Part shown: piece by piece, positions 1 through 64,000 of the stretch
Position numbering within the stretch: position 1 is the first letter of the stretch
Layout of the letters: the number at the start of each line of letters is the position of its first letter
Origin: Adineta vaga
Taxonomy: Eukaryota > Animalia > Rotifera
Direction of reading: 5' to 3'
Assembly: GCA_021613535.1 (NCBI GenBank)
Contig: CP075496.1
Span: 9,052,001 to 9,116,000 of the forward strand
Length of the DNA stretch: 64,000 nt
The notes under the pieces: generated by a model
Databases searched by the model: none
Told to the model about the DNA's origin: nothing
Seen by the model: only the letters and a program-made list of their open reading frames with translations
Program-made: the position numbers and the translations under genes

Positions 1-1007
1 TACAAAGCTTTTAATCCAAGCGATGATTCATCATTGCATGTAGTATAGGGTGCTGGTAAAAGGTAATTTGTCTTCTTACTATAACCAAATTTGTATTTTC
101 GCCCTGGAGCTAATTGAGTATTGGCTCGATCGATAAGCGGCATTTGTTGGTTATCATGCACCATTGCTACGATACTCACACCTACATATATATCTGATAG
201 TTATTAAAAGTGAATCAAACAAATATATTTACCGTCAGTTAAATACGGAACATATTGATGACTATGTGTGTATAAACCTAATTCTAATGCACCGCTTTTA
301 CCATTTTCATTATTATAGTGTAATTCACCATTGTTGATATATGTTGCTAGAGCATTAAAAGTATAACAATGACCATACAGAGGTAGTTTGAATTGAATAA
401 AATCAGCAGCAGAACAATTCATACCATTATAAACACATTTCACTAGCATTGATTCAAGTGGAAAATAAAATTCGCTTAATGATTCATTACGATTGAGTTT
501 CGTTTGTAAGAAATCAATTATATGCAATCCTTGATTTCTAGTAAATACTGTTGTATCTGTTGTATTTGTCCAATTGAGTGAATTTGTATAGTTAAGATAA
601 GGTCCAATAAATTGATCATAACGTAATGGAGAATAATTACAAATAGTCACACCTGGAAATGGTTGTGGCCATTGACCAACGAATTCTACAGATGTTTGTG
701 TTGGATATTGAAAATAAGCAATAATTGCTTGACTTATAAAATAACACATTATACCAGTAAAGATTAAAAACGAAGCTGTCCAAAAGAAACGATTGTGTAT
801 ACTTTCGCTACGTGCAATACCTGGAATTCCATGCATAGATGTGTTCAAACTAAATTCTTTTATAATTGGACCAGGAGTACGATATTTTGCATCCGGTTTT
901 AAAGCTTCAGGTTTTATTGGAAATACAGCTGCTATCTCATTGATTGCACTAGTCGTCGGTTTCAACTTATTTTGAGAAGATAATGTGCTTGTTGTAAATG
1001 GAAGCAT
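1..1007 (-). CDS. DEG/ENaC/ASIC-family amiloride-sensitive sodium channel subunit (3' part runs off the window start)
   Basis: TSMHG(IP) pre-TM1 HG motif, TM1 (FFWTASFLIF...), FPGVTICN, GHCYTFN and GALELGL motifs. GT-AG intron 182-232, then the coding frame continues (IVAMVHDNQQMP...) to position 1. Confidence 0.93.
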
Positions 1008-2472
1008 TTTTTTTAAGAAACCTGTTATTGTATCAATTTATATATGTATATGTTCTAATTCACACTATGTTTGCCTTATATACACACGTATACAGAAAGC
1101 ATTATGTATTTTTTTATTTTCGTTCGATAAAATTGCTATGTAGGTGGTCTAAATATTGCTGCGAGCATGAAAAGCATTCATGACATGAGTCAATAGAATA
1201 ATAATCTCTAGTCATGTTCGTTTTTTTTAACATAATTATTGCCAGGTCTTACGGTCAAATACAAAGACTGCAACGAAAGTTTGTTATTGAAATACTTTAA
1301 CATTTGTTTAGTCAAAAGTACGGAAATTTTAATGTACGAATAATACACATTATTTCCTTTGATAATATGAAAAGAAGACTAATAGACAGGTTTTCTTTTC
1401 TTATAAAGTGTACCAAAAAGTAATATTATGTTATTAAATTACATAGAAATTTTGCCGATACGATTTTTATATAAAAAAATATGAATGTAGGCGAATGTCA
1501 TGAAATCATCATCATTATTTTCTTATGTCTGCTATGATTTTAATTCTGTTGGTGTTTATACATTGCACGGGATGGTTAATTTTAAGTAAATAAAAAAAAA
1601 CTTCTTCAAGGTCATAATGAAAAAGTACAAGTGCAGAGAATGAGACAAATTATTTATAAGAATATAGTTTAGAGTAGAATATTCTGTTTTCAATGTAATC
1701 ACTAAACTGCTATGACAGTTTGATCTAACATCATACCTAATTGAATTCCGATTGAACAGATCGTTGTCTTCAAATTTGTTCGAGCGTTTTAACCAAAATC
1801 TACATATCCATCGATCGTATCACTATATCGAGATTGATAAAAAAATCTATACAATTGATACAAAGTGTAGATGATCGAGTTCAAGAATGCTATTCAAATA
1901 ATAAGAATTAGGACATGTCAATACATGAGGAATATATTCATGGACTTCATACTGCAAATCAAATTTATTTTACGATGATGTACATCCATATTTTTTGTAG
2001 TATATAAACAAGAACTATGAAATCTCGTAAAGATTATTTCGAAAATATATGGCAAGAATGATATAGCATTCTTGTCAACGTTTCTTGTTGCCTCTATAAT
2101 AGTTTATCTAAGTATCAAGTGTATATACTGCTATAACATGTTGGTAGTTAAAGAAAAAAGAAACAAATATTATCAGGTAATAAAGTTTTTGTTGTGCAAG
2201 TAAGAGCAACTACTTCAGAGAGTCATGTCGAACAAACAGCGACTTTCGGAGAATAGAAATTTAAAAAGTATGAATTCAACGACTTTTATTTCTTTTTTTC
2301 TAAACGAATGAAATTCTTTTTCAATCCTTTTTCTTTTGTTGCATGTGACATTTAATAAACTACTTTTATTTATTTTCAGAAAATGACAAAAGACACAATC
2401 ATGCCTTTTGAAGAGTAAATTTGATTTCATCACATTCCATAATTTCACAAATTGATATCTATTGAAGACACA

Positions 2473-4856
2473 ATGGCACATGTGATGGATACACCTAGCA
2501 CTGATAGAAAAGCGCGGCCTGATGTGAAAAATTATCATTTGATTTGGTTAGCACATAATATTGACAAATTGAAAGAAGATTTTTCGCAATCATTTAATAA
2601 TGTGCAAACTATTACGAAGTCCATGGAAACATTTAATACTGTCGATATCTTTATAGATTATCTCTTTGAAAATAATCATAAAAAAGTCATCTTGTTACTG
2701 TCAGGTGCTTTGGGAGAGAATACAGTACCTATTATCCATGATGCACTTCATCTTGATTCTATTTTTGTTTTCTGTATTAATCGAATTCACCATGAAAAAT
2801 GGGCCAAAGATTGGACAAAAGTAGCTGGTGTTTTCGATAATATTGATACAATGTGTGAAGCAGTAAAACAAATGTTACAAAAACAAAAATCTATTCAATC
2901 TCGCTGAGTCCAATTGAAATAGATCCACCGATTATTGAACATCGATCAGTTACACCAGAGCTACCACGACAAGATAATCATCGTGATAAACCGATTGTAA
3001 CCGATGATCAGAAACGACGATCAAAACAGAAACATTCTCGTCGTCATGATCATTCACAAGAATTCATCCATACGAAAGACGATATGAAAACTACTACCTC
3101 TTTAACATTATCAAAAGATAAAGAAACAAAGATTACTCCCTCACATCAACCATCTGATAAGAATGAAGATAGAATTATTTCATTAGTTAATTCATGTATA
3201 CCAGCGAAACAAGACACATCAGATTCTCAATCTTTATTTTCATCGAACTTAGACCAACTTCGTGATACTTTAATTACTATAACAGAACGAAAACTCGGTG
3301 AAACCCTTCTTCACGGTCGTGATGGTCATGGAGCGACGTCATCAAATAGAGATACAGTTGACAGATTTCAACACACGCTCATGGAAACAATAGGACATCG
3401 TGTTCCATCGAAAAGCAATGATATAAATGAACTAAATAAAATGTTTGCTGATTTGAAACAATCACTTATTGATACACTTGTACAACAACAACCGTTATTG
3501 TTACAAGAACTTATTAAACAAACAGTAGAGGATGCAATCAAAGGCCAACAAAGTTCATCGATAAGTCTTCAATCTAAAATGAGTGATTCATCAATTTCTC
3601 GACGAACTATTACATTAGCTACTGTTCGTGAAGTAAAAATCATGGCTGATTCGCAGAAAACTCGTATCGATGCTGCATTTCGTCAACAACGTGATGCTGT
3701 TGTTGCTAATAAAAGCTTTCGTGATACTGTGCGACAATGGTCAACAGTTACTTCAATGGATGATCTCATTTCTAATATAAAAAAACATGGTTCTAATGAT
3801 TTAGAATATGCCTGGTTATTGTTCTGTTGGATTGGTCAAAATATCAAGTATGCATTACATTGTAACATCAATGCTGCTGAAACTGTGTTTCGTACAAGAC
3901 AAGGTGTTTGTCGTGGTTTTGCTAGTCTCTATCATGAATGTTGTACACTATTAGGTATTCAATGTTTTGAAATCAGTGGATTTTCTAAAAATAATTTTGT
4001 TAGATCATTCGAAGAACTTAAACATTCACCTCATGCTTGGAATAGTATTGTACTTGATAAACATACTTATTTAGTTGATCCAACATGGGGTGCAGGTGGT
4101 CGAGATAATGAAACTATTCTAGAAGATTTCTATTTTCTTACTTCACCCGAAGAATTTATTTATTCACATTTTTGTACTGGTACACAACTACTCAATCCAG
4201 AAATTACGATCAATGAATTTCTTAGTTTACCAGTGATGAAATCGAATTATTATCAATTTGGTTTAAATTTATTATCACCTAAACAAGGTTTTAATGAAAT
4301 CAAAGATAATCTATTTAAAATTTCTGTTCGAACACCAAAACATATTGAATTATCTGCTAGTTTGAAAATAGGTAATGAGCAATATCCACGTAATTTACAT
4401 ACATTGTGTCAACGTGATGAAAATAATTCTGATATATACAATTGTTTTATTGCTCCACCTGTTGATGGTCTTTATGATATTGATATATATGCTAAAACTC
4501 ATCAAGAAACATCCTATCAAGGTGTTATCAATATGCGATTACGTGTTTCAAATATTATGAATAGTCTTACTTTTCCTATTACGTATTTAACTTTTTCAGA
4601 ACATAATTGTATTTTGATTGAACCTTTACAACGTCTCATCTATAAAAATGAGGAAATATTGATTCATATGATTATACCTCATGCTAATGTAATAAGAATT
4701 GATAATAATGATCACCAGATGGTACCCGATAAAGATGAATATAAGAATGGTATTTTGAAGAAGAAAATATTTGTTCAAGGTGACGTTAAGATATGTGGAC
4801 GATGGGATGCTAATGCCGATACAATTTCAATTATCTGTACTTTTCATATGGCTTAA
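2473..4856 (+). CDS. Receiver-like N-terminal domain + transglutaminase-like cysteine peptidase (kyphoscoliosis peptidase/hillarin-like); one frameshift at ~2859-2905 joins ORFs 2452-2907 and 3084-4856
   Basis: TGc-type triad motifs GVCRGFA, HAWN, LVDPTWGAG and DFYFLTSPEEFIYSH, followed by beta-rich Ig-like tail. The 3084 frame is open back to 2859, and one extra T gives ...KQKSISISLSPIE.... The N-terminal IWL...SGALG..VP.IHD...LDSIFVFC...WAK.W.KV.GVF block is a receiver-like module I recall as common in rotifer proteins. Confidence 0.8.
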
Positions 4857-5093
4857 CGACAAAAGATTTTTTCTGTTTTTTTTATTATTTTTATTATAAA
4901 ACCAATATCGAAAGCTATAACTGATGAAATAATCAAGAGAAATATATGTGGACACATGTCTTTTCCTTTTCGTTCTTCATCTATCGTCGACGATATATTC
5001 TTTTTTCGAAGTGGCACGTGTATTTATTTGCTTATATTTACTTTTAGAAAAAGAAACGACAGTCAGAATTTGTCTTTTAACTACATCGATAAT

Positions 5094-5858
5094 ATGTCGA
5101 CAAAACCACTTGCTATTATTACTGGTGCTGCATCAGGAATTGGACGGGCTGTAGCTCAACAATTAACAAAGACACATTCACTTTTACTGATTGATCGAGG
5201 AGAATTTGAACAAGGTTTAGAAGCAGAAACATTAAATTTTGATGTTTCACAAGTGGATCAATGGCATAAAGTCACAGATGCCATCAAGGATCGATCCATC
5301 GATTTTATTATGTTGAATGCAGGTATTGGACAAAAGCCGTCATGGACTGATCCAGCTGGATGGCGTACAATGATGGATACGAATTTGTTTGGTGTAGTTA
5401 ATGGAATTGCAACAATTCTTCCACTCATCGAAAACAAAAAAGCAACAATTGTTATCACCGGATCAAAACAAGGTGTTACTAATCCTCCTGGAAATCCTGC
5501 TTATAATGCTTCAAAAGCTGCTATTAAATCTCTTACTGAAAGTCTTTCTTACGATCTTCGTCAAACGAATATTGAAGTATATCTTTTACTTCCTGGCTAT
5601 ACTTATACTGGTATGACTCGTAGTACTTCAACAAGTAAACCAGACTCAGCATGGAATCCTGAACAAGTTGCATCCTATATGTTTGATAAGATTAAACAAA
5701 AACAATTCTATATTCTTTGCCCGGACAATGCTGTGACGAATGAACTTGATCATAAACGAATAACTTGGAATTTACGTGATATAACTGAAGGTCGTCCAGC
5801 TCTTTCTCGATGGCGAGAAGAAACTGCTGATGAATTCGAACAGTATATTAAGCAATAA
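5094..5858 (+). CDS. Short-chain dehydrogenase/reductase (microbial-type), intronless
   Basis: ITGAASGIG, LNAGIG, ITGSKQG.TNPPGNPAYNASK (YxxxK). Likely start is ATG 5094 (MSTKPLA); the track start 4956 adds an unlikely N-terminal extension. Confidence 0.92.
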   Translation: MSTKPLAIITGAASGIGRAVAQQLTKTHSLLLIDRGEFEQGLEAETLNFDVSQVDQWHKVTDAIKDRSIDFIMLNAGIGQKPSWTDPAGWRTMMDTNLFGVVNGIATILPLIENKKATIVITGSKQGVTNPPGNPAYNASKAAIKSLTESLSYDLRQTNIEVYLLLPGYTYTGMTRSTSTSKPDSAWNPEQVASYMFDKIKQKQFYILCPDNAVTNELDHKRITWNLRDITEGRPALSRWREETADEFEQYIKQ

Positions 5859-5937
5859 CTTGATTTTCTTTCATTGAATGATGACAATTATTTTTATTAT
5901 ACTTTTATCTTTTATTTCAACAAAATAAAGATTTATT

Positions 5938-7323
5938 TTATCGATATTTATGCATCATCTTCTGTTCTACTAATCGTTGATAATCTTGTTCTCTTAATCC
6001 TAATAGAATATTAACTGATTCATCTCGTTTGTGTGAATCCATCATAGCAAAATATCTAGGATATCGTTGTTTTGTTGGTCCACTATAAATTGGATAATTA
6101 TCACCACCACCACCGAAGTTTCCTCCTAACATATTCACTTTTCTCCATGATGCACAATGAAAATCACGATTGATCAGATCAGCATCGACTTGATTCTTTC
6201 GGATGTTCCCGTCATCGCTGGATAGATAAGCATTGTAATGTTTTAATGATTTATCTGTTTGTTTTGTATACATTTCATGAATTAATTGAGCTAAGGACGA
6301 AAGAGTCGGTGGTTCGTCGGCTGTCCATTTCCCATAAAGCCAAAAAGGAAATGAACCAAAATAATGAAGTACAGCTGGTGAACAAGAGGAAACAAACCGT
6401 GATCGTCCATTGAATGATTGAAGAATTCTAATTTTTTTCTCATCAATAAATGATGTTTGTGTTGCATGAGCAATAACTAAAATCATATGTGCATAGAGTG
6501 CATCATATGTACTGATATAGTCAACAGTTGCTGAAAGATGTTTTATAGCTTCTGCTTTGATATTTTTCAATTCATTTGCAGAAAAATAATAAACTCGAGT
6601 AATAACACGTTGCTGTTGTTGAGTTGGAGTAAATATTGATTCTGATGGTAGAGGAATGTCTCGACTAAAAACACAATCAGATGGACGAATAATTGTTGTA
6701 TTCAATTGTTTTTCTTCTGGCGAGAAAAGAACGAACAATTTGTCCATCATTGGAAGATTTTTAGGCATTGTTCCACCAGCTGCCCAACTAGTAATAAAAT
6801 GTGCTGTACTTTGTGCATCCATTAAACAATGAAACGCTGATATTGTTATCATAACAGAATCACATTGAAGACGTGTTATCTGTATAGAGATCATGGGTCC
6901 TGTCCAATCATTTGCTACTGGAACATTCAAATCTGATGCATTGATATGATCATAATCAAATTCTTCATCATCGGATGTTCGTTGAATAAAATAATCTAGT
7001 GTTTGATCTGAACATTGTGCTTCTGTGAAAAGAACACCTTCATTATTCAGATGAATCGTAGCATTTCCATTCACATCTTCTGTTAGACGGCCAGCTAGAA
7101 TTGGAAAATAATTAAGTGTATCCGATAATGTTGATTGCAGTTGTTTCATTGGCATAAATGCTTCTTTGGATAATTTTAATTTATTTTCATAAATCCAAAT
7201 CATACTAATTGGAGTAGATTTTGTATTAGATTCAACAGCCATACAAGTAATCGTTTGAGCATCATCTTTTGATGGATTAGAACATTTAATGAAGATAGAT
7301 GGATCTTTGTTGATGGTACACAT
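5938..7323 (-). CDS. BAHD/transferase-family CoA-dependent acyltransferase, intronless
   Basis: LSDTLNYFPILAGRL, GVLFTEA, QITRLQCD, catalytic HxxxD (HCLMD), SW and DFGWG-like GNFGGG. First ATG 7323. Confidence 0.9.
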   Translation of the reverse strand: MCTINKDPSIFIKCSNPSKDDAQTITCMAVESNTKSTPISMIWIYENKLKLSKEAFMPMKQLQSTLSDTLNYFPILAGRLTEDVNGNATIHLNNEGVLFTEAQCSDQTLDYFIQRTSDDEEFDYDHINASDLNVPVANDWTGPMISIQITRLQCDSVMITISAFHCLMDAQSTAHFITSWAAGGTMPKNLPMMDKLFVLFSPEEKQLNTTIIRPSDCVFSRDIPLPSESIFTPTQQQQRVITRVYYFSANELKNIKAEAIKHLSATVDYISTYDALYAHMILVIAHATQTSFIDEKKIRILQSFNGRSRFVSSCSPAVLHYFGSFPFWLYGKWTADEPPTLSSLAQLIHEMYTKQTDKSLKHYNAYLSSDDGNIRKNQVDADLINRDFHCASWRKVNMLGGNFGGGGDNYPIYSGPTKQRYPRYFAMMDSHKRDESVNILLGLREQDYQRLVEQKMMHKYR

Positions 7324-8072
7324 ATTCTTGATTGATACAGCCAATAAATAAAGTGAGTTTGATATGTGTCAGTTGTGAATAAAGACCTTGTTATTTATAT
7401 TTGCCTAGATTAGATGTCGAAATTACATCGTGTTCTGATGAAATAACATATAGAACAAAAAAGTGACAAATAGTGCAAAGAAAGCAAGATTTGCAGATCA
7501 AAAGAGCAAACGATAGTAATATATGTGGATATAATCTATTCTATTCGTTCGTCATAATTTAAAAACAGAATAATAAAATCTTTATTTATTAAATTTTTTT
7601 ATACTACGGTACTATTGAATTATTGAAATAAAATTGCTCATAGAGATATTATTTCACTTTGCGATACCGATATTTCAGTCAGATCATAGGATCATATCAA
7701 GAATCTCTTTCTTCTTTCTATGATTCATCGAATATTCCTACGAGCACATAGATGTCACATGTATGCAATGAATATATCATCCGAATAGTATATACGGGGA
7801 TGAGAGTATGTCATATGTTATAAGTACTGATATTGAACATGACACATATTCCAACAGGATTAAAAAAGAGTCAAATAGATTTGGCTATTATAGAATATCT
7901 TTCAGTTGTCTCTGTCTCAATGGTAATTATTATGCTTTAGTTTATAGTGGATCGATCAAAGACTATGATTGAATGCTTATTTTATATATTCACTTTGATC
8001 TCATATATAAATGAAACTATACAATTAATCAATGAAAATAAGACAGATGACAACATGAAATTTAAATTAACT

Positions 8073-9065
8073 TCAACAGTGTTCATGGGAATCAATCGTA
8101 TGCATCTTCATAGGTCTTGCTGAATGGAATGTATTGAAGTCTTTAGGTTGTACTCGTCGTATTGGTATCCAATAGAATAATTTGTTCTTTAATACTTTTC
8201 GAAATTCACTTGATTTATAGACATATATGTAGAAAGTAAAGACATAATTGAAATGATAAAAAATCAAAATAACTTGACCGCAAAAATTTTCTATTTCAAT
8301 TCGTAATGCACTTTTACTCAGATCATTGGTCAATTCAATATAAACACTTTGAAAACCAAATGGAATACCGGATATAGCAAGTATAATCAATTGAGGCACC
8401 AACATTGCTCGAACTTGTTTCGTAAGTTTGGCATGTGCTTCATGAACATTGTTTGTACGAAGATTTCTCACCGTACCTAATGTACAATACGTAATCACTC
8501 CAACAGGCCCCACACCATAAACGAAAGGTATAAATGCATAGGTATTGAATTTTGTATATGGTCCAGGTATGAAAGTGCAAACATGATTGATAATGCCCGT
8601 ATTGAAAATAACTGGTATATAGATTAATATCCAAAATATCACTGTACAAAGGATGACTAATCGAACAGTACGAAGAGAACCCCAACGATTTCGAATGATA
8701 ACATGTGGAGATGTAGCAACGTATTGATCAAAAGCAGCCCAGCATGGAAATGAAATAGCCGCTACAGTTGTAACATATCGTAAATATGTATGTTCACGAC
8801 AAGCACTTTCATTTGTATTCATCAGTGACACATTAAAACCATACACAAGGATCATTTGTATATAAATCGATGGTAGATGAATACCGGTAATAATCGCACC
8901 TGCTAATAAATATGTTAAACTTGTATTTTGTCGAAATGCACGTTTTTGAAGAATAACGACAACAATTAATATCGACCCAATCATTCCCAGTATTAACATT
9001 GGTATGGCAAAGATATAGTTAAGAAAACGTGTAAGAAAACTGAATGTTTCTTCCATGGACATCAT
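8073..9065 (-). CDS. Rhodopsin-like 7TM GPCR, intronless
   Basis: Seven hydrophobic segments, AAFDQY (DRY-like), TFYIYVYKSSEFRKVL in TM7/helix 8. Confidence 0.85.
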   Translation of the reverse strand: MMSMEETFSFLTRFLNYIFAIPMLILGMIGSILIVVVILQKRAFRQNTSLTYLLAGAIITGIHLPSIYIQMILVYGFNVSLMNTNESACREHTYLRYVTTVAAISFPCWAAFDQYVATSPHVIIRNRWGSLRTVRLVILCTVIFWILIYIPVIFNTGIINHVCTFIPGPYTKFNTYAFIPFVYGVGPVGVITYCTLGTVRNLRTNNVHEAHAKLTKQVRAMLVPQLIILAISGIPFGFQSVYIELTNDLSKSALRIEIENFCGQVILIFYHFNYVFTFYIYVYKSSEFRKVLKNKLFYWIPIRRVQPKDFNTFHSARPMKMHTIDSHEHC

Positions 9066-9479
9066 TTTTATGCCATCCAACAATTTTATTTGGCTTTTAT
9101 AGTACTATAGTGCATGAAGTCGTTTTTTCTCTCTGTAATTACTATATTCTTCTTCTACAACAATAATGATGCTAATGAGAGGGAGAAATTGATTCAAGAA
9201 AATCTTTCAACTGAACTTTGAAGCTCCTTACAAAGCACAATTATCATTTGAAGAAACCTTGTTTTTTATCGCGACTTTTCTCGAACACTTTTATTTTCTC
9301 AATTGAGTACTGACCTTTTCTCTTCATTAAAAAAAAAGATCATCATGTTATTTGCGTCTAAAAAGTAGGTCATGATCGACTCAAGTACTTTATTTTAACT
9401 TCAATAGATATGGTATATACGCAACATAATTAAATTGAATAAAAAATATTTTTTACATCATCAAAATTCAAATTCTTTA

Positions 9480-11203
9480 TTAAAAACGTATATAAAGCAA
9501 AAGAGACAAAAGAATAAGGGGTAAGTGATATTTCTTGGTATATACGACGGCAGTTATTGAAGAAGATAGTTTACGAGACATACATTCTGTTTTCATATCT
9601 TTCGTTGGTAATCTTTTTTCTAACCAAGAACTTAATACATCTATTGAACACATAACATTTGAACATGCTAAAACATATAAATAACTTTAGAATTACATAG
9701 AAGAAGAAAAACTTACGTTGTAATTGAAGTGGATAACTAATAAAAGTATCTGTTGAGTTTAAATATTCAACTTTTAATGCATAGCTATTATTTACTTTTA
9801 TAGAATTTAAAGAATATTTTTCAAAAAAGACATGTCGATGTTTTAAATTACCTGGAAGACAATATAAATCAAAGAATAATGTACCGCAATAGGGTGGATG
9901 ATGAATATAATTTACTCCGAAAAATGATAAGATTGCAACAATTGATGCATCATGCTAGAAAATACAAATATTCATTTCTTTATTTGATATTAACAAGATT
10001 ATATTTACACCAGAATATATTTTAGCTTTATATCCATGAGATTGATTTGTAATTAAATTTTGAATATTATCCCAAATATCATCAATTAATGGACCTAGAA
10101 ATGAAGCAATGATAGTTATTTTTAATTGAATGAATGGTCTTCACCGCCAATCAATCGATTTGTTTCTGATGAACGAAAAAGGTAATAGAATGACAAATCA
10201 ACAATATGTTCAAGTTGAGCAAGAACTGTAGGATTGACCCAGGATGAACTAACATTATACAAAGCCTATATTCGAGAAAGAATATAGATACATCGATGAA
10301 ACCAAACATAATTACTTCAATTAGAATGCCATCAGCTAAGATCCAAGCATCGAATAAGTGATTCACTTCAGATCCTGTCCAGTTTGTTAAATAATCGAAG
10401 AAATTCTAAGTATATTACATAATTCATTTTTAATTCTACCTAACAGACAAAAATGCAATCTTATACTTTCATATCCTTGTTTATATTTTGAACTTGTTCT
10501 TCATTTTGAATCTGTTCGACAAGTTCAAAGAAATATGGACATTGACTAACACCCATTACCTAAAATCAGATCGACTCTCTTTTTTTTCTGAATAAACAAT
10601 ATTTCCTATGTCTATACAAACATAATCCACTGATTGTGGGATTGTATGTACAGGTATTGGTTGCCATGGAAGCAATTCTGGCCATTGATCATTCTCTTTC
10701 ATTTGTGATATAATTAAATCTAATTTTTCCTTGGATGTTGGATATAATCCAATTAAATTAGAATATGCTGACATTAATGTTCTATCATAATCAGAACTTC
10801 GAATATATAACTAAGAAATATAATCAAAAATGAAAATGAAATGTATTTCTTTTTTTTTATTGTACTTCAGAAGCAATATAACTTGAATTGAGAAAGTGAG
10901 AATATCGTTGTCGAAAATATTGACCTAAATAAATTTGTTGAAGTTGCCCTCGACGTGTCAATTGTCCAAAACCATTAGGCCAAAAAGATGAATGAACTTG
11001 ACTTGTTGGATATGCAAAAGCAGGTGTTCGATCTCCATGACGATAGATCTTTATGTTTCAAACAAAAGATAGAACATGTTGAGTTGTAAAATTCAAATCC
11101 GATTTGACCTACTTACAATATGTGTGCCGATTAACTGTGCATTTTGATCAGAACATTCAGTTATACGAAAAACAATGAGTAAAATCAAGCCAAAATAGAA
11201 CAT
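9480..11203 (-). CDS. Histidine acid phosphatase (lysosomal/prostatic type), multi-exon, with signal peptide and C-terminal hydrophobic anchor
   Basis: Manual translation: MFYFGLILLI signal; IYRHGDRTP at ~11022-11048; GFGQLTRRG; RSSDYDRTLMSAYSNLIGLYP; WQPIPVHT; HD motif at ~9950; HPPYCG. Stop at 9480-9482. Multiple short GT-AG introns. Confidence 0.92.
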
Positions 11204-11730
11204 AATGAAAAAAAAACTATTCCTCCGTTACTTTAAACGAAATGGTTTTAAATGTATAAATATCATATAAATCTTCAAGTCTTTTTAAGATAAGATATCA
11301 ATCGATAAATAATGTCACTAACATTAAGAATAAATGTCAACTCTATCAATGACATCATGAAACATATATTGACATTGTTCTACTTATAAATAATTCTATC
11401 ATAGATTTATTCTTACTTGAATAAAATATGTGTTGATTGAAAATAATGTTAGAAGAGAAAGAACAAATCTAGTTATTTGAATGATTTTTATGGATTCGAT
11501 ATCATACAGAGGACAAATTTAAAAGAATTTTTTTTAGAATATTTGAGATGGAACGTATATTTATATTTTAATAACTTTACCTTAGAAATGTTTTTCCTTA
11601 TAATTTGAATAATATTATCAAGATGTCTGTGACATTTATTAACATATTAATAAAGTTTGAAATAATATAAAATAGCATTCGATTTATTCTCTTCAATAGA
11701 CGAGACATACATTTCGCTCTCTAAATTCAA

Positions 11731-12997
11731 ATGGAAAGATATCAATCTACACGAATTGGATTCGTTCCAAAATCAAGTTCATTTCAACATTCAACAAAGG
11801 TAGAATGAAGCAGAATGCCTTTATCGTATAATTATTTTCTGATAATAGGTCGTTCCGATTTCAAATCCTCAACGAAAGATACAGACGAATGCATTTCCAC
11901 CTTTAGATCCTAGTCTGATTTCTACATTTTCTACTAATTCGTTCGAAAAACAATATTCAACAAAGAATCATGATCAAAGCAAACCATCATTATCGATTTC
12001 ACCCATTATTTCAAATAAAGATTCTTTAATGTAACTTTTTGATTCTATACGTTTGTATTAATTATCACGTGGTTAACCGTGTATTTTTTTTGAAATTAGA
12101 AACTCACCGGTTACAAAACAAAAGAAGACATATCATCGAATATTCATAATTTCTCTTATAATTCTAATCATGTTCATTGCTTTAACTGCTATGGCTATTT
12201 CTACGTATTTGTTCATTATGGCATCAAGAAACACAACGACGACTACTACAAGTAAAATCTTGTGCTATTTCCACAAACTTTTATTATAACAATACACTGA
12301 ATAATGTTTTTTTTTCTTGCATTTATTTTTAGCAACGACGACTACTGTAACTACAACAACGAGTAAGTTCATCTGAGAAAAAAGCAGAGAAAAATAATGA
12401 TTCTAATTATTGTCAATTTTTAGCAACAACAACAAGTAAGAATGCAATGTGTAATAAATAAAGTTTCATATCTTGCATATATTGATAGCAACATCGACAA
12501 GTACGACTACAACTACGAGTAAATAGTTTTTAAATGAGTACTAATAGTCATATCATCTTCTTCTATATTCTCTCTTAAAAGCAACATCATTCTATTGTCC
12601 ACCAGTAGTATATTCAGTTACGTTTACCAGTGGAGTCTATTCACCAATCTTATGTTCTATCTGGACATCTTTCACAGCGAGTTTAACATGCTCAAATTAT
12701 ACATCATTTTCTTTGAATGGTACCTATGATCCGAACGGTTATACTGCAACTGATCGAACTGTAGTCAATGGTGTTGCTATAGCTTTACGAACTTCAACTA
12801 CGTATGTTGGCAATTCAAATGGGATTACATGGAGGGTTGGTTCATGTGGTGGGTCAGAATTGACTACAACCGGTAGTATTTGCCAGTGTGCTACAGGAAA
12901 CACTTTAAGACCCTGTGTTGGCGGAGCAAGTTTTGGTGGTCTTGCCAGCTCATCATGTAGCGCACCAACTCAAGTGATAACACTTTCTTTTGAGTGA
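11731..12997 (+). CDS. Type II membrane protein: cytoplasmic N-terminus, TM, Thr-rich stalk (micro-exons), Cys/Gly-rich C-terminal ectodomain
   Basis: Exons 11731-11799, 11849-12030, 12100-12251, 12333-12362, 12424-12435, 12489-12518 and 12582-12997 splice in frame with GT-AG boundaries. TM is IFIISLIILIMFIALTAMAISTYLFIM; C-terminal WRVGSCGG...CQC...LRPCVGG..FGG....C. Confidence 0.8.
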
Positions 12998-13190
12998 ATA
13001 TAATGTTTTCGTTACATTTGGTATTAATAATATAGTCTCGGTGATAGATATTTTTGTCGTCTTTTTTTTAATGAATGAACGATAAATTAGTAATATGTCT
13101 CCATCAATATATACGAAGGGTTTCGAGTGATAAGATATTATACTCATTTCTGCAATCTAAAATTTATTCAAATGAACAGTAAAAGCAATA

Positions 13191-14078
13191 TTAAGAATCA
13201 GATGTAGAAACAGGTTCTGTTATACTGACTGCTCCATCATCATATAGAGTAATTCTTAGATTAGGTCGAAATCCTGTACTTTCATGAGCATATCCATGTT
13301 GATTGCTTACTACTCGTGTAGAATGTATCGTTAAATCAGTTGATACATGTGTATGACCATATAACCATAAACGAACAGGATCTACACAATCTTCATCATG
13401 ATCATTGACAAACGCATCATCTATATTAAAATCTATATCATGTTCTGGAAGAGTATTATGACGAGAAGGTGCATGATGTGTAATCACGACAACATGCTCT
13501 CGATTCTTGCGAGCTTTACCAATTTCTTTTAATAACCAAGCATGTTGTTCAGCATGCCATCTATTGGTATCATCGACTGTAATTAGACGTCGTGTTTTAA
13601 TAGTCTGATCATTTTCGATTCTCTCATCCAATGTCCAAATGTAACGATAATCATTTAATAATAGACCAGTGATTGATGCTTTTTCATCAGGAACATGAGA
13701 CCAAAGCGTAGTTCCAAGTATACGTACATCATAAGGAAGTAAGTAACTTTGATTTTGTAGGAAATGAATACGTGGATTCAGATTGTTGAATTCTCGAAGT
13801 TGTTCCAGACGAGTCTCATATTCTCCTTCATAAAAACAATGATTTCCTGCTACATAAAAGATATGTTCAAATCTTTGACATTGAGTAAGTAAAAATTTTT
13901 TTAGCGATGGCATATCTGGTCGTCCAATGTCTCCGGCAAGGATCAAGATTGGTGCTACCACTTGAAATTTCGGAATGACTTGTTGGGAGAATTCAAGATG
14001 TAAGTCACTCATAAGCATAGTTTGAAAGATGGCTCTGGCATTTGGTCCAGGAACTTTTTTCGACGTTCGATTACCCAT
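13191..14078 (-). CDS. Calcineurin-like metallophosphoesterase (microbial-type), intronless, with putative N-myristoylation signal
   Basis: SDLHLEF, LAGDIG, GNH, THHAP and GHTH metal-binding motifs; N-terminus MGNRTSKK. Confidence 0.9.
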   Translation of the reverse strand: MGNRTSKKVPGPNARAIFQTMLMSDLHLEFSQQVIPKFQVVAPILILAGDIGRPDMPSLKKFLLTQCQRFEHIFYVAGNHCFYEGEYETRLEQLREFNNLNPRIHFLQNQSYLLPYDVRILGTTLWSHVPDEKASITGLLLNDYRYIWTLDERIENDQTIKTRRLITVDDTNRWHAEQHAWLLKEIGKARKNREHVVVITHHAPSRHNTLPEHDIDFNIDDAFVNDHDEDCVDPVRLWLYGHTHVSTDLTIHSTRVVSNQHGYAHESTGFRPNLRITLYDDGAVSITEPVSTSDS

Positions 14079-14959
14079 TCTTGTTTACCTGAATATTACT
14101 AGTATATAATCTGAAGAAAACTTTGTAAAAAGAAACAATATGTCAATGAGTAATAGATTTATAAGTACATACATCAGACAATGATAAAAGAAATTTTCTA
14201 ACGAATACACCCATATTCTCAATAACGTGTGGAATTCGAAACTGACAGATTAGAGCTTATTAGATAAAGATTTTCTTTGGCAGTTTACTCACAAGAGACA
14301 AGTGTTACTGTTACTTGGATTACATTCTTAAGAAAACGTCTTGTCTGATTGACTATGAAGAACACAATACAAGCATTAAACAGTTCAATGTTGACATATG
14401 CACGTCGTGTAAAGCGACGAAACAATACTACATCGTTATGTGCAATTACGAGCAGAATGTTTTAATAATATTACCATACAGACGAGTGTACGTTTTTCTG
14501 TTTATTCATGATTCACTTTTTATTCTTTCGTAAAGTTACAATCATAAATGGTTGTTTTTTTTTCGTTCCAAACAAATGACATGATGCACTCTTTCGTAAT
14601 CACAGTTTCTCAATTATTCGTGTATCATTTTCACTATGACTTTGTAAAATCATTGTCCAAAATTCGATTTTGATTGAGTCACTATTAAAAAGAACGAGAT
14701 AGTAATTCGTCCTAATCTTGTTGAATTTGTGCCAAAAATCAAACCATATAAGGGAAAAATAACGCCGTATATATCATGTCTTATCAATTGATTAAAAAAT
14801 AGATTGAAAAAAAACAAGAAATCAACTTCCTCTAACATCATATCACTAAACAAAGGAAATCTATCTACACCATTTGATAATAATAGAAAAGAGAAGTGAT
14901 TTTTGTATATCATTTATTATGCATATGCAAATCTTAAATTACATAAGTTTTCTATTTCA

Positions 14960-15445
14960 TTATTTGAGAAGTATCTGTAACACCTTTCTAAAAAATCCTT
15001 CTGCGTGCTTGTAAATTCCGGGTGTGGTTTCTTCTCGTGGTCCAGCAACATTTAATATCTCAATTTTGTTTGCTATAATCCATTCACACACTTGATTTTC
15101 TTTAGAACTCTCATTCTTTTCATCTAAATTAACAATAAACAAAGGTTTATGATGTTTCTCAGCCATTCTTGTCGTTAATTTTGTTCCAGCACTCATTGTA
15201 TTTTCATTTCCACGAAAGATAATTAGAGTTCCATCTGAATCACGAACATTCATTTCAGTTCGTTGTGGATATCGATTCGTTGAAGTTTCTGCGAGATTTG
15301 CATACTTAACTGGATCAATTGTTCCATCTTCTGCTATTCTACCGCGTGGACACCAACCACCATACGGAAAATTCATTTCAATAGCCACATCTAAAGCAGA
15401 TCGATCAACACCCGTTTGTCCACCGCTCACAACCTTTTTCAGCAT
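14960..15445 (-). CDS. 'Putative molybdenum carrier' / YpsA-like SLOG-superfamily protein, intronless
   Basis: VVSGGQTGVDRSALD, GGWCPRGR.AEDG, RTEMNVRDSDGTL, GTKLT and LNVAGPRE are the signature of the bacterial MoCo_carrier family. First ATG 15445. Confidence 0.92.
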   Translation of the reverse strand: MLKKVVSGGQTGVDRSALDVAIEMNFPYGGWCPRGRIAEDGTIDPVKYANLAETSTNRYPQRTEMNVRDSDGTLIIFRGNENTMSAGTKLTTRMAEKHHKPLFIVNLDEKNESSKENQVCEWIIANKIEILNVAGPREETTPGIYKHAEGFFRKVLQILLK

Positions 15446-16081
15446 GTATCTAAAAGGCAATTAAACTCGTGATTTTCATGATATAGCGAATATTTTGACT
15501 ACTGAATTCTGTATTGCTAAACAATTTTCGTGTTTCCTTTTAAGAACAACGGGTGATGTGTATAAAAAATGTTACGAAAAAAACGAAATGATCAATGCAA
15601 TGCAATTGGCTGCCTCGTGTCAATATAAGTTTTCAATGAATAGAAAATGACACTTTACCTTCTAAAGATGGCGTACTTCTGTGTATCGTCTCGACGTTTA
15701 ACTTGTCTGAAAATCGGTAAAAGAGTGTCAATAATTTCTCCAAATAGAATATAGAGAGAAAACAAATTTTTATCTAAATTTTGATAATGCACTATTAACA
15801 ATACATTGACAAGTGTTGTATTCACAAGTGGTATGGCGAAAATGATAGATATCTGTAAGAAAGAGGATCTCGTATAACACTATGCAAACATGGTGTATCA
15901 TTCGATGCTTCATAAAATATATAAAATATCTTATGATTGTTTCTTTCTATAACAAATTCGCGATATTGTTGTTATCAATTATATGATTTGAACTCTGTCA
16001 ATGTTTTCAAATCTTCATTTATTCATATTTTACGATTGCACTACATATGTTTCAATAAAATGTAAAGCTCGACAATGGTTA

Positions 16082-17565
16082 TCAAGCGATATATTCACAC
16101 GAAGAAGTATTAAATAGAAACTTCTGTACTCTATTATTACCAGTGTCAGCTACATATAGATTCCAATACTGATCGAATTTAATACCTCTTGGTGAAGAAA
16201 GTCTATCCGATTCAGTACCCATATGCTCGCTAATTCCTGCAACAACTGATTCTGCTTCGGAACTATATGGAATCCATTTGAAAACTTGTTCACTATCGAA
16301 ACTTGATATAAACATAATCATTTGGTCTGCTGTTGGTTGTAAGAGAATTGATATAGGAGCTCGTAATTTCTCATCATTAAAAGCAACAGTAATTCCTTCT
16401 TTTGCTCCCGAAATCCATTTTTGAATGCGATGATTTTGATGATCACAAATATAAACGGCACCTATTTCTTTAATTTCATCAACATAAAGACCATATGGAC
16501 CATTCAGTTGATTTAATGCTGAACCTGCTCCATGTTCACCGGCAATCACTATTCCATAACCTAACTCCAGATAATATTTGACTACTCGATGATGACCTAC
16601 GTCTGAAATGTAGAGACTATTGTTTTTATCAACATAAAGTCCTGATTGAGTACTAAGAGTAAAACTATTATAGAAGCTACCAGTAATATTACTTCCATCA
16701 ATTGTTGTTATTAATTCACCATTCGAATTCAATACTTTAACTTCGTCCAGAAATTGATCTGCAACATAAATAGTATCAAACCTGTCAATAAATACACTAA
16801 GTGCCTTAGTTCCTGTAAATAGAGTGATATTCGTTCCATTATTGAAGTATTTCTGTAAACGATGATTTTCAGTATCACCAACAATCACATTGTTTTCGCT
16901 GTCAATAGCAATATCAAAAGGATCATACAATTTCGATGCAACAGTAATTCCATTGAAATCCCATTCAGCAGAAGCACACGGTGGTTGAGGAGTCGAAGAG
17001 AAACGTGACGTCGAACTGCCACTTGTCATGAGAGTTGTTGTCGAAATTGTTGTTATAGTTGAAGTTCCTGTTGATGAAGATATTGTCGTCGTCGTTGTTA
17101 TTACTATTGTAGAAGACGACATTGGTACAGATGTTGTTGATGTTACTAGAAGAATAGAAAAATAAAAGTATTCTGTTTTATTTCTACACGCTCGTTTGTG
17201 ATATATGATCGATGTTATTGAATAGGAAACTAACCTGATGAATCCGCTTTCTTTTGACGATTGACAAAGTAAACAGTCAATACGATTGTAACAGTAATTA
17301 GTAGAATAGCTAACAATACGATCAAGAACCATTTCACCTTACGATTTCTCAATAGTGTAAATCTATTCCTCGATATCGTAGGATTTTCTTTATATTTATC
17401 AGCAATTTTTGGATTCGTTGTTGAACTTGCTAAAGGATTGGTAAAACTAAACATTTTACCATGTTGAGAAGATTTATTCGTAGAAGATGTTAGTGGTGGT
17501 GTTGCAAAAATCGTTTCATTATCAGCTATATCAAACGACACAATGCTGGTGATTTTGAAGGACAA
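16082..17565 (-). CDS. Transmembrane NHL-repeat (6-bladed propeller) protein with Thr/Ser stalk; probably the 3' part of a gene starting at 17985
   Basis: TM (WFLIVLLAILLITVTIVLTVYFV). Intron 17146-17234 joins it in frame to a Thr-rich stalk and NHL repeats (DTENHRLQK, SDVGHHRVVK, LNGPYGLYVD, PRGIKFD...VADTGNNRVQKF). Confidence 0.85.
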
Positions 17566-17664
17566 TGTTGCTACACAAACGAAAAAAGCAAAATCTTTCT
17601 ATACATATAGCTGCTCATGAGAAGCTGTTGCTAGAAAGCGTATCAACACGCCTCAAAATTTAGA

Positions 17665-17985
17665 TCATTGGATGTTTACCTGATGATTTTTAATATTCTT
17701 ATATGTTTGTTCTAGTCCACAATAACGACAAAGGACGTTTAAATTTTCTAGACTACAATTTTTTTGTTGTTTGAAAGCTTCTACGGCATTTTTAATTGAA
17801 TCGTTTGATATCAATTGATCTTTAGTTAATGTTTTTCTACTTATTGGACTTGTACCATGTTGTATAATCCAATTAGTGATAGCCTTCCTTTCGTATACAT
17901 ATTCATCATTAGCAATAACTGGATCATCGAATAATTCTAATGTTAATGGACAAATTAAATATTTTTCTTTGTCAACTGATGACAT
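17665..17985 (-). CDS. U-box domain plus start of a TRAF-type zinc finger (probably exon 1 of the TM-NHL gene)
   Basis: LICPLTLELFDDPV...YERKAITNWI....TSPISRKTL...L.SN..IK is a U-box. CRYC...H followed by splice donor at 17679. Confidence 0.85.
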   Translation of the reverse strand: MSSVDKEKYLICPLTLELFDDPVIANDEYVYERKAITNWIIQHGTSPISRKTLTKDQLISNDSIKNAVEAFKQQKNCSLENLNVLCRYCGLEQTYKNIKNHQVNIQ

Positions 17986-18921
17986 ATTTTTAATATTTTT
18001 ATTGTAAATGAAAACGAGAAAAATATAAGCAAAAGATAAGTGAAAACATAATTCTTATCTTTTATATATTGCATCGTCCATTCAGTCCTATTTTTTACTG
18101 TTGTCACTGTTGATGACATTTTATCATTCTGCAGCAACTATCTGCACAGTACCTGTTTTTTGTTTTAATATAGAAATGTGAAAAAGAGATCAACGTAAAC
18201 TTTTATTCGATTCGCCCGTTATTGTTTTTTCATTGAAGATGCGAACAACAAACAATGTCAATGAATAACTATCATCAAAAATAAAGATTTACTTTTATAG
18301 TATTAGTTTACAATATTAGTTGTACATCGTTTATTATTCTGATGTGTTTATCTATAACAACTATATATCAACAATACGTTGAGCATTTTTAGCAAGCTTC
18401 ATTCAATAGTGAAAAAAACTTCTTCTTTCAAAGCCTATACGATGGGAATGACATATAATGTAAATATTTCAGTTTTATTTCTGTACTGATATGTTATGTT
18501 GTCTTGTAGTGCTAGTTTTTTATTACGTATTATCTTAGCGAATATCGTTCGTCAAAGAAACGCAACCGATGAAAATGCTATTGAATACATCAGTATTATA
18601 ATAGATGGCGCATAATAAATTTGCATAATACATAAGTTCTTCTGTCGATAAGTTACAGTTGCGAATACAATAGAAATAAACACGATTAGCAAAATAAGAA
18701 GATTACCCCGAAGATTGCACAATCAATAAATAAAATTTGTAACAACGATTCTCTATGACGCATGCGTATGACTTACGAGTTGTGCAATACTCTATATTGA
18801 AAAGAGTATCAACCAATGATAATATTAATACAATCATATAATATATAAATAAATATTTTCAACATTAAAGGAACAATCTTTTTAACGAGTATATCGATCG
18901 AATTGGACCATTTCTTCTAGT

Positions 18922-19548
18922 ATGCCAGCTGCTGTTGACATCGAATTCATTTTACGTAGTATTGATGAAGCTTATCACACTTGGCAAGAAAAGTTTCAAA
19001 CAACCACTAATGAACTACCAGCAGCTATTCAAGTATTATTCTGTGATTGTACACAAACACTATTCCAGTTGTCAATTTCTAATGATGATAGCGAACAAAC
19101 ACAAATAGATCAACTTAATGCTGAACTTATTATATCTAAACTCAAAGAATTAAGACAATCCCTTGGTAATCGATGGCCAGAGACTATTAATAGTTTTGGA
19201 AGAGATATTTTCAATGTCGATACATATCGAGTTGAGGCAGCAGAATATTTTCTACCTGTTCCATTCTATCCTGACGATGATACCATATTGAAATTTTATC
19301 GTTGGTCAGTTTATGATATGAATGATACCATAGTTTGTCGTTATTTCTTGGAAAAAAGCGAACTAATGCCTGGACAACCATACTTTGTTCTAGGAAAATC
19401 CTATCCTACTGGACATGCACAAATTCAACCATATGGTAGTGTTAAACCAACTTATAATCAAATGAAAGTTTATATAATTGATAATTTAAAAGGTCAAGGT
19501 TCACCCCCGATTGCTTCATCGATTTTACCATCGTTTACTACTACATAA
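18922..19548 (+). CDS. Hypothetical protein (208 aa), intronless
   Basis: Clean ATG-started ORF with globular composition; family not recognised with certainty. Confidence 0.65.
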   Translation: MPAAVDIEFILRSIDEAYHTWQEKFQTTTNELPAAIQVLFCDCTQTLFQLSISNDDSEQTQIDQLNAELIISKLKELRQSLGNRWPETINSFGRDIFNVDTYRVEAAEYFLPVPFYPDDDTILKFYRWSVYDMNDTIVCRYFLEKSELMPGQPYFVLGKSYPTGHAQIQPYGSVKPTYNQMKVYIIDNLKGQGSPPIASSILPSFTTT

Positions 19549-19795
19549 ACTAAAGGATATTATCATAATATAACTGCCAGTATCATGTAGATGGATAAAC
19601 GATCGCTATTGTTTTTTTATGAGCAATATTTCAAAAATTGTCATAATCAAACGCCAAGCGTGATTGTTTTAATTCATTTTTCTTTCTGAGAAAGATAAGT
19701 ATCTAATCGATGAGAAAAATAGCTTCTGTTAATATGATTCGATGAATATTGTGTTTTATATATAAAGTTAGTATGCAAAAGCTTCCGTATTAAAA

Positions 19796-20338
19796 ATGTT
19801 TTATGCACTCTTTCTTTTTTGTGTTTTATTCTTCACTTATAATGAAAAACTTGCCTATTCAGTTGATATAAGTGAGAATCTTCCTTTTACACCAGATATT
19901 CTCTATCAAAATTACAATGCTCTTTGGAGTACTATTCATGGATTAGAACAAGTGATTCATGAACAGACACAAGCTATTGCTAATCAACAGCAGCAATTAG
20001 ACGCACAACAGAAAATAATTGCTAAATTGCCAAGGTTTTGTCGCGGTCAAACAAAAGTCGATCAATGGCAACCATATTCAGGGGGAAGCGGAATTGAAGT
20101 GTATGTCAATACTAGTTCATGTCAATTTAAACGAGTACCTACGTATTTAACAAGTCTTTCCGGTCATACTGAGCATTGGACAGTAACAGGAATGACATCA
20201 ATCTACGCTGAGACATCTACTGGTTTCAAAGTATATATGCATCGAGTCAGAGGAACAGAAACAGCTCTTCAGACAATGAATCTTCTCACTATGCGACAAT
20301 GGAAATTAAATTGGATTGGTATTATACAAGACGAATAG
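19796..20338 (+). CDS. Secreted protein: signal peptide, coiled coil, C-terminal beta domain (lectin/tail-fibre-like)
   Basis: Hydrophobic N-terminus, Q-rich heptads, then GIEVYVNTSSCQF...PTYLTSLSG...HW..TG.TSIY.....GFKVY...W.LNWIG. Confidence 0.7.
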   Translation: MFYALFLFCVLFFTYNEKLAYSVDISENLPFTPDILYQNYNALWSTIHGLEQVIHEQTQAIANQQQQLDAQQKIIAKLPRFCRGQTKVDQWQPYSGGSGIEVYVNTSSCQFKRVPTYLTSLSGHTEHWTVTGMTSIYAETSTGFKVYMHRVRGTETALQTMNLLTMRQWKLNWIGIIQDE

Positions 20339-20570
20339 AGACAAAAATCAAGTTAAACATATTCTTTAACATATTATATTGCATGATACTTTACATCTAA
20401 AGATTGATTCATTCGAAAATAAAAATCATGTTTCGAGATTTAATTCAAATATTAAATGAGAAATTAGCATTTTATTTGATTCTGAAAAGAATACTAATGG
20501 AAATCATATGACAAAATTCAAAGTCGATATAGTTCATATTCTTAGATTCTTCTTTCGTACGATGAAAGAT

Positions 20571-20930
20571 TCAAGCAGAATCATCGAATAAATTCGGTAC
20601 TGCTTGTTTTACATTCAATAGTTTGCTATTCATTGCTCCTGATCTAGCAAGGTCATGATAACCAAAATCATCGTCTTCCTTTTTTGTTTCGGACCATGTT
20701 CCTGCTGAACTATCTAATGCCCAAACTTGTATTGACGCATCTTCTGTCAAATTTACCTTGAGTTCTGCACCATGATTTTCGATCGTATATTCACCTAATG
20801 GTAAATTGTATAAACCTCGAAAACCGCCTTGGATTGGTACAGTCGCAGTATTTCCATTAGCCTGATTTGTAATTTTGAGTTCATCTTTCCATAAATCTCG
20901 TAGAATTAAATAAGCATAAGTTGAAGACAT
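20571..20930 (-). CDS. Small hypothetical protein (119 aa) with GGFRGLYNLPLG motif
   Basis: ATG 20930, clean intronless ORF. The motif is reminiscent of the AAR2 N-terminal F.G....P.G motif and of bacterial hypotheticals (recollection only). Confidence 0.65.
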   Translation of the reverse strand: MSSTYAYLILRDLWKDELKITNQANGNTATVPIQGGFRGLYNLPLGEYTIENHGAELKVNLTEDASIQVWALDSSAGTWSETKKEDDDFGYHDLARSGAMNSKLLNVKQAVPNLFDDSA

Positions 20931-21614
20931 GATTTTAAAAAGAAAATATCTAAACAAATTTTAATAAGTATAAAAGCAAGAGTTTTTATAGGGCACGGAT
21001 GAAAAACATTGCAAGAATAACTACTCATGAATATAAATCTAGGACACTTTTTTTCTGTTCTTTTATATTCCACTCTTCATTACCTTCACAATTTTGTCTG
21101 TACTCATAGTTTCTAAGCAACATAATTGATTTTCATCGATGCTTGAAAGATCATAACATTTGTTAGATAATTATTGTTATATATTAATTAATTTAATCAT
21201 TCGCATATTTTATACAGCAGCGACAACAACACATATTCAATCGTAGAGGAGAAATGAGCTATTTCTGACTTGCTAAAATTATATTTCTTTCGTTGTCGTC
21301 AATAGTTTTATTGACAAGAGAAATAGGAAAAAAATTGAATAACAAGATTTTATTCAAGTACATTTTGTTTGATTTCTTTTTTTCGCAATCGGAAGAAATG
21401 AATGACGTATTTACTGGAAATGGCACATATACGTCATTGCATAAAAACAAAACAATAAATATAATATTTTCTGCTCCCTCTTGAAATACACTTTGTCATG
21501 GTTGATTTATTTTATTTCTTCGTCACTCAGTCTATATAATAGATACAATCTCATAATATTTTGTGTTTTTTTTAACGTACATATACGTCAACTAAGAATA
21601 TAATATTATTACCT

Positions 21615-21944
21615 ATGACTTCAGAAATAATACGTGGTACAATTACATCTAAAGATTCGTCGCATGTATTTGAAGGAGGTGAAACACTTGATGTATCCGT
21701 TGTTGATGCTTCACGTATGGATGCACCAAGTATCACATTGGGAGAAACAAAAATTACATTGAAACAAGGTCAAACATTTCCAATTGAATTCGAATTTTCT
21801 TATGATAAATCTCGAGTTGGACAAGGTTACGGTGGCGCATCAATGCAATCAAGAATTATAGACAAAAAGTACAAATTGATCTATGTTAACGATACTCGTA
21901 CACCACTCGTTGAAAATGTGGCAATCAATGTCGTTAAATCATAA
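21615..21944 (+). CDS. ybaY: YbaY/YscW-like (pilotin-fold) protein lacking the lipoprotein signal
   Basis: IRGTIT...L.VSVVDASRMDAPS..LG......FPIEF.FSYD.......S..SRI....KL.YVNDT matches the bacterial YbaY family pattern. Confidence 0.8.
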   Translation: MTSEIIRGTITSKDSSHVFEGGETLDVSVVDASRMDAPSITLGETKITLKQGQTFPIEFEFSYDKSRVGQGYGGASMQSRIIDKKYKLIYVNDTRTPLVENVAINVVKS

Positions 21945-22619
21945 ACATCTACCAGCAGTTTAATCATAAATATAGACAGATTTTAGAAAGCATGTGGTTA
22001 TACTAACTAAATCTAATATTTTCACTCTATATATATTACTAATTAATAAAATTAATAAAACTGAAATTATATTTCCATTCTTCATAGAATAGACTAGGTC
22101 ACTTTGACTTTGTACTCTATATTTATTTCAGAGCTTTTTCAATTTCAACGAAGTATAGAATCCAGCAGTACAATGAAACAAAAAAAAGCTATCGCGTATA
22201 ATCCATATTGCCTGTTTTATACTAACTAACTAAGTGAAAACGACTCGTCTAATTATTTTGTTAGTAAATAATCTCTAATAGGTAATCTGTTGAATGCTGT
22301 GGTGTACGTATTTGTATCGAATCATTAATATGAAGATGATGAACTAATACAAAACATCTCAATTGGTTAGTTCTGAAAATGAAAAACAATCACGTAGTAA
22401 TTTTCCTTCTTACATCTGTTACATTCTGATCGTTTACCATTTGTGACTGTCATCTATTTGTTATTTTCTATTTCTTTCGATCCTTAAAATTGCATTCAAA
22501 TTATTGGTTGATTTTAAGCGTGTAGAGACATTTTCTGTTCTATCATGTGATTATTATAGCAACTATATATTGGGAAGAAATTTTTACCTTGAACAGCATT
22601 TCGTGTTTTTTCTTTAATC

Positions 22620-23096
22620 ATGGATCATGAGAGTGATTGGGTATTTGTAGAGGACGAAGACGGAATTCTAGATGAACTGGAAGTGATATCTGTCGATGAA
22701 AATACAGATGAAAATGTCAAAATGAACGACAAGCCTAGTTATGCTACGAAATTATTGAAAAATATTAATGAAACTTCTCAGCAACAGCAAACCTCGATGT
22801 TAACAGTTGGACAAAAGAAGATAAAATCAGCCAATAAAAATGCTGATGAAGAGAAAGTGATGGGATCGTGTTTGGAACCAAAACCTGGCAGTCAGTATCG
22901 TAATCCACGTGATAAAGCAGGTAAAAATAAATTTCATAATGTTCGGGATCGATCGACTTCTCCACAACGACATAGGGGTAATAGTCTGAGAGTTAAATGC
23001 TCATACTGTACTCCTAAATTATCGACTCGTCTTGAACGCACTCGGAATGTACGTCAACAATGTTCAAAAGTAAACTGGAAAGATTACGATTACTAA
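22620..23096 (+). CDS. Hypothetical hydrophilic protein (158 aa)
   Basis: ATG-started ORF with acidic N-terminus (DWVFVEDE, LIR-like) and basic C-terminus; no family recognised. Confidence 0.5.
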   Translation: MDHESDWVFVEDEDGILDELEVISVDENTDENVKMNDKPSYATKLLKNINETSQQQQTSMLTVGQKKIKSANKNADEEKVMGSCLEPKPGSQYRNPRDKAGKNKFHNVRDRSTSPQRHRGNSLRVKCSYCTPKLSTRLERTRNVRQQCSKVNWKDYDY

Positions 23097-23327
23097 TTCC
23101 GAATCGATTAAATATGAACATAATGTATCTATATGATCTATTGAAGGCTTTTTTTTCTACATAATAATTCTCATTTTAAATGGATAATATAAAAGTTTAT
23201 ACACTGGTCTATTCTTTTCATATCAGATGATGAAGTATTTTTATAATAAACGACTTAAGAATACTTTTCTTTTACATGTTAAAATAGATATATTTGATAA
23301 AAAGATACACGTATGATGATAAATGTG

Positions 23328-24652
23328 TTAAACTCGTGGTTTCATAACAGCTTGATATAAGGTTCTTTGTGAATGTTCAACTAATGATAAGGTCATCTGT
23401 GTACTGTTAACTTCGATCATACCAAAACCACCAAGAAGTATTCCAGTACCCCAGAAATATTTGAGTGAATCAGCAGGTACATCAGCAGCATGTTTATGAC
23501 TATTTTCGACAATATTTCCAGCACCAACAACGAAATAATCCATATGTGATCCATCTGAATCTTCTGCCAAATGCTTTAAAATAGAGATAGTACAAGTCGA
23601 AACTATTTAACTAACTCGACAAAAAACATTGATGCTTTACTTGAAGATTATGATCATGACCACAAATATAGGTAGTTGCTCGATATTGATGAAGTAAAGG
23701 ACGAAGACGATCAACCAAACATTTGGTAGGGCCATGTTCAGCAACAGAATATACTGGAAAATGACCACTAACTATCAAATATGGAGCACTAAATAAAAAT
23801 ATAGATCATATGTAACTATATTTGTGCTTATATATATACGTTGATTGACGAAGTTGTCCTTCTATCCATTGCCAATAAGCTTCAGCTACACGATTGTTTT
23901 TTGGACCATCTAATTCACTCTGTTCCCAATCAGATACATTTCCGCCACCGCAAAGTAAAACTGTATCAATCATAACAAAATCAATTAATTTCTTTGTTTT
24001 ATCACTTTCCCATAAACTGAATGTATAGAAATAATCGGGATAGACCCTATAGTGAAATGAACATGCGTAGTTAGATGATGATCACAATAGTAATATAGAA
24101 TGACTTACCATCGATGTGATACTTTGCTATATGCGATTTGTGCTGATACATTACCCAAATGATCATGATTACCAGCTAAGACATACCAAGGTGTTTGTAA
24201 TGATGCAGCTGTAAATACATCTTCAAATGTATTCTAAAGGAGAAGAAATTCAACATAGACAATCTTATACTATACTACGAAAAATAAATGTATCAATCGA
24301 ACTTTAAATCTTGGATCTGTTACTGATTGAACACCATCGTAATAGAAATTGTCACCTAATGCTAATTGAAAGCTGGTATTGAATTTGCTGCCTATATGAC
24401 CCATAGCAGCTGCTACTGCTATTTCGGATGGTGTTTTGTAGGGTGCAAATGGTAATCCACCCCAATCACCAAGAATTAAAAATCGTGTATTACCATCAGT
24501 ATTTTCTTTCGCTATCACATCGTTTCGACCTACAAATGATGATGAAACAAGAAAGTAGAATATAAGTGAACATAAACTCTACCAAAACTCGATGGAAATG
24601 CTGTTGAAAATTGGTAGAAGATGACGAGATGAAGAATAAAGATAAGAAGCAT
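23328..24652 (-). CDS. ACP5: Tartrate-resistant (purple) acid phosphatase type 5, multi-exon, secreted
   Basis: Signal [10 protein letters not shown] (ATG 24652). [45 protein letters not shown] and GAGN motifs across about 7 exons with GT-AG introns. Confidence 0.93.
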
Positions 24653-24890
24653 GTTGAAGGTGACAAAAACACGCAAATAAGCAAAATGATGATGTGAAAA
24701 GAAGCACCAGTATGATATATACACTGAGAAATTTATCTCATAAGTGAAATATATCTCTCTCTCCAGAAGAAATGAAGTTTTCTTCTTTTTTTATTTTGAT
24801 AAAAACAAGCTTCATGCGCAATGCAGATAAGAAAAACGACATACATTTGAGAATTATGTTTATCAAAAAAAACAAGGTTCTTTTTCTTTC

Positions 24891-25375
24891 TAGAAGTCAA
24901 ATTGAAAAAGTGGAGATTCTTGATCTAGTTCGTGAACATTCGATACCATACTTTCGAGTTCTTCATTTGATGCATGTTCATCAACAATTTCGAGGGTTTT
25001 TTCAGGGATAGAATTCATTCTTGAGCATCAAGAATAGTTTGAGAAGCACCATTATTTCCCGTAGGATACATAATATATGCAGTATCACCAAGTAATTTAA
25101 CACGGCCATGAGTCCATCGTGGTAGAATATCACAATCGGTCATTGATAATTCATTAATTATCATCGATGATCGAACAACCTAGTGAATAACAAGAAAATC
25201 TTCAACTCAATGAATATAGTATTCCAATCAAGTGTTCGAGTAAATTATAGATGCCGTGCATCTGGATATAGAATCATTTGTACAGTTGAATTAATTTCAT
25301 CAGCACCTCTCATGACTTTTGCTCTTTCTATGTTCTCCTTTTCATTTGTTGATGGATTGATAAAATCTACTTGAA
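24891..25375 (-). pseudogene. Decayed fragment of a bacterial-type FAD-dependent monooxygenase
   Basis: Manual translation: AKVMRGADEINSTV..ILYP (GADG motif relic), then LPRWTHGRVKLLGDTAYIMYPTGNNGASQTILDA (GD-AH-M-P-G-GA motif) and PEKTLEIVDEHA. Contains stops and large internal deletions. Confidence 0.8.
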
Positions 25376-25623
25376 TACAGTCTGAATACAATCACCTATT
25401 TCACTAAATTCATCGAGAACATGACGAAATAATAATTGTTAATAAGAACATCCGATTATATTTCAATTCATTGTTTGTTCTTCACTGTCGATAGTCATTA
25501 TCTTACTTGTAAATTTGTAGAAAACAATCGATTTAATTCGTTATTACTTAGTAATTCATTGGCAAGTACATATATAAATAATAATAATAATAATAAATTG
25601 TATCTTCAAGATGATACGATTAT

Positions 25624-26490
25624 CTATCGATGTAAATGTAAAATTTTTGTTAATTTCCTTCGAAGTTCAGATAATGATAGAATACAAATAAATGGAAAGA
25701 ATAATGTCATGAAGAAATGAAGGTACATTGCAAATTGTCGAAAATCGACAATTTTCTCTAATGGATAGCCACATATGAGCATAAAATCTACCAAAGCAAA
25801 TGGAAAAAGAAATATTAGATAGAGAAGTGATATGGATAATAACTGAATAGTCATTTTTCGTTGTTTTCGCCATTGTATGTGTTGTTGCATACGATATTTT
25901 TGCCATAGAACACGTATGAGTAATGCCATGCTAAAGAAGACAACTATAAAAATGGGCAAAACTTCATTAATTATAGTATCCAATGTTGAGAATATCAAGT
26001 TATCAAAAAGACAAGAAGCAATACATGTAAGATAGAAATAATCGCGTACATTTTGACAAGGTGGTAGGAAATAGACGATCGTATAGATAATAGAACAGTA
26101 GAGAAGTAAACAAATCGATGGAAGATAATGAATGAAAAATCGTTTTTTCTTTGTAGATATCCATCCATTATGAAAAATAAGAATATGTCGTTCAATAGTT
26201 GCCCAAGCAAAAAGAATTGTTTGTATTACATATAAACACCAATTAATAAATCCCCAAACTTGACAAAATGTGTATGATCTTTCCCATATACCATCACGAT
26301 GATAGTAATACAATGAAAATGGATAATCAGTTACTTCAGATATAAACCAATGAGTAGAATAATGATAATTACATGATTGTTAAGAGCATGTCGCATTGCT
26401 CGATCAAATAGAAGATGATAAAGAGCGAATAATGAACAAACAATCGATGGGAAAAGAAGAATAAGATAGGACCAAAATTTGACTGAATTC
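25624..26490 (-). pseudogene. 7TM GPCR with frameshift at ~26345 and damaged start (pseudogene or consensus error)
   Basis: Upstream frame reads SVKFWSYLILLFPSIVCSLFALYHLLFDRAMRHALNNHVII, then shifts to ...EVTDYPFSLYYY. WATIERHILIFH and KQRKMTIQLLSIS motifs. Confidence 0.75.
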
Positions 26491-26777
26491 TATATCATGA
26501 TTTTGTCATAATTTACTACAGACACTGTTTTAAGAATGAGATCAGTATTGTAATATTTCTATCTATAAATCTGTTGTCTCAAAGTTAATTGAAAAAGTAA
26601 GACATACTATTCTATTTATTCCATAGAGAAGAAGAATCTTTTCTTTTTATATAGATAAAACATCATCTCATAATGAAAAAGAAGACCTTCGGTACTGATA
26701 TTTATTTTTAGATTTTTATAAATGCCATTCGTTTTTATTAACAAAAAAGTTTTCTGCTGTCGCCTTTTTTTTACAAG

Positions 26778-28079
26778 TTAATCAAACAAACCAAAACCCA
26801 TATCGTCACCATCACATTCCTCTTTCAAATGAGCTTGATGATCGTATCCTTGTGCGATCAGTTTTGGATTGATAGTTGTATCTTTAAATTTTTTCTGCAT
26901 ATGTTCTGCCAATTGGAGTAATAATGAGACCATTCCTTTTTCGTCATCATATTTTTCTACATCTTTAAGTAATGTAATTTGTTTCTCAACAAGATCAATA
27001 GCATCTTGTCTACATCCATCTCTTACTAATTGAGCAATTTGTTTATCCATTTCAGCTACTTGTTGGGATGCATACATAATTTTAACGCGAGGATCGATAT
27101 CCGCAACAAGTGTTTCGTCTTCGACAAATCTTAATGATAATGTATTTTTAACACTTGTCGGTTCGCTAAGAAGATCATCTGGTTGATTGTATCGTAATTC
27201 GTAGGTCAATGTTTCAATATCAGTATTCTCTGTACCGGATATTGTAAATTCACAAAGAATCGATCGTAGGTTATTCACATAAAGATCACCAATACTTGCA
27301 CCAGCAATAAGATCATCATGTCCCCAGATTTTAGTCACAATTGCTCCATTTTTACCGCGAATCAAAAGACGAACTCGAGAAGCACATACACCAAATACAC
27401 AAACTAATGCTTTAGTAACAAGTAATTCGATGACATCAGGTGAAGCAAGAAAATAGAATCTTGCTCCACCAGAATCCGCAATACCCTTCATAATTTCACT
27501 AACAAAATCAGCACCAATACCAAATGAATCCGTTATAATACCTTTCGTATTGTATCCAGCAACGAGATTAGTTAATTCTGCGCATGTTTTCATTCCAACA
27601 TTGGCCTGTCCGTCAGAAAAGAGAAACATTCGACGTGCATATCCATCATATACATATTTCTCTAGAAGATCAGCTCCTGTTTGAAGAGCACCAGAAATAT
27701 TTGTTGAACCAGCTGTGTCAATGTTATCAACTAAAGAATACAGATATTGACGAGAAGATGCACGTGCATTTTCAAAGATGATGGTTACATCAGTATCATA
27801 GGCTACGAGATGAACAATATCATCATCATGAAGAAGATTGAGAACAGAAATAACAGCTTTTTTAGCAAATGTTAATTTATTATTTGATTCCATTGAACCA
27901 CTACGATCAAGAATAAGTACTAAATTGAGTGGTGTTCGTTTGTTTGTTTCTCCATTGCCTTTTGTTTCAATATCGAAACGAACTTTTTTTGTATTTAAAA
28001 CACCAGCAAGAGCATTTGGATTGTCTGGAATACATCGGAGTTGTACTGTAGCTAATTTAGTTTCGGTAGTCATTATCAT
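26778..28079 (-). CDS. VWA (MIDAS) domain protein, YfbK/'Ca-activated chloride channel homolog'-like, ending in ribosomal P-protein motif DDMGFGLFD
   Basis: PLNLVLILDRSGSM, GSTN, FLFSDGQANVG, FGIGADF; helical C-terminal domain; last residues EECDGDDMGFGLFD*. Intronless; first ATG 28079. Confidence 0.9.
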   Translation of the reverse strand: MIMTTETKLATVQLRCIPDNPNALAGVLNTKKVRFDIETKGNGETNKRTPLNLVLILDRSGSMESNNKLTFAKKAVISVLNLLHDDDIVHLVAYDTDVTIIFENARASSRQYLYSLVDNIDTAGSTNISGALQTGADLLEKYVYDGYARRMFLFSDGQANVGMKTCAELTNLVAGYNTKGIITDSFGIGADFVSEIMKGIADSGGARFYFLASPDVIELLVTKALVCVFGVCASRVRLLIRGKNGAIVTKIWGHDDLIAGASIGDLYVNNLRSILCEFTISGTENTDIETLTYELRYNQPDDLLSEPTSVKNTLSLRFVEDETLVADIDPRVKIMYASQQVAEMDKQIAQLVRDGCRQDAIDLVEKQITLLKDVEKYDDEKGMVSLLLQLAEHMQKKFKDTTINPKLIAQGYDHQAHLKEECDGDDMGFGLFD

Positions 28080-28348
28080 AGTTTGTATAGGCTGCAATTA
28101 TTCATAGTTATAAAAAAATAGATCAAAATACTAGGTATTAATCTTACTATCGTAACAAAAAAGGGAATTGTTATTGTTCGATGGTGAAATAAAACATACA
28201 GTGAGTGTAGAAAGAAAATACATGGTCGTTTTAAATGCGGAACACCTTTGGCGAGAACGTTGTGCAATACTCATCCTGACTCATGTTATTTCGAAATCTA
28301 AAGAAATTACAGATTATACGAGGTAGTATAAACTATAAAGTAATTTGA

Positions 28349-29010
28349 TTATGACGTCCACGATAAGTATGTCAATAGTGTTGTTTGATATCGTCTGATT
28401 ACATTTCGAAGCTCTTCTTTGTATGTTTTTGATGGTAATACAAAGACTAGAAATGTAAATATCGAGACAAGAAATAATTCTGAATCATCCATCGATTTTA
28501 TGTAACTTGAAATAAACGATAGAATCAAACGTGGTATTGTAAGAATGACTATGTTCACGAAGTTCTTTGAGAATTAGCTATCGGTACTGTTGCTTCTGTT
28601 GAATAGTTGTTCGTGGTCGAGCCATCAATACAATAATAGTAAGCGCCGATATAATATTGATCTCAAATGGTACATTTGAATAAAAATATATTGACATATG
28701 AATTCAATATTTTAAATACAGATGGATAAATAACAACATACCAGATTCGTTTTATTCATCATCAATCAGACGACAATAGAATGGATAGTGAAGAGTTGTT
28801 AGAAGGATGGCAACACAGACGAAGACAATACAATATTTAGCTATTTGTTTACTTTTTGATTTATTGAATTTGATTCCTTGAATAACAGTAATCGTACGTT
28901 CAATAGCAACATAACCATGCATCCAATGATCGATCTATAAACCTACTCGTAAGAAGAAATGAATTGTTGTACATTGAGAACGGAGAAAAACGCGAGAAGT
29001 AACATAGTTT
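28349..29010 (-). pseudogene. Degenerate C-terminal 7TM region of a GPCR
   Basis: Fragments AIERTITVIQGIKFNKSKSKQIAKY, HYPFYCRLIDDE and VILTIPRLILSFISS...FLVFVLPSKTYKEEL in shifting frames with stops. Confidence 0.65.
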
Positions 29011-30331
29011 ATTTGCACCACTCTCACTTGATCGTGCGCTGTTGAACAGAAGAATGACATTAAACTACAATAGAAATTTGTTAATAGAAAATAATATATT
29101 TATATATAGATCATAGTTATATCAAGCACACGGTCATCTAAAAATCTGAGGGACGTGTAGTGAAATAAGCACATAGCTCGAACGGTGCAAAACAGTACGA
29201 TCATCGTCGAAAAACTAAGAGATACGTTATATGCTGGCCATAGTGCTCTCTGGAAATTCCATACCATCAATTTCTAACATAATCATTATGGTAAAGAGGT
29301 CACGTTTCCTTGTGTATATATCCACAGATCCCAAATCCTATTCATACTTTTCGATTTGTTTTTGTTAATACTTTCTCAATCATATCACAAACAGTTAACA
29401 TGAGGCAGGTTAAAAATCCAGAAGAATTTTCAACTCTGATTTATCTATGCTTAATAAACTTCAAGGATTGTATGTATCATTATAAAAGGCACAGTTGCTA
29501 TCGAAGCTTTTTCACTTTTTATTGCCATAATAATTGCATATTTTCTTGTCGGAAGACACATATGACGCATCTTTGATATCTAATACGAAATATATCAAAT
29601 ACAGTATTACTATCAATATAAAGTACTAGTTGAATTAATACGATACAAAGCAGTCTCTCAATCAGTATGTTGTTTAGTAAAAAATACTGTTGGACGAAGA
29701 TAATATCAGTTCATAAGAGACAAGATATGTCATGGTTATTTGAAATGACTGAAAATACTTGATATTATGGGTCAATATGTAAAAATGTCGTACTATAATT
29801 AAATCTCTTTCAGAATCTAAATTAACATGATAGAGTTTGATAGATATTGATCTAATAAGAAAATACAATAAAAAATAGGGAGCTATTCGAGAAGATGTGA
29901 AGAAGAAAAGGAAAACTAACATAAACTTTAGCGTTGATCGATGTAAAATAATGATATGATTGACCATGCTATGTTGTAAATGTCCTAACACAATGTAAAG
30001 CAAAAATATAATTATGAAAAGATTCACGCCTTCTTTTTTTTCAAATTAATTTATTGTTTAATATAATTTGATACTATATGATCATCAAGAAACTTCATTA
30101 TTTAACAGTTCATATGATGCTACTTTTGTATTATATTGAAACATATTTGATCACAAAACATAAATATAATGTCGAACATAATATTATTCATTTATTGATA
30201 TTTAGTTTTCGTTTAGCAGTTCTTATTGTAAATGTTACACTTGTATAAGATATGACTAATCTTCTTGAATATAAAATCCTTGTAGAATTACAAAGATCAA
30301 TCCTATTTTGTTTCTTATCTATCTCTTTCAG

Positions 30332-30763
30332 ATGTATATGTATTTTCGACAATATATCTTTTTGCAATTGTTTCTTATATATTATATAGCTGGTGGATTA
30401 ACTCAAACAATAACATTTGGAACATCGGTGTCTAAATGGAAAGACAGCACATTGAAATGTAAAACTTTTGAATATCGTGTTGATGATTATCATCTTCGAA
30501 TCAAATTTCTTGAAGAAAACAAATTATTTTGGGAATATCTATCAGCTCCTTATGGACTTACAGGCAAAAATGCTACGGAACAAATTGAACGTACACAAAT
30601 TCGTACTGATATGATAATTCTTCGTTGGAAAGAAGCAGATGGTATCAATGTAATCGATGTTTTCGATTTGGATAACATGGTTATGTATGCTAATTTTGTC
30701 ACTATTGATGGAGAACGAATTTCTGCTCAAGGAAACTTGATGGAAGTGAAAAGTGATTGCTAA
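30332..30763 (+). CDS. Secreted MoaF-N/phenolic-acid-decarboxylase-like lipocalin beta-barrel protein
   Basis: Signal peptide, then KTFEY....Y...I.F.EENKL.WE.......G....E......IR.D.I...WKEADG..V..V.DL.....ANF, the pattern of bacterial MoaF N-terminal-like proteins. Confidence 0.65.
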   Translation: MYMYFRQYIFLQLFLIYYIAGGLTQTITFGTSVSKWKDSTLKCKTFEYRVDDYHLRIKFLEENKLFWEYLSAPYGLTGKNATEQIERTQIRTDMIILRWKEADGINVIDVFDLDNMVMYANFVTIDGERISAQGNLMEVKSDC

Positions 30764-30850
30764 GAGATAAATACAATCGAATATTTTCCTTTTTTTCTGC
30801 TATTATTTATTATTAACATAATTTTATTCGAAATAATGTCAGTAAAATTA

Positions 30851-31766
30851 TCATTCAGAAGAAATCTGTTGATGGTTTTTGAATGATAACCAATTTTGTA
30901 GATGCTTTCGATCACACATTTTTTTCATATGGGGTGAAAGAAAGGGTAGAAAAACTGACGTTATAATCAAAGCTATTATAGTTAAAACCCATTCCAATGA
31001 AACGAGCCATACTGGAAGAGCTCCATAAATCATATATATAATTGGGAAAAGTGCGTGTGGTATAGCACTTGATGATAGAACTGCCAATAAGGTAATTATA
31101 CGTTTTAAAATAACCATATCACGACGCATTCGAACTCGTTGTTTTACTGTAATAACAATAATTGAATTATGTTTACGAATATAATATATAGTATAGAAAT
31201 AACAACATGCCATAATACTAAATGGAAAAAGATAACCAATTAAACAAACAGTTAATGATCCACGCATATTTGTTGGTGAAAATTGACAATGCAGATCATA
31301 TGCTGAATATTGAATATCACCAATCAATAAACTTGGTAATAATTCCAAAGCAGATAATATCCATAGACAGACGGAAACAATGACATAGACATAAATTGGT
31401 TGACGATTCATTTGCAAGGGATATAGAATTCGACATATACGATAGATCGCTTGTAATGAAAACGAATGAAAAAATGCGTAACCACAAATATAGAGAACAT
31501 AGGCTTTTATACGGCATAACCAAGTATTGAATATAGTACGCGGATAAAAGTATCCGTAGATATAATGAACACTCATATCAATAAAAACAGCTGATAATAA
31601 ACATAGTTATGTAAATATTTGTAAGAAGTAAACAATCAATACAATTAGCCTTGATAGATGCGATGAGCAATCATAATGAGGAAAATTAAAATGATGAAGC
31701 AGATTTGAATCGATGAGAAAAACAAAAGAATTGAATAGAAAATAAGATTTATATTTTGTCGAAACA
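30851..31766 (-). pseudogene. 7TM GPCR with two frameshifts in the 5' region (~31585, ~31650)
   Basis: ORF 30851-31576 has LQAIYRICRILYP and RRDMVILKRI. Upstream TM1/TM2 (MFRQNINLIFYS..., LLLTNIYITM) lie in other frames. Confidence 0.7.
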
Positions 31767-32917
31767 TTATGAATCAATATGTACTTGTTTGCTTTGAATA
31801 GATCGAAAATAATCTATATATCCAGTTGAATTTTTATCAACGTATAACTAAAAGTTTGATAATGAAGTAAAATAATCAGAGATCTGAAAATATAAGTATT
31901 AATATTCATATAAGATTATAAATGAAAAAAGATTATGTTTCCTTCTGACTCTACCTGCATAGTTGATAGTTATATTACCGACTTTCCCATGATAATCATG
32001 TATGAGGAAATTAACTAATATGATTTAAATCTGTATTTAGTGATGGCGAATAAAAGTGCTAGTTGTGGAAAGAATGTTGATATCATTAGTTTTAAACTCA
32101 GCGCTTTCATAAACAATTCCTTCGAGATTTTTTTTATCATAATCCATCATCAATGTTTTTCTAGTTTTTTTACATGTTCTGACGTTTTAGATCTTTTATA
32201 TAAAGCAATCTAATAAATTGAGCGTATAAAATGATTTATTATACACAATCTTAACCACGAACTGGAGGTATGAATCGATGACATTATTTTATGTGAAAAA
32301 TATAGTCAGAGTAATCAACAAATTGTTTTTATAAAATAAGAAGTATAAGTTGCTTTGGACGTTACTTACATAGAAAATGTCATGTCTATCTTTTGTATGA
32401 AAAATGAGACGCAATTTGTATAGATTTAGTTATTAGACGTAAACGAAAAGAAAGATTTTGCAGAACACGTAAATAAAATATAATGAGAAAATGACATGTT
32501 TTCATCGACGAGAGAAATTCTGTTTTTCAAAGCAGTCGAGTATAAATTTAGAATTGAAAATATGATCGTATTTCTTTTCTTTCCTTTCACACATGATACC
32601 ACCATACAAACTCAAAACTTGGTCATATGAACCAGTTGTTTTTTTGTTAATTATGTTAATAGAGTTGTTTCTCGAAAAGAAAAAGAAAAGTAAATAAATA
32701 ATTAACTACATATACCACCTTGTAAAGATTAGAAACATGAAGATATTGTAAAAAAATGAAATATTCACTATATTGACTTTTCTTTATTCTAAAAGCTTTC
32801 ATATACGTTATCTATAACATTATCAAATTATAGCAACTGATTAAAATGTTGTTTTTATTTAAAAAAAAGACCTTTTTTTCATTTATCTAAATTCTTGTTG
32901 CATATTCTTCGATTCAT

Positions 32918-35815
32918 ATGTTGTTGCTTCCAGTTGTTTTACTATTTTTGGTACAGGAAACAAATAGTATTCCTAGCATAATTCGTCCACATCATGTTCG
33001 CATAGAACATATGGACGAAGTTACACATTCTGATATTGTTATCGAGACACACACGCCACATTTTTCATGGCAATTAGCCAACGAATACTCTCAGGATGGT
33101 CAATTAGTTCGTGAAGTACAACAGATAGGTTATCATATTCGAGTACATAATCGTGTTACTAGTGAATTGATTTGGGATACTGATTACGTGTCATCTTCAT
33201 CATCTCTTCATATTCGATATGACGGTAGCCAATTTACTTCTGATACACGCTATAGTGTCACCATAAAATATTACACGACAGAACGTGAAAGTCAATGGTA
33301 TACAACATACTTTCGTACAGCACTTTTCTCGCTAACAGATTGGAAAGGTCAATGGATTGGTAGTAATTATTTCAATATGAATCAATTACGTACTGTTGTA
33401 AATCTTAAACCAATAACAATTCAATCTGCAACAGTTTTTATTAGTGGCGTTGGTTTTTATCAACTATATATCGAAGGTCAATTGATTGATCCATCTCGAC
33501 GTTTAGATGTTGGTTGGACAACATATCAACAACGGACACTCTATACTTCATATGATTTAACTAATATAATAAATACTACTAGTGGACGAATGGGTATTGG
33601 TATCGTATTAGGACAAGGCTGGTACAATCAACAACAATGGGCTATTTCACTCAATCCACATATTACACTTGCTGAACAATATGGTCCACCGCGTGCATTA
33701 TTACAACTAAATATTAATTATTCTGATGGTACGAATCAATCGATTGTTACAGATTCTTCTTGGTTGGGTAGAGAAGGTGAACATCGATTTGATTCTGTGT
33801 ACATGGGTACAACAATAGATCTTCGTGCAACACTCTCATGTTGGTCATGTGCTAATTTTAGTAATTTCTATTTACCATGGTTAAATGCTTCTGTATTACC
33901 ATCACCAGTTAATTTCTCAGCAGGAGGTGAATTTTCATTACAAATTATGGATCCTATTCGTATTGGTCCAGATGCACTTCATATTGCAACTTCAGGTCAT
34001 TTCGATCTAATGGAAGGTGTTCAAGGCGCTAGTCTAACGAATAGTAGCGGTGTGCTTAAACCTATTTCTCAAGATATGATTAATGGACAAGTTTTTGATC
34101 TTGGTCAAAATTTTGCTGGCTGGTGTAAAATATCATCATTGAATGCAAGTAAATCTACGATTATTCAAATGCGTTATGCAGAATTGCGATATTCACGTGG
34201 TATAAATGGTATTGATTTTGCTGGAATCTATTATGAAAATTTAGATAGTATTTCTGTAATGGATACAGTCATCTTGAATGGAACAGGTAATGAAACATTT
34301 GAACCTCTATTTACTTCACATGGTTTTCGTTATTTATTGGTTAATGGCTATAATAAAATTACAAAAAATGATGTTGAATGTTACAATGCACATAGTGAAA
34401 CGACATTGATTGGTAATTTTACGAGTAGTAGTATTGTTTTAAATCAAATTCAACATAATATTCTTTGGTCACAATTGAGTAATTCAATGTCCTTACCGAT
34501 GGGTTGTCCTCAACGTAACGATCGAACCGGATGGTTAGGTGATGCAGGACTTAGTGTCGATGCTGCATTATATAATTTTGATTATATCAATTTCTATTTG
34601 AATTTTTTAACTATGATCGAAGATAATCAAACACCTGAAGGTGCTGTAAGTGATACTGTACCATTTATGACTGGTTTTCTACCTGCAGATCCTAATTGGG
34701 GTACAGCATATGTAACAATTACTTGGTGTTTGTATGAACATACCGGTGACATAAGTATTCTTGAAAAATACTACATTGGTATTCAAAAATGGATTGATTT
34801 TTCAACTGAAGGATATAAGAAAACGGGTTTAGCAAATATGTACTTTCACTTTGGAGATTGGGTTCCAGTACAAAAAATGAGTAATAATTCTTTAGTATCA
34901 TCTTATGCTTTTCTTCGTAATGTGTACACATTTGTTAACATGAGTCAATTATTGAACCGCACTACGAATGTTCAAAAATATTCTGAATTCTATCAGCAGT
35001 TAACTCAAGAATGGCATCGTGTCTTTTATAATGCAACTATCAATGGATATGCAGATGGAAGTCAATCAGAGAATATATTATCATTAGCTTTACATAATGT
35101 TGTACCAAATTCTATTCGTACTATTGTACTTAAATCACTAATCGATAATCTCATCAAGACAGGTTGTTTTACAGGAGGAATTATTAGTGTTGCAGCTTTG
35201 TATCCACTTCTTTCGACAGAAGGATATCATGATCTTGCATTGAAACTCGCACTTTCTACTTCTTATCCATCTTATGGTTATATGTTTAATAATCAAATAC
35301 AAAATGCAACAACAACATGGGAGCAATGGAATAGTTTACCGAATGGAGCAAGATCATCTTTAAATCATCATATGTTTAATAGTATTGGAGCATGGTTCTA
35401 TCGTTATCTAGCAGGAATTCAATTGAATGCATTGAATACAATTAGTATTCATCCACGTATGTCCTATAGAGTTGATCTCTTAAACTATATCGAAGCAGAA
35501 GTCGTTACAATAAAAGGATCAGTTCAAGTAAAATGGACGCGAATTACAAATGATTCAGTATTATTAGCAGTTATTGTACCAAACAATGTGAATGCAGAAG
35601 TTTTCTTTGATCCATTAATTACCAACGGACGATGTCTAAAATTGATATGTGATGACAAAATTATTTGGACAAGAGAAAGTCAAAATAAACAAACGAATTG
35701 GTCAAAAGATGTAATAGGCATTAGTGATATTACTGAACATCCTGTAAAAGGTATTCTATCAGTGAGAGTTGTATCTGGTGAATCACGTTCATGGCATATT
35801 GGAGATAAATTATAA
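32918..35815 (+). CDS. Alpha-L-rhamnosidase (GH78), secreted, intronless
   Basis: Signal peptide; PHFSW, SGVGFYQLYI.G, YDLT, VFDLGQNFAGW, HGFRY, CPQR...GWLGD, FGDW, ATTTWEQW, SLNHHMF. A probable 1-nt deletion at ~35782 changes the last residues. Confidence 0.93.
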   Translation: MLLLPVVLLFLVQETNSIPSIIRPHHVRIEHMDEVTHSDIVIETHTPHFSWQLANEYSQDGQLVREVQQIGYHIRVHNRVTSELIWDTDYVSSSSSLHIRYDGSQFTSDTRYSVTIKYYTTERESQWYTTYFRTALFSLTDWKGQWIGSNYFNMNQLRTVVNLKPITIQSATVFISGVGFYQLYIEGQLIDPSRRLDVGWTTYQQRTLYTSYDLTNIINTTSGRMGIGIVLGQGWYNQQQWAISLNPHITLAEQYGPPRALLQLNINYSDGTNQSIVTDSSWLGREGEHRFDSVYMGTTIDLRATLSCWSCANFSNFYLPWLNASVLPSPVNFSAGGEFSLQIMDPIRIGPDALHIATSGHFDLMEGVQGASLTNSSGVLKPISQDMINGQVFDLGQNFAGWCKISSLNASKSTIIQMRYAELRYSRGINGIDFAGIYYENLDSISVMDTVILNGTGNETFEPLFTSHGFRYLLVNGYNKITKNDVECYNAHSETTLIGNFTSSSIVLNQIQHNILWSQLSNSMSLPMGCPQRNDRTGWLGDAGLSVDAALYNFDYINFYLNFLTMIEDNQTPEGAVSDTVPFMTGFLPADPNWGTAYVTITWCLYEHTGDISILEKYYIGIQKWIDFSTEGYKKTGLANMYFHFGDWVPVQKMSNNSLVSSYAFLRNVYTFVNMSQLLNRTTNVQKYSEFYQQLTQEWHRVFYNATINGYADGSQSENILSLALHNVVPNSIRTIVLKSLIDNLIKTGCFTGGIISVAALYPLLSTEGYHDLALKLALSTSYPSYGYMFNNQIQNATTTWEQWNSLPNGARSSLNHHMFNSIGAWFYRYLAGIQLNALNTISIHPRMSYRVDLLNYIEAEVVTIKGSVQVKWTRITNDSVLLAVIVPNNVNAEVFFDPLITNGRCLKLICDDKIIWTRESQNKQTNWSKDVIGISDITEHPVKGILSVRVVSGESRSWHIGDKL

Positions 35816-35935
35816 ACAACCATTTTATTCTAGTTTATTTTGAAACTGATACGAAGAACGATACATACAACAATAAACATGTACTGAAAAATAAATGATT
35901 CACATATTCATACTGTTTTGTTGTTTTCTAAATTA

Positions 35936-36860
35936 TCAAGGCGGAGCACCACTAAGTGGAACCACCTGATTTCTTCGACAAAAAAGGTGTCTTTTAATTA
36001 AAGAGCGTACTTCAGGCATTGCAATTACATTCATGTAAAATGCACTTGTATAATTTAGATTATTCAACAAGCGAGCAGCCAGTACAAAAAGATTCTCGAT
36101 GGCTCGATAATTTGCACTTTTGTTCATAGTATATGTAATACCATAATAGATACTAAATATCGTTATTGGAACAGTTGTAATGATCGTAAAACTAATCTGA
36201 ATCAATAACATACGGATAAAATTATGATTGAGACGAGTTAAAATACGTGTTCCTTGTCGAAACGAACGAATATTCATGACTGTTCGAAGTCCAAAATAGG
36301 TCAAAACTCCAAATGGTAAAATACCATAAAGAATAGGATTTGTAAAATAATTGATGTAATAAATAAATGTTGGTGAAATATTTGTACAAGTAGTACCATT
36401 GTGTCTAATAAAAACTAAATATGGACAGCTGATTATTGATCCAACAATAAACACACACACAATAATACGATAAGCAAATGCTGAGAACTTCGTCGACGTT
36501 GATTTATTTCTCTCGATGTACACATACATCGATCAAATGCTGCTAAACATAAATAACTGATCGAACAAATTGAACTCATGCAATACTATATCCACGAAAT
36601 GGACAATAGACAACATTGTCTGTATATGTTCTGATAGAATAATAGAATAGGATTCGAACAAGTAAGGCATTAATTAACCAACAAAAATCAGAAAAAGATT
36701 GCGAGAAAAGATAGAATGAACAAGAACTTTTACGAAGTGATTTTCGAGTGAGAATATACATGTTTAGAAGAGCACCAATCGATCCAATGACATAAAGAAT
36801 TATGCCGACATACAGTTGTATGTGATCAGCAATGGTATTGAGTTCTTCTGGAGATGCCAT
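35936..36860 (-). CDS. 7TM GPCR split by two single-base frameshifts (~36580, ~36480)
   Basis: TM1-2 in ORF 36576-36860; intermediate frame SSICSISYLCLAAFDRCMCTSR; TM4-7 in ORF 35936-36529. Confidence 0.75.
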
Positions 36861-37864
36861 AGCTTGATTTTAACAATGACTTAGTGAATATTATTTTACT
36901 TCTTCTGCAACATTTAATCTGTATACGTTAAAAGTAAATCATAGAGTGTGTGAAATTTTTATCTAATACGTAAGAAGTATGTCTAATAAAATATTCACTA
37001 CATTAGCAAAAGATATTTTATGAACTATTATGACACTGAGAGGAAAAGCTTTTTCCTAACTATTTAAATAATTCCATTCGTTATATATTAATGATTGTGA
37101 AAACGACATAATAAGTGTATTGTTTCACTTAGTGCTTATGAAAGGATGACAAATTTTTCTTTTGTCAGTAATTATTCTAAAGAGATTTTTTATTGATAGT
37201 GAAGTGTAAGCTTAACTTACTTGATGATATTGTCATTTGTTCGATAAAAACATCAAATAAATAAATAATTATAACGAAATTACAATCTTTTATCTTTAGA
37301 ATAAAAAGAATATTTCTCATCCTATTTAGCACAATCTTATTATAGATGACCGCAATGTAATTAATAAGTATAAAAGCAAATACTATGTCAGAATAATTTC
37401 TGTATTCGAGATCATTTTTTAAATAGATAAAAAGAAAATAGAATAAATATAATTAAGATGACATTTAGTATACTGAAAATACTCAATTGATAAAGATGAA
37501 AGACAAATAGTATATTCTACTTTTTTAAATTGGATTTTATTTGATCTAATCGTACACAATTTTGTTTTCTTTCGTTTTGCGAAAGAAACTTCGAAATATT
37601 CGTTGGAATGCTGTTATTCATCGAATTATATACGAAAATGTTTTGTTAAGTATTTGAATTCAAGTACATTAATGAATCATGCTTTTTATTGATACAAGGT
37701 TGTAAAGAAGTGCTCATGTTTCGTTGAGTACAGATAGATTATGTGAGAGATAGGGATTGAATTGAGTTCAGATGTGTGGAGAAAGAAATTTCATCTTTCT
37801 TACTCAAAATCTGTAGATATATAAACACATTTTAACTCTGTTCGAGTGAGAATATTTGATTGAA

Positions 37865-38820
37865 ATGTATCGTACTATTCTTATACTTTTGTGTTATTGG
37901 TCATCTTTTGTAATTCAGTCGAAAGTTAGACAAATCGATAAAATTTTGTTGATCTAGGGTATATGTAGAACAACTTGTCAACTATCTTCGTATAAGATTT
38001 CAGAATATCCAGAAGACCGTATAACAAAAACATCAGCATCAAACTTTGTTAAGAAATTAACTGCGACAGTATCAAATGCTACTCTATTATCGTATATAAC
38101 AAACAATATACAAAATACTGGCGACTTTCAAGTAAATCGAAATGAAAAAGAAATCGATTTTTTTGCTATTGAAAAACGAATATGTGTTTTTAGTTTAGTA
38201 GAGTTGATATCGAAAATTTAACTGTTACATTGATTAGAATAGATACTAGTACAAACGTTCAGTTCATCATTTTTAGAGAACATGAAAAATCTATTAAGAC
38301 TAAATAATATAAATATAGTTCAATCTTTTATAACTGTACGTATAGTCATTAACTCATCATTATTCGATTACAAATGACCAATAGTTAATTTATAAAATAT
38401 TTATTCTCGATTTTGTAATTAATCTCCGAATGAAATGAATCTATATTTGTAGGTTGTCAACTTCGTGATATAAGAATGGAACGTAATCCTGGTGTAAGTT
38501 TAGGGAACTGTCGATTTCTCTATTCACTTATTATTGATACTACTAATATTATCACAATACGACATCGAGACTAAATTCCACTTAGCTCACACATGAAGAA
38601 TTTCGTACTGATAATCAACGAAAAGATCAACAAAATTCAAATAGAAACTGGATCAAGTTCGCTCAAATCGAATTTACCAGTTATTCGACTATATGCAACT
38701 CTTAAACGGACAACTTCAGCATTACATACCCAAGAATTCGAAAAATATACCATCGGTTATATCACTGGAGGAATAGGTCATGTAGTTGATCAATTACAAT
38801 TTCATTGGTATAAATGCTAA
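37865..38820 (+). pseudogene. Fragmentary multi-exon secreted protein with jacalin-like C-terminus
   Basis: Signal-like start at 37865, splice-like sites at ~38452 and 38586, C-terminal IGYITGGIGHVVDQLQFHWY resembling the jacalin G..G..VD.L.F.W strand. Frames are disrupted. Confidence 0.35.
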
Positions 38821-39308
38821 ATCTAGTTGTTTTCATGCAATTAATCAATAAAATTTTGAAATAAGAACTGCGAATATCTATCTTATCGTCTGTTCGAATT
38901 GATACTGAGAATAACTTGATTACGATTCATTGCATAGTAAGAATTTCTCCATATGACACTATTCAAAAGAGTTAACTCAATTGATGCACATGCGCACATA
39001 TCGATCATATAATCTATAATCTTGATTGTTATCTCTGATGATATATTGAAAGACAACGAATATGATTATACCGGTGAGAAATCATAATGGATTATCGTGA
39101 AAATGATATTGGAACTTCTTATTAATTTTGATTAAAACAGTACTTACTTGTTTGTTTTCGATCTTGACAAGATCGATTGCAATGCCACAACTCATATCAT
39201 TCTACCACTTATATATACTTGAGTATACGTAATACTAAAAAACTAGATTACTATATCCTTTTATTTTAAATTGATTCTGATAAAATATTAAAATATGTTT
39301 TTCAATGA

Positions 39309-40739
39309 CTAAACTTGTTCCACGCCCATCACTTTGAATGGTACTTTGTCTGGATATTGTCCTTCTATCCAAGAAAAGTAAAACATTTCATCGCCGACTA
39401 AAATCGGACATTGAGGAAAAGTAAGTTTATCAGCACGGAGTTTTAAATCGATACGTTTAATTATTTTTCCGGTATCCATATTGACGCCGTAATGAAGCAA
39501 AGAAATTTTGATTTGTGAAAAAATGGAGAACCTGTTACAATATAGAGAACACGTCGTTTTGGATTCATTGAAACACAATAAGACTTTAGATCAAATGTTT
39601 TCATTTCACTTGATGATGCTAATGTTGTTGTCCACAATGTTTTTCCTTGATTGTCAATAGCAAATGCTAATGGTAAACTTGCCATATAAACTGTACCATT
39701 TTCATCTAAAGTAGGCGCTGTTATATCATCATTATTAGTAATGGGTGGAGGTGCCTTCCAAGTCCATCGTGATTTAATTTCATGTGTTGAAACATCAGTC
39801 GAGGAAACCATAAGTTTCCATGGTAAACTAGTTCCGTCTTGCCAAGGTTGTACAACAATTTCCTGTTGTAAATCTAAAACAAAGTCTGTACCAGATAGAC
39901 CAGGTTGTGTATAATTATTAAGTAGTTTGTGTCCATTATAATCAAATTTTAACAAGCGATCATCACCACCAAGCCAGAGAATATCACCCGTTTTTAAATC
40001 ACATCGATATTGTCCATCCATACCAGCTCCAAAGACATGTCGATCGAACCATATTATTTTCAGAGTCTTCTTATCTAACACAACTGGTATTGAGTCAATA
40101 TCGTTATCATTTACAGCAGTAATTAGAAGATCATATTTCTCTTGTAGAACCAATGGTGCATTGATATCCATATACAATTGATAATTTTCTACACATTGTT
40201 GAACAGGATGAGATGTTTGAGCATGTGTTATACGACAGATTTTTGCTGTATAGATCGTATCTCCTGAGAATGAGATCGTATAGTAAAGTATTCCTTGTCG
40301 ATCCGAAACAATATTTGAAACACCGACAGGTTCCATTTCTGGAACAGCTTCGACAAATACTGTCCATCGAACATTTCCATTCGAAGTAAGACAAACAATC
40401 CAATCGCCTGAAAAACAAAAGGTTTATTTTATATTGATGAAATGTGTCAGATTAACCTGGATGAGATCTTATTTGACTTTGAAAAAAATAAAGATCACCA
40501 TTTATACCAGCAGCTCGACCAAATTGTGTGACATCTTGAGATGTTAAACTGAATTCATATGTCCATGGAAGTTTGGAATAGTTCGTTGGTAAAGATGATA
40601 CAATACGAAACGTATTTTGAGCATTACCTTTACTTGTAGACCAAAGTCCATCGGGTTCATCGTTGATATGTCGAGCAGTAATTATCGTGTTTTGATAAAA
40701 GAAACTATAAATGACTATTGTGATCAAATAAAATTTCAT
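39309..40739 (-). CDS. Secreted beta-propeller protein (PQQ/BamB-like repeats); intron 40408-40456, frameshift at ~39488
   Basis: Signal peptide; WSTSKGNAQNT; repeats such as CLTSNGNVRW, DLKTGDILW, APTLDENGTVY, AIDNQGKTLW and AV(N)MDTGKII. Confidence 0.75.
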
Positions 40740-42573
40740 TTCAACGATTAGAAGATAAAACTACACATAAGAAAGTATGCTTTTTTTCCATTCACTTATA
40801 TTGTAATGCATATCATCTGTTAATTTTCACAAGATTATAGATAAGGATAAGTTTTTTCTCGAGAGCATTATATAGTATAGTAAAGTGACACAGTTGTTGA
40901 CATGGATATGACTCGAATTCTTATATCGAAAAACATACGTATAGTTTTAAAGCATTTATAATTGATATTCATGAACAATTCGGTATTAATCAACACTTTA
41001 TTGATTATCACGTGTTCTCAAATAATAATAGAATGGTATCAGACAGCATCTTTACCACAAAACAAAATGATTCATTTATAAAGCTCATTAAAAATGTTAT
41101 CATGTTTTCTATGACTTCTGGATAATTGTACGCAATTAACTGATTCTTTGTCAATCAATCGTAAATACATGAAATGTTACGAAGAGAAAATCACTTGGTC
41201 AACAACCAATTACAAATTAAGCATGACTGAAAGCAAAATCATGATTGCAGTCATGCTAATCAGTTGCGCTTTTGGTAGGTAATTAAGTGACAAAAGAAAT
41301 CAAGGGAATAATTCAGCAGTGCTCCAAATGAAATTTCACAGCACAATATTTTCGTACACTGAAGTTTGTCATATAATCAGAACTTTCGATTATGAGTGAT
41401 TTATAAGTTCTTGTCCAAATGTATGTCGAAAGACACTATCTTTTTGTTCTCTATGTTTCTAGATTCATCATTTACTTCTTTATATTAATTGAGGATGTGG
41501 ATGAAATCACACCCAGTACTTGTTCTCTGACCTTATTGGTAGTGCTAAGTTTTTCTCAACCTTCTCCTGATCTAGACGATTACTGTGGAAAATTTAATAA
41601 TGCTGCCTACTCCAAGGATTGAATGCATAGCGAACAGACAGACAAATATTCTCCTCTCTATATATACAGATATCGATAGAAAATGGACAGATAGATTATA
41701 TTTATGGTCATCAAGTAAATAGAAGTATTTTATCTTTGCAAGTCAAGGGTTCGATCTATTCAATGAAATTATCTCATCTAGTTTTCTAATAAAATATGTT
41801 GTTCGGAACAGATTATTGAAGTTTATAATCATTAGTAATGGTTTCAACAATTCACACTTGTGACGAGTTGGCTATGTTAATTATTGAAAGTAAGTCATGA
41901 GCAAACATACAGTAGTTTTCTTACAATAAAAAAAAGGATAAATTTAATAATTATAATCATTTAATAATATTGGCAAGGCATGAATCTCCGAAGTTTTGAC
42001 TAGGTGAGGTAACAAATCGTGAGAAAATTTTCTAAGTCAATTAACCAATGTCTTTGCTTGCGAATCTTAGTGAACGATGAAAAAGTCTATAGGGTTACGT
42101 CAAACGTTAGTAAATCAGTGAGATGATCTTCGAAACAATCGAATTTCTCTCTTCATATTATTAAATTTTACTTCAGTTTTTGCATGCCATAGATAATTTC
42201 TACCAAAAACTTGAAGTGAACTGTTTTGAAGATTTACAGATTTCTCTCGCTTGCTTTCTTTTTAATTATAAGAAATCAATACACATACATGATTTCAGCT
42301 GTTTATTAATTCAATATAAAGCTATTGTTTTTTCTTTTATTCTCTCTCGCCGCACAGCCGCCTATTGTGATTGTGTGAAAAAGAATTTCTTTTCTGTTCA
42401 CCTGTTCTATCGAGATGCTTATCAATGAAGAGATGACCATGTTTTATTTTCTTCTTGTTATTCGTTATATATGATAAACAACTTGAAATTGTGAGAAAGA
42501 TATCTTGAGACAAAAAAAGGAGTTGCTGTACGAGATTAAACAACCAAGAAATCTGATCAATCACACTATCGTT

Positions 42574-44304
42574 ATGTCGTCTTCCAAACTGGATCTTATT
42601 TCAAAAATTCTTACAATTGCTGATTCCTATAGTGATAATAATGCTGGAATTCAAATCGATCTCAAAACATTTACAGCATTATCGGCGCTTGGCATGTCTG
42701 GTAAATTTGAATATATATATAAAAATAGCGTTCTATTCTGAAAATCTGTATTTTTTTCATACAGTCATCACTGCTTTCGTACCAGCTAAGACTTCTAAAG
42801 TAGATACAGTGCAAACAATACCTATGGAATTTATTTCGTCACAATACCATACACTTGTTGGTAACACGAAATTTGATGCTTTAAAGATCGGTATAGAATC
42901 CTGTCTTTTGTAATATAGAATAGATTTGATATTTCATTTAAATTAGGTACTCTACATTCATCATCGCTTATCAACTGCCTTGTATCGCTTCTTACTGACA
43001 CGCAAATTCCTGTTGTTGTCTTTGATCCAATCATAGTTACTGCACATTTATCAGCGAGCAGTCGTGATATTCTACGTAATCAGTTTCTGCCTATGCTTAC
43101 ATTGATAACTCCAACGATTGACGAAGCAGCAATTTTACTCAATCGTAATATTGTTTCGTTTGAGGATATGAAATCTGCTGCACAAGAATTACATAATCTA
43201 GGTACAAAATATGTTTTGATTAGAGGTAATCCCTCATTAAAACCGATACAATTGAAGAGAATTTTATTATGAATGTACTCTTTGATGGTGTGAATTTTAT
43301 TCTGTTGAAAAGTTTTCAATTCTCCGACGATTCTGTATACAGCATTCGATGTATATTTTCTGCAGCAATTACTGCATATTTAGCTCGTGGTATCCATATC
43401 AAACAGGCTGTGGAAGATGCTATCACATACACTGGTACTGTTCTACAGCATTCGTCGAGTTTCATTGGCAATAGTGATCAATTGAAACACATTGTCTCAG
43501 TGATTTCAACTGATAATAATGTAGTGCAAGGAAAAGATCGGCTCGAGATTGAAAAACCACATTTATCTTTACAACAACCATCGTTCGTGCAACTACTAAA
43601 AACGGAATGTGCACGAGAATGGGTAGGTGATTGTTTCTTTGGAGAAATTGATTATAGATCTTAATATTGTTCTATCTCAGTTCGACTATACTCATCATCA
43701 ATTTATACTAGAACTAGCCAGCGGCACATTGTCACAAGAGAGTTTCAAACATTATCTTATTCAAGATTACATTTTTTTAACGCATTTCGCTCGATGCTAT
43801 GCTTTAGCTGCATACAAATCGAATAGTATGGCAGAAATTTTACTTGCTGCAAAGAATGCATGTTCTATTGGTCATGAAAGTGAACTTCACGTAAAATATT
43901 GTGCTGAATGGGGCATTGATGCGACGAGTTTACATTCATTCAGAGAAGCACGTGCAAATCTTGCTTATACACGATACACTCTCGATATTGGTATGACAGG
44001 TGATCTACTTGACCTTTATGTAGCCCTTTCTGCTTGTCTCTTGGGCTATGGTGAAATTGGGTTGCGACTATTTGAAGATCCAAAAACAAATCATAATTCA
44101 TCATATTGGAAATGGATATTAAGTTATGCTGCTGATGATTATCAGCAAGGATGCCGAGAAGGTGAACAAATGATTGAACAATTAGTTAATGATTATGGTA
44201 TTTGGCATGCTCCTAATCGAATTAAAAAACTCGTCAATATCTTCAAAACTGCTACACTTCTCGAAATTGAATTTTGGAACATGGGCTTGAATATTGAATG
44301 GTAA
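42574..44304 (+). CDS. THI20: THI20/THI21-like fusion: HMP/HMP-P kinase (ThiD-like, degenerate) + TenA thiaminase II; 3 introns, frameshift at ~43240
   Basis: ILTIADS....AGIQIDLKTF, VITA, ALKIG, VVFDP, LITPT..EA, VLIRG (ThiD). HQFILELASGTL...F.HYLIQDYIFL.HFAR, AYTRY, ACLLGYGEIG, YWKWI..Y, LEIEFW (TenA). Introns 42701-42764, 42891-42946, 43623-43680. Confidence 0.9.
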
Positions 44305-44429
44305 ACGTGTTCCTGACAATTTTTGACGTATCTAATTCATAATATGAATTAATGCTTGATGAACATAGATATACATAGTATTGATTTTCATTTATACAAC
44401 AATAGAAGATAAATTACATTATCATTTAT

Positions 44430-44946
44430 TAATAGAATAAACACAAATTTCAAGAATAGTCACAAATCGTTCTTCTACAATAAAATAAAGAATATATAAT
44501 TATAAGCTTATTAATAACACAATATATTAACTATAGAAATGACATAGTAAAATGTTTACATACTATAACAAAAGAATTCGCAACGAAAAAAGATTAATAA
44601 AATTCCTAATCCAACTTGTATATGATATAAATGAATTGCTCAATAGAATACTAATAGCAATAAATTTTGTAGAAAAATTATCACGAGGAACGCTTTGATA
44701 TGATAATAAGTTTGCATAATGATTATTCCTAAGACGTACTATACCGCCGAATAGTATTTAAATAATATCAAATATTGATGAACTTAAAAGATAGAATAAA
44801 GATGAATTATATTGTAATTGTTTTAATGTAAAAGTTAATAGATTACAAAGACCATCAATTATTCTACAACTAATAGTTATAAATGGGATATAAAACGTTA
44901 TCCGATCGATACTGTCATTAAGAATCTTTATATCATTGTCAATCAT
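44430..44946 (-). pseudogene. Truncated GPCR relic
   Basis: GLCNLLTFTLKQLQYNSSLFYLLSSSIFD is typical TM1-TM2, followed by a stop and deleted or degenerate downstream TMs. Confidence 0.6.
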
Positions 44947-45453
44947 TTCGTTTTGACTATCAAATAAATAACTATATAGTTCTCATCTATCAAGATTATT
45001 GAACAAAAAAATAATGTTACATTATTTCATATACTTGAAGTAACACTGTCAATTAGATTGTGATAATACTCGTTCTACGAACATAGTTATTTTTTGAAAA
45101 GTAACTGTATAGTGTCACCCTCTAATTGTAGACTTCGTATACATTCTTTATATTGAAACGTAATGAGACAATTCCGTTGTAGTCTATCATTTGTTACATA
45201 AGCAAGTGCAAGTCTGAGAAGAAAGAATTTGACACATGCTTTTCTCATAGTCTTCGTTTGTGAAGACAAAAGTTCATTAAATACGCTTCTGTACTCGCAA
45301 CCATACATTTCGTGAATATAGACATAAAACCTAATGCTTTTTGTTTCTTTCTCTAACGATGAGCATCTCGTTGATATTTCATAATGTTCATTGAGAGATC
45401 AGTCGATGAAATAACGTGAAAATATAAATATATCTTTTTCTTTTATTTGTTAA

Positions 45454-46473
45454 TCAATCTAATACTACAACATTTAGTTCGACATGATCTCTTGCAATAT
45501 TTTCTTCTTCTCGTATTACGATTGCATCTTTTCCAAATATCTTGTAGATCATTCGTTTCACTTCAATTCGAAAAGCTTTAGATACGATTAAAAATATAAG
45601 ACAACTAACACAAAACGGTATATGATGCAAAAAAGAGAGAAAATTAACTATGAAATTTTCAATAGTTGCTTCTAATGATGTTCGTGCTTGAGTGTTTGTT
45701 GCTGCATCATAAACATAATATACATTGAGAAAAATACTAAATATAATATAAACAATCTTATGAACAAAAAGACATCGAAGTAATTGAAAATCTTTTTTGG
45801 TCATTGTTCGAAGTTGTCTGCGTAATTCACGTGTTGGTATAATACGAATTCGACGAACATTTTTAAATGTTAACATCGCCAATAGAATCATTAGACAACA
45901 TACAATTGAATTAATAACTAATGAAGAATAAGAAACAAAATCAACATAAGTATTTTCAAAATAACAAAGATAGAAACCGGCATAAATTCTATATATATTA
46001 CTTTTAATCAGTACATGAAAAAAGAAGAAAAACCAAAAGCCGACATTTAAACTAATCGAAAAATAAGCTAGACGTCGAGAACTATACAAACGTGTATCGA
46101 CATTTTGTGAAGAAATTAATAGACGATCAATTGAACCAAGAATAAGAATTGTAGGGAAAAGTGTCGAAAAAAAGAATCCAATATACATATAAAATTTACA
46201 TAAAATAACATTGCCATTTTGTAAACTAATATTAAAACCATTAATAAATATTGTTGAAATCATATATGAATTAATATAACATGTATTGAAAAACAAACAA
46301 ATAAGAAAATAAAATACACAAACATTTTTTTTCCAAGATTTTTTCAAGAATATTACGGCACTTAATATATTACCAATATTACCCAGAATACACAATATAG
46401 GAATGGCATAACGATAAATATAAACAGTTGTTGTATTCAGATTATTAATATGATACCTATCGGATGAACTCAT
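45454..46473 (-). CDS. Rhodopsin-like 7TM GPCR, intronless
   Basis: LGNIGNILS..IF.KKSWKKNVCVFY, LCKF, SIDRLLISS, KKDFQLLRCL, SKAFR. Confidence 0.88.
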   Translation of the reverse strand: MSSSDRYHINNLNTTTVYIYRYAIPILCILGNIGNILSAVIFLKKSWKKNVCVFYFLICLFFNTCYINSYMISTIFINGFNISLQNGNVILCKFYMYIGFFFSTLFPTILILGSIDRLLISSQNVDTRLYSSRRLAYFSISLNVGFWFFFFFHVLIKSNIYRIYAGFYLCYFENTYVDFVSYSSLVINSIVCCLMILLAMLTFKNVRRIRIIPTRELRRQLRTMTKKDFQLLRCLFVHKIVYIIFSIFLNVYYVYDAATNTQARTSLEATIENFIVNFLSFLHHIPFCVSCLIFLIVSKAFRIEVKRMIYKIFGKDAIVIREEENIARDHVELNVVVLD

Positions 46474-47336
46474 CTCTATAGAATGAAAGTTAATGGTTCG
46501 AAATAATATCTATTACGCGGAAGTAATGTATGTGTTTTTGATAAAAGTAATTATTCTTTGAGAATAATTTATTATTAGGAAATAATGTCCTTAAAGGATA
46601 AATTTATTTTGAGAATGCCTGGAACAGCACTAGAACTTATCTCATAAAAAAATTACCAACTATTTGAATAACAGTATAGAATTAGTTGTGAAAGATTTTA
46701 TTTACTAAAAATAATATAATACGCAACAAATTATGGAAAAGAGCAGATATCGTATGACGACGTATGTAAAAGATAATTAGTAATTGTAGATCATGGAAAA
46801 AATAGTATTTAAACCAGAGAAGTTATTTTCAGATACCGGTATTCAAATCTGCTTTTGATGTCTAAAAAAGAACTATATTTCTTTTGAACTTATTTTATGA
46901 GATAGAAATTGAAAGTCATACATAAAATTGAAAAATTTCATAAGATATTCATTTCTTTCGAAAATATCAATGCGATAAATGACAGTGAAGTTTCATGATG
47001 ATTTATAAACATCATCCTGAACATTCATTTAATCTATATGAGACTATTCGTACTCAGTTTCAACATGAATCTCTTCTAATTCTTTCCAATAAGTGAAAGT
47101 TTTGTTTTCAAGCTTATTTACATATACTGAGAATCAACTTCTAAGGACATCGTATGTAAGTTGATATAGTCTACGCGAAGTTTTTTTTTTAAAGATAACA
47201 CTTATAAGAAAAAAAAAGAAAAACGTCAATTGTGATAACGAACAGTAAACGTCACAGAATGAGATAATGATATATTTAAAAGTTATATACCTTAATATTT
47301 GTTGTTAACACTCAACTAGAATAAGTTTACACCCAG

Positions 47337-48197
47337 ATGCTTACAAAACTTTTTTATGGGTTGCTACTCTTGCTAAGTAGTTCTGTTTATGTTGATTCAT
47401 TACAATGCTACCGATGTACTGAAGAATATAAGTCTCCGTTTAATTTAACGATCACTGCTGAAAATTTTCCTTCTTTCGGGCCCACATGCAATTTAACTGA
47501 AGCTAAACATCAATGTTTTAGTAAGATCTTCGTTTTTCTTAATAATAATGTAACAACACAGACGATTATATCGTACGGGTTTGATCCGATGAGTGACACT
47601 GATCCAACTATAATTAGTCCTGGTCACTATGTACGTTTAGGTGTTTCACGACAATTGATTGAAGTCACTTGGTTGAAGTCTATTCAATACAACTGTATAG
47701 AGGATGGATGTAATTCGGCAGATAATATGAAACGTGTACTCAAATCAACCACTCATTTAACACACGATTTTGAAAAACTTGATTCTTTGATCGCACCCAT
47801 ACCAAATTTTAATTCATCATCATGTGTTGATATGTCTTATATGCCTACAATTCCATGTGAACCATCTGTACCTGCAAATAAATGTGGACAATGTAAATTA
47901 ATGTTCTATACTGTTCATAATGAAACATGTGCTCGATGTGTTGAATTCTCTTCCGGATATGCTAATTCAGTTACTCGTCATACTATCTTTCGCTTGTCTG
48001 ATCGTTCACAATCCGATCAATTTGATATGCAATGTAGTGTTCAAAACTGTAATTCACCATCGAATGCTGATCGTATTATAGAGACAAGTACTTTAATTTT
48101 TGATGTTAACGAATTTCTTGGATCGAAAGCAGTTTCATCTTCTTTTTCTTCTTATATATATCTTTTCATATTGATTTCATTTTTAAATAAAATCTAA
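47337..48197 (+). CDS. Cys-rich cell-surface protein, Ly6/uPAR (three-finger)-like tandem domains, likely GPI-anchored
   Basis: Signal peptide, LQCYRC start, two C....CNS endings (CIEDGCNS, CSVQNCNS), Ser-rich spacer and hydrophobic C-terminal tail. Confidence 0.72.
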   Translation: MLTKLFYGLLLLLSSSVYVDSLQCYRCTEEYKSPFNLTITAENFPSFGPTCNLTEAKHQCFSKIFVFLNNNVTTQTIISYGFDPMSDTDPTIISPGHYVRLGVSRQLIEVTWLKSIQYNCIEDGCNSADNMKRVLKSTTHLTHDFEKLDSLIAPIPNFNSSSCVDMSYMPTIPCEPSVPANKCGQCKLMFYTVHNETCARCVEFSSGYANSVTRHTIFRLSDRSQSDQFDMQCSVQNCNSPSNADRIIETSTLIFDVNEFLGSKAVSSSFSSYIYLFILISFLNKI

Positions 48198-48480
48198 ACA
48201 GATGAGTGATTGGTGATTTATGTTACCCATTAATAATAAAGTTTGACTACAAAATTTTTGAATTCTATGCACTTTGTGCATGTCCATCACATCCACCGTT
48301 TATTTTAATCAAAAGTCATGTAATAAAGACAAAAAAAAACAGGAGAAAAAGTGATTATCAATGTCATTAAATTCCATAAAATTTTCATTATATTTCAAAA
48401 AGTTGTATCTTGATTCTTTTGTCATATGCAGGGAAATCATAAATGTTTTATTAAATTACATTCGGTCATTGTTAGTACTG

Positions 48481-49482
48481 TCACGGTTGAATATAAACGA
48501 TAGAACGTTGATAAATTTTAAATAATTCTTTGGTGAACGTTGGAGATGAAAGAATGAAAATGAAGAAAGATGCCAATAGTGGAATTAAATAGATCGAGTA
48601 TGCAACTAGATATATTGTATTTTGCCATGATTGTGTAATACAATTCAAACTAAATGTAACAATAAGATAGGGAATCGTGAAGATAACAAGAGTATATGGA
48701 ATAACGATGTTGCCTTTATATAAATTTACTACATCTTTGAAGATAAACCAATATCTTCCATTTTGTTTTGAAACTATTTTAGCTTTGATAAGAATTAGGA
48801 GCATAATAATGGGTGAAATAAGATTGAGAAGAAATGGTAAGACGAGATGCATGATATTAATTCTAGTTTCAAAACTATTAAATAAATAATTATGAAAATA
48901 AGGAGAACACCAAGAACGAGTCGGTATATATGGATCAATAAGTAATTGACGTTGAAATGGTACATAGAGACCTGTAAGTAGATGATAGATAATCAGTATT
49001 GGAACGATTAAATTGGCCGTATGTTGACTGCTTCCTTCATTGAAATATAAATGTTTTTGTGCGACAACAGCTTGTTCAATAAATACACATGCTGTTAATG
49101 AATAGTATAGAGCAGGAAGAACTGATATTAGATAATCAAGAATGAAACAATCAATAAAACCACTACTTTGTCTACTAATGAGCAGAAATAAACGAAGAGC
49201 AAATATTATTGTTCCACATTGTCCAATAATGGTAATCCATAATCTATAAATTCGATTTCCTCTTCCTTGTGATGCTTGACAAAATGTTATGATAGCTAAA
49301 ATGTTGCATATTGTTCCCAATACAAATAGAACAGCCATACAACTCATAACCATGGTTTTATTTGATGAAAAAGATACATCGAAAAACGTTTCGATCGAAA
49401 TACTATAGTGTGACGTAGTAAACTGACAGATCGATCCATAGAAGCATGAAGGACAAATTTTTGTAGAATTCATACTGTACAC
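48481..49482 (-). CDS. 7TM GPCR with a vestigial EGF-like N-terminus
   Basis: ICPSCFYGSICQFTT EGF tail, TACVFIEQA, HLVLPFLLNLIS, FFIFILSSPTF. Confidence 0.8.
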   Translation of the reverse strand: MYSMNSTKICPSCFYGSICQFTTSHYSISIETFFDVSFSSNKTMVMSCMAVLFVLGTICNILAIITFCQASQGRGNRIYRLWITIIGQCGTIIFALRLFLLISRQSSGFIDCFILDYLISVLPALYYSLTACVFIEQAVVAQKHLYFNEGSSQHTANLIVPILIIYHLLTGLYVPFQRQLLIDPYIPTRSWCSPYFHNYLFNSFETRINIMHLVLPFLLNLISPIIMLLILIKAKIVSKQNGRYWFIFKDVVNLYKGNIVIPYTLVIFTIPYLIVTFSLNCITQSWQNTIYLVAYSIYLIPLLASFFIFILSSPTFTKELFKIYQRSIVYIQP

Positions 49483-49995
49483 TTCAAATGTTTGTTAACT
49501 AAGAAGAAACAAAATTACTATTATATAATGACTATCAATATCGAACGTCTGTTATTCAAAATGATCTCATTAATCAGATAAACGGCATTATATAACAGAC
49601 GTTTATATAAAAAAAAAGAAACTTTTTTTTACCAAGAGAAAAATAATTTTATAAAATTTTACTTTTACCTATTTACTTACTGTGTGAAAACGACGAAAAA
49701 TCATTATCCATTAAAATCTATACCTTTTTATGAATGAAAAAAATTTATGATTCTCTCTGCCTTTTTCTTTTCGTATTTCACTTTTACGTTCTGTTCTTAC
49801 GAGTAATCTACTTAAACGTTTTTCCTCTTCTAAACGATATTCATATAATAATCGATGCATGTTTGTACCCTTCAGGTAACACGTGTTCAGTTCAAGAGAT
49901 GATAGATGAAGAACAGTTATAAATCAAGCAAAATCTTTTTATTTCTTTAAAATTTAGGGCTAGATTATTCTCGTTATACAGATTTATGCTCATAT

Positions 49996-50635
49996 TTAAG
50001 CATTTTGAAAACGTGCAAGAGGAAAATTGGGTCCAGGACATGTACGACCAACATTGAATTGATCATGAGTATAGATATTAATGCCTCGATAACGACGTTT
50101 AATATCGCCTACTAAGCGAACACCGGCAGCAAGTTGAACTTCGGGCATAATATTATTATTTTGTGTATTACGAACAAATTCAATTCCTATACACCATAAA
50201 TTTGGATTTGGACGACCATAAAATGCTGAATTCGTTGTTACTACACCTAAAATACAAAGACTTCTATTTGTTTCACTCAAGAATTGATATTTACCGTTAT
50301 GCCATGCCGTATCATCTTCACTAACCATTTGTACGACTGTTCCATCTTGTTCGACAACATAATGTGCAGATACTTTACTAGATGGATTTTGAAACCATGA
50401 AACTGTACCACCACCAGCAGTACCATGAAGTGTCAAACCTTTTGAATACATTTGAAAAAACAAAATTATATTTAAGAAAAAGAAACACACGAATGAATTA
50501 TTCACATGTAATAGCTTGTCCTGAACGACCACGATTAAAATGTGGAGATGATACTTGTTTAGCTGGAAGATAATCGATTGTCCACGAATGGATATAGCCG
50601 ACAGCAATACACAACAATAATGCAATAGATCTCAT
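49996..50635 (-). CDS. Secreted N-acetylmuramoyl-L-alanine amidase (Amidase_2, AmpD/T7-lysozyme type), 3 exons
   Basis: Exons 50635-50506, 50438-50295 and 50246-49996 splice to MRSIALLLCIAVG...SPHFNRGR...CLTLHGTAG...VSAHYVV...GTVVQMVSEDDTAWHNG...NLWCIGIEF...YTHD....TCPG, with His/His/Cys Zn ligands and catalytic Glu. Confidence 0.92.
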
Positions 50636-50987
50636 GATGAAATTCTCTAAAATATAGGTTAACAAGAATTATAACCTATGTTTAAAAAAAAACTTCATCT
50701 TACCGTTTGATTTTATATTCTATTTCTTTTATATAAAACAATCAATGATTGTGTGACAGTTTATAAAGGTATATTTTCATTTCAAAGAATGAGAAATTAA
50801 TCCGAATAAATCTATCTTTCTCATTTATTTTCTAAATCGTAAGTATTTAATATTGATAACGATAGATTTGATTTCTATTTCGTTGATAGAATATCAAAAA
50901 TGACATACATTTCTTAACCATATTTACACCGAACTATTCTTTATTTTTTTATTCGACTATATTTCAATTTTCATATAATTATACGAA

Positions 50988-52010
50988 TTAACAAAAAACT
51001 CTCATCAAAGTCCATTCTATACATGATCTATCATCACTATTAACTTCATGATAAAGAAATCGATAACCATTTTTCCACAATTGATTAAACACTTGTTGAT
51101 GTAATATAGCATGATAGATATCACGTGACCACCAATGAGATTCAAAAGAAATTTGAAATGGTAAAGTAAATTCCTGTGCAGAATTAAACATATCAGCAAA
51201 GACAGAATATTCAGCTCCTTCAATATCCATTTTAAGTACATGCACATATGTATGATTATTCTCGTTCATTATTTGACTAAATCGTTTAAAAATATTAGTT
51301 TGATTTTCTTTCTGTTCTATTCTACCATTATTCGGATACATATATTGTTGTAAATTTGTTTTTTCACCCATACATACTTGATGAAATTGAACACCTTCAA
51401 TTGGTTTTTTTGGAGGCATACTTGTACAATCATATGTGTGAACTTGACAGTATGTTCGTTTTGCTATCGATTCTTCAAATTCAAAATTATTATTCGAACC
51501 TAAACTGTATACAATACAACCGACTGATGATGGAAGACTTGCAAGTCCACATAGAACTTTTCCGGTATCTACAGATTTTCCATAACGTACTAAACCATAT
51601 TTATTTGGACAAGGTAAATGAGTTGTTTGTGGATAAGCCATATGTACGATCTGTTCTCGATTAGTATTAGGAGACAGAGCGACTTTTGTCAGAATATCAT
51701 ATACGTTTTGTAATTGTTTTGAAAACCATTCATACCAAATATTTTCCATATAGAAGACAGTTTTTCTATCATAGGCAGCTAAGAATGGATTGGAAGAACA
51801 CCATTTTAATCCTGGGGATAGTGGTGTATGTAAATAATCTGATATGTTGTTTAATACTTGTGATGCTTGTTGAAAATGAACAGTATCATATCGTATCGAA
51901 TAAGGTTGTTCGACGATCCATGGAGAAATATATTTTAAGATAATAAAAGTATATGCAGACAATAATAATGCAACGAATACTACAACTGTGTGCTTAGATA
52001 TCATGATCAT
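50988..52010 (-). CDS. METTL24/Methyltransf_22 (FkbM-related) type II membrane methyltransferase-like protein
   Basis: N-terminal TM; GK.LCG, CIVYSLGSNNNFEFE, C.VHTYDCT, VLKMDIEGAEY, QISFESH. Confidence 0.85.
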   Translation of the reverse strand: MIMISKHTVVVFVALLLSAYTFIILKYISPWIVEQPYSIRYDTVHFQQASQVLNNISDYLHTPLSPGLKWCSSNPFLAAYDRKTVFYMENIWYEWFSKQLQNVYDILTKVALSPNTNREQIVHMAYPQTTHLPCPNKYGLVRYGKSVDTGKVLCGLASLPSSVGCIVYSLGSNNNFEFEESIAKRTYCQVHTYDCTSMPPKKPIEGVQFHQVCMGEKTNLQQYMYPNNGRIEQKENQTNIFKRFSQIMNENNHTYVHVLKMDIEGAEYSVFADMFNSAQEFTLPFQISFESHWWSRDIYHAILHQQVFNQLWKNGYRFLYHEVNSDDRSCIEWTLMRVFC

Positions 52011-53662
52011 CTTTTTGAAACGTATTTAATATTGTAAAAAATAGTATCGTGTCCAGAAAGAATTAGATTTCTTTAAATTTGAATTGCTATTCGGAAACGC
52101 ACTAAAAATTTAAAAAAAGAATTGTCTTGTTTAGATAATGTGAATAATACGTATCAAATTTCCAACGTCTCTTATTCGATCGATTGAATAAAAACCTGCT
52201 AATATATATTTGTTTTAGAAAGAAATTAAAGAATTATTTCTTGAGGCAATGAAGAGAGTATGGTGTATAAATTATCGTCATACATATGTATACGGTTACA
52301 GTTCATTGAACAAATCATAAATATAAAACGAAAGAGAAAGGAGAGTAAGAAAGATAAATATCTTCTCGATCACTATTCGTTACAAAGAGTGCTTAGAAAA
52401 AAACTGAGAGGAAAAATGTCGAAACGAGAAATGACGGAGAAAAATATTGAAAGGAAAAATGTAGCAATGAAAAAGGACGAAAGAACAAATGTTGAAAAGA
52501 ATATTAAGAAAGGGAACATACTGGATGATTAAGATCTATGAATAGGAAATAATCTGTATTGAGTATGGATATAAGGAAGATCAGTTAGCTGTTTAATCAC
52601 ACCCACACCCTCTTTTTTTTTTGAGAAAATATTTCGTTGATCTAGTTTTTCCTTTTTCTTTTGCAAAAACTTAAACATCGCCAAATAGATGTCTGGCAAA
52701 TGCGAAGTAGTGATGTGAACAAGAAAATTTAGAATAAAATCAAAGAAAAGAGGAAAGAAAAACAGAGGAAAAAGAGGAAGTGGGAACCAAATGTATGCCG
52801 TTTGAACAAATAAACAAGTTTGACGACACACTGATCAAACTAAAATTCTTTTCTCTCTTATCCTTAGTGACCTGTGATAAATTAATCATTCTTTTTTCTT
52901 CTCGACATTTTTTCTTTCTACATTTTATCTTTTCTTTCTTCGGCAATTAGATATGGAATATTTTTCCTTTCGGTCTTTTCCCATCACACCGTTGCGAACA
53001 CGTTGTCAAAAGCAAGAGTTAAAAAACGTTTCTTTGTATTATAAATCCCCGATGATAATATCTATACATAATAATTGCAATATTAATAAATACTTGCCTT
53101 TGATACTTGATTCGAGATAATAAATTGTAAAAACGATTTCAAAAGATATATTTTTTGAGAAATAAACTTTCATGTTTTGTACTAAATTCTTTGGTCCTGT
53201 TGTAAATTGATGTGTGATAAAATATTAAACGAGAGATATTCTCATTTCAATTAGATAAAGCTACTTTGTATTTCTTAAAATGTACATTCAGATATTTTTT
53301 GGGATAAAATCTTTTATTTCTATGTTGTTCTATGTGGAGAGATTAAATACAATGTAACCATCGAAAAAGAATAACAAACGGTGAAGAACGAGAAAAAAAT
53401 CAACAGAAAAAAATGTGTTATATAGAGACAAAACATGTGAAGAGAGGAGAAGGTAAAAAGAAAAAGGAAAAAAACGAACTAAAATAGAACAAATAGATCA
53501 TACAGTGCAGCAAAAGTGTTTGAACCATTTGCTCATATAGAGTATCTTTTTCATTCTTCTTTCACATTATATTTTTTTCGATATTTAGATCATCTTTCTC
53601 TTTCATTGTGAATCTATAGTGTATAAATAAAAATAACATTTGATTATTAACGATTCTCACAC

Positions 53663-54293
53663 ATGGCTACCAACAATAATACGGATGCTTTCAAAGGAAC
53701 TTGGGATTTTGTATGTAAACTATTTCAACTAAATTAATCATAATTATTTATCACAAATCATGTGTTTTTTTGTAAATTTTTGTTCTCAAGGTTGATGTGG
53801 TGATGATAGCGAAGAATATTTGAAAGAGTTAGGTGTTGGAAAGATGGGACGAATGATGGCTAAAACAGTTAAACCAAGACTTGTTATCAGTGAAAATGGT
53901 GGAAAATGGTCAGTGCGAACAGAAACAACTCTCAAAACAACGACTATCGATTTTACACCCAATGTTGAATATGAAGAAGTCACAGGAGATGGTCGCCATC
54001 TCAAAGTATAACATCATATCATGATACCGGTATGAATTTAGTAGAGATGTTTTCATTTTTTATTTCATAGGGAAGTATTCGATTCGAAAATAGTAAATGG
54101 ATACAAAAAATGCATGATAAAAATGGAAAAGAAAATGTGACAACACGCTGGGTTGATGACAAAGATCAACTACAAACAGTAACATACTTTTTGAATTTTC
54201 TCATGAATCGTCTCATTCATTTATAATTTTATTTTCTAGGTTTCTGAATGTGGAAAAGCGAAAGTTCATAAATTTTATAAACGTGTAAAATAG
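53663..54293 (+). CDS. FABP: Fatty acid-binding protein (FABP/calycin), 4 exons; apparent frameshift at ~53797
   Basis: FKGTWDF | ...EEYLKELGVG...RMMAKTVKP.L.IS...W.VRTETTLKTT.I.F....EYEEVTGDGR | GSIRFE..KW.Q | ...YKRVK*. Exons 53663-53710, 53791-54006, 54071-54178, 54240-54293. Confidence 0.9.
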
Positions 54294-54539
54294 AAGAAGA
54301 CTTTCATTTCTAACATACATGAAATACACTTTTTTTGTTATTTACTCAAGTTAAAATTATCATCATTCAAACTATAGGATAGGACGTATCATTCAGTAGA
54401 ATCTATATTTCTAAATGTTACACTTCATCTCACGTTTGTGTTGTTGTATAAAAATAAAGAAAGTCTCATTGACATTTGAAAGATTTCTTTTTAGTAGAAA
54501 ACACGCTCTGATATAACAATTATGACATTAAATAAGTGA

Positions 54540-55821
54540 CTAATAGAATCCACGACGATAATATCGATGAGGTATAACAAGTTGTTGTTGAGGTCCTCTC
54601 ATCATAGCATATGGAGATGCAGATCGATGTCGATGTGGAGGGATAACTGGTGTAACACCATAACGACCCATTCGTGATATTTGACCCATCGTTCTCCGAT
54701 TATCTTCATCACGAGATAGAAAATAATATACTATAGCTTGTTGCATTTCTTCAATTCGATTTGCTCCTAAATGTAAACCAAATCGACGTTTGTTTGTCAA
54801 ATAAATCACACCTGATTGTTCATCTCTCATCAGATCTTTCGTCGGAGAAAAGTCATAATGAGATAAGATTAACCTTTCAATATGAATAATAAATAAACCA
54901 ACATTCAACAATACAATCTTTAGATTCTCTCTTACCATCGTGCAATATGATTTCGAATGTTTCGACTTCCATTCCCTCGATGATAAACATTCACATCAAC
55001 ATATCCAACATTTACACCACCACCAGCAACATGAGCAACACGATCACCCCAATCAGTTGCTATCTTAGTATAATCTCGATGTAAATTACTTGGAAAGGTT
55101 TCTCTTATTCGACCTAATAAAGCATAAGCAAAATGCAAATCATCTGAACCAACAATACAAAAATCCAGAAGACCACCAATTGCACTAAAAACACTTCGAT
55201 GCATTGCCCAAGCAGAACCTGCTTGAAAATATCCACGAGAAGGATGCTGTTGAATAAATCTACTACGACGAATAACATATCCAATTGAAAAGTTTCTTTT
55301 CAAGATTTCATGTTTACCACCTGAACCAGTGATATACGCTGTTTTAAACATTTGAACAATCGGATACCGATCAAGTGCAATCATCGTCAATTGAGGCCAA
55401 TCCAGACGCTAGAAATACAAACAAATCAATGCTAAGAGATGTTTTGCACGAAGAAAATGAAGAAAAAAAAATATTCTACTTCAAATTCCACATCTGCATC
55501 AATCCATGCAATGCGGTCGATATGTGGTGGTAGTTGTTGAACAACAATATTTATCAAATTTTCTTTCATCCAAAGAATTGATGGAGCTATGACTTGAAAA
55601 TGTTGTGGATTATTGGGTCGTGTTACTTCGAATCGTTGTGGTGGTAAACCAAATCGTGTTGCTGATTCAAAAATACATTCGATAGTGAATAAATTGACAC
55701 CAGAACGTGCCATATGATAAGCAAATTGTCGATATCGTTCATAACGAGTTCTATATCGAACAGGATTGAACATAACTGTAATAATACCCAAACGAGATAA
55801 ATAATCACGCTGTCTATACAT
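54540..55821 (-). CDS. GT-A-fold nucleotide-diphospho-sugar transferase-like protein (DxD = WIDAD), 3 exons
   Basis: FNPVRY..RY, ILW.KENLINI, IAWIDADVEF, GSAWA, GGLLD..IVGSDD, YF.SR.ED. Introns ~55410-55479 and 54874-54935 join three track ORFs in frame. Confidence 0.7.
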
Positions 55822-57725
55822 TTTGATGTTATGATGGTAGATAAAAATTTGTCGTTTGAAAAAAAACGTGAAAATAAAATGTTAATGACCATGTTTTTGA
55901 TCATTTTCGTTGCCTCTTAAGAAATATACAAGATATTTTTGTGTTCTTTCTGTACACGACAGTGACAATGACACGGTTGATTGAAGCATGTGAACACACT
56001 AAGTGGAAGATAGATGATAGAAAAAATGTATATTCTACGTAACTTTATTGAAATTATGTAAATTTTTTAATGCACCGTGGTATCATTATAGTTAATATGT
56101 ATGGTCGCTTCATTGAATGTTTTATAAAATGATATAAAGTTGCTGTATTGTCGATGACTATCTAATGTTATAAGATGTCTTTTTAGTACAGCACTTAACA
56201 ATTCGTAAAAATTTGCCTGTGGTAGAAAGCTACATCCCAATAATAGATATACCACGACAAGATAAAGGATACTAATTACAGAATTTCATTGTATTCAAAG
56301 ACGTTTTTAAAAAGAATCGAAAAAATAATTTAATTCAATCTTTAAAGAGCAAATACGTTAACTATAGAAGTTTGGTTTGTTCGTTTTATTTTGACAGTTC
56401 AAAGATATAATGAATAGATATAATATTGGAACTAAACCGTGCTGACTTTATACAGAAGAAAGTTTCATTTATTCGTTGAAATACAGTACGATCTAAACGA
56501 TAAAGATAATACTTACTTATATTACAAAGTCATTGAATTGTTTCATTTACAAAGAAAATTAATATTTATCGTTTGGATATGTTTGTTTAAAATTTCTAAA
56601 ATATGTTCTTTAGTACATGATCGTCGTTTATAATTGTAGAAAACAAAAACAATTCTTTTCAATTTATTTATCCCGTATTTATCGTTCTGTCATGTACAAA
56701 CAGAAAGTTGAACACTCTATAATAATATTCAAATGATATTCCTTTCGAATAATCTATTTTTTGACTTTACAACATTAGTTAAATAGTAATACATTTTGAA
56801 GATATAATTAAAACAAAGTTTTGTAAAAGAATATCTAATTCATTTATTGATCGTAATTTAGAGAATAAAATGAAACTGTAATTGAAATAAAATAAATTAT
56901 TTGTTTTCTGCACAACACCATTTTCTTCCATATAAGTCATAAAACGAGATGAAAACAGAAAAAAGAAAAGAGAAGAGAATGTCAGATGTTGTGAATAATT
57001 ATGAATCAGCAATCCACCATTTCGCTTACATAGCTGCAAGAATTCGAAAAACAAACTCATTGAGAGAGAAAGTGCGTCAGTGAATCGAACCGACGTATTT
57101 CATATCTTCAGCATGTTGTTTACTTTTTCTCTGTTCTCTAATATAATTATATCTTTCGCCGAAGATTTCGTTTTCAAATCTCGATAATATGTTCGATAAG
57201 AAAGAAAAGAGTAAGATTTTTTCGTTTCAATACATTCTCATTGGTATGCGAGTGCAGCCACATCATATTTTTTGATAAATTTATCTTTATATAAGAATGA
57301 ATATATAGTGTCTCTCTTATGAAATGAGTCACACGTGGATAAATACGTTCTGTTCTTTTTTCTTCCAGTGTAGGAAGATTTTTTTTTCATTTCTATAAAG
57401 CTTTCTTGGTTTTTTCCATTTGTTTATGAAGTATTTCACAACATGCTGAGGGTAATTGAGAATTACTGGTAGGAAAAAGTATTTTTTCAGCTAAAATAAA
57501 ATTTTTCTTTCACATTCGAATTCGTCCAGTTGGTTGATAGGTAAATTTGTCTTTATGATTCTTACTTATAAGATTGTTTACGTCGAAATACTAACTGTAT
57601 GTAACATTGATCGAGCTATCATAGAAATTTGTTTCTTGCATCATCTTACTAAGAGAAAAAGAAAAACTTTGAAATAATAATCATTTAATTTTCAGATATA
57701 TCACAATAGTTATTAAGATAAACAA

Positions 57726-59600
57726 ATGGATCAAGTAAAAGAGCAGCCTTCTGTCGACTCCAGCGGTGATGAAAAACCATTTCAACCTCAAAGTGAGCAT
57801 CTTTCCGATGATGCTTCGACCGTTTCCCTTGCACTCTGTGATCCGCCAGTATCAAATCCACTCGAACTGACGCTATTTATCTGTCACAACATGAGCAAGA
57901 AATTTTTTCACTATCGATATTAACTCCGAACGAAAACATTGATGCAACAGAACAAACACCAGTCATACAATCTGATGCTGTTATTGTATCACCAACTGTA
58001 GTTCCACCTCCTACGGTTAATCAGAGTAATTCTGTATCAGAGTCAAGTAAGCATTTCATTACGTGTATTTCAAATATATTTTATTTTCATTTTTTTCAGC
58101 TAATGTCGTTGAACCTTCAACAAGGAACCTGATACATAAATCAAGTAAGAGCATATGAATACTGGGATTTTTCATACGTCACTTTATACGATGTTGTTTG
58201 AAAGAATACCACCCACACTTGTTCATAGATAATTTTAAAATTTTCGTATTATTTATTTTCAGAAGTACCACTACCATTGCCGGAGATTGCGAAATCAGAA
58301 TCAAATATACTACATGAATCCGTGTAAGAAATAACAATAAAATGATGTTCTTATACTTTTTTTAAACTCTTTGTTTCTAGTAAGAAAAAACTTGAGCAAT
58401 CAGCGCAATCCAATGTAGAATACGATTTAATTTCCAAATATGAAGATCAGATAAGAGCGACAAAAAGTTTTCTCGGTCGTGGTTACTATGGCTCAGTTAT
58501 ATCTGTTAAGATAGCAGAGCTTGATGAAACTCGTATAGCAGTTAAAGTAAGTTTCTCGTTAGAAATATAGATTTATAACGCTTGAAATTAAAACTCTAAG
58601 CGTTGAGACACTCAAAGTAGATTATTGAATGTCAATTTATTTTGAAATGTTTGTTTTCATATAGTGCGTTACTTTTAAAACCGAAAAACAACATCTTTTA
58701 TCGATTCGTGCTGAATTGACTACATTGGAAATGATTCGATCAAATCCATCTCAATTTCTTGTCAATTACTTTTGTACTATACAAGATAAAGTATATTTAC
58801 TGTTTCTCTTTCCATGTAATCTACTTTTAACATACGATATGTTTCTTTGAAGATGACCAGTGAGCTGTATTTCTGTATGGAATTAATGGATGCATCGACT
58901 GAAGCCTTCTATAAAATGATGCATTCCATGGAAAAAGATGCGCATGATAAACACGAACTGTTCGTACGACGTTGTGCTTATAATGTAAAAATAGTTCGTA
59001 AATTTAAAACTTTATTCTTTTGTTTTTTTTAACAGGTCATTATGGGTCTACAGTTCTTGAAAACAAAAAATATCGTTCATCGAGATGTCAAACCCGCAAA
59101 TATATTAATCAATCAAAAAGCTATGATTAAACTAGCGGATTTTGGTATTAGTGGTAATCTGGACGACAAAGAATATGATTTTAGTATTATTGTCCGTACT
59201 GATATGTATCGCCAGCCTAATCCTGATCGATGCTCTATACAACGTGATATGTGGGCATTGGGTATAAGTCTGCTTGAAATTATTCTTAATCAACATCCAA
59301 TTTGTATTTCTCCACAGTGTCTCGCAGACACAAAGATAGAAGAATGGAAACCTGAAGTTTCAACAAAAGTTTCGCCTGATTTAGAAAATCTTATTTTACA
59401 ATTGTAAGTAATTTGATATTTTGATCATAAATTTAATCATTCTTTTGATCGGTTTTAGATTGGAAAAAGATCCTAAAAGGCAGTACCAGTCATACGATGC
59501 GATTATACGTACAACATTTATTGGTGAGATGTCTCCAGATCCATCGCCTGAAGAAATTGTCTTCGTTCAACATATACTCAAGCAGATCGCTCTATCTTGA
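57726..59600 (+). CDS. Divergent MAP kinase kinase (STE7-like) protein kinase, multi-exon
   Basis: LGRGYYGSV, IAVK, FCMELMDAS, HRDVKPANILI, KLADFGISG, DMWALGISLLEI. Acidic/Pro-rich N-terminus with a frameshift at ~57866; stop at 59598-59600. Confidence 0.85.
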
Positions 59601-60825
59601 TATATTCCCATACATCGATAATTAACGAATTTAATGGAAGATAATACAAATGGTTTTATTCATACCATATATATTCTGGACTCTAGAATGTAGTAAATTA
59701 TTCATATTAGTGCCTAATCACTGATAATCCACTGTATTGATACATATATGATAAAAAATGAAGGCAAAAATATTTTCATGCTCACTTCGTTGTGATAGTT
59801 TGAGAAAACAAAAAAAGGCTTTTTGTTTCTTTTTTCCAATTTTTTATGGTATATCATACCAAGAAAGTTTTTTGTATTAAAAACATATAAAAGTGTAATT
59901 CATGACAACCGTATCGTCGTGTCATTTTTTTCACATGATAAATAAAGTTAACTAAAAGTAACGAGAAAATTTATGTGCTAACTATCAGAAAAAGTTATTC
60001 ACTTGGAAATATATTGGTCAATTTTGAAGATAGTAAATCGAAGAAGATATCGTTGGTCTCTCAATGTTCTTATTCATTCAATTAACTCTATAATTCTTTC
60101 TGCACCATTTAGTCACATAATCAAAGTTAGTATTGTGATTTTTCTTTCTAGTTCTATTCTTCTAAATACAGAAAGAATTAACGATATATCACAATTAAAA
60201 TGCGTATAAAATATATGTAAATAAATCGTCCCAAAAGAGTAAGTTTCTGTTGAGTTTATTACTAATTGAGCTAATTATATCCTGAATTGAACAAGTAATC
60301 ATCGACTTTTTGTATAATGTTCATCTGCATCAGAATATTCATACTTTTGAGATTTATACATCATGATTTTTATAATAAATCTGATATTCATCAGACACGA
60401 CATCTAATGTTAGAATACCGGATATATAGGTGTTTATGAAATGTCTCAACATCTGAGAAACGTTGAAGTAGACGAAAACATATTGTTTGCGGAAACAGTT
60501 TCTTCTAAAAATATCATTCTTATTATCAAAAAAGGTAGGTGAGATATGAACAATTTTATTTCCTGTTTGTCTTTTATTTCTTCTTTCCAGTGACAGTATC
60601 AGAATTTCCTTCAGACATTTTCTTAATTAGTTTCTATTCATAATTTGAACTCCTGAATCTCTTTTCAAAATAAAAACCATCGAAAAAACTGTAAATTCAA
60701 TAAGACTCATGAGTATGTACTTAGTACTATGATTTCAAAAAGACTAACTGTCGCTCGAGGCATACACGTCATTTATTTTTTCAAGTGTCATTATTCTCTT
60801 GTCGTACAATAATATGATTAGAAAT

Positions 60826-60857
60826 GAAAGAGAGAAAGAGAGAAAGAGAGAAAGAGA
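60826..60857. repeat. (GAAAGAGA)x4 minisatellite
   Basis: Four exact tandem copies read directly. Confidence 0.9.
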
Positions 60858-61054
60858 AAATATACGAACACCCACATCATTGTCACAGAAGAAGAAAGAA
60901 AAAAAATAAAAAGATTCTATGACAACATGAGTATAGAAGTTTGATAGTCTATTTGAAGAAAGAAACTCGTCATTTTTTCACGTGTTGCTGCAAAAAAATA
61001 CGTTCTATTATCTTCGTTTTATATATTGAAATAGAACAGATCACAGACAACAAA

Positions 61055-62113
61055 ATGTCACTTGATCAACAAATTCAACGAGAAAGTGAACGTTTTCAAG
61101 TACTATTCGATCGTTTATCAGAAACCAAATGGAGTGAAACAGCAATACCACAAGCACAATCTCGTTTAATAACATGTCAAGAACAAGCTCGTCTAGTACA
61201 AGATAAAATTAATGCATTTAATCTTGCTGCTGAGAAAGAACATAAACGTTTACTTGATATAAAAGGTCATGGTGTTCGACATGCATGGTATAAAGTTCGA
61301 GGAACATTGGAACAACGTGTTGATGAACAAGAAAAAAATTGGTTAAGAGAATTTGAAAAATGTAAAGAAGAAGAAGAACATTTAGTTATTTTAAAAGGTG
61401 AAATTCAATCAGCTCAAGCATTTTTACATCAATGTCAAACTGCTTACAATGAATATGTTACAAGTAAACGTGCATTAGATGGACTTTTAGAACATTTCTT
61501 TTCTGGCAATACACCATCCTATCCTGATGAAGATCGAATGGAACAAAATTTAAAAAATCAAGAAAGACAATTGGTTACTTTACAAAATCATCAACGTCTT
61601 TTAGCACATGTTTTTCAATTATTACAACGAGCTCATCAAGCTGTTGCCATATCTCGCCAAGCACTTAATGAAGCACTTAATATGAATACATTTGATATGT
61701 TTTCAAGTTCATCTTTTGCAGATATGGCTGTAAGTTCTTGCTTAGCTAAAGCACGAAATGCGGCTGCACAAGCACAACAGTTATTAAATGAAGCACGACG
61801 TTTATATCCAAATATTCCACATATTGGCGAATTACATATTAAACAAGATAATCTCGTTTTTAATATTATGTTCGACAATATTTTTACAGATATTCACATG
61901 AGACAAACAATTCAAGATGCATTGAATCGAATATCACGCGCAGAAGGTATGTTAACGGGTGTTTTATTAGCAATGAAAGAACAAGTGGGAAGATGTGAAG
62001 CTGACTGCACTCAAAAGAGTAATGAAGTACGACGTCTTGCCACAGAACATTTTACTGCAAGAGTTACCATTGTAAAAAATATCATCGAACCACCACCTCC
62101 CTATCGATCGTAA
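61055..62113 (+). CDS. Long coiled-coil protein with conserved NTFDMF / FDNIFTD motifs and C-terminal PPPY
   Basis: ATG 61055 (track start 60941 is TTG); heptad-rich; F.G.TPSYPDED.ME, NTFDMF...FADM, FDNIFTD; ends EPPPPYRS. Confidence 0.75.
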   Translation: MSLDQQIQRESERFQVLFDRLSETKWSETAIPQAQSRLITCQEQARLVQDKINAFNLAAEKEHKRLLDIKGHGVRHAWYKVRGTLEQRVDEQEKNWLREFEKCKEEEEHLVILKGEIQSAQAFLHQCQTAYNEYVTSKRALDGLLEHFFSGNTPSYPDEDRMEQNLKNQERQLVTLQNHQRLLAHVFQLLQRAHQAVAISRQALNEALNMNTFDMFSSSSFADMAVSSCLAKARNAAAQAQQLLNEARRLYPNIPHIGELHIKQDNLVFNIMFDNIFTDIHMRQTIQDALNRISRAEGMLTGVLLAMKEQVGRCEADCTQKSNEVRRLATEHFTARVTIVKNIIEPPPPYRS

Positions 62114-62622
62114 TGCAGCAAAACAGTAAAAATGATCGTTACGTTTTTCAGTTTCTTTTTGTTGTGATAGTATCGTGCATTGTCTCTTTCATTTTATCTT
62201 TGTAAAAAGAATTCAAATTTTTATGCGTTTATTTGTGTGCATTATTCTATAACATTCTATGTTGTATTTCAGCTTTTGTATTGTTGAATCTTTTGTTGAA
62301 CTGATATTTTACCTTTATAAGATGTTTCAATTCGATTAATAATATTTATGAATGATAAAGTATATTGAATATCTTGAGAGTATTGGTATGATTAAAAAGA
62401 AAATAAATATCCATCGTTACACTTCATCTATTCTATCAACTATCGAGATTTAATCTTGTCTTTCTCTCTTGTTGATTTCGAATAGATTTGATATATTGAC
62501 GATATAATCAATATTCTCAATTACAAAAGATATTTCGTTTTTGTGACGGATTATATTGAAATTTTTCATAGAAAAACATTTATCAGTTAATCTTTTTAAT
62601 GTCAAATAGTATAACCATAAGA

Positions 62623-64000
<1,378 letters not shown>

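Follow-up and report, generated by a model that had tools for sequence, protein, structure and literature searches.

The tails of the ribosomal P-stalk bind translational GTPases, ABCE1, GCN2 and several ribosome-inactivating proteins. Why, then, should a VWA protein of a bdelloid rotifer end in the same peptide? The gene in question lies at 26778..28079 on the minus strand of a 64,000-nt stretch of the Adineta vaga genome (contig CP075496.1, positions 9,052,001 to 9,116,000; hereafter the window).

The gene and the protein it encodes

Eight of 24 listed read runs were compared with the locus; they are called DNA-like or RNA-like by program guess, none of the runs being on record as RNA. The coding region (26778..28079 (-), 433 aa, stop codon TAA) is free of introns, and M3 is the residue aligned with the start of most orthologs. 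The initial annotation had called the gene intronless, which stands for the coding region but not for the 5′ UTR, where a 56-nt GT-AG intron (28092..28147 (-)) was revealed by a joint in run X14 and a matching loose end in run X15. The exon upstream of this intron extends to at least 28177. The 3′ UTR (26688..26777 (-)) contains AATAAA at 26706-26701 and a poly(A) site at 26688, placed from the sequence and a loose end in RNA-like run X20. The X20 contig spans 27606-26688 and terminates in 21 untemplated A residues, 13 nt past AATAAA, bearing out the annotated 3′ end. The contig of DNA-like run X5 spans 26172-29400 with no joints inside the gene, and the chimeric join with a P-protein sequence that had been raised as an objection was not found. 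Contigs of the other seven runs were mostly limited to the gene; six of them reach into or past the tail, and that of run X18, which has a different organism code, ends before it. Ten sites in the ORF vary among the runs, five synonymous and five residue-changing, and none lies in the tail. The flanks of the gene contain a short repeat that many contigs match, and run X5 has insertions there of 1 nt and 29 nt (26163-26214, 26342 and 28544). The gene is real and transcribed, and is no chimera with a P gene.

A VWA domain occupies residues 52-214 (27438..27926 (-); Pfam VWA, E 2.6e-15). Its MIDAS is complete, in agreement with the initial annotation, D58, S60, S62, T126 and D156 all being present, and it is intact in all 34 bdelloid and all 16 other tail-bearing rows. 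An AlphaFold2 model built on an 82-row alignment had a mean pLDDT of 90, with the tail poorly placed (approximately 50-60); a predicted complex of the tail with its own body and Mg scored 0.01. In the model a strand-rich part of a beta-sandwich (residues 231-319; 27123..27389 (-)), probably completed by the N-terminal strands 2-41, is followed by a C-terminal four-helix bundle (residues 330-421; 26817..27092 (-)), which is also seen in the structure matches. The best structural match was ArnB (8s05; Z 32.8, rmsd 4.1, 377 residues aligned), over residues 6-426, followed by Catenulispora Caci_2163 (4fx5; Z 32.5), vWA2 (5a8j; Z 28.9) and then ITIH1 and Sec23/24. Foldseek matched the ArnB/vWA2/YfbK-like fold with an E value of 3.7e-23; a whole-protein query of the ESM Atlas gave generic VWA clusters and a tail query gave nothing. 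The protein thus shares with ArnB/vWA2, Caci_2163 and YfbK-type proteins a VWA domain with an intact MIDAS, a beta-sandwich and, at the C terminus, a bundle of helices. Unlike ArnB, to which it is 16% identical, it has no known FHA partner or phospho-Thr switch, and it ends in a stalk mimic. The C-terminal bundle of ArnB is a partner-docking, phosphorylated end (PMC6509490; PMC12852372), and the ArnB-like architecture is also found in YfbK, Sec23/24 and the WAV3 RING ligases (PMC12852372).

No VIT domain was matched by Pfam, 51 residues lying ahead of the VWA domain, and Pfam likewise detected no RING, B-box, P1 or P0 domain. A phmmer comparison with tail-less P0/P1/P2 gave no match. The P1 N-terminal dimerisation segment and the uL10 anchor also had no Pfam match, and the model is fully occupied by the ArnB-like fold. 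The protein is therefore an ArnB/YfbK-type VWA protein, and not a P protein, a VIT-VWA protein or an E3. A crude hydropathy scan gave no signal peptide and no clear membrane helix; the sole hydrophobic stretch, from residue 216, forms a helix and a strand of the modelled fold, from which we infer a cytosolic location.

The window contains no paralog of the gene. It does contain several genes of non-animal appearance: a transferase (5941-7368), a cpYpsA SLOG gene (14963-15460), YscW-like (21576-21941) and MoaF-like (30275-30763) genes, an alpha-L-rhamnosidase (32891-35815), a TENA/THI gene (43627-44301) and an Amidase_2 gene (49999-50631). A U-box exon lies at 17668-18054. No functional link to the gene was seen for its neighbours (GPCRs, MoaF-like, rhamnosidase).

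The ORF ends EECDGDDMGFGLFD-TAA. The stalk-like tail, KEECDGDDMGFGLFD (residues 419-433; 26781..26825 (-)), is a free C-terminus, modelled with low confidence, and its last nine residues, DDMGFGLFD, are encoded at 26807-26781 (-) directly before the TAA, exactly as first reported. These nine residues are identical to the end of ribosomal P0/P1/P2 (SDDDMGFGLFD), with which the rotifer protein also shares the free end and the preceding acidic run. Unlike the P proteins, it presents the tail on a VWA scaffold, without a stalk anchor or the CK2 serine, and as one tail rather than five. The earlier judgement that such an ending is unlikely by chance was upheld: given the composition of the family, the probability that any one C-terminus would carry these nine residues is approximately 1e-11, or 6e-7 over 50,000 genes. 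A PDB search with the last 30 residues returned 17 rows, all P0, P1 or P2, with weak E values of 0.19-1.3.

The conserved serine of the P tail is constantly phosphorylated (PMC11624264). At the corresponding position −11, a CK2-phosphorylated serine in true P proteins, the A. vaga tail has aspartate; D or E occurs there in all 36 bdelloid tails and in 18 of 20 other tails, and serine in five of six true P proteins, although the residues around it are acidic in any case and an alternative alignment places Cys against the Ser with a one-residue insertion. None of 30 bdelloid tails has Ser or Thr at positions −14 to −8. An acidic residue at −11 would be in keeping with a tail that copies the stalk in its working, phosphorylated form (PMC11624264). 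The tail is probably a working stalk mimic of some kind.

Distribution of the tail in rotifers and distant relatives

A homologue search was used for the bdelloid family (best 120 of 142 matches, plus the query). The nearest named protein among the matches listed was P0002 of Adineta ricciae, with 79% identity. A tree was built from the 102 rows of 380-500 aa with the last 25 residues removed, 19 rows being excluded (other lengths, and P0104). Among these matches, 30 tail-bearing rows and two with acidic, shorter ends formed one clade (SH-aLRT 97), placed inside paralogs whose ends read RQxSCE..YD; in a third group the end is KKC.D.KY..HY, and the outgroups end in basic helices. A more careful 37-row tree agreed, with a tail clade of 18 rows (support 95/96). 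The initial annotation had proposed conservation in orthologs as a check, and the tail is indeed kept: DMGFGLFD is exact in 19 of the 32 clade rows, 25 end MGFG[LFYM]FD and 28 fit FG[LFYM]F[DES], GFGLF being absent from two. Named carriers are Rotaria magnacalcarata, R. socialis, R. sordida, Rotaria sp. Silwood1 and sp. Silwood2, and Didymodactylos carnosus (MGGFGLFD). Over the 32 rows the mode had a frequency of 0.89 in the last eight columns, 0.88 in the VWA core and 0.79 in the helix bundle, which puts the tail level with the core, and the tail window ranked only 143 of 426 for conservation. In the sister paralogs (27 rows) the equivalent stretch is 53% identical.

The motif is less regular within Adineta. 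P0002 reads EECDEADMGTHYLFD and then runs on for approximately 75 residues, which is either a gene-model error or a real loss, and different tails are found on the rows named as A. vaga and A. steineri. Several paralogs with differing tails occur in each rotifer species. Three close loci from a metagenome scan all ended before the tail.

The tails can be aligned residue by residue with those of the paralogs (CEYM against CEDM, MAFY against MGFG), and two proteins, P0029 and P0060, have the acidic run in front of an end of the old type, MALY/MAFY. Either placement of these two, as intermediates or as reversions, is compatible with the tree (AU 0.33). These observations suggest that the rotifer tail arose by stepwise point change, rather than by capture of part of a P gene. 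A bdelloid paralog outside the tail clade, P0070, ends EEFGLYD; joining it to the clade was rejected (AU 0.006), and it is a possible third approach to the motif. The nearest named non-bdelloid relatives are amoebozoan (P0108, P0113 and P0122; Stenamoeba, Paradermamoeba) and no other animal occurs among the named rows, so the rotifer family may have been acquired horizontally.

When 1.84 billion representatives were searched with a profile, 150 proteins were listed, of which 13 end in a strict P-stalk tail, and a search with the alignment of those 13 added six carriers among the best 120 of 240 matches, giving at least 19 outside the bdelloids. The named ones are Nematostelium, Soliformovum, Peranema, Lacrimia and Borealophlyctis, which we take to be amoebae, euglenozoans and a chytrid. 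In body-only trees (147 rows, after 31 partial rows, one of them tail-bearing, had been dropped; and 42 rows) these carriers and the rotifer clade are widely separated, many basic-tailed rows lying between them. A single origin of the tail was rejected (p-AU 1.6e-5; 19 against 23 rows), in a test in which the group was defined by the tail, the trees had been viewed beforehand and long branches were present. Body identity was 33% among 15 non-bdelloid carriers and 29% between these and the rotifer carriers; the last eight residues are 87-88% identical, a figure that is partly circular because rows were picked for the tail. It therefore appears that the tail was gained at least twice in the family. 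The initial annotation had suspected a recurrent pairing of VWA and P-tail, and this is what was found, in protists and a chytrid, within the same ArnB-like family.

A tail-only search among proteins of 759-2165 aa, directed at the VIT-VWA/PARP4-like cases that the initial annotation had mentioned, yielded no candidate, and also missed P0197, P0223 and P0243, tail carriers within that range. The tail was at the end of none of 52 VWA ORFs in 48 viral loci, and of none of the VWA ORF ends listed for 80 metagenome loci, mostly bacterial-looking. Other C-terminal tags were seen among 215 non-bdelloid rows: CaaX-like tags in five (P0284, P0286, P0287, P0291, P0292) and xEL tags in nine (P0117, P0133, P0151, P0211, P0252, P0256, P0288, P0289, P0293). 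The family C-terminus reads as a swappable label, and the tails may accordingly be address labels. A PAFLRR motif lies near the C-terminus of two bacterial-looking VWA members of the same architecture (L050:5839-7194 (+) and P0361); it presumably resembles the FtsZ tail, and a PDB search with one PAFLRR tail gave no match.

RING, B-box and P-protein segments in protist relatives

RING and/or B-box matches were found in seven of the 19 non-bdelloid carriers, most of them below the Pfam cut-off and with four of the 19 proteins being fragments. Several carriers also have a segment resembling the P1 N-terminal dimerisation domain ahead of the VWA module. A profile of five such segments ranked an insect-like P1 first of 5,571 targets (E 1.3e-4) and recovered two held-out proteins, and a second five-segment profile matched yeast P1-alpha in the PDB (E 2e-6), along with two engineered repeat proteins that represent summed-score noise. 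The segments were chosen by eye, and the unbiased support is weaker: with phmmer, P0198 matched the same insect-like P1 with E 0.0037 among 266. The JGI annotation of P0269 is RPP1/RPP2 plus YegL. P0243 contains a degenerate P0 core, corresponding approximately to residues 84-250 of P0 (E 9e-10), with an RL10P_insert match. The stalk-anchoring domain is thus partly present in P0269, P0198 and P0243. Most of these fusions are single transcript or metagenome records, each of which could be misassembled; the order RING/B-box-P1-VWA-tail repeats across records.

The P1 and P0 pieces indicate that more of the stalk than its tail is imitated in these relatives and, taken with the tail itself, that the stalk has been imitated repeatedly. 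The nearest known parallels in architecture are the WAV3-type RING-VWA E3s of plants and fungi and Dictyostelium Vwa1 with FbxwD, in which an ArnB-like architecture is linked to ubiquitin ligases (PMC12852372, PMC10539598), and several of the tail-bearing protist proteins are RING/B-box-VWA proteins. The rotifer protein differs in having neither RING nor VIT. In the available portions of these two papers no stalk tail or P-protein piece is reported for WAV3 or Vwa1, and the strings 'ribosom' and 'gfglf' have no occurrence in PMC10539598. A literature search, confined to papers outside subscription, returned no description of a P-stalk tail on a VWA protein and no described non-ribosomal cellular protein built as an imitation of the stalk tail.

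Possible functions of the tail

It is quite possible, if short of probable, that the protein is a bait, catching proteins that bind the stalk and passing them to the ubiquitin machinery or to an alarm response. The VWA scaffold would display the copy of the stalk tail in the cytosol, and stalk-docking proteins would be captured there, these being probably of foreign origin, for instance toxins that inactivate ribosomes or factors made by parasites; this presupposes that the tail is accessible and binds in the full-length protein, and that the proteins it catches are hostile. The VWA module would then hand the captive over to ubiquitin-dependent destruction or an alarm response. In the protist form the ligase would be fused, and the RING-less rotifer form may use a separate ligase or partner through the MIDAS or the helix bundle. 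A ligase partner in trans is plausible because a cytoplasmic VIT-VWA protein of Dictyostelium is a non-substrate partner of a RING/F-box ligase (PMC10539598). A lone tail would be a poor sponge, the free 11-mer binding ricin A chain with a KD of 196 uM compared with low nM for ribosomes (PMC6162817), which favours a bait coupled to an output.

An E3 module joined to degenerate copies of a host target would also have the look of a bait protein. In plant NLR integrated decoys and TRIM-type restriction ligases, a signalling or ubiquitin module is joined to a degenerate version of what a pathogen targets. Here, unlike in those systems, the bait would be a ribosomal surface and the scaffold a VWA module, and the likeness is one of architecture, known from sequences. 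The bacterial vWA-MoxR conflict systems have a different arrangement (PMC8195603). In an infection RNA-seq study (PMC11258130), VWA terms had no occurrence in 14 of the 16 supplementary files.

Several points weigh against the bait reading. The protist fusions are a separately derived clade, and their logic may not carry over to the rotifer form. Resident translation factors, which far outnumber toxins, would also be expected to bind the tail. The A. ricciae, A. vaga and A. steineri rows, the two clade rows without GFGLF and the modest conservation rank of the tail likewise count against it, as do the lack of RING, B-box, P1 and P0 domains in the rotifer protein, the unrelated tags in the family and the weaker unbiased support for the P1-like segments.

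Tails on non-ribosomal proteins were also seen outside the VWA family. Two IMG/VR contigs of 70 and 187 kb carry the same gene (L001:2731-3027 (+); L002:3001-3297 (-)), for a protein of approximately 98 aa that ends in a P-stalk tail and has no Ribosomal_60s match; the contigs are giant-virus-like and the protein is a candidate viral stalk mimic. A Chlamydiia MAG contig (L083:809-1453 (+)) encodes a 214-aa protein with no Pfam match and a P-stalk tail at its end. Its neighbours on this single short contig are bacterial Fe-S and ferredoxin-like genes, and it is a candidate effector mimic. The stalk interface therefore looks contested. Of the seven tail matches from prokaryote genomes, the other six were eukaryotic P0/P1/P2 on tiny contigs (L084-L089), and were rejected as eukaryotic contamination of those assemblies.

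A true stalk mimic could instead serve the animal's own translation control, tethering, sequestering or marking eEF2, eEF1A, eIF5B, ABCE1 or GCN2 when the cell is stressed, for example by desiccation or radiation, with the protist P1 fusions riding ribosomes as quality-control ligases. This is the main alternative to the bait, and we regard it as rather unlikely. The physiological partners of the tail are indeed translation factors and GCN2, the motif recruiting eIF5B, eEF1A, eEF2 and ABCE1 (archaeal stalk) and the stalk activating GCN2 (PMC11624264); the protist forms could be held in the stalk by their P1-like dimerisation segments, and a phosphomimic-like residue at −11 would suit factor binding. 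ArnB, which gave the best structural match, acts as a switch linked to nutrients (PMC12852372). VWA genes, perhaps other than the present one, are among the radiation-induced genes of A. vaga (PMC10809525, PMC12220480); an HGT-flagged VWA gene that is up in the radiation response (PMC12220480), and that may likewise be another gene, would suit a stress role. Against this, the patchy spread, the repeated gain, the varied tails of the paralogs and the degenerate P0/P1 pieces would look more like conflict than housekeeping.

It is less probable still that the C-terminus is an acidic-hydrophobic ligand of a generic kind, for the protein's own MIDAS, a neighbouring copy or an unrelated partner, so that the likeness of the rotifer tail to the stalk would reflect convergence of chemistry and not of target. 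Sister paralogs already end M/L-x-F/L-Y-D, and the candidate intermediates P0029 and P0060, the separate FGLYD of P0070 and the other tags in the family are as this explanation would expect. Without stalk partners, however, it is hard to account for an exact match of eight to nine residues attained at least twice, or for the P1 and P0 domains joined to the tail in relatives. The monomer model left the tail without a defined placement.

A passive sponge, soaking up ribosome-inactivating toxins by competition alone, which is the plainest form of the decoy suggested in the initial annotation, has poor prospects. Free tail peptides do bind and inhibit ricin A chain in vitro, and they compete with ribosomes and block depurination, with IC50 values of 4.7 uM for yeast and 31 uM for rat ribosomes (PMC6162817). 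At the weak affinity of the free tail, however, a 1e4-fold excess would be needed (PMC6162817), each protein offers a single tail against five per ribosome, and the conserved MIDAS would be without a job. An assembly chimera, a pseudogene or chance is extremely unlikely, since the residue-changing half of the ORF variants is the one point found in its favour, whereas DNA-like and RNA-like contigs cross the gene, the tail recurs in orthologs of five named Rotaria species and Didymodactylos, and its chance occurrence is of the order given above.

Judged from the sequences, mimicry of the stalk on a known scaffold is real, selected and recurrent. Extending the bait reading to the whole family, we tentatively propose a eukaryote-wide, repeatedly evolved ribosome-decoy immunity, in which ArnB-like VWA modules dressed as the P-stalk would catch toxins or parasite proteins and destroy them or raise an alarm, the tail acting alone in rotifers and, in amoebae and euglenozoans, in company with pieces of P1 or P0 and a TRIM-like ligase; other branches may wear other host peptides. 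The family offers small, soluble, testable proteins, one of them from an animal that can be cultured, and a natural template for catching toxins that bind the stalk. Translation factors, the stress kinase GCN2 and several ribosome-inactivating toxins all land on the stalk tail. Its apparent attainment at least twice, with the coupling to P1, P0, RING and B-box segments in protists, points to a hitherto undescribed layer of control over translation or of defence of the ribosome.
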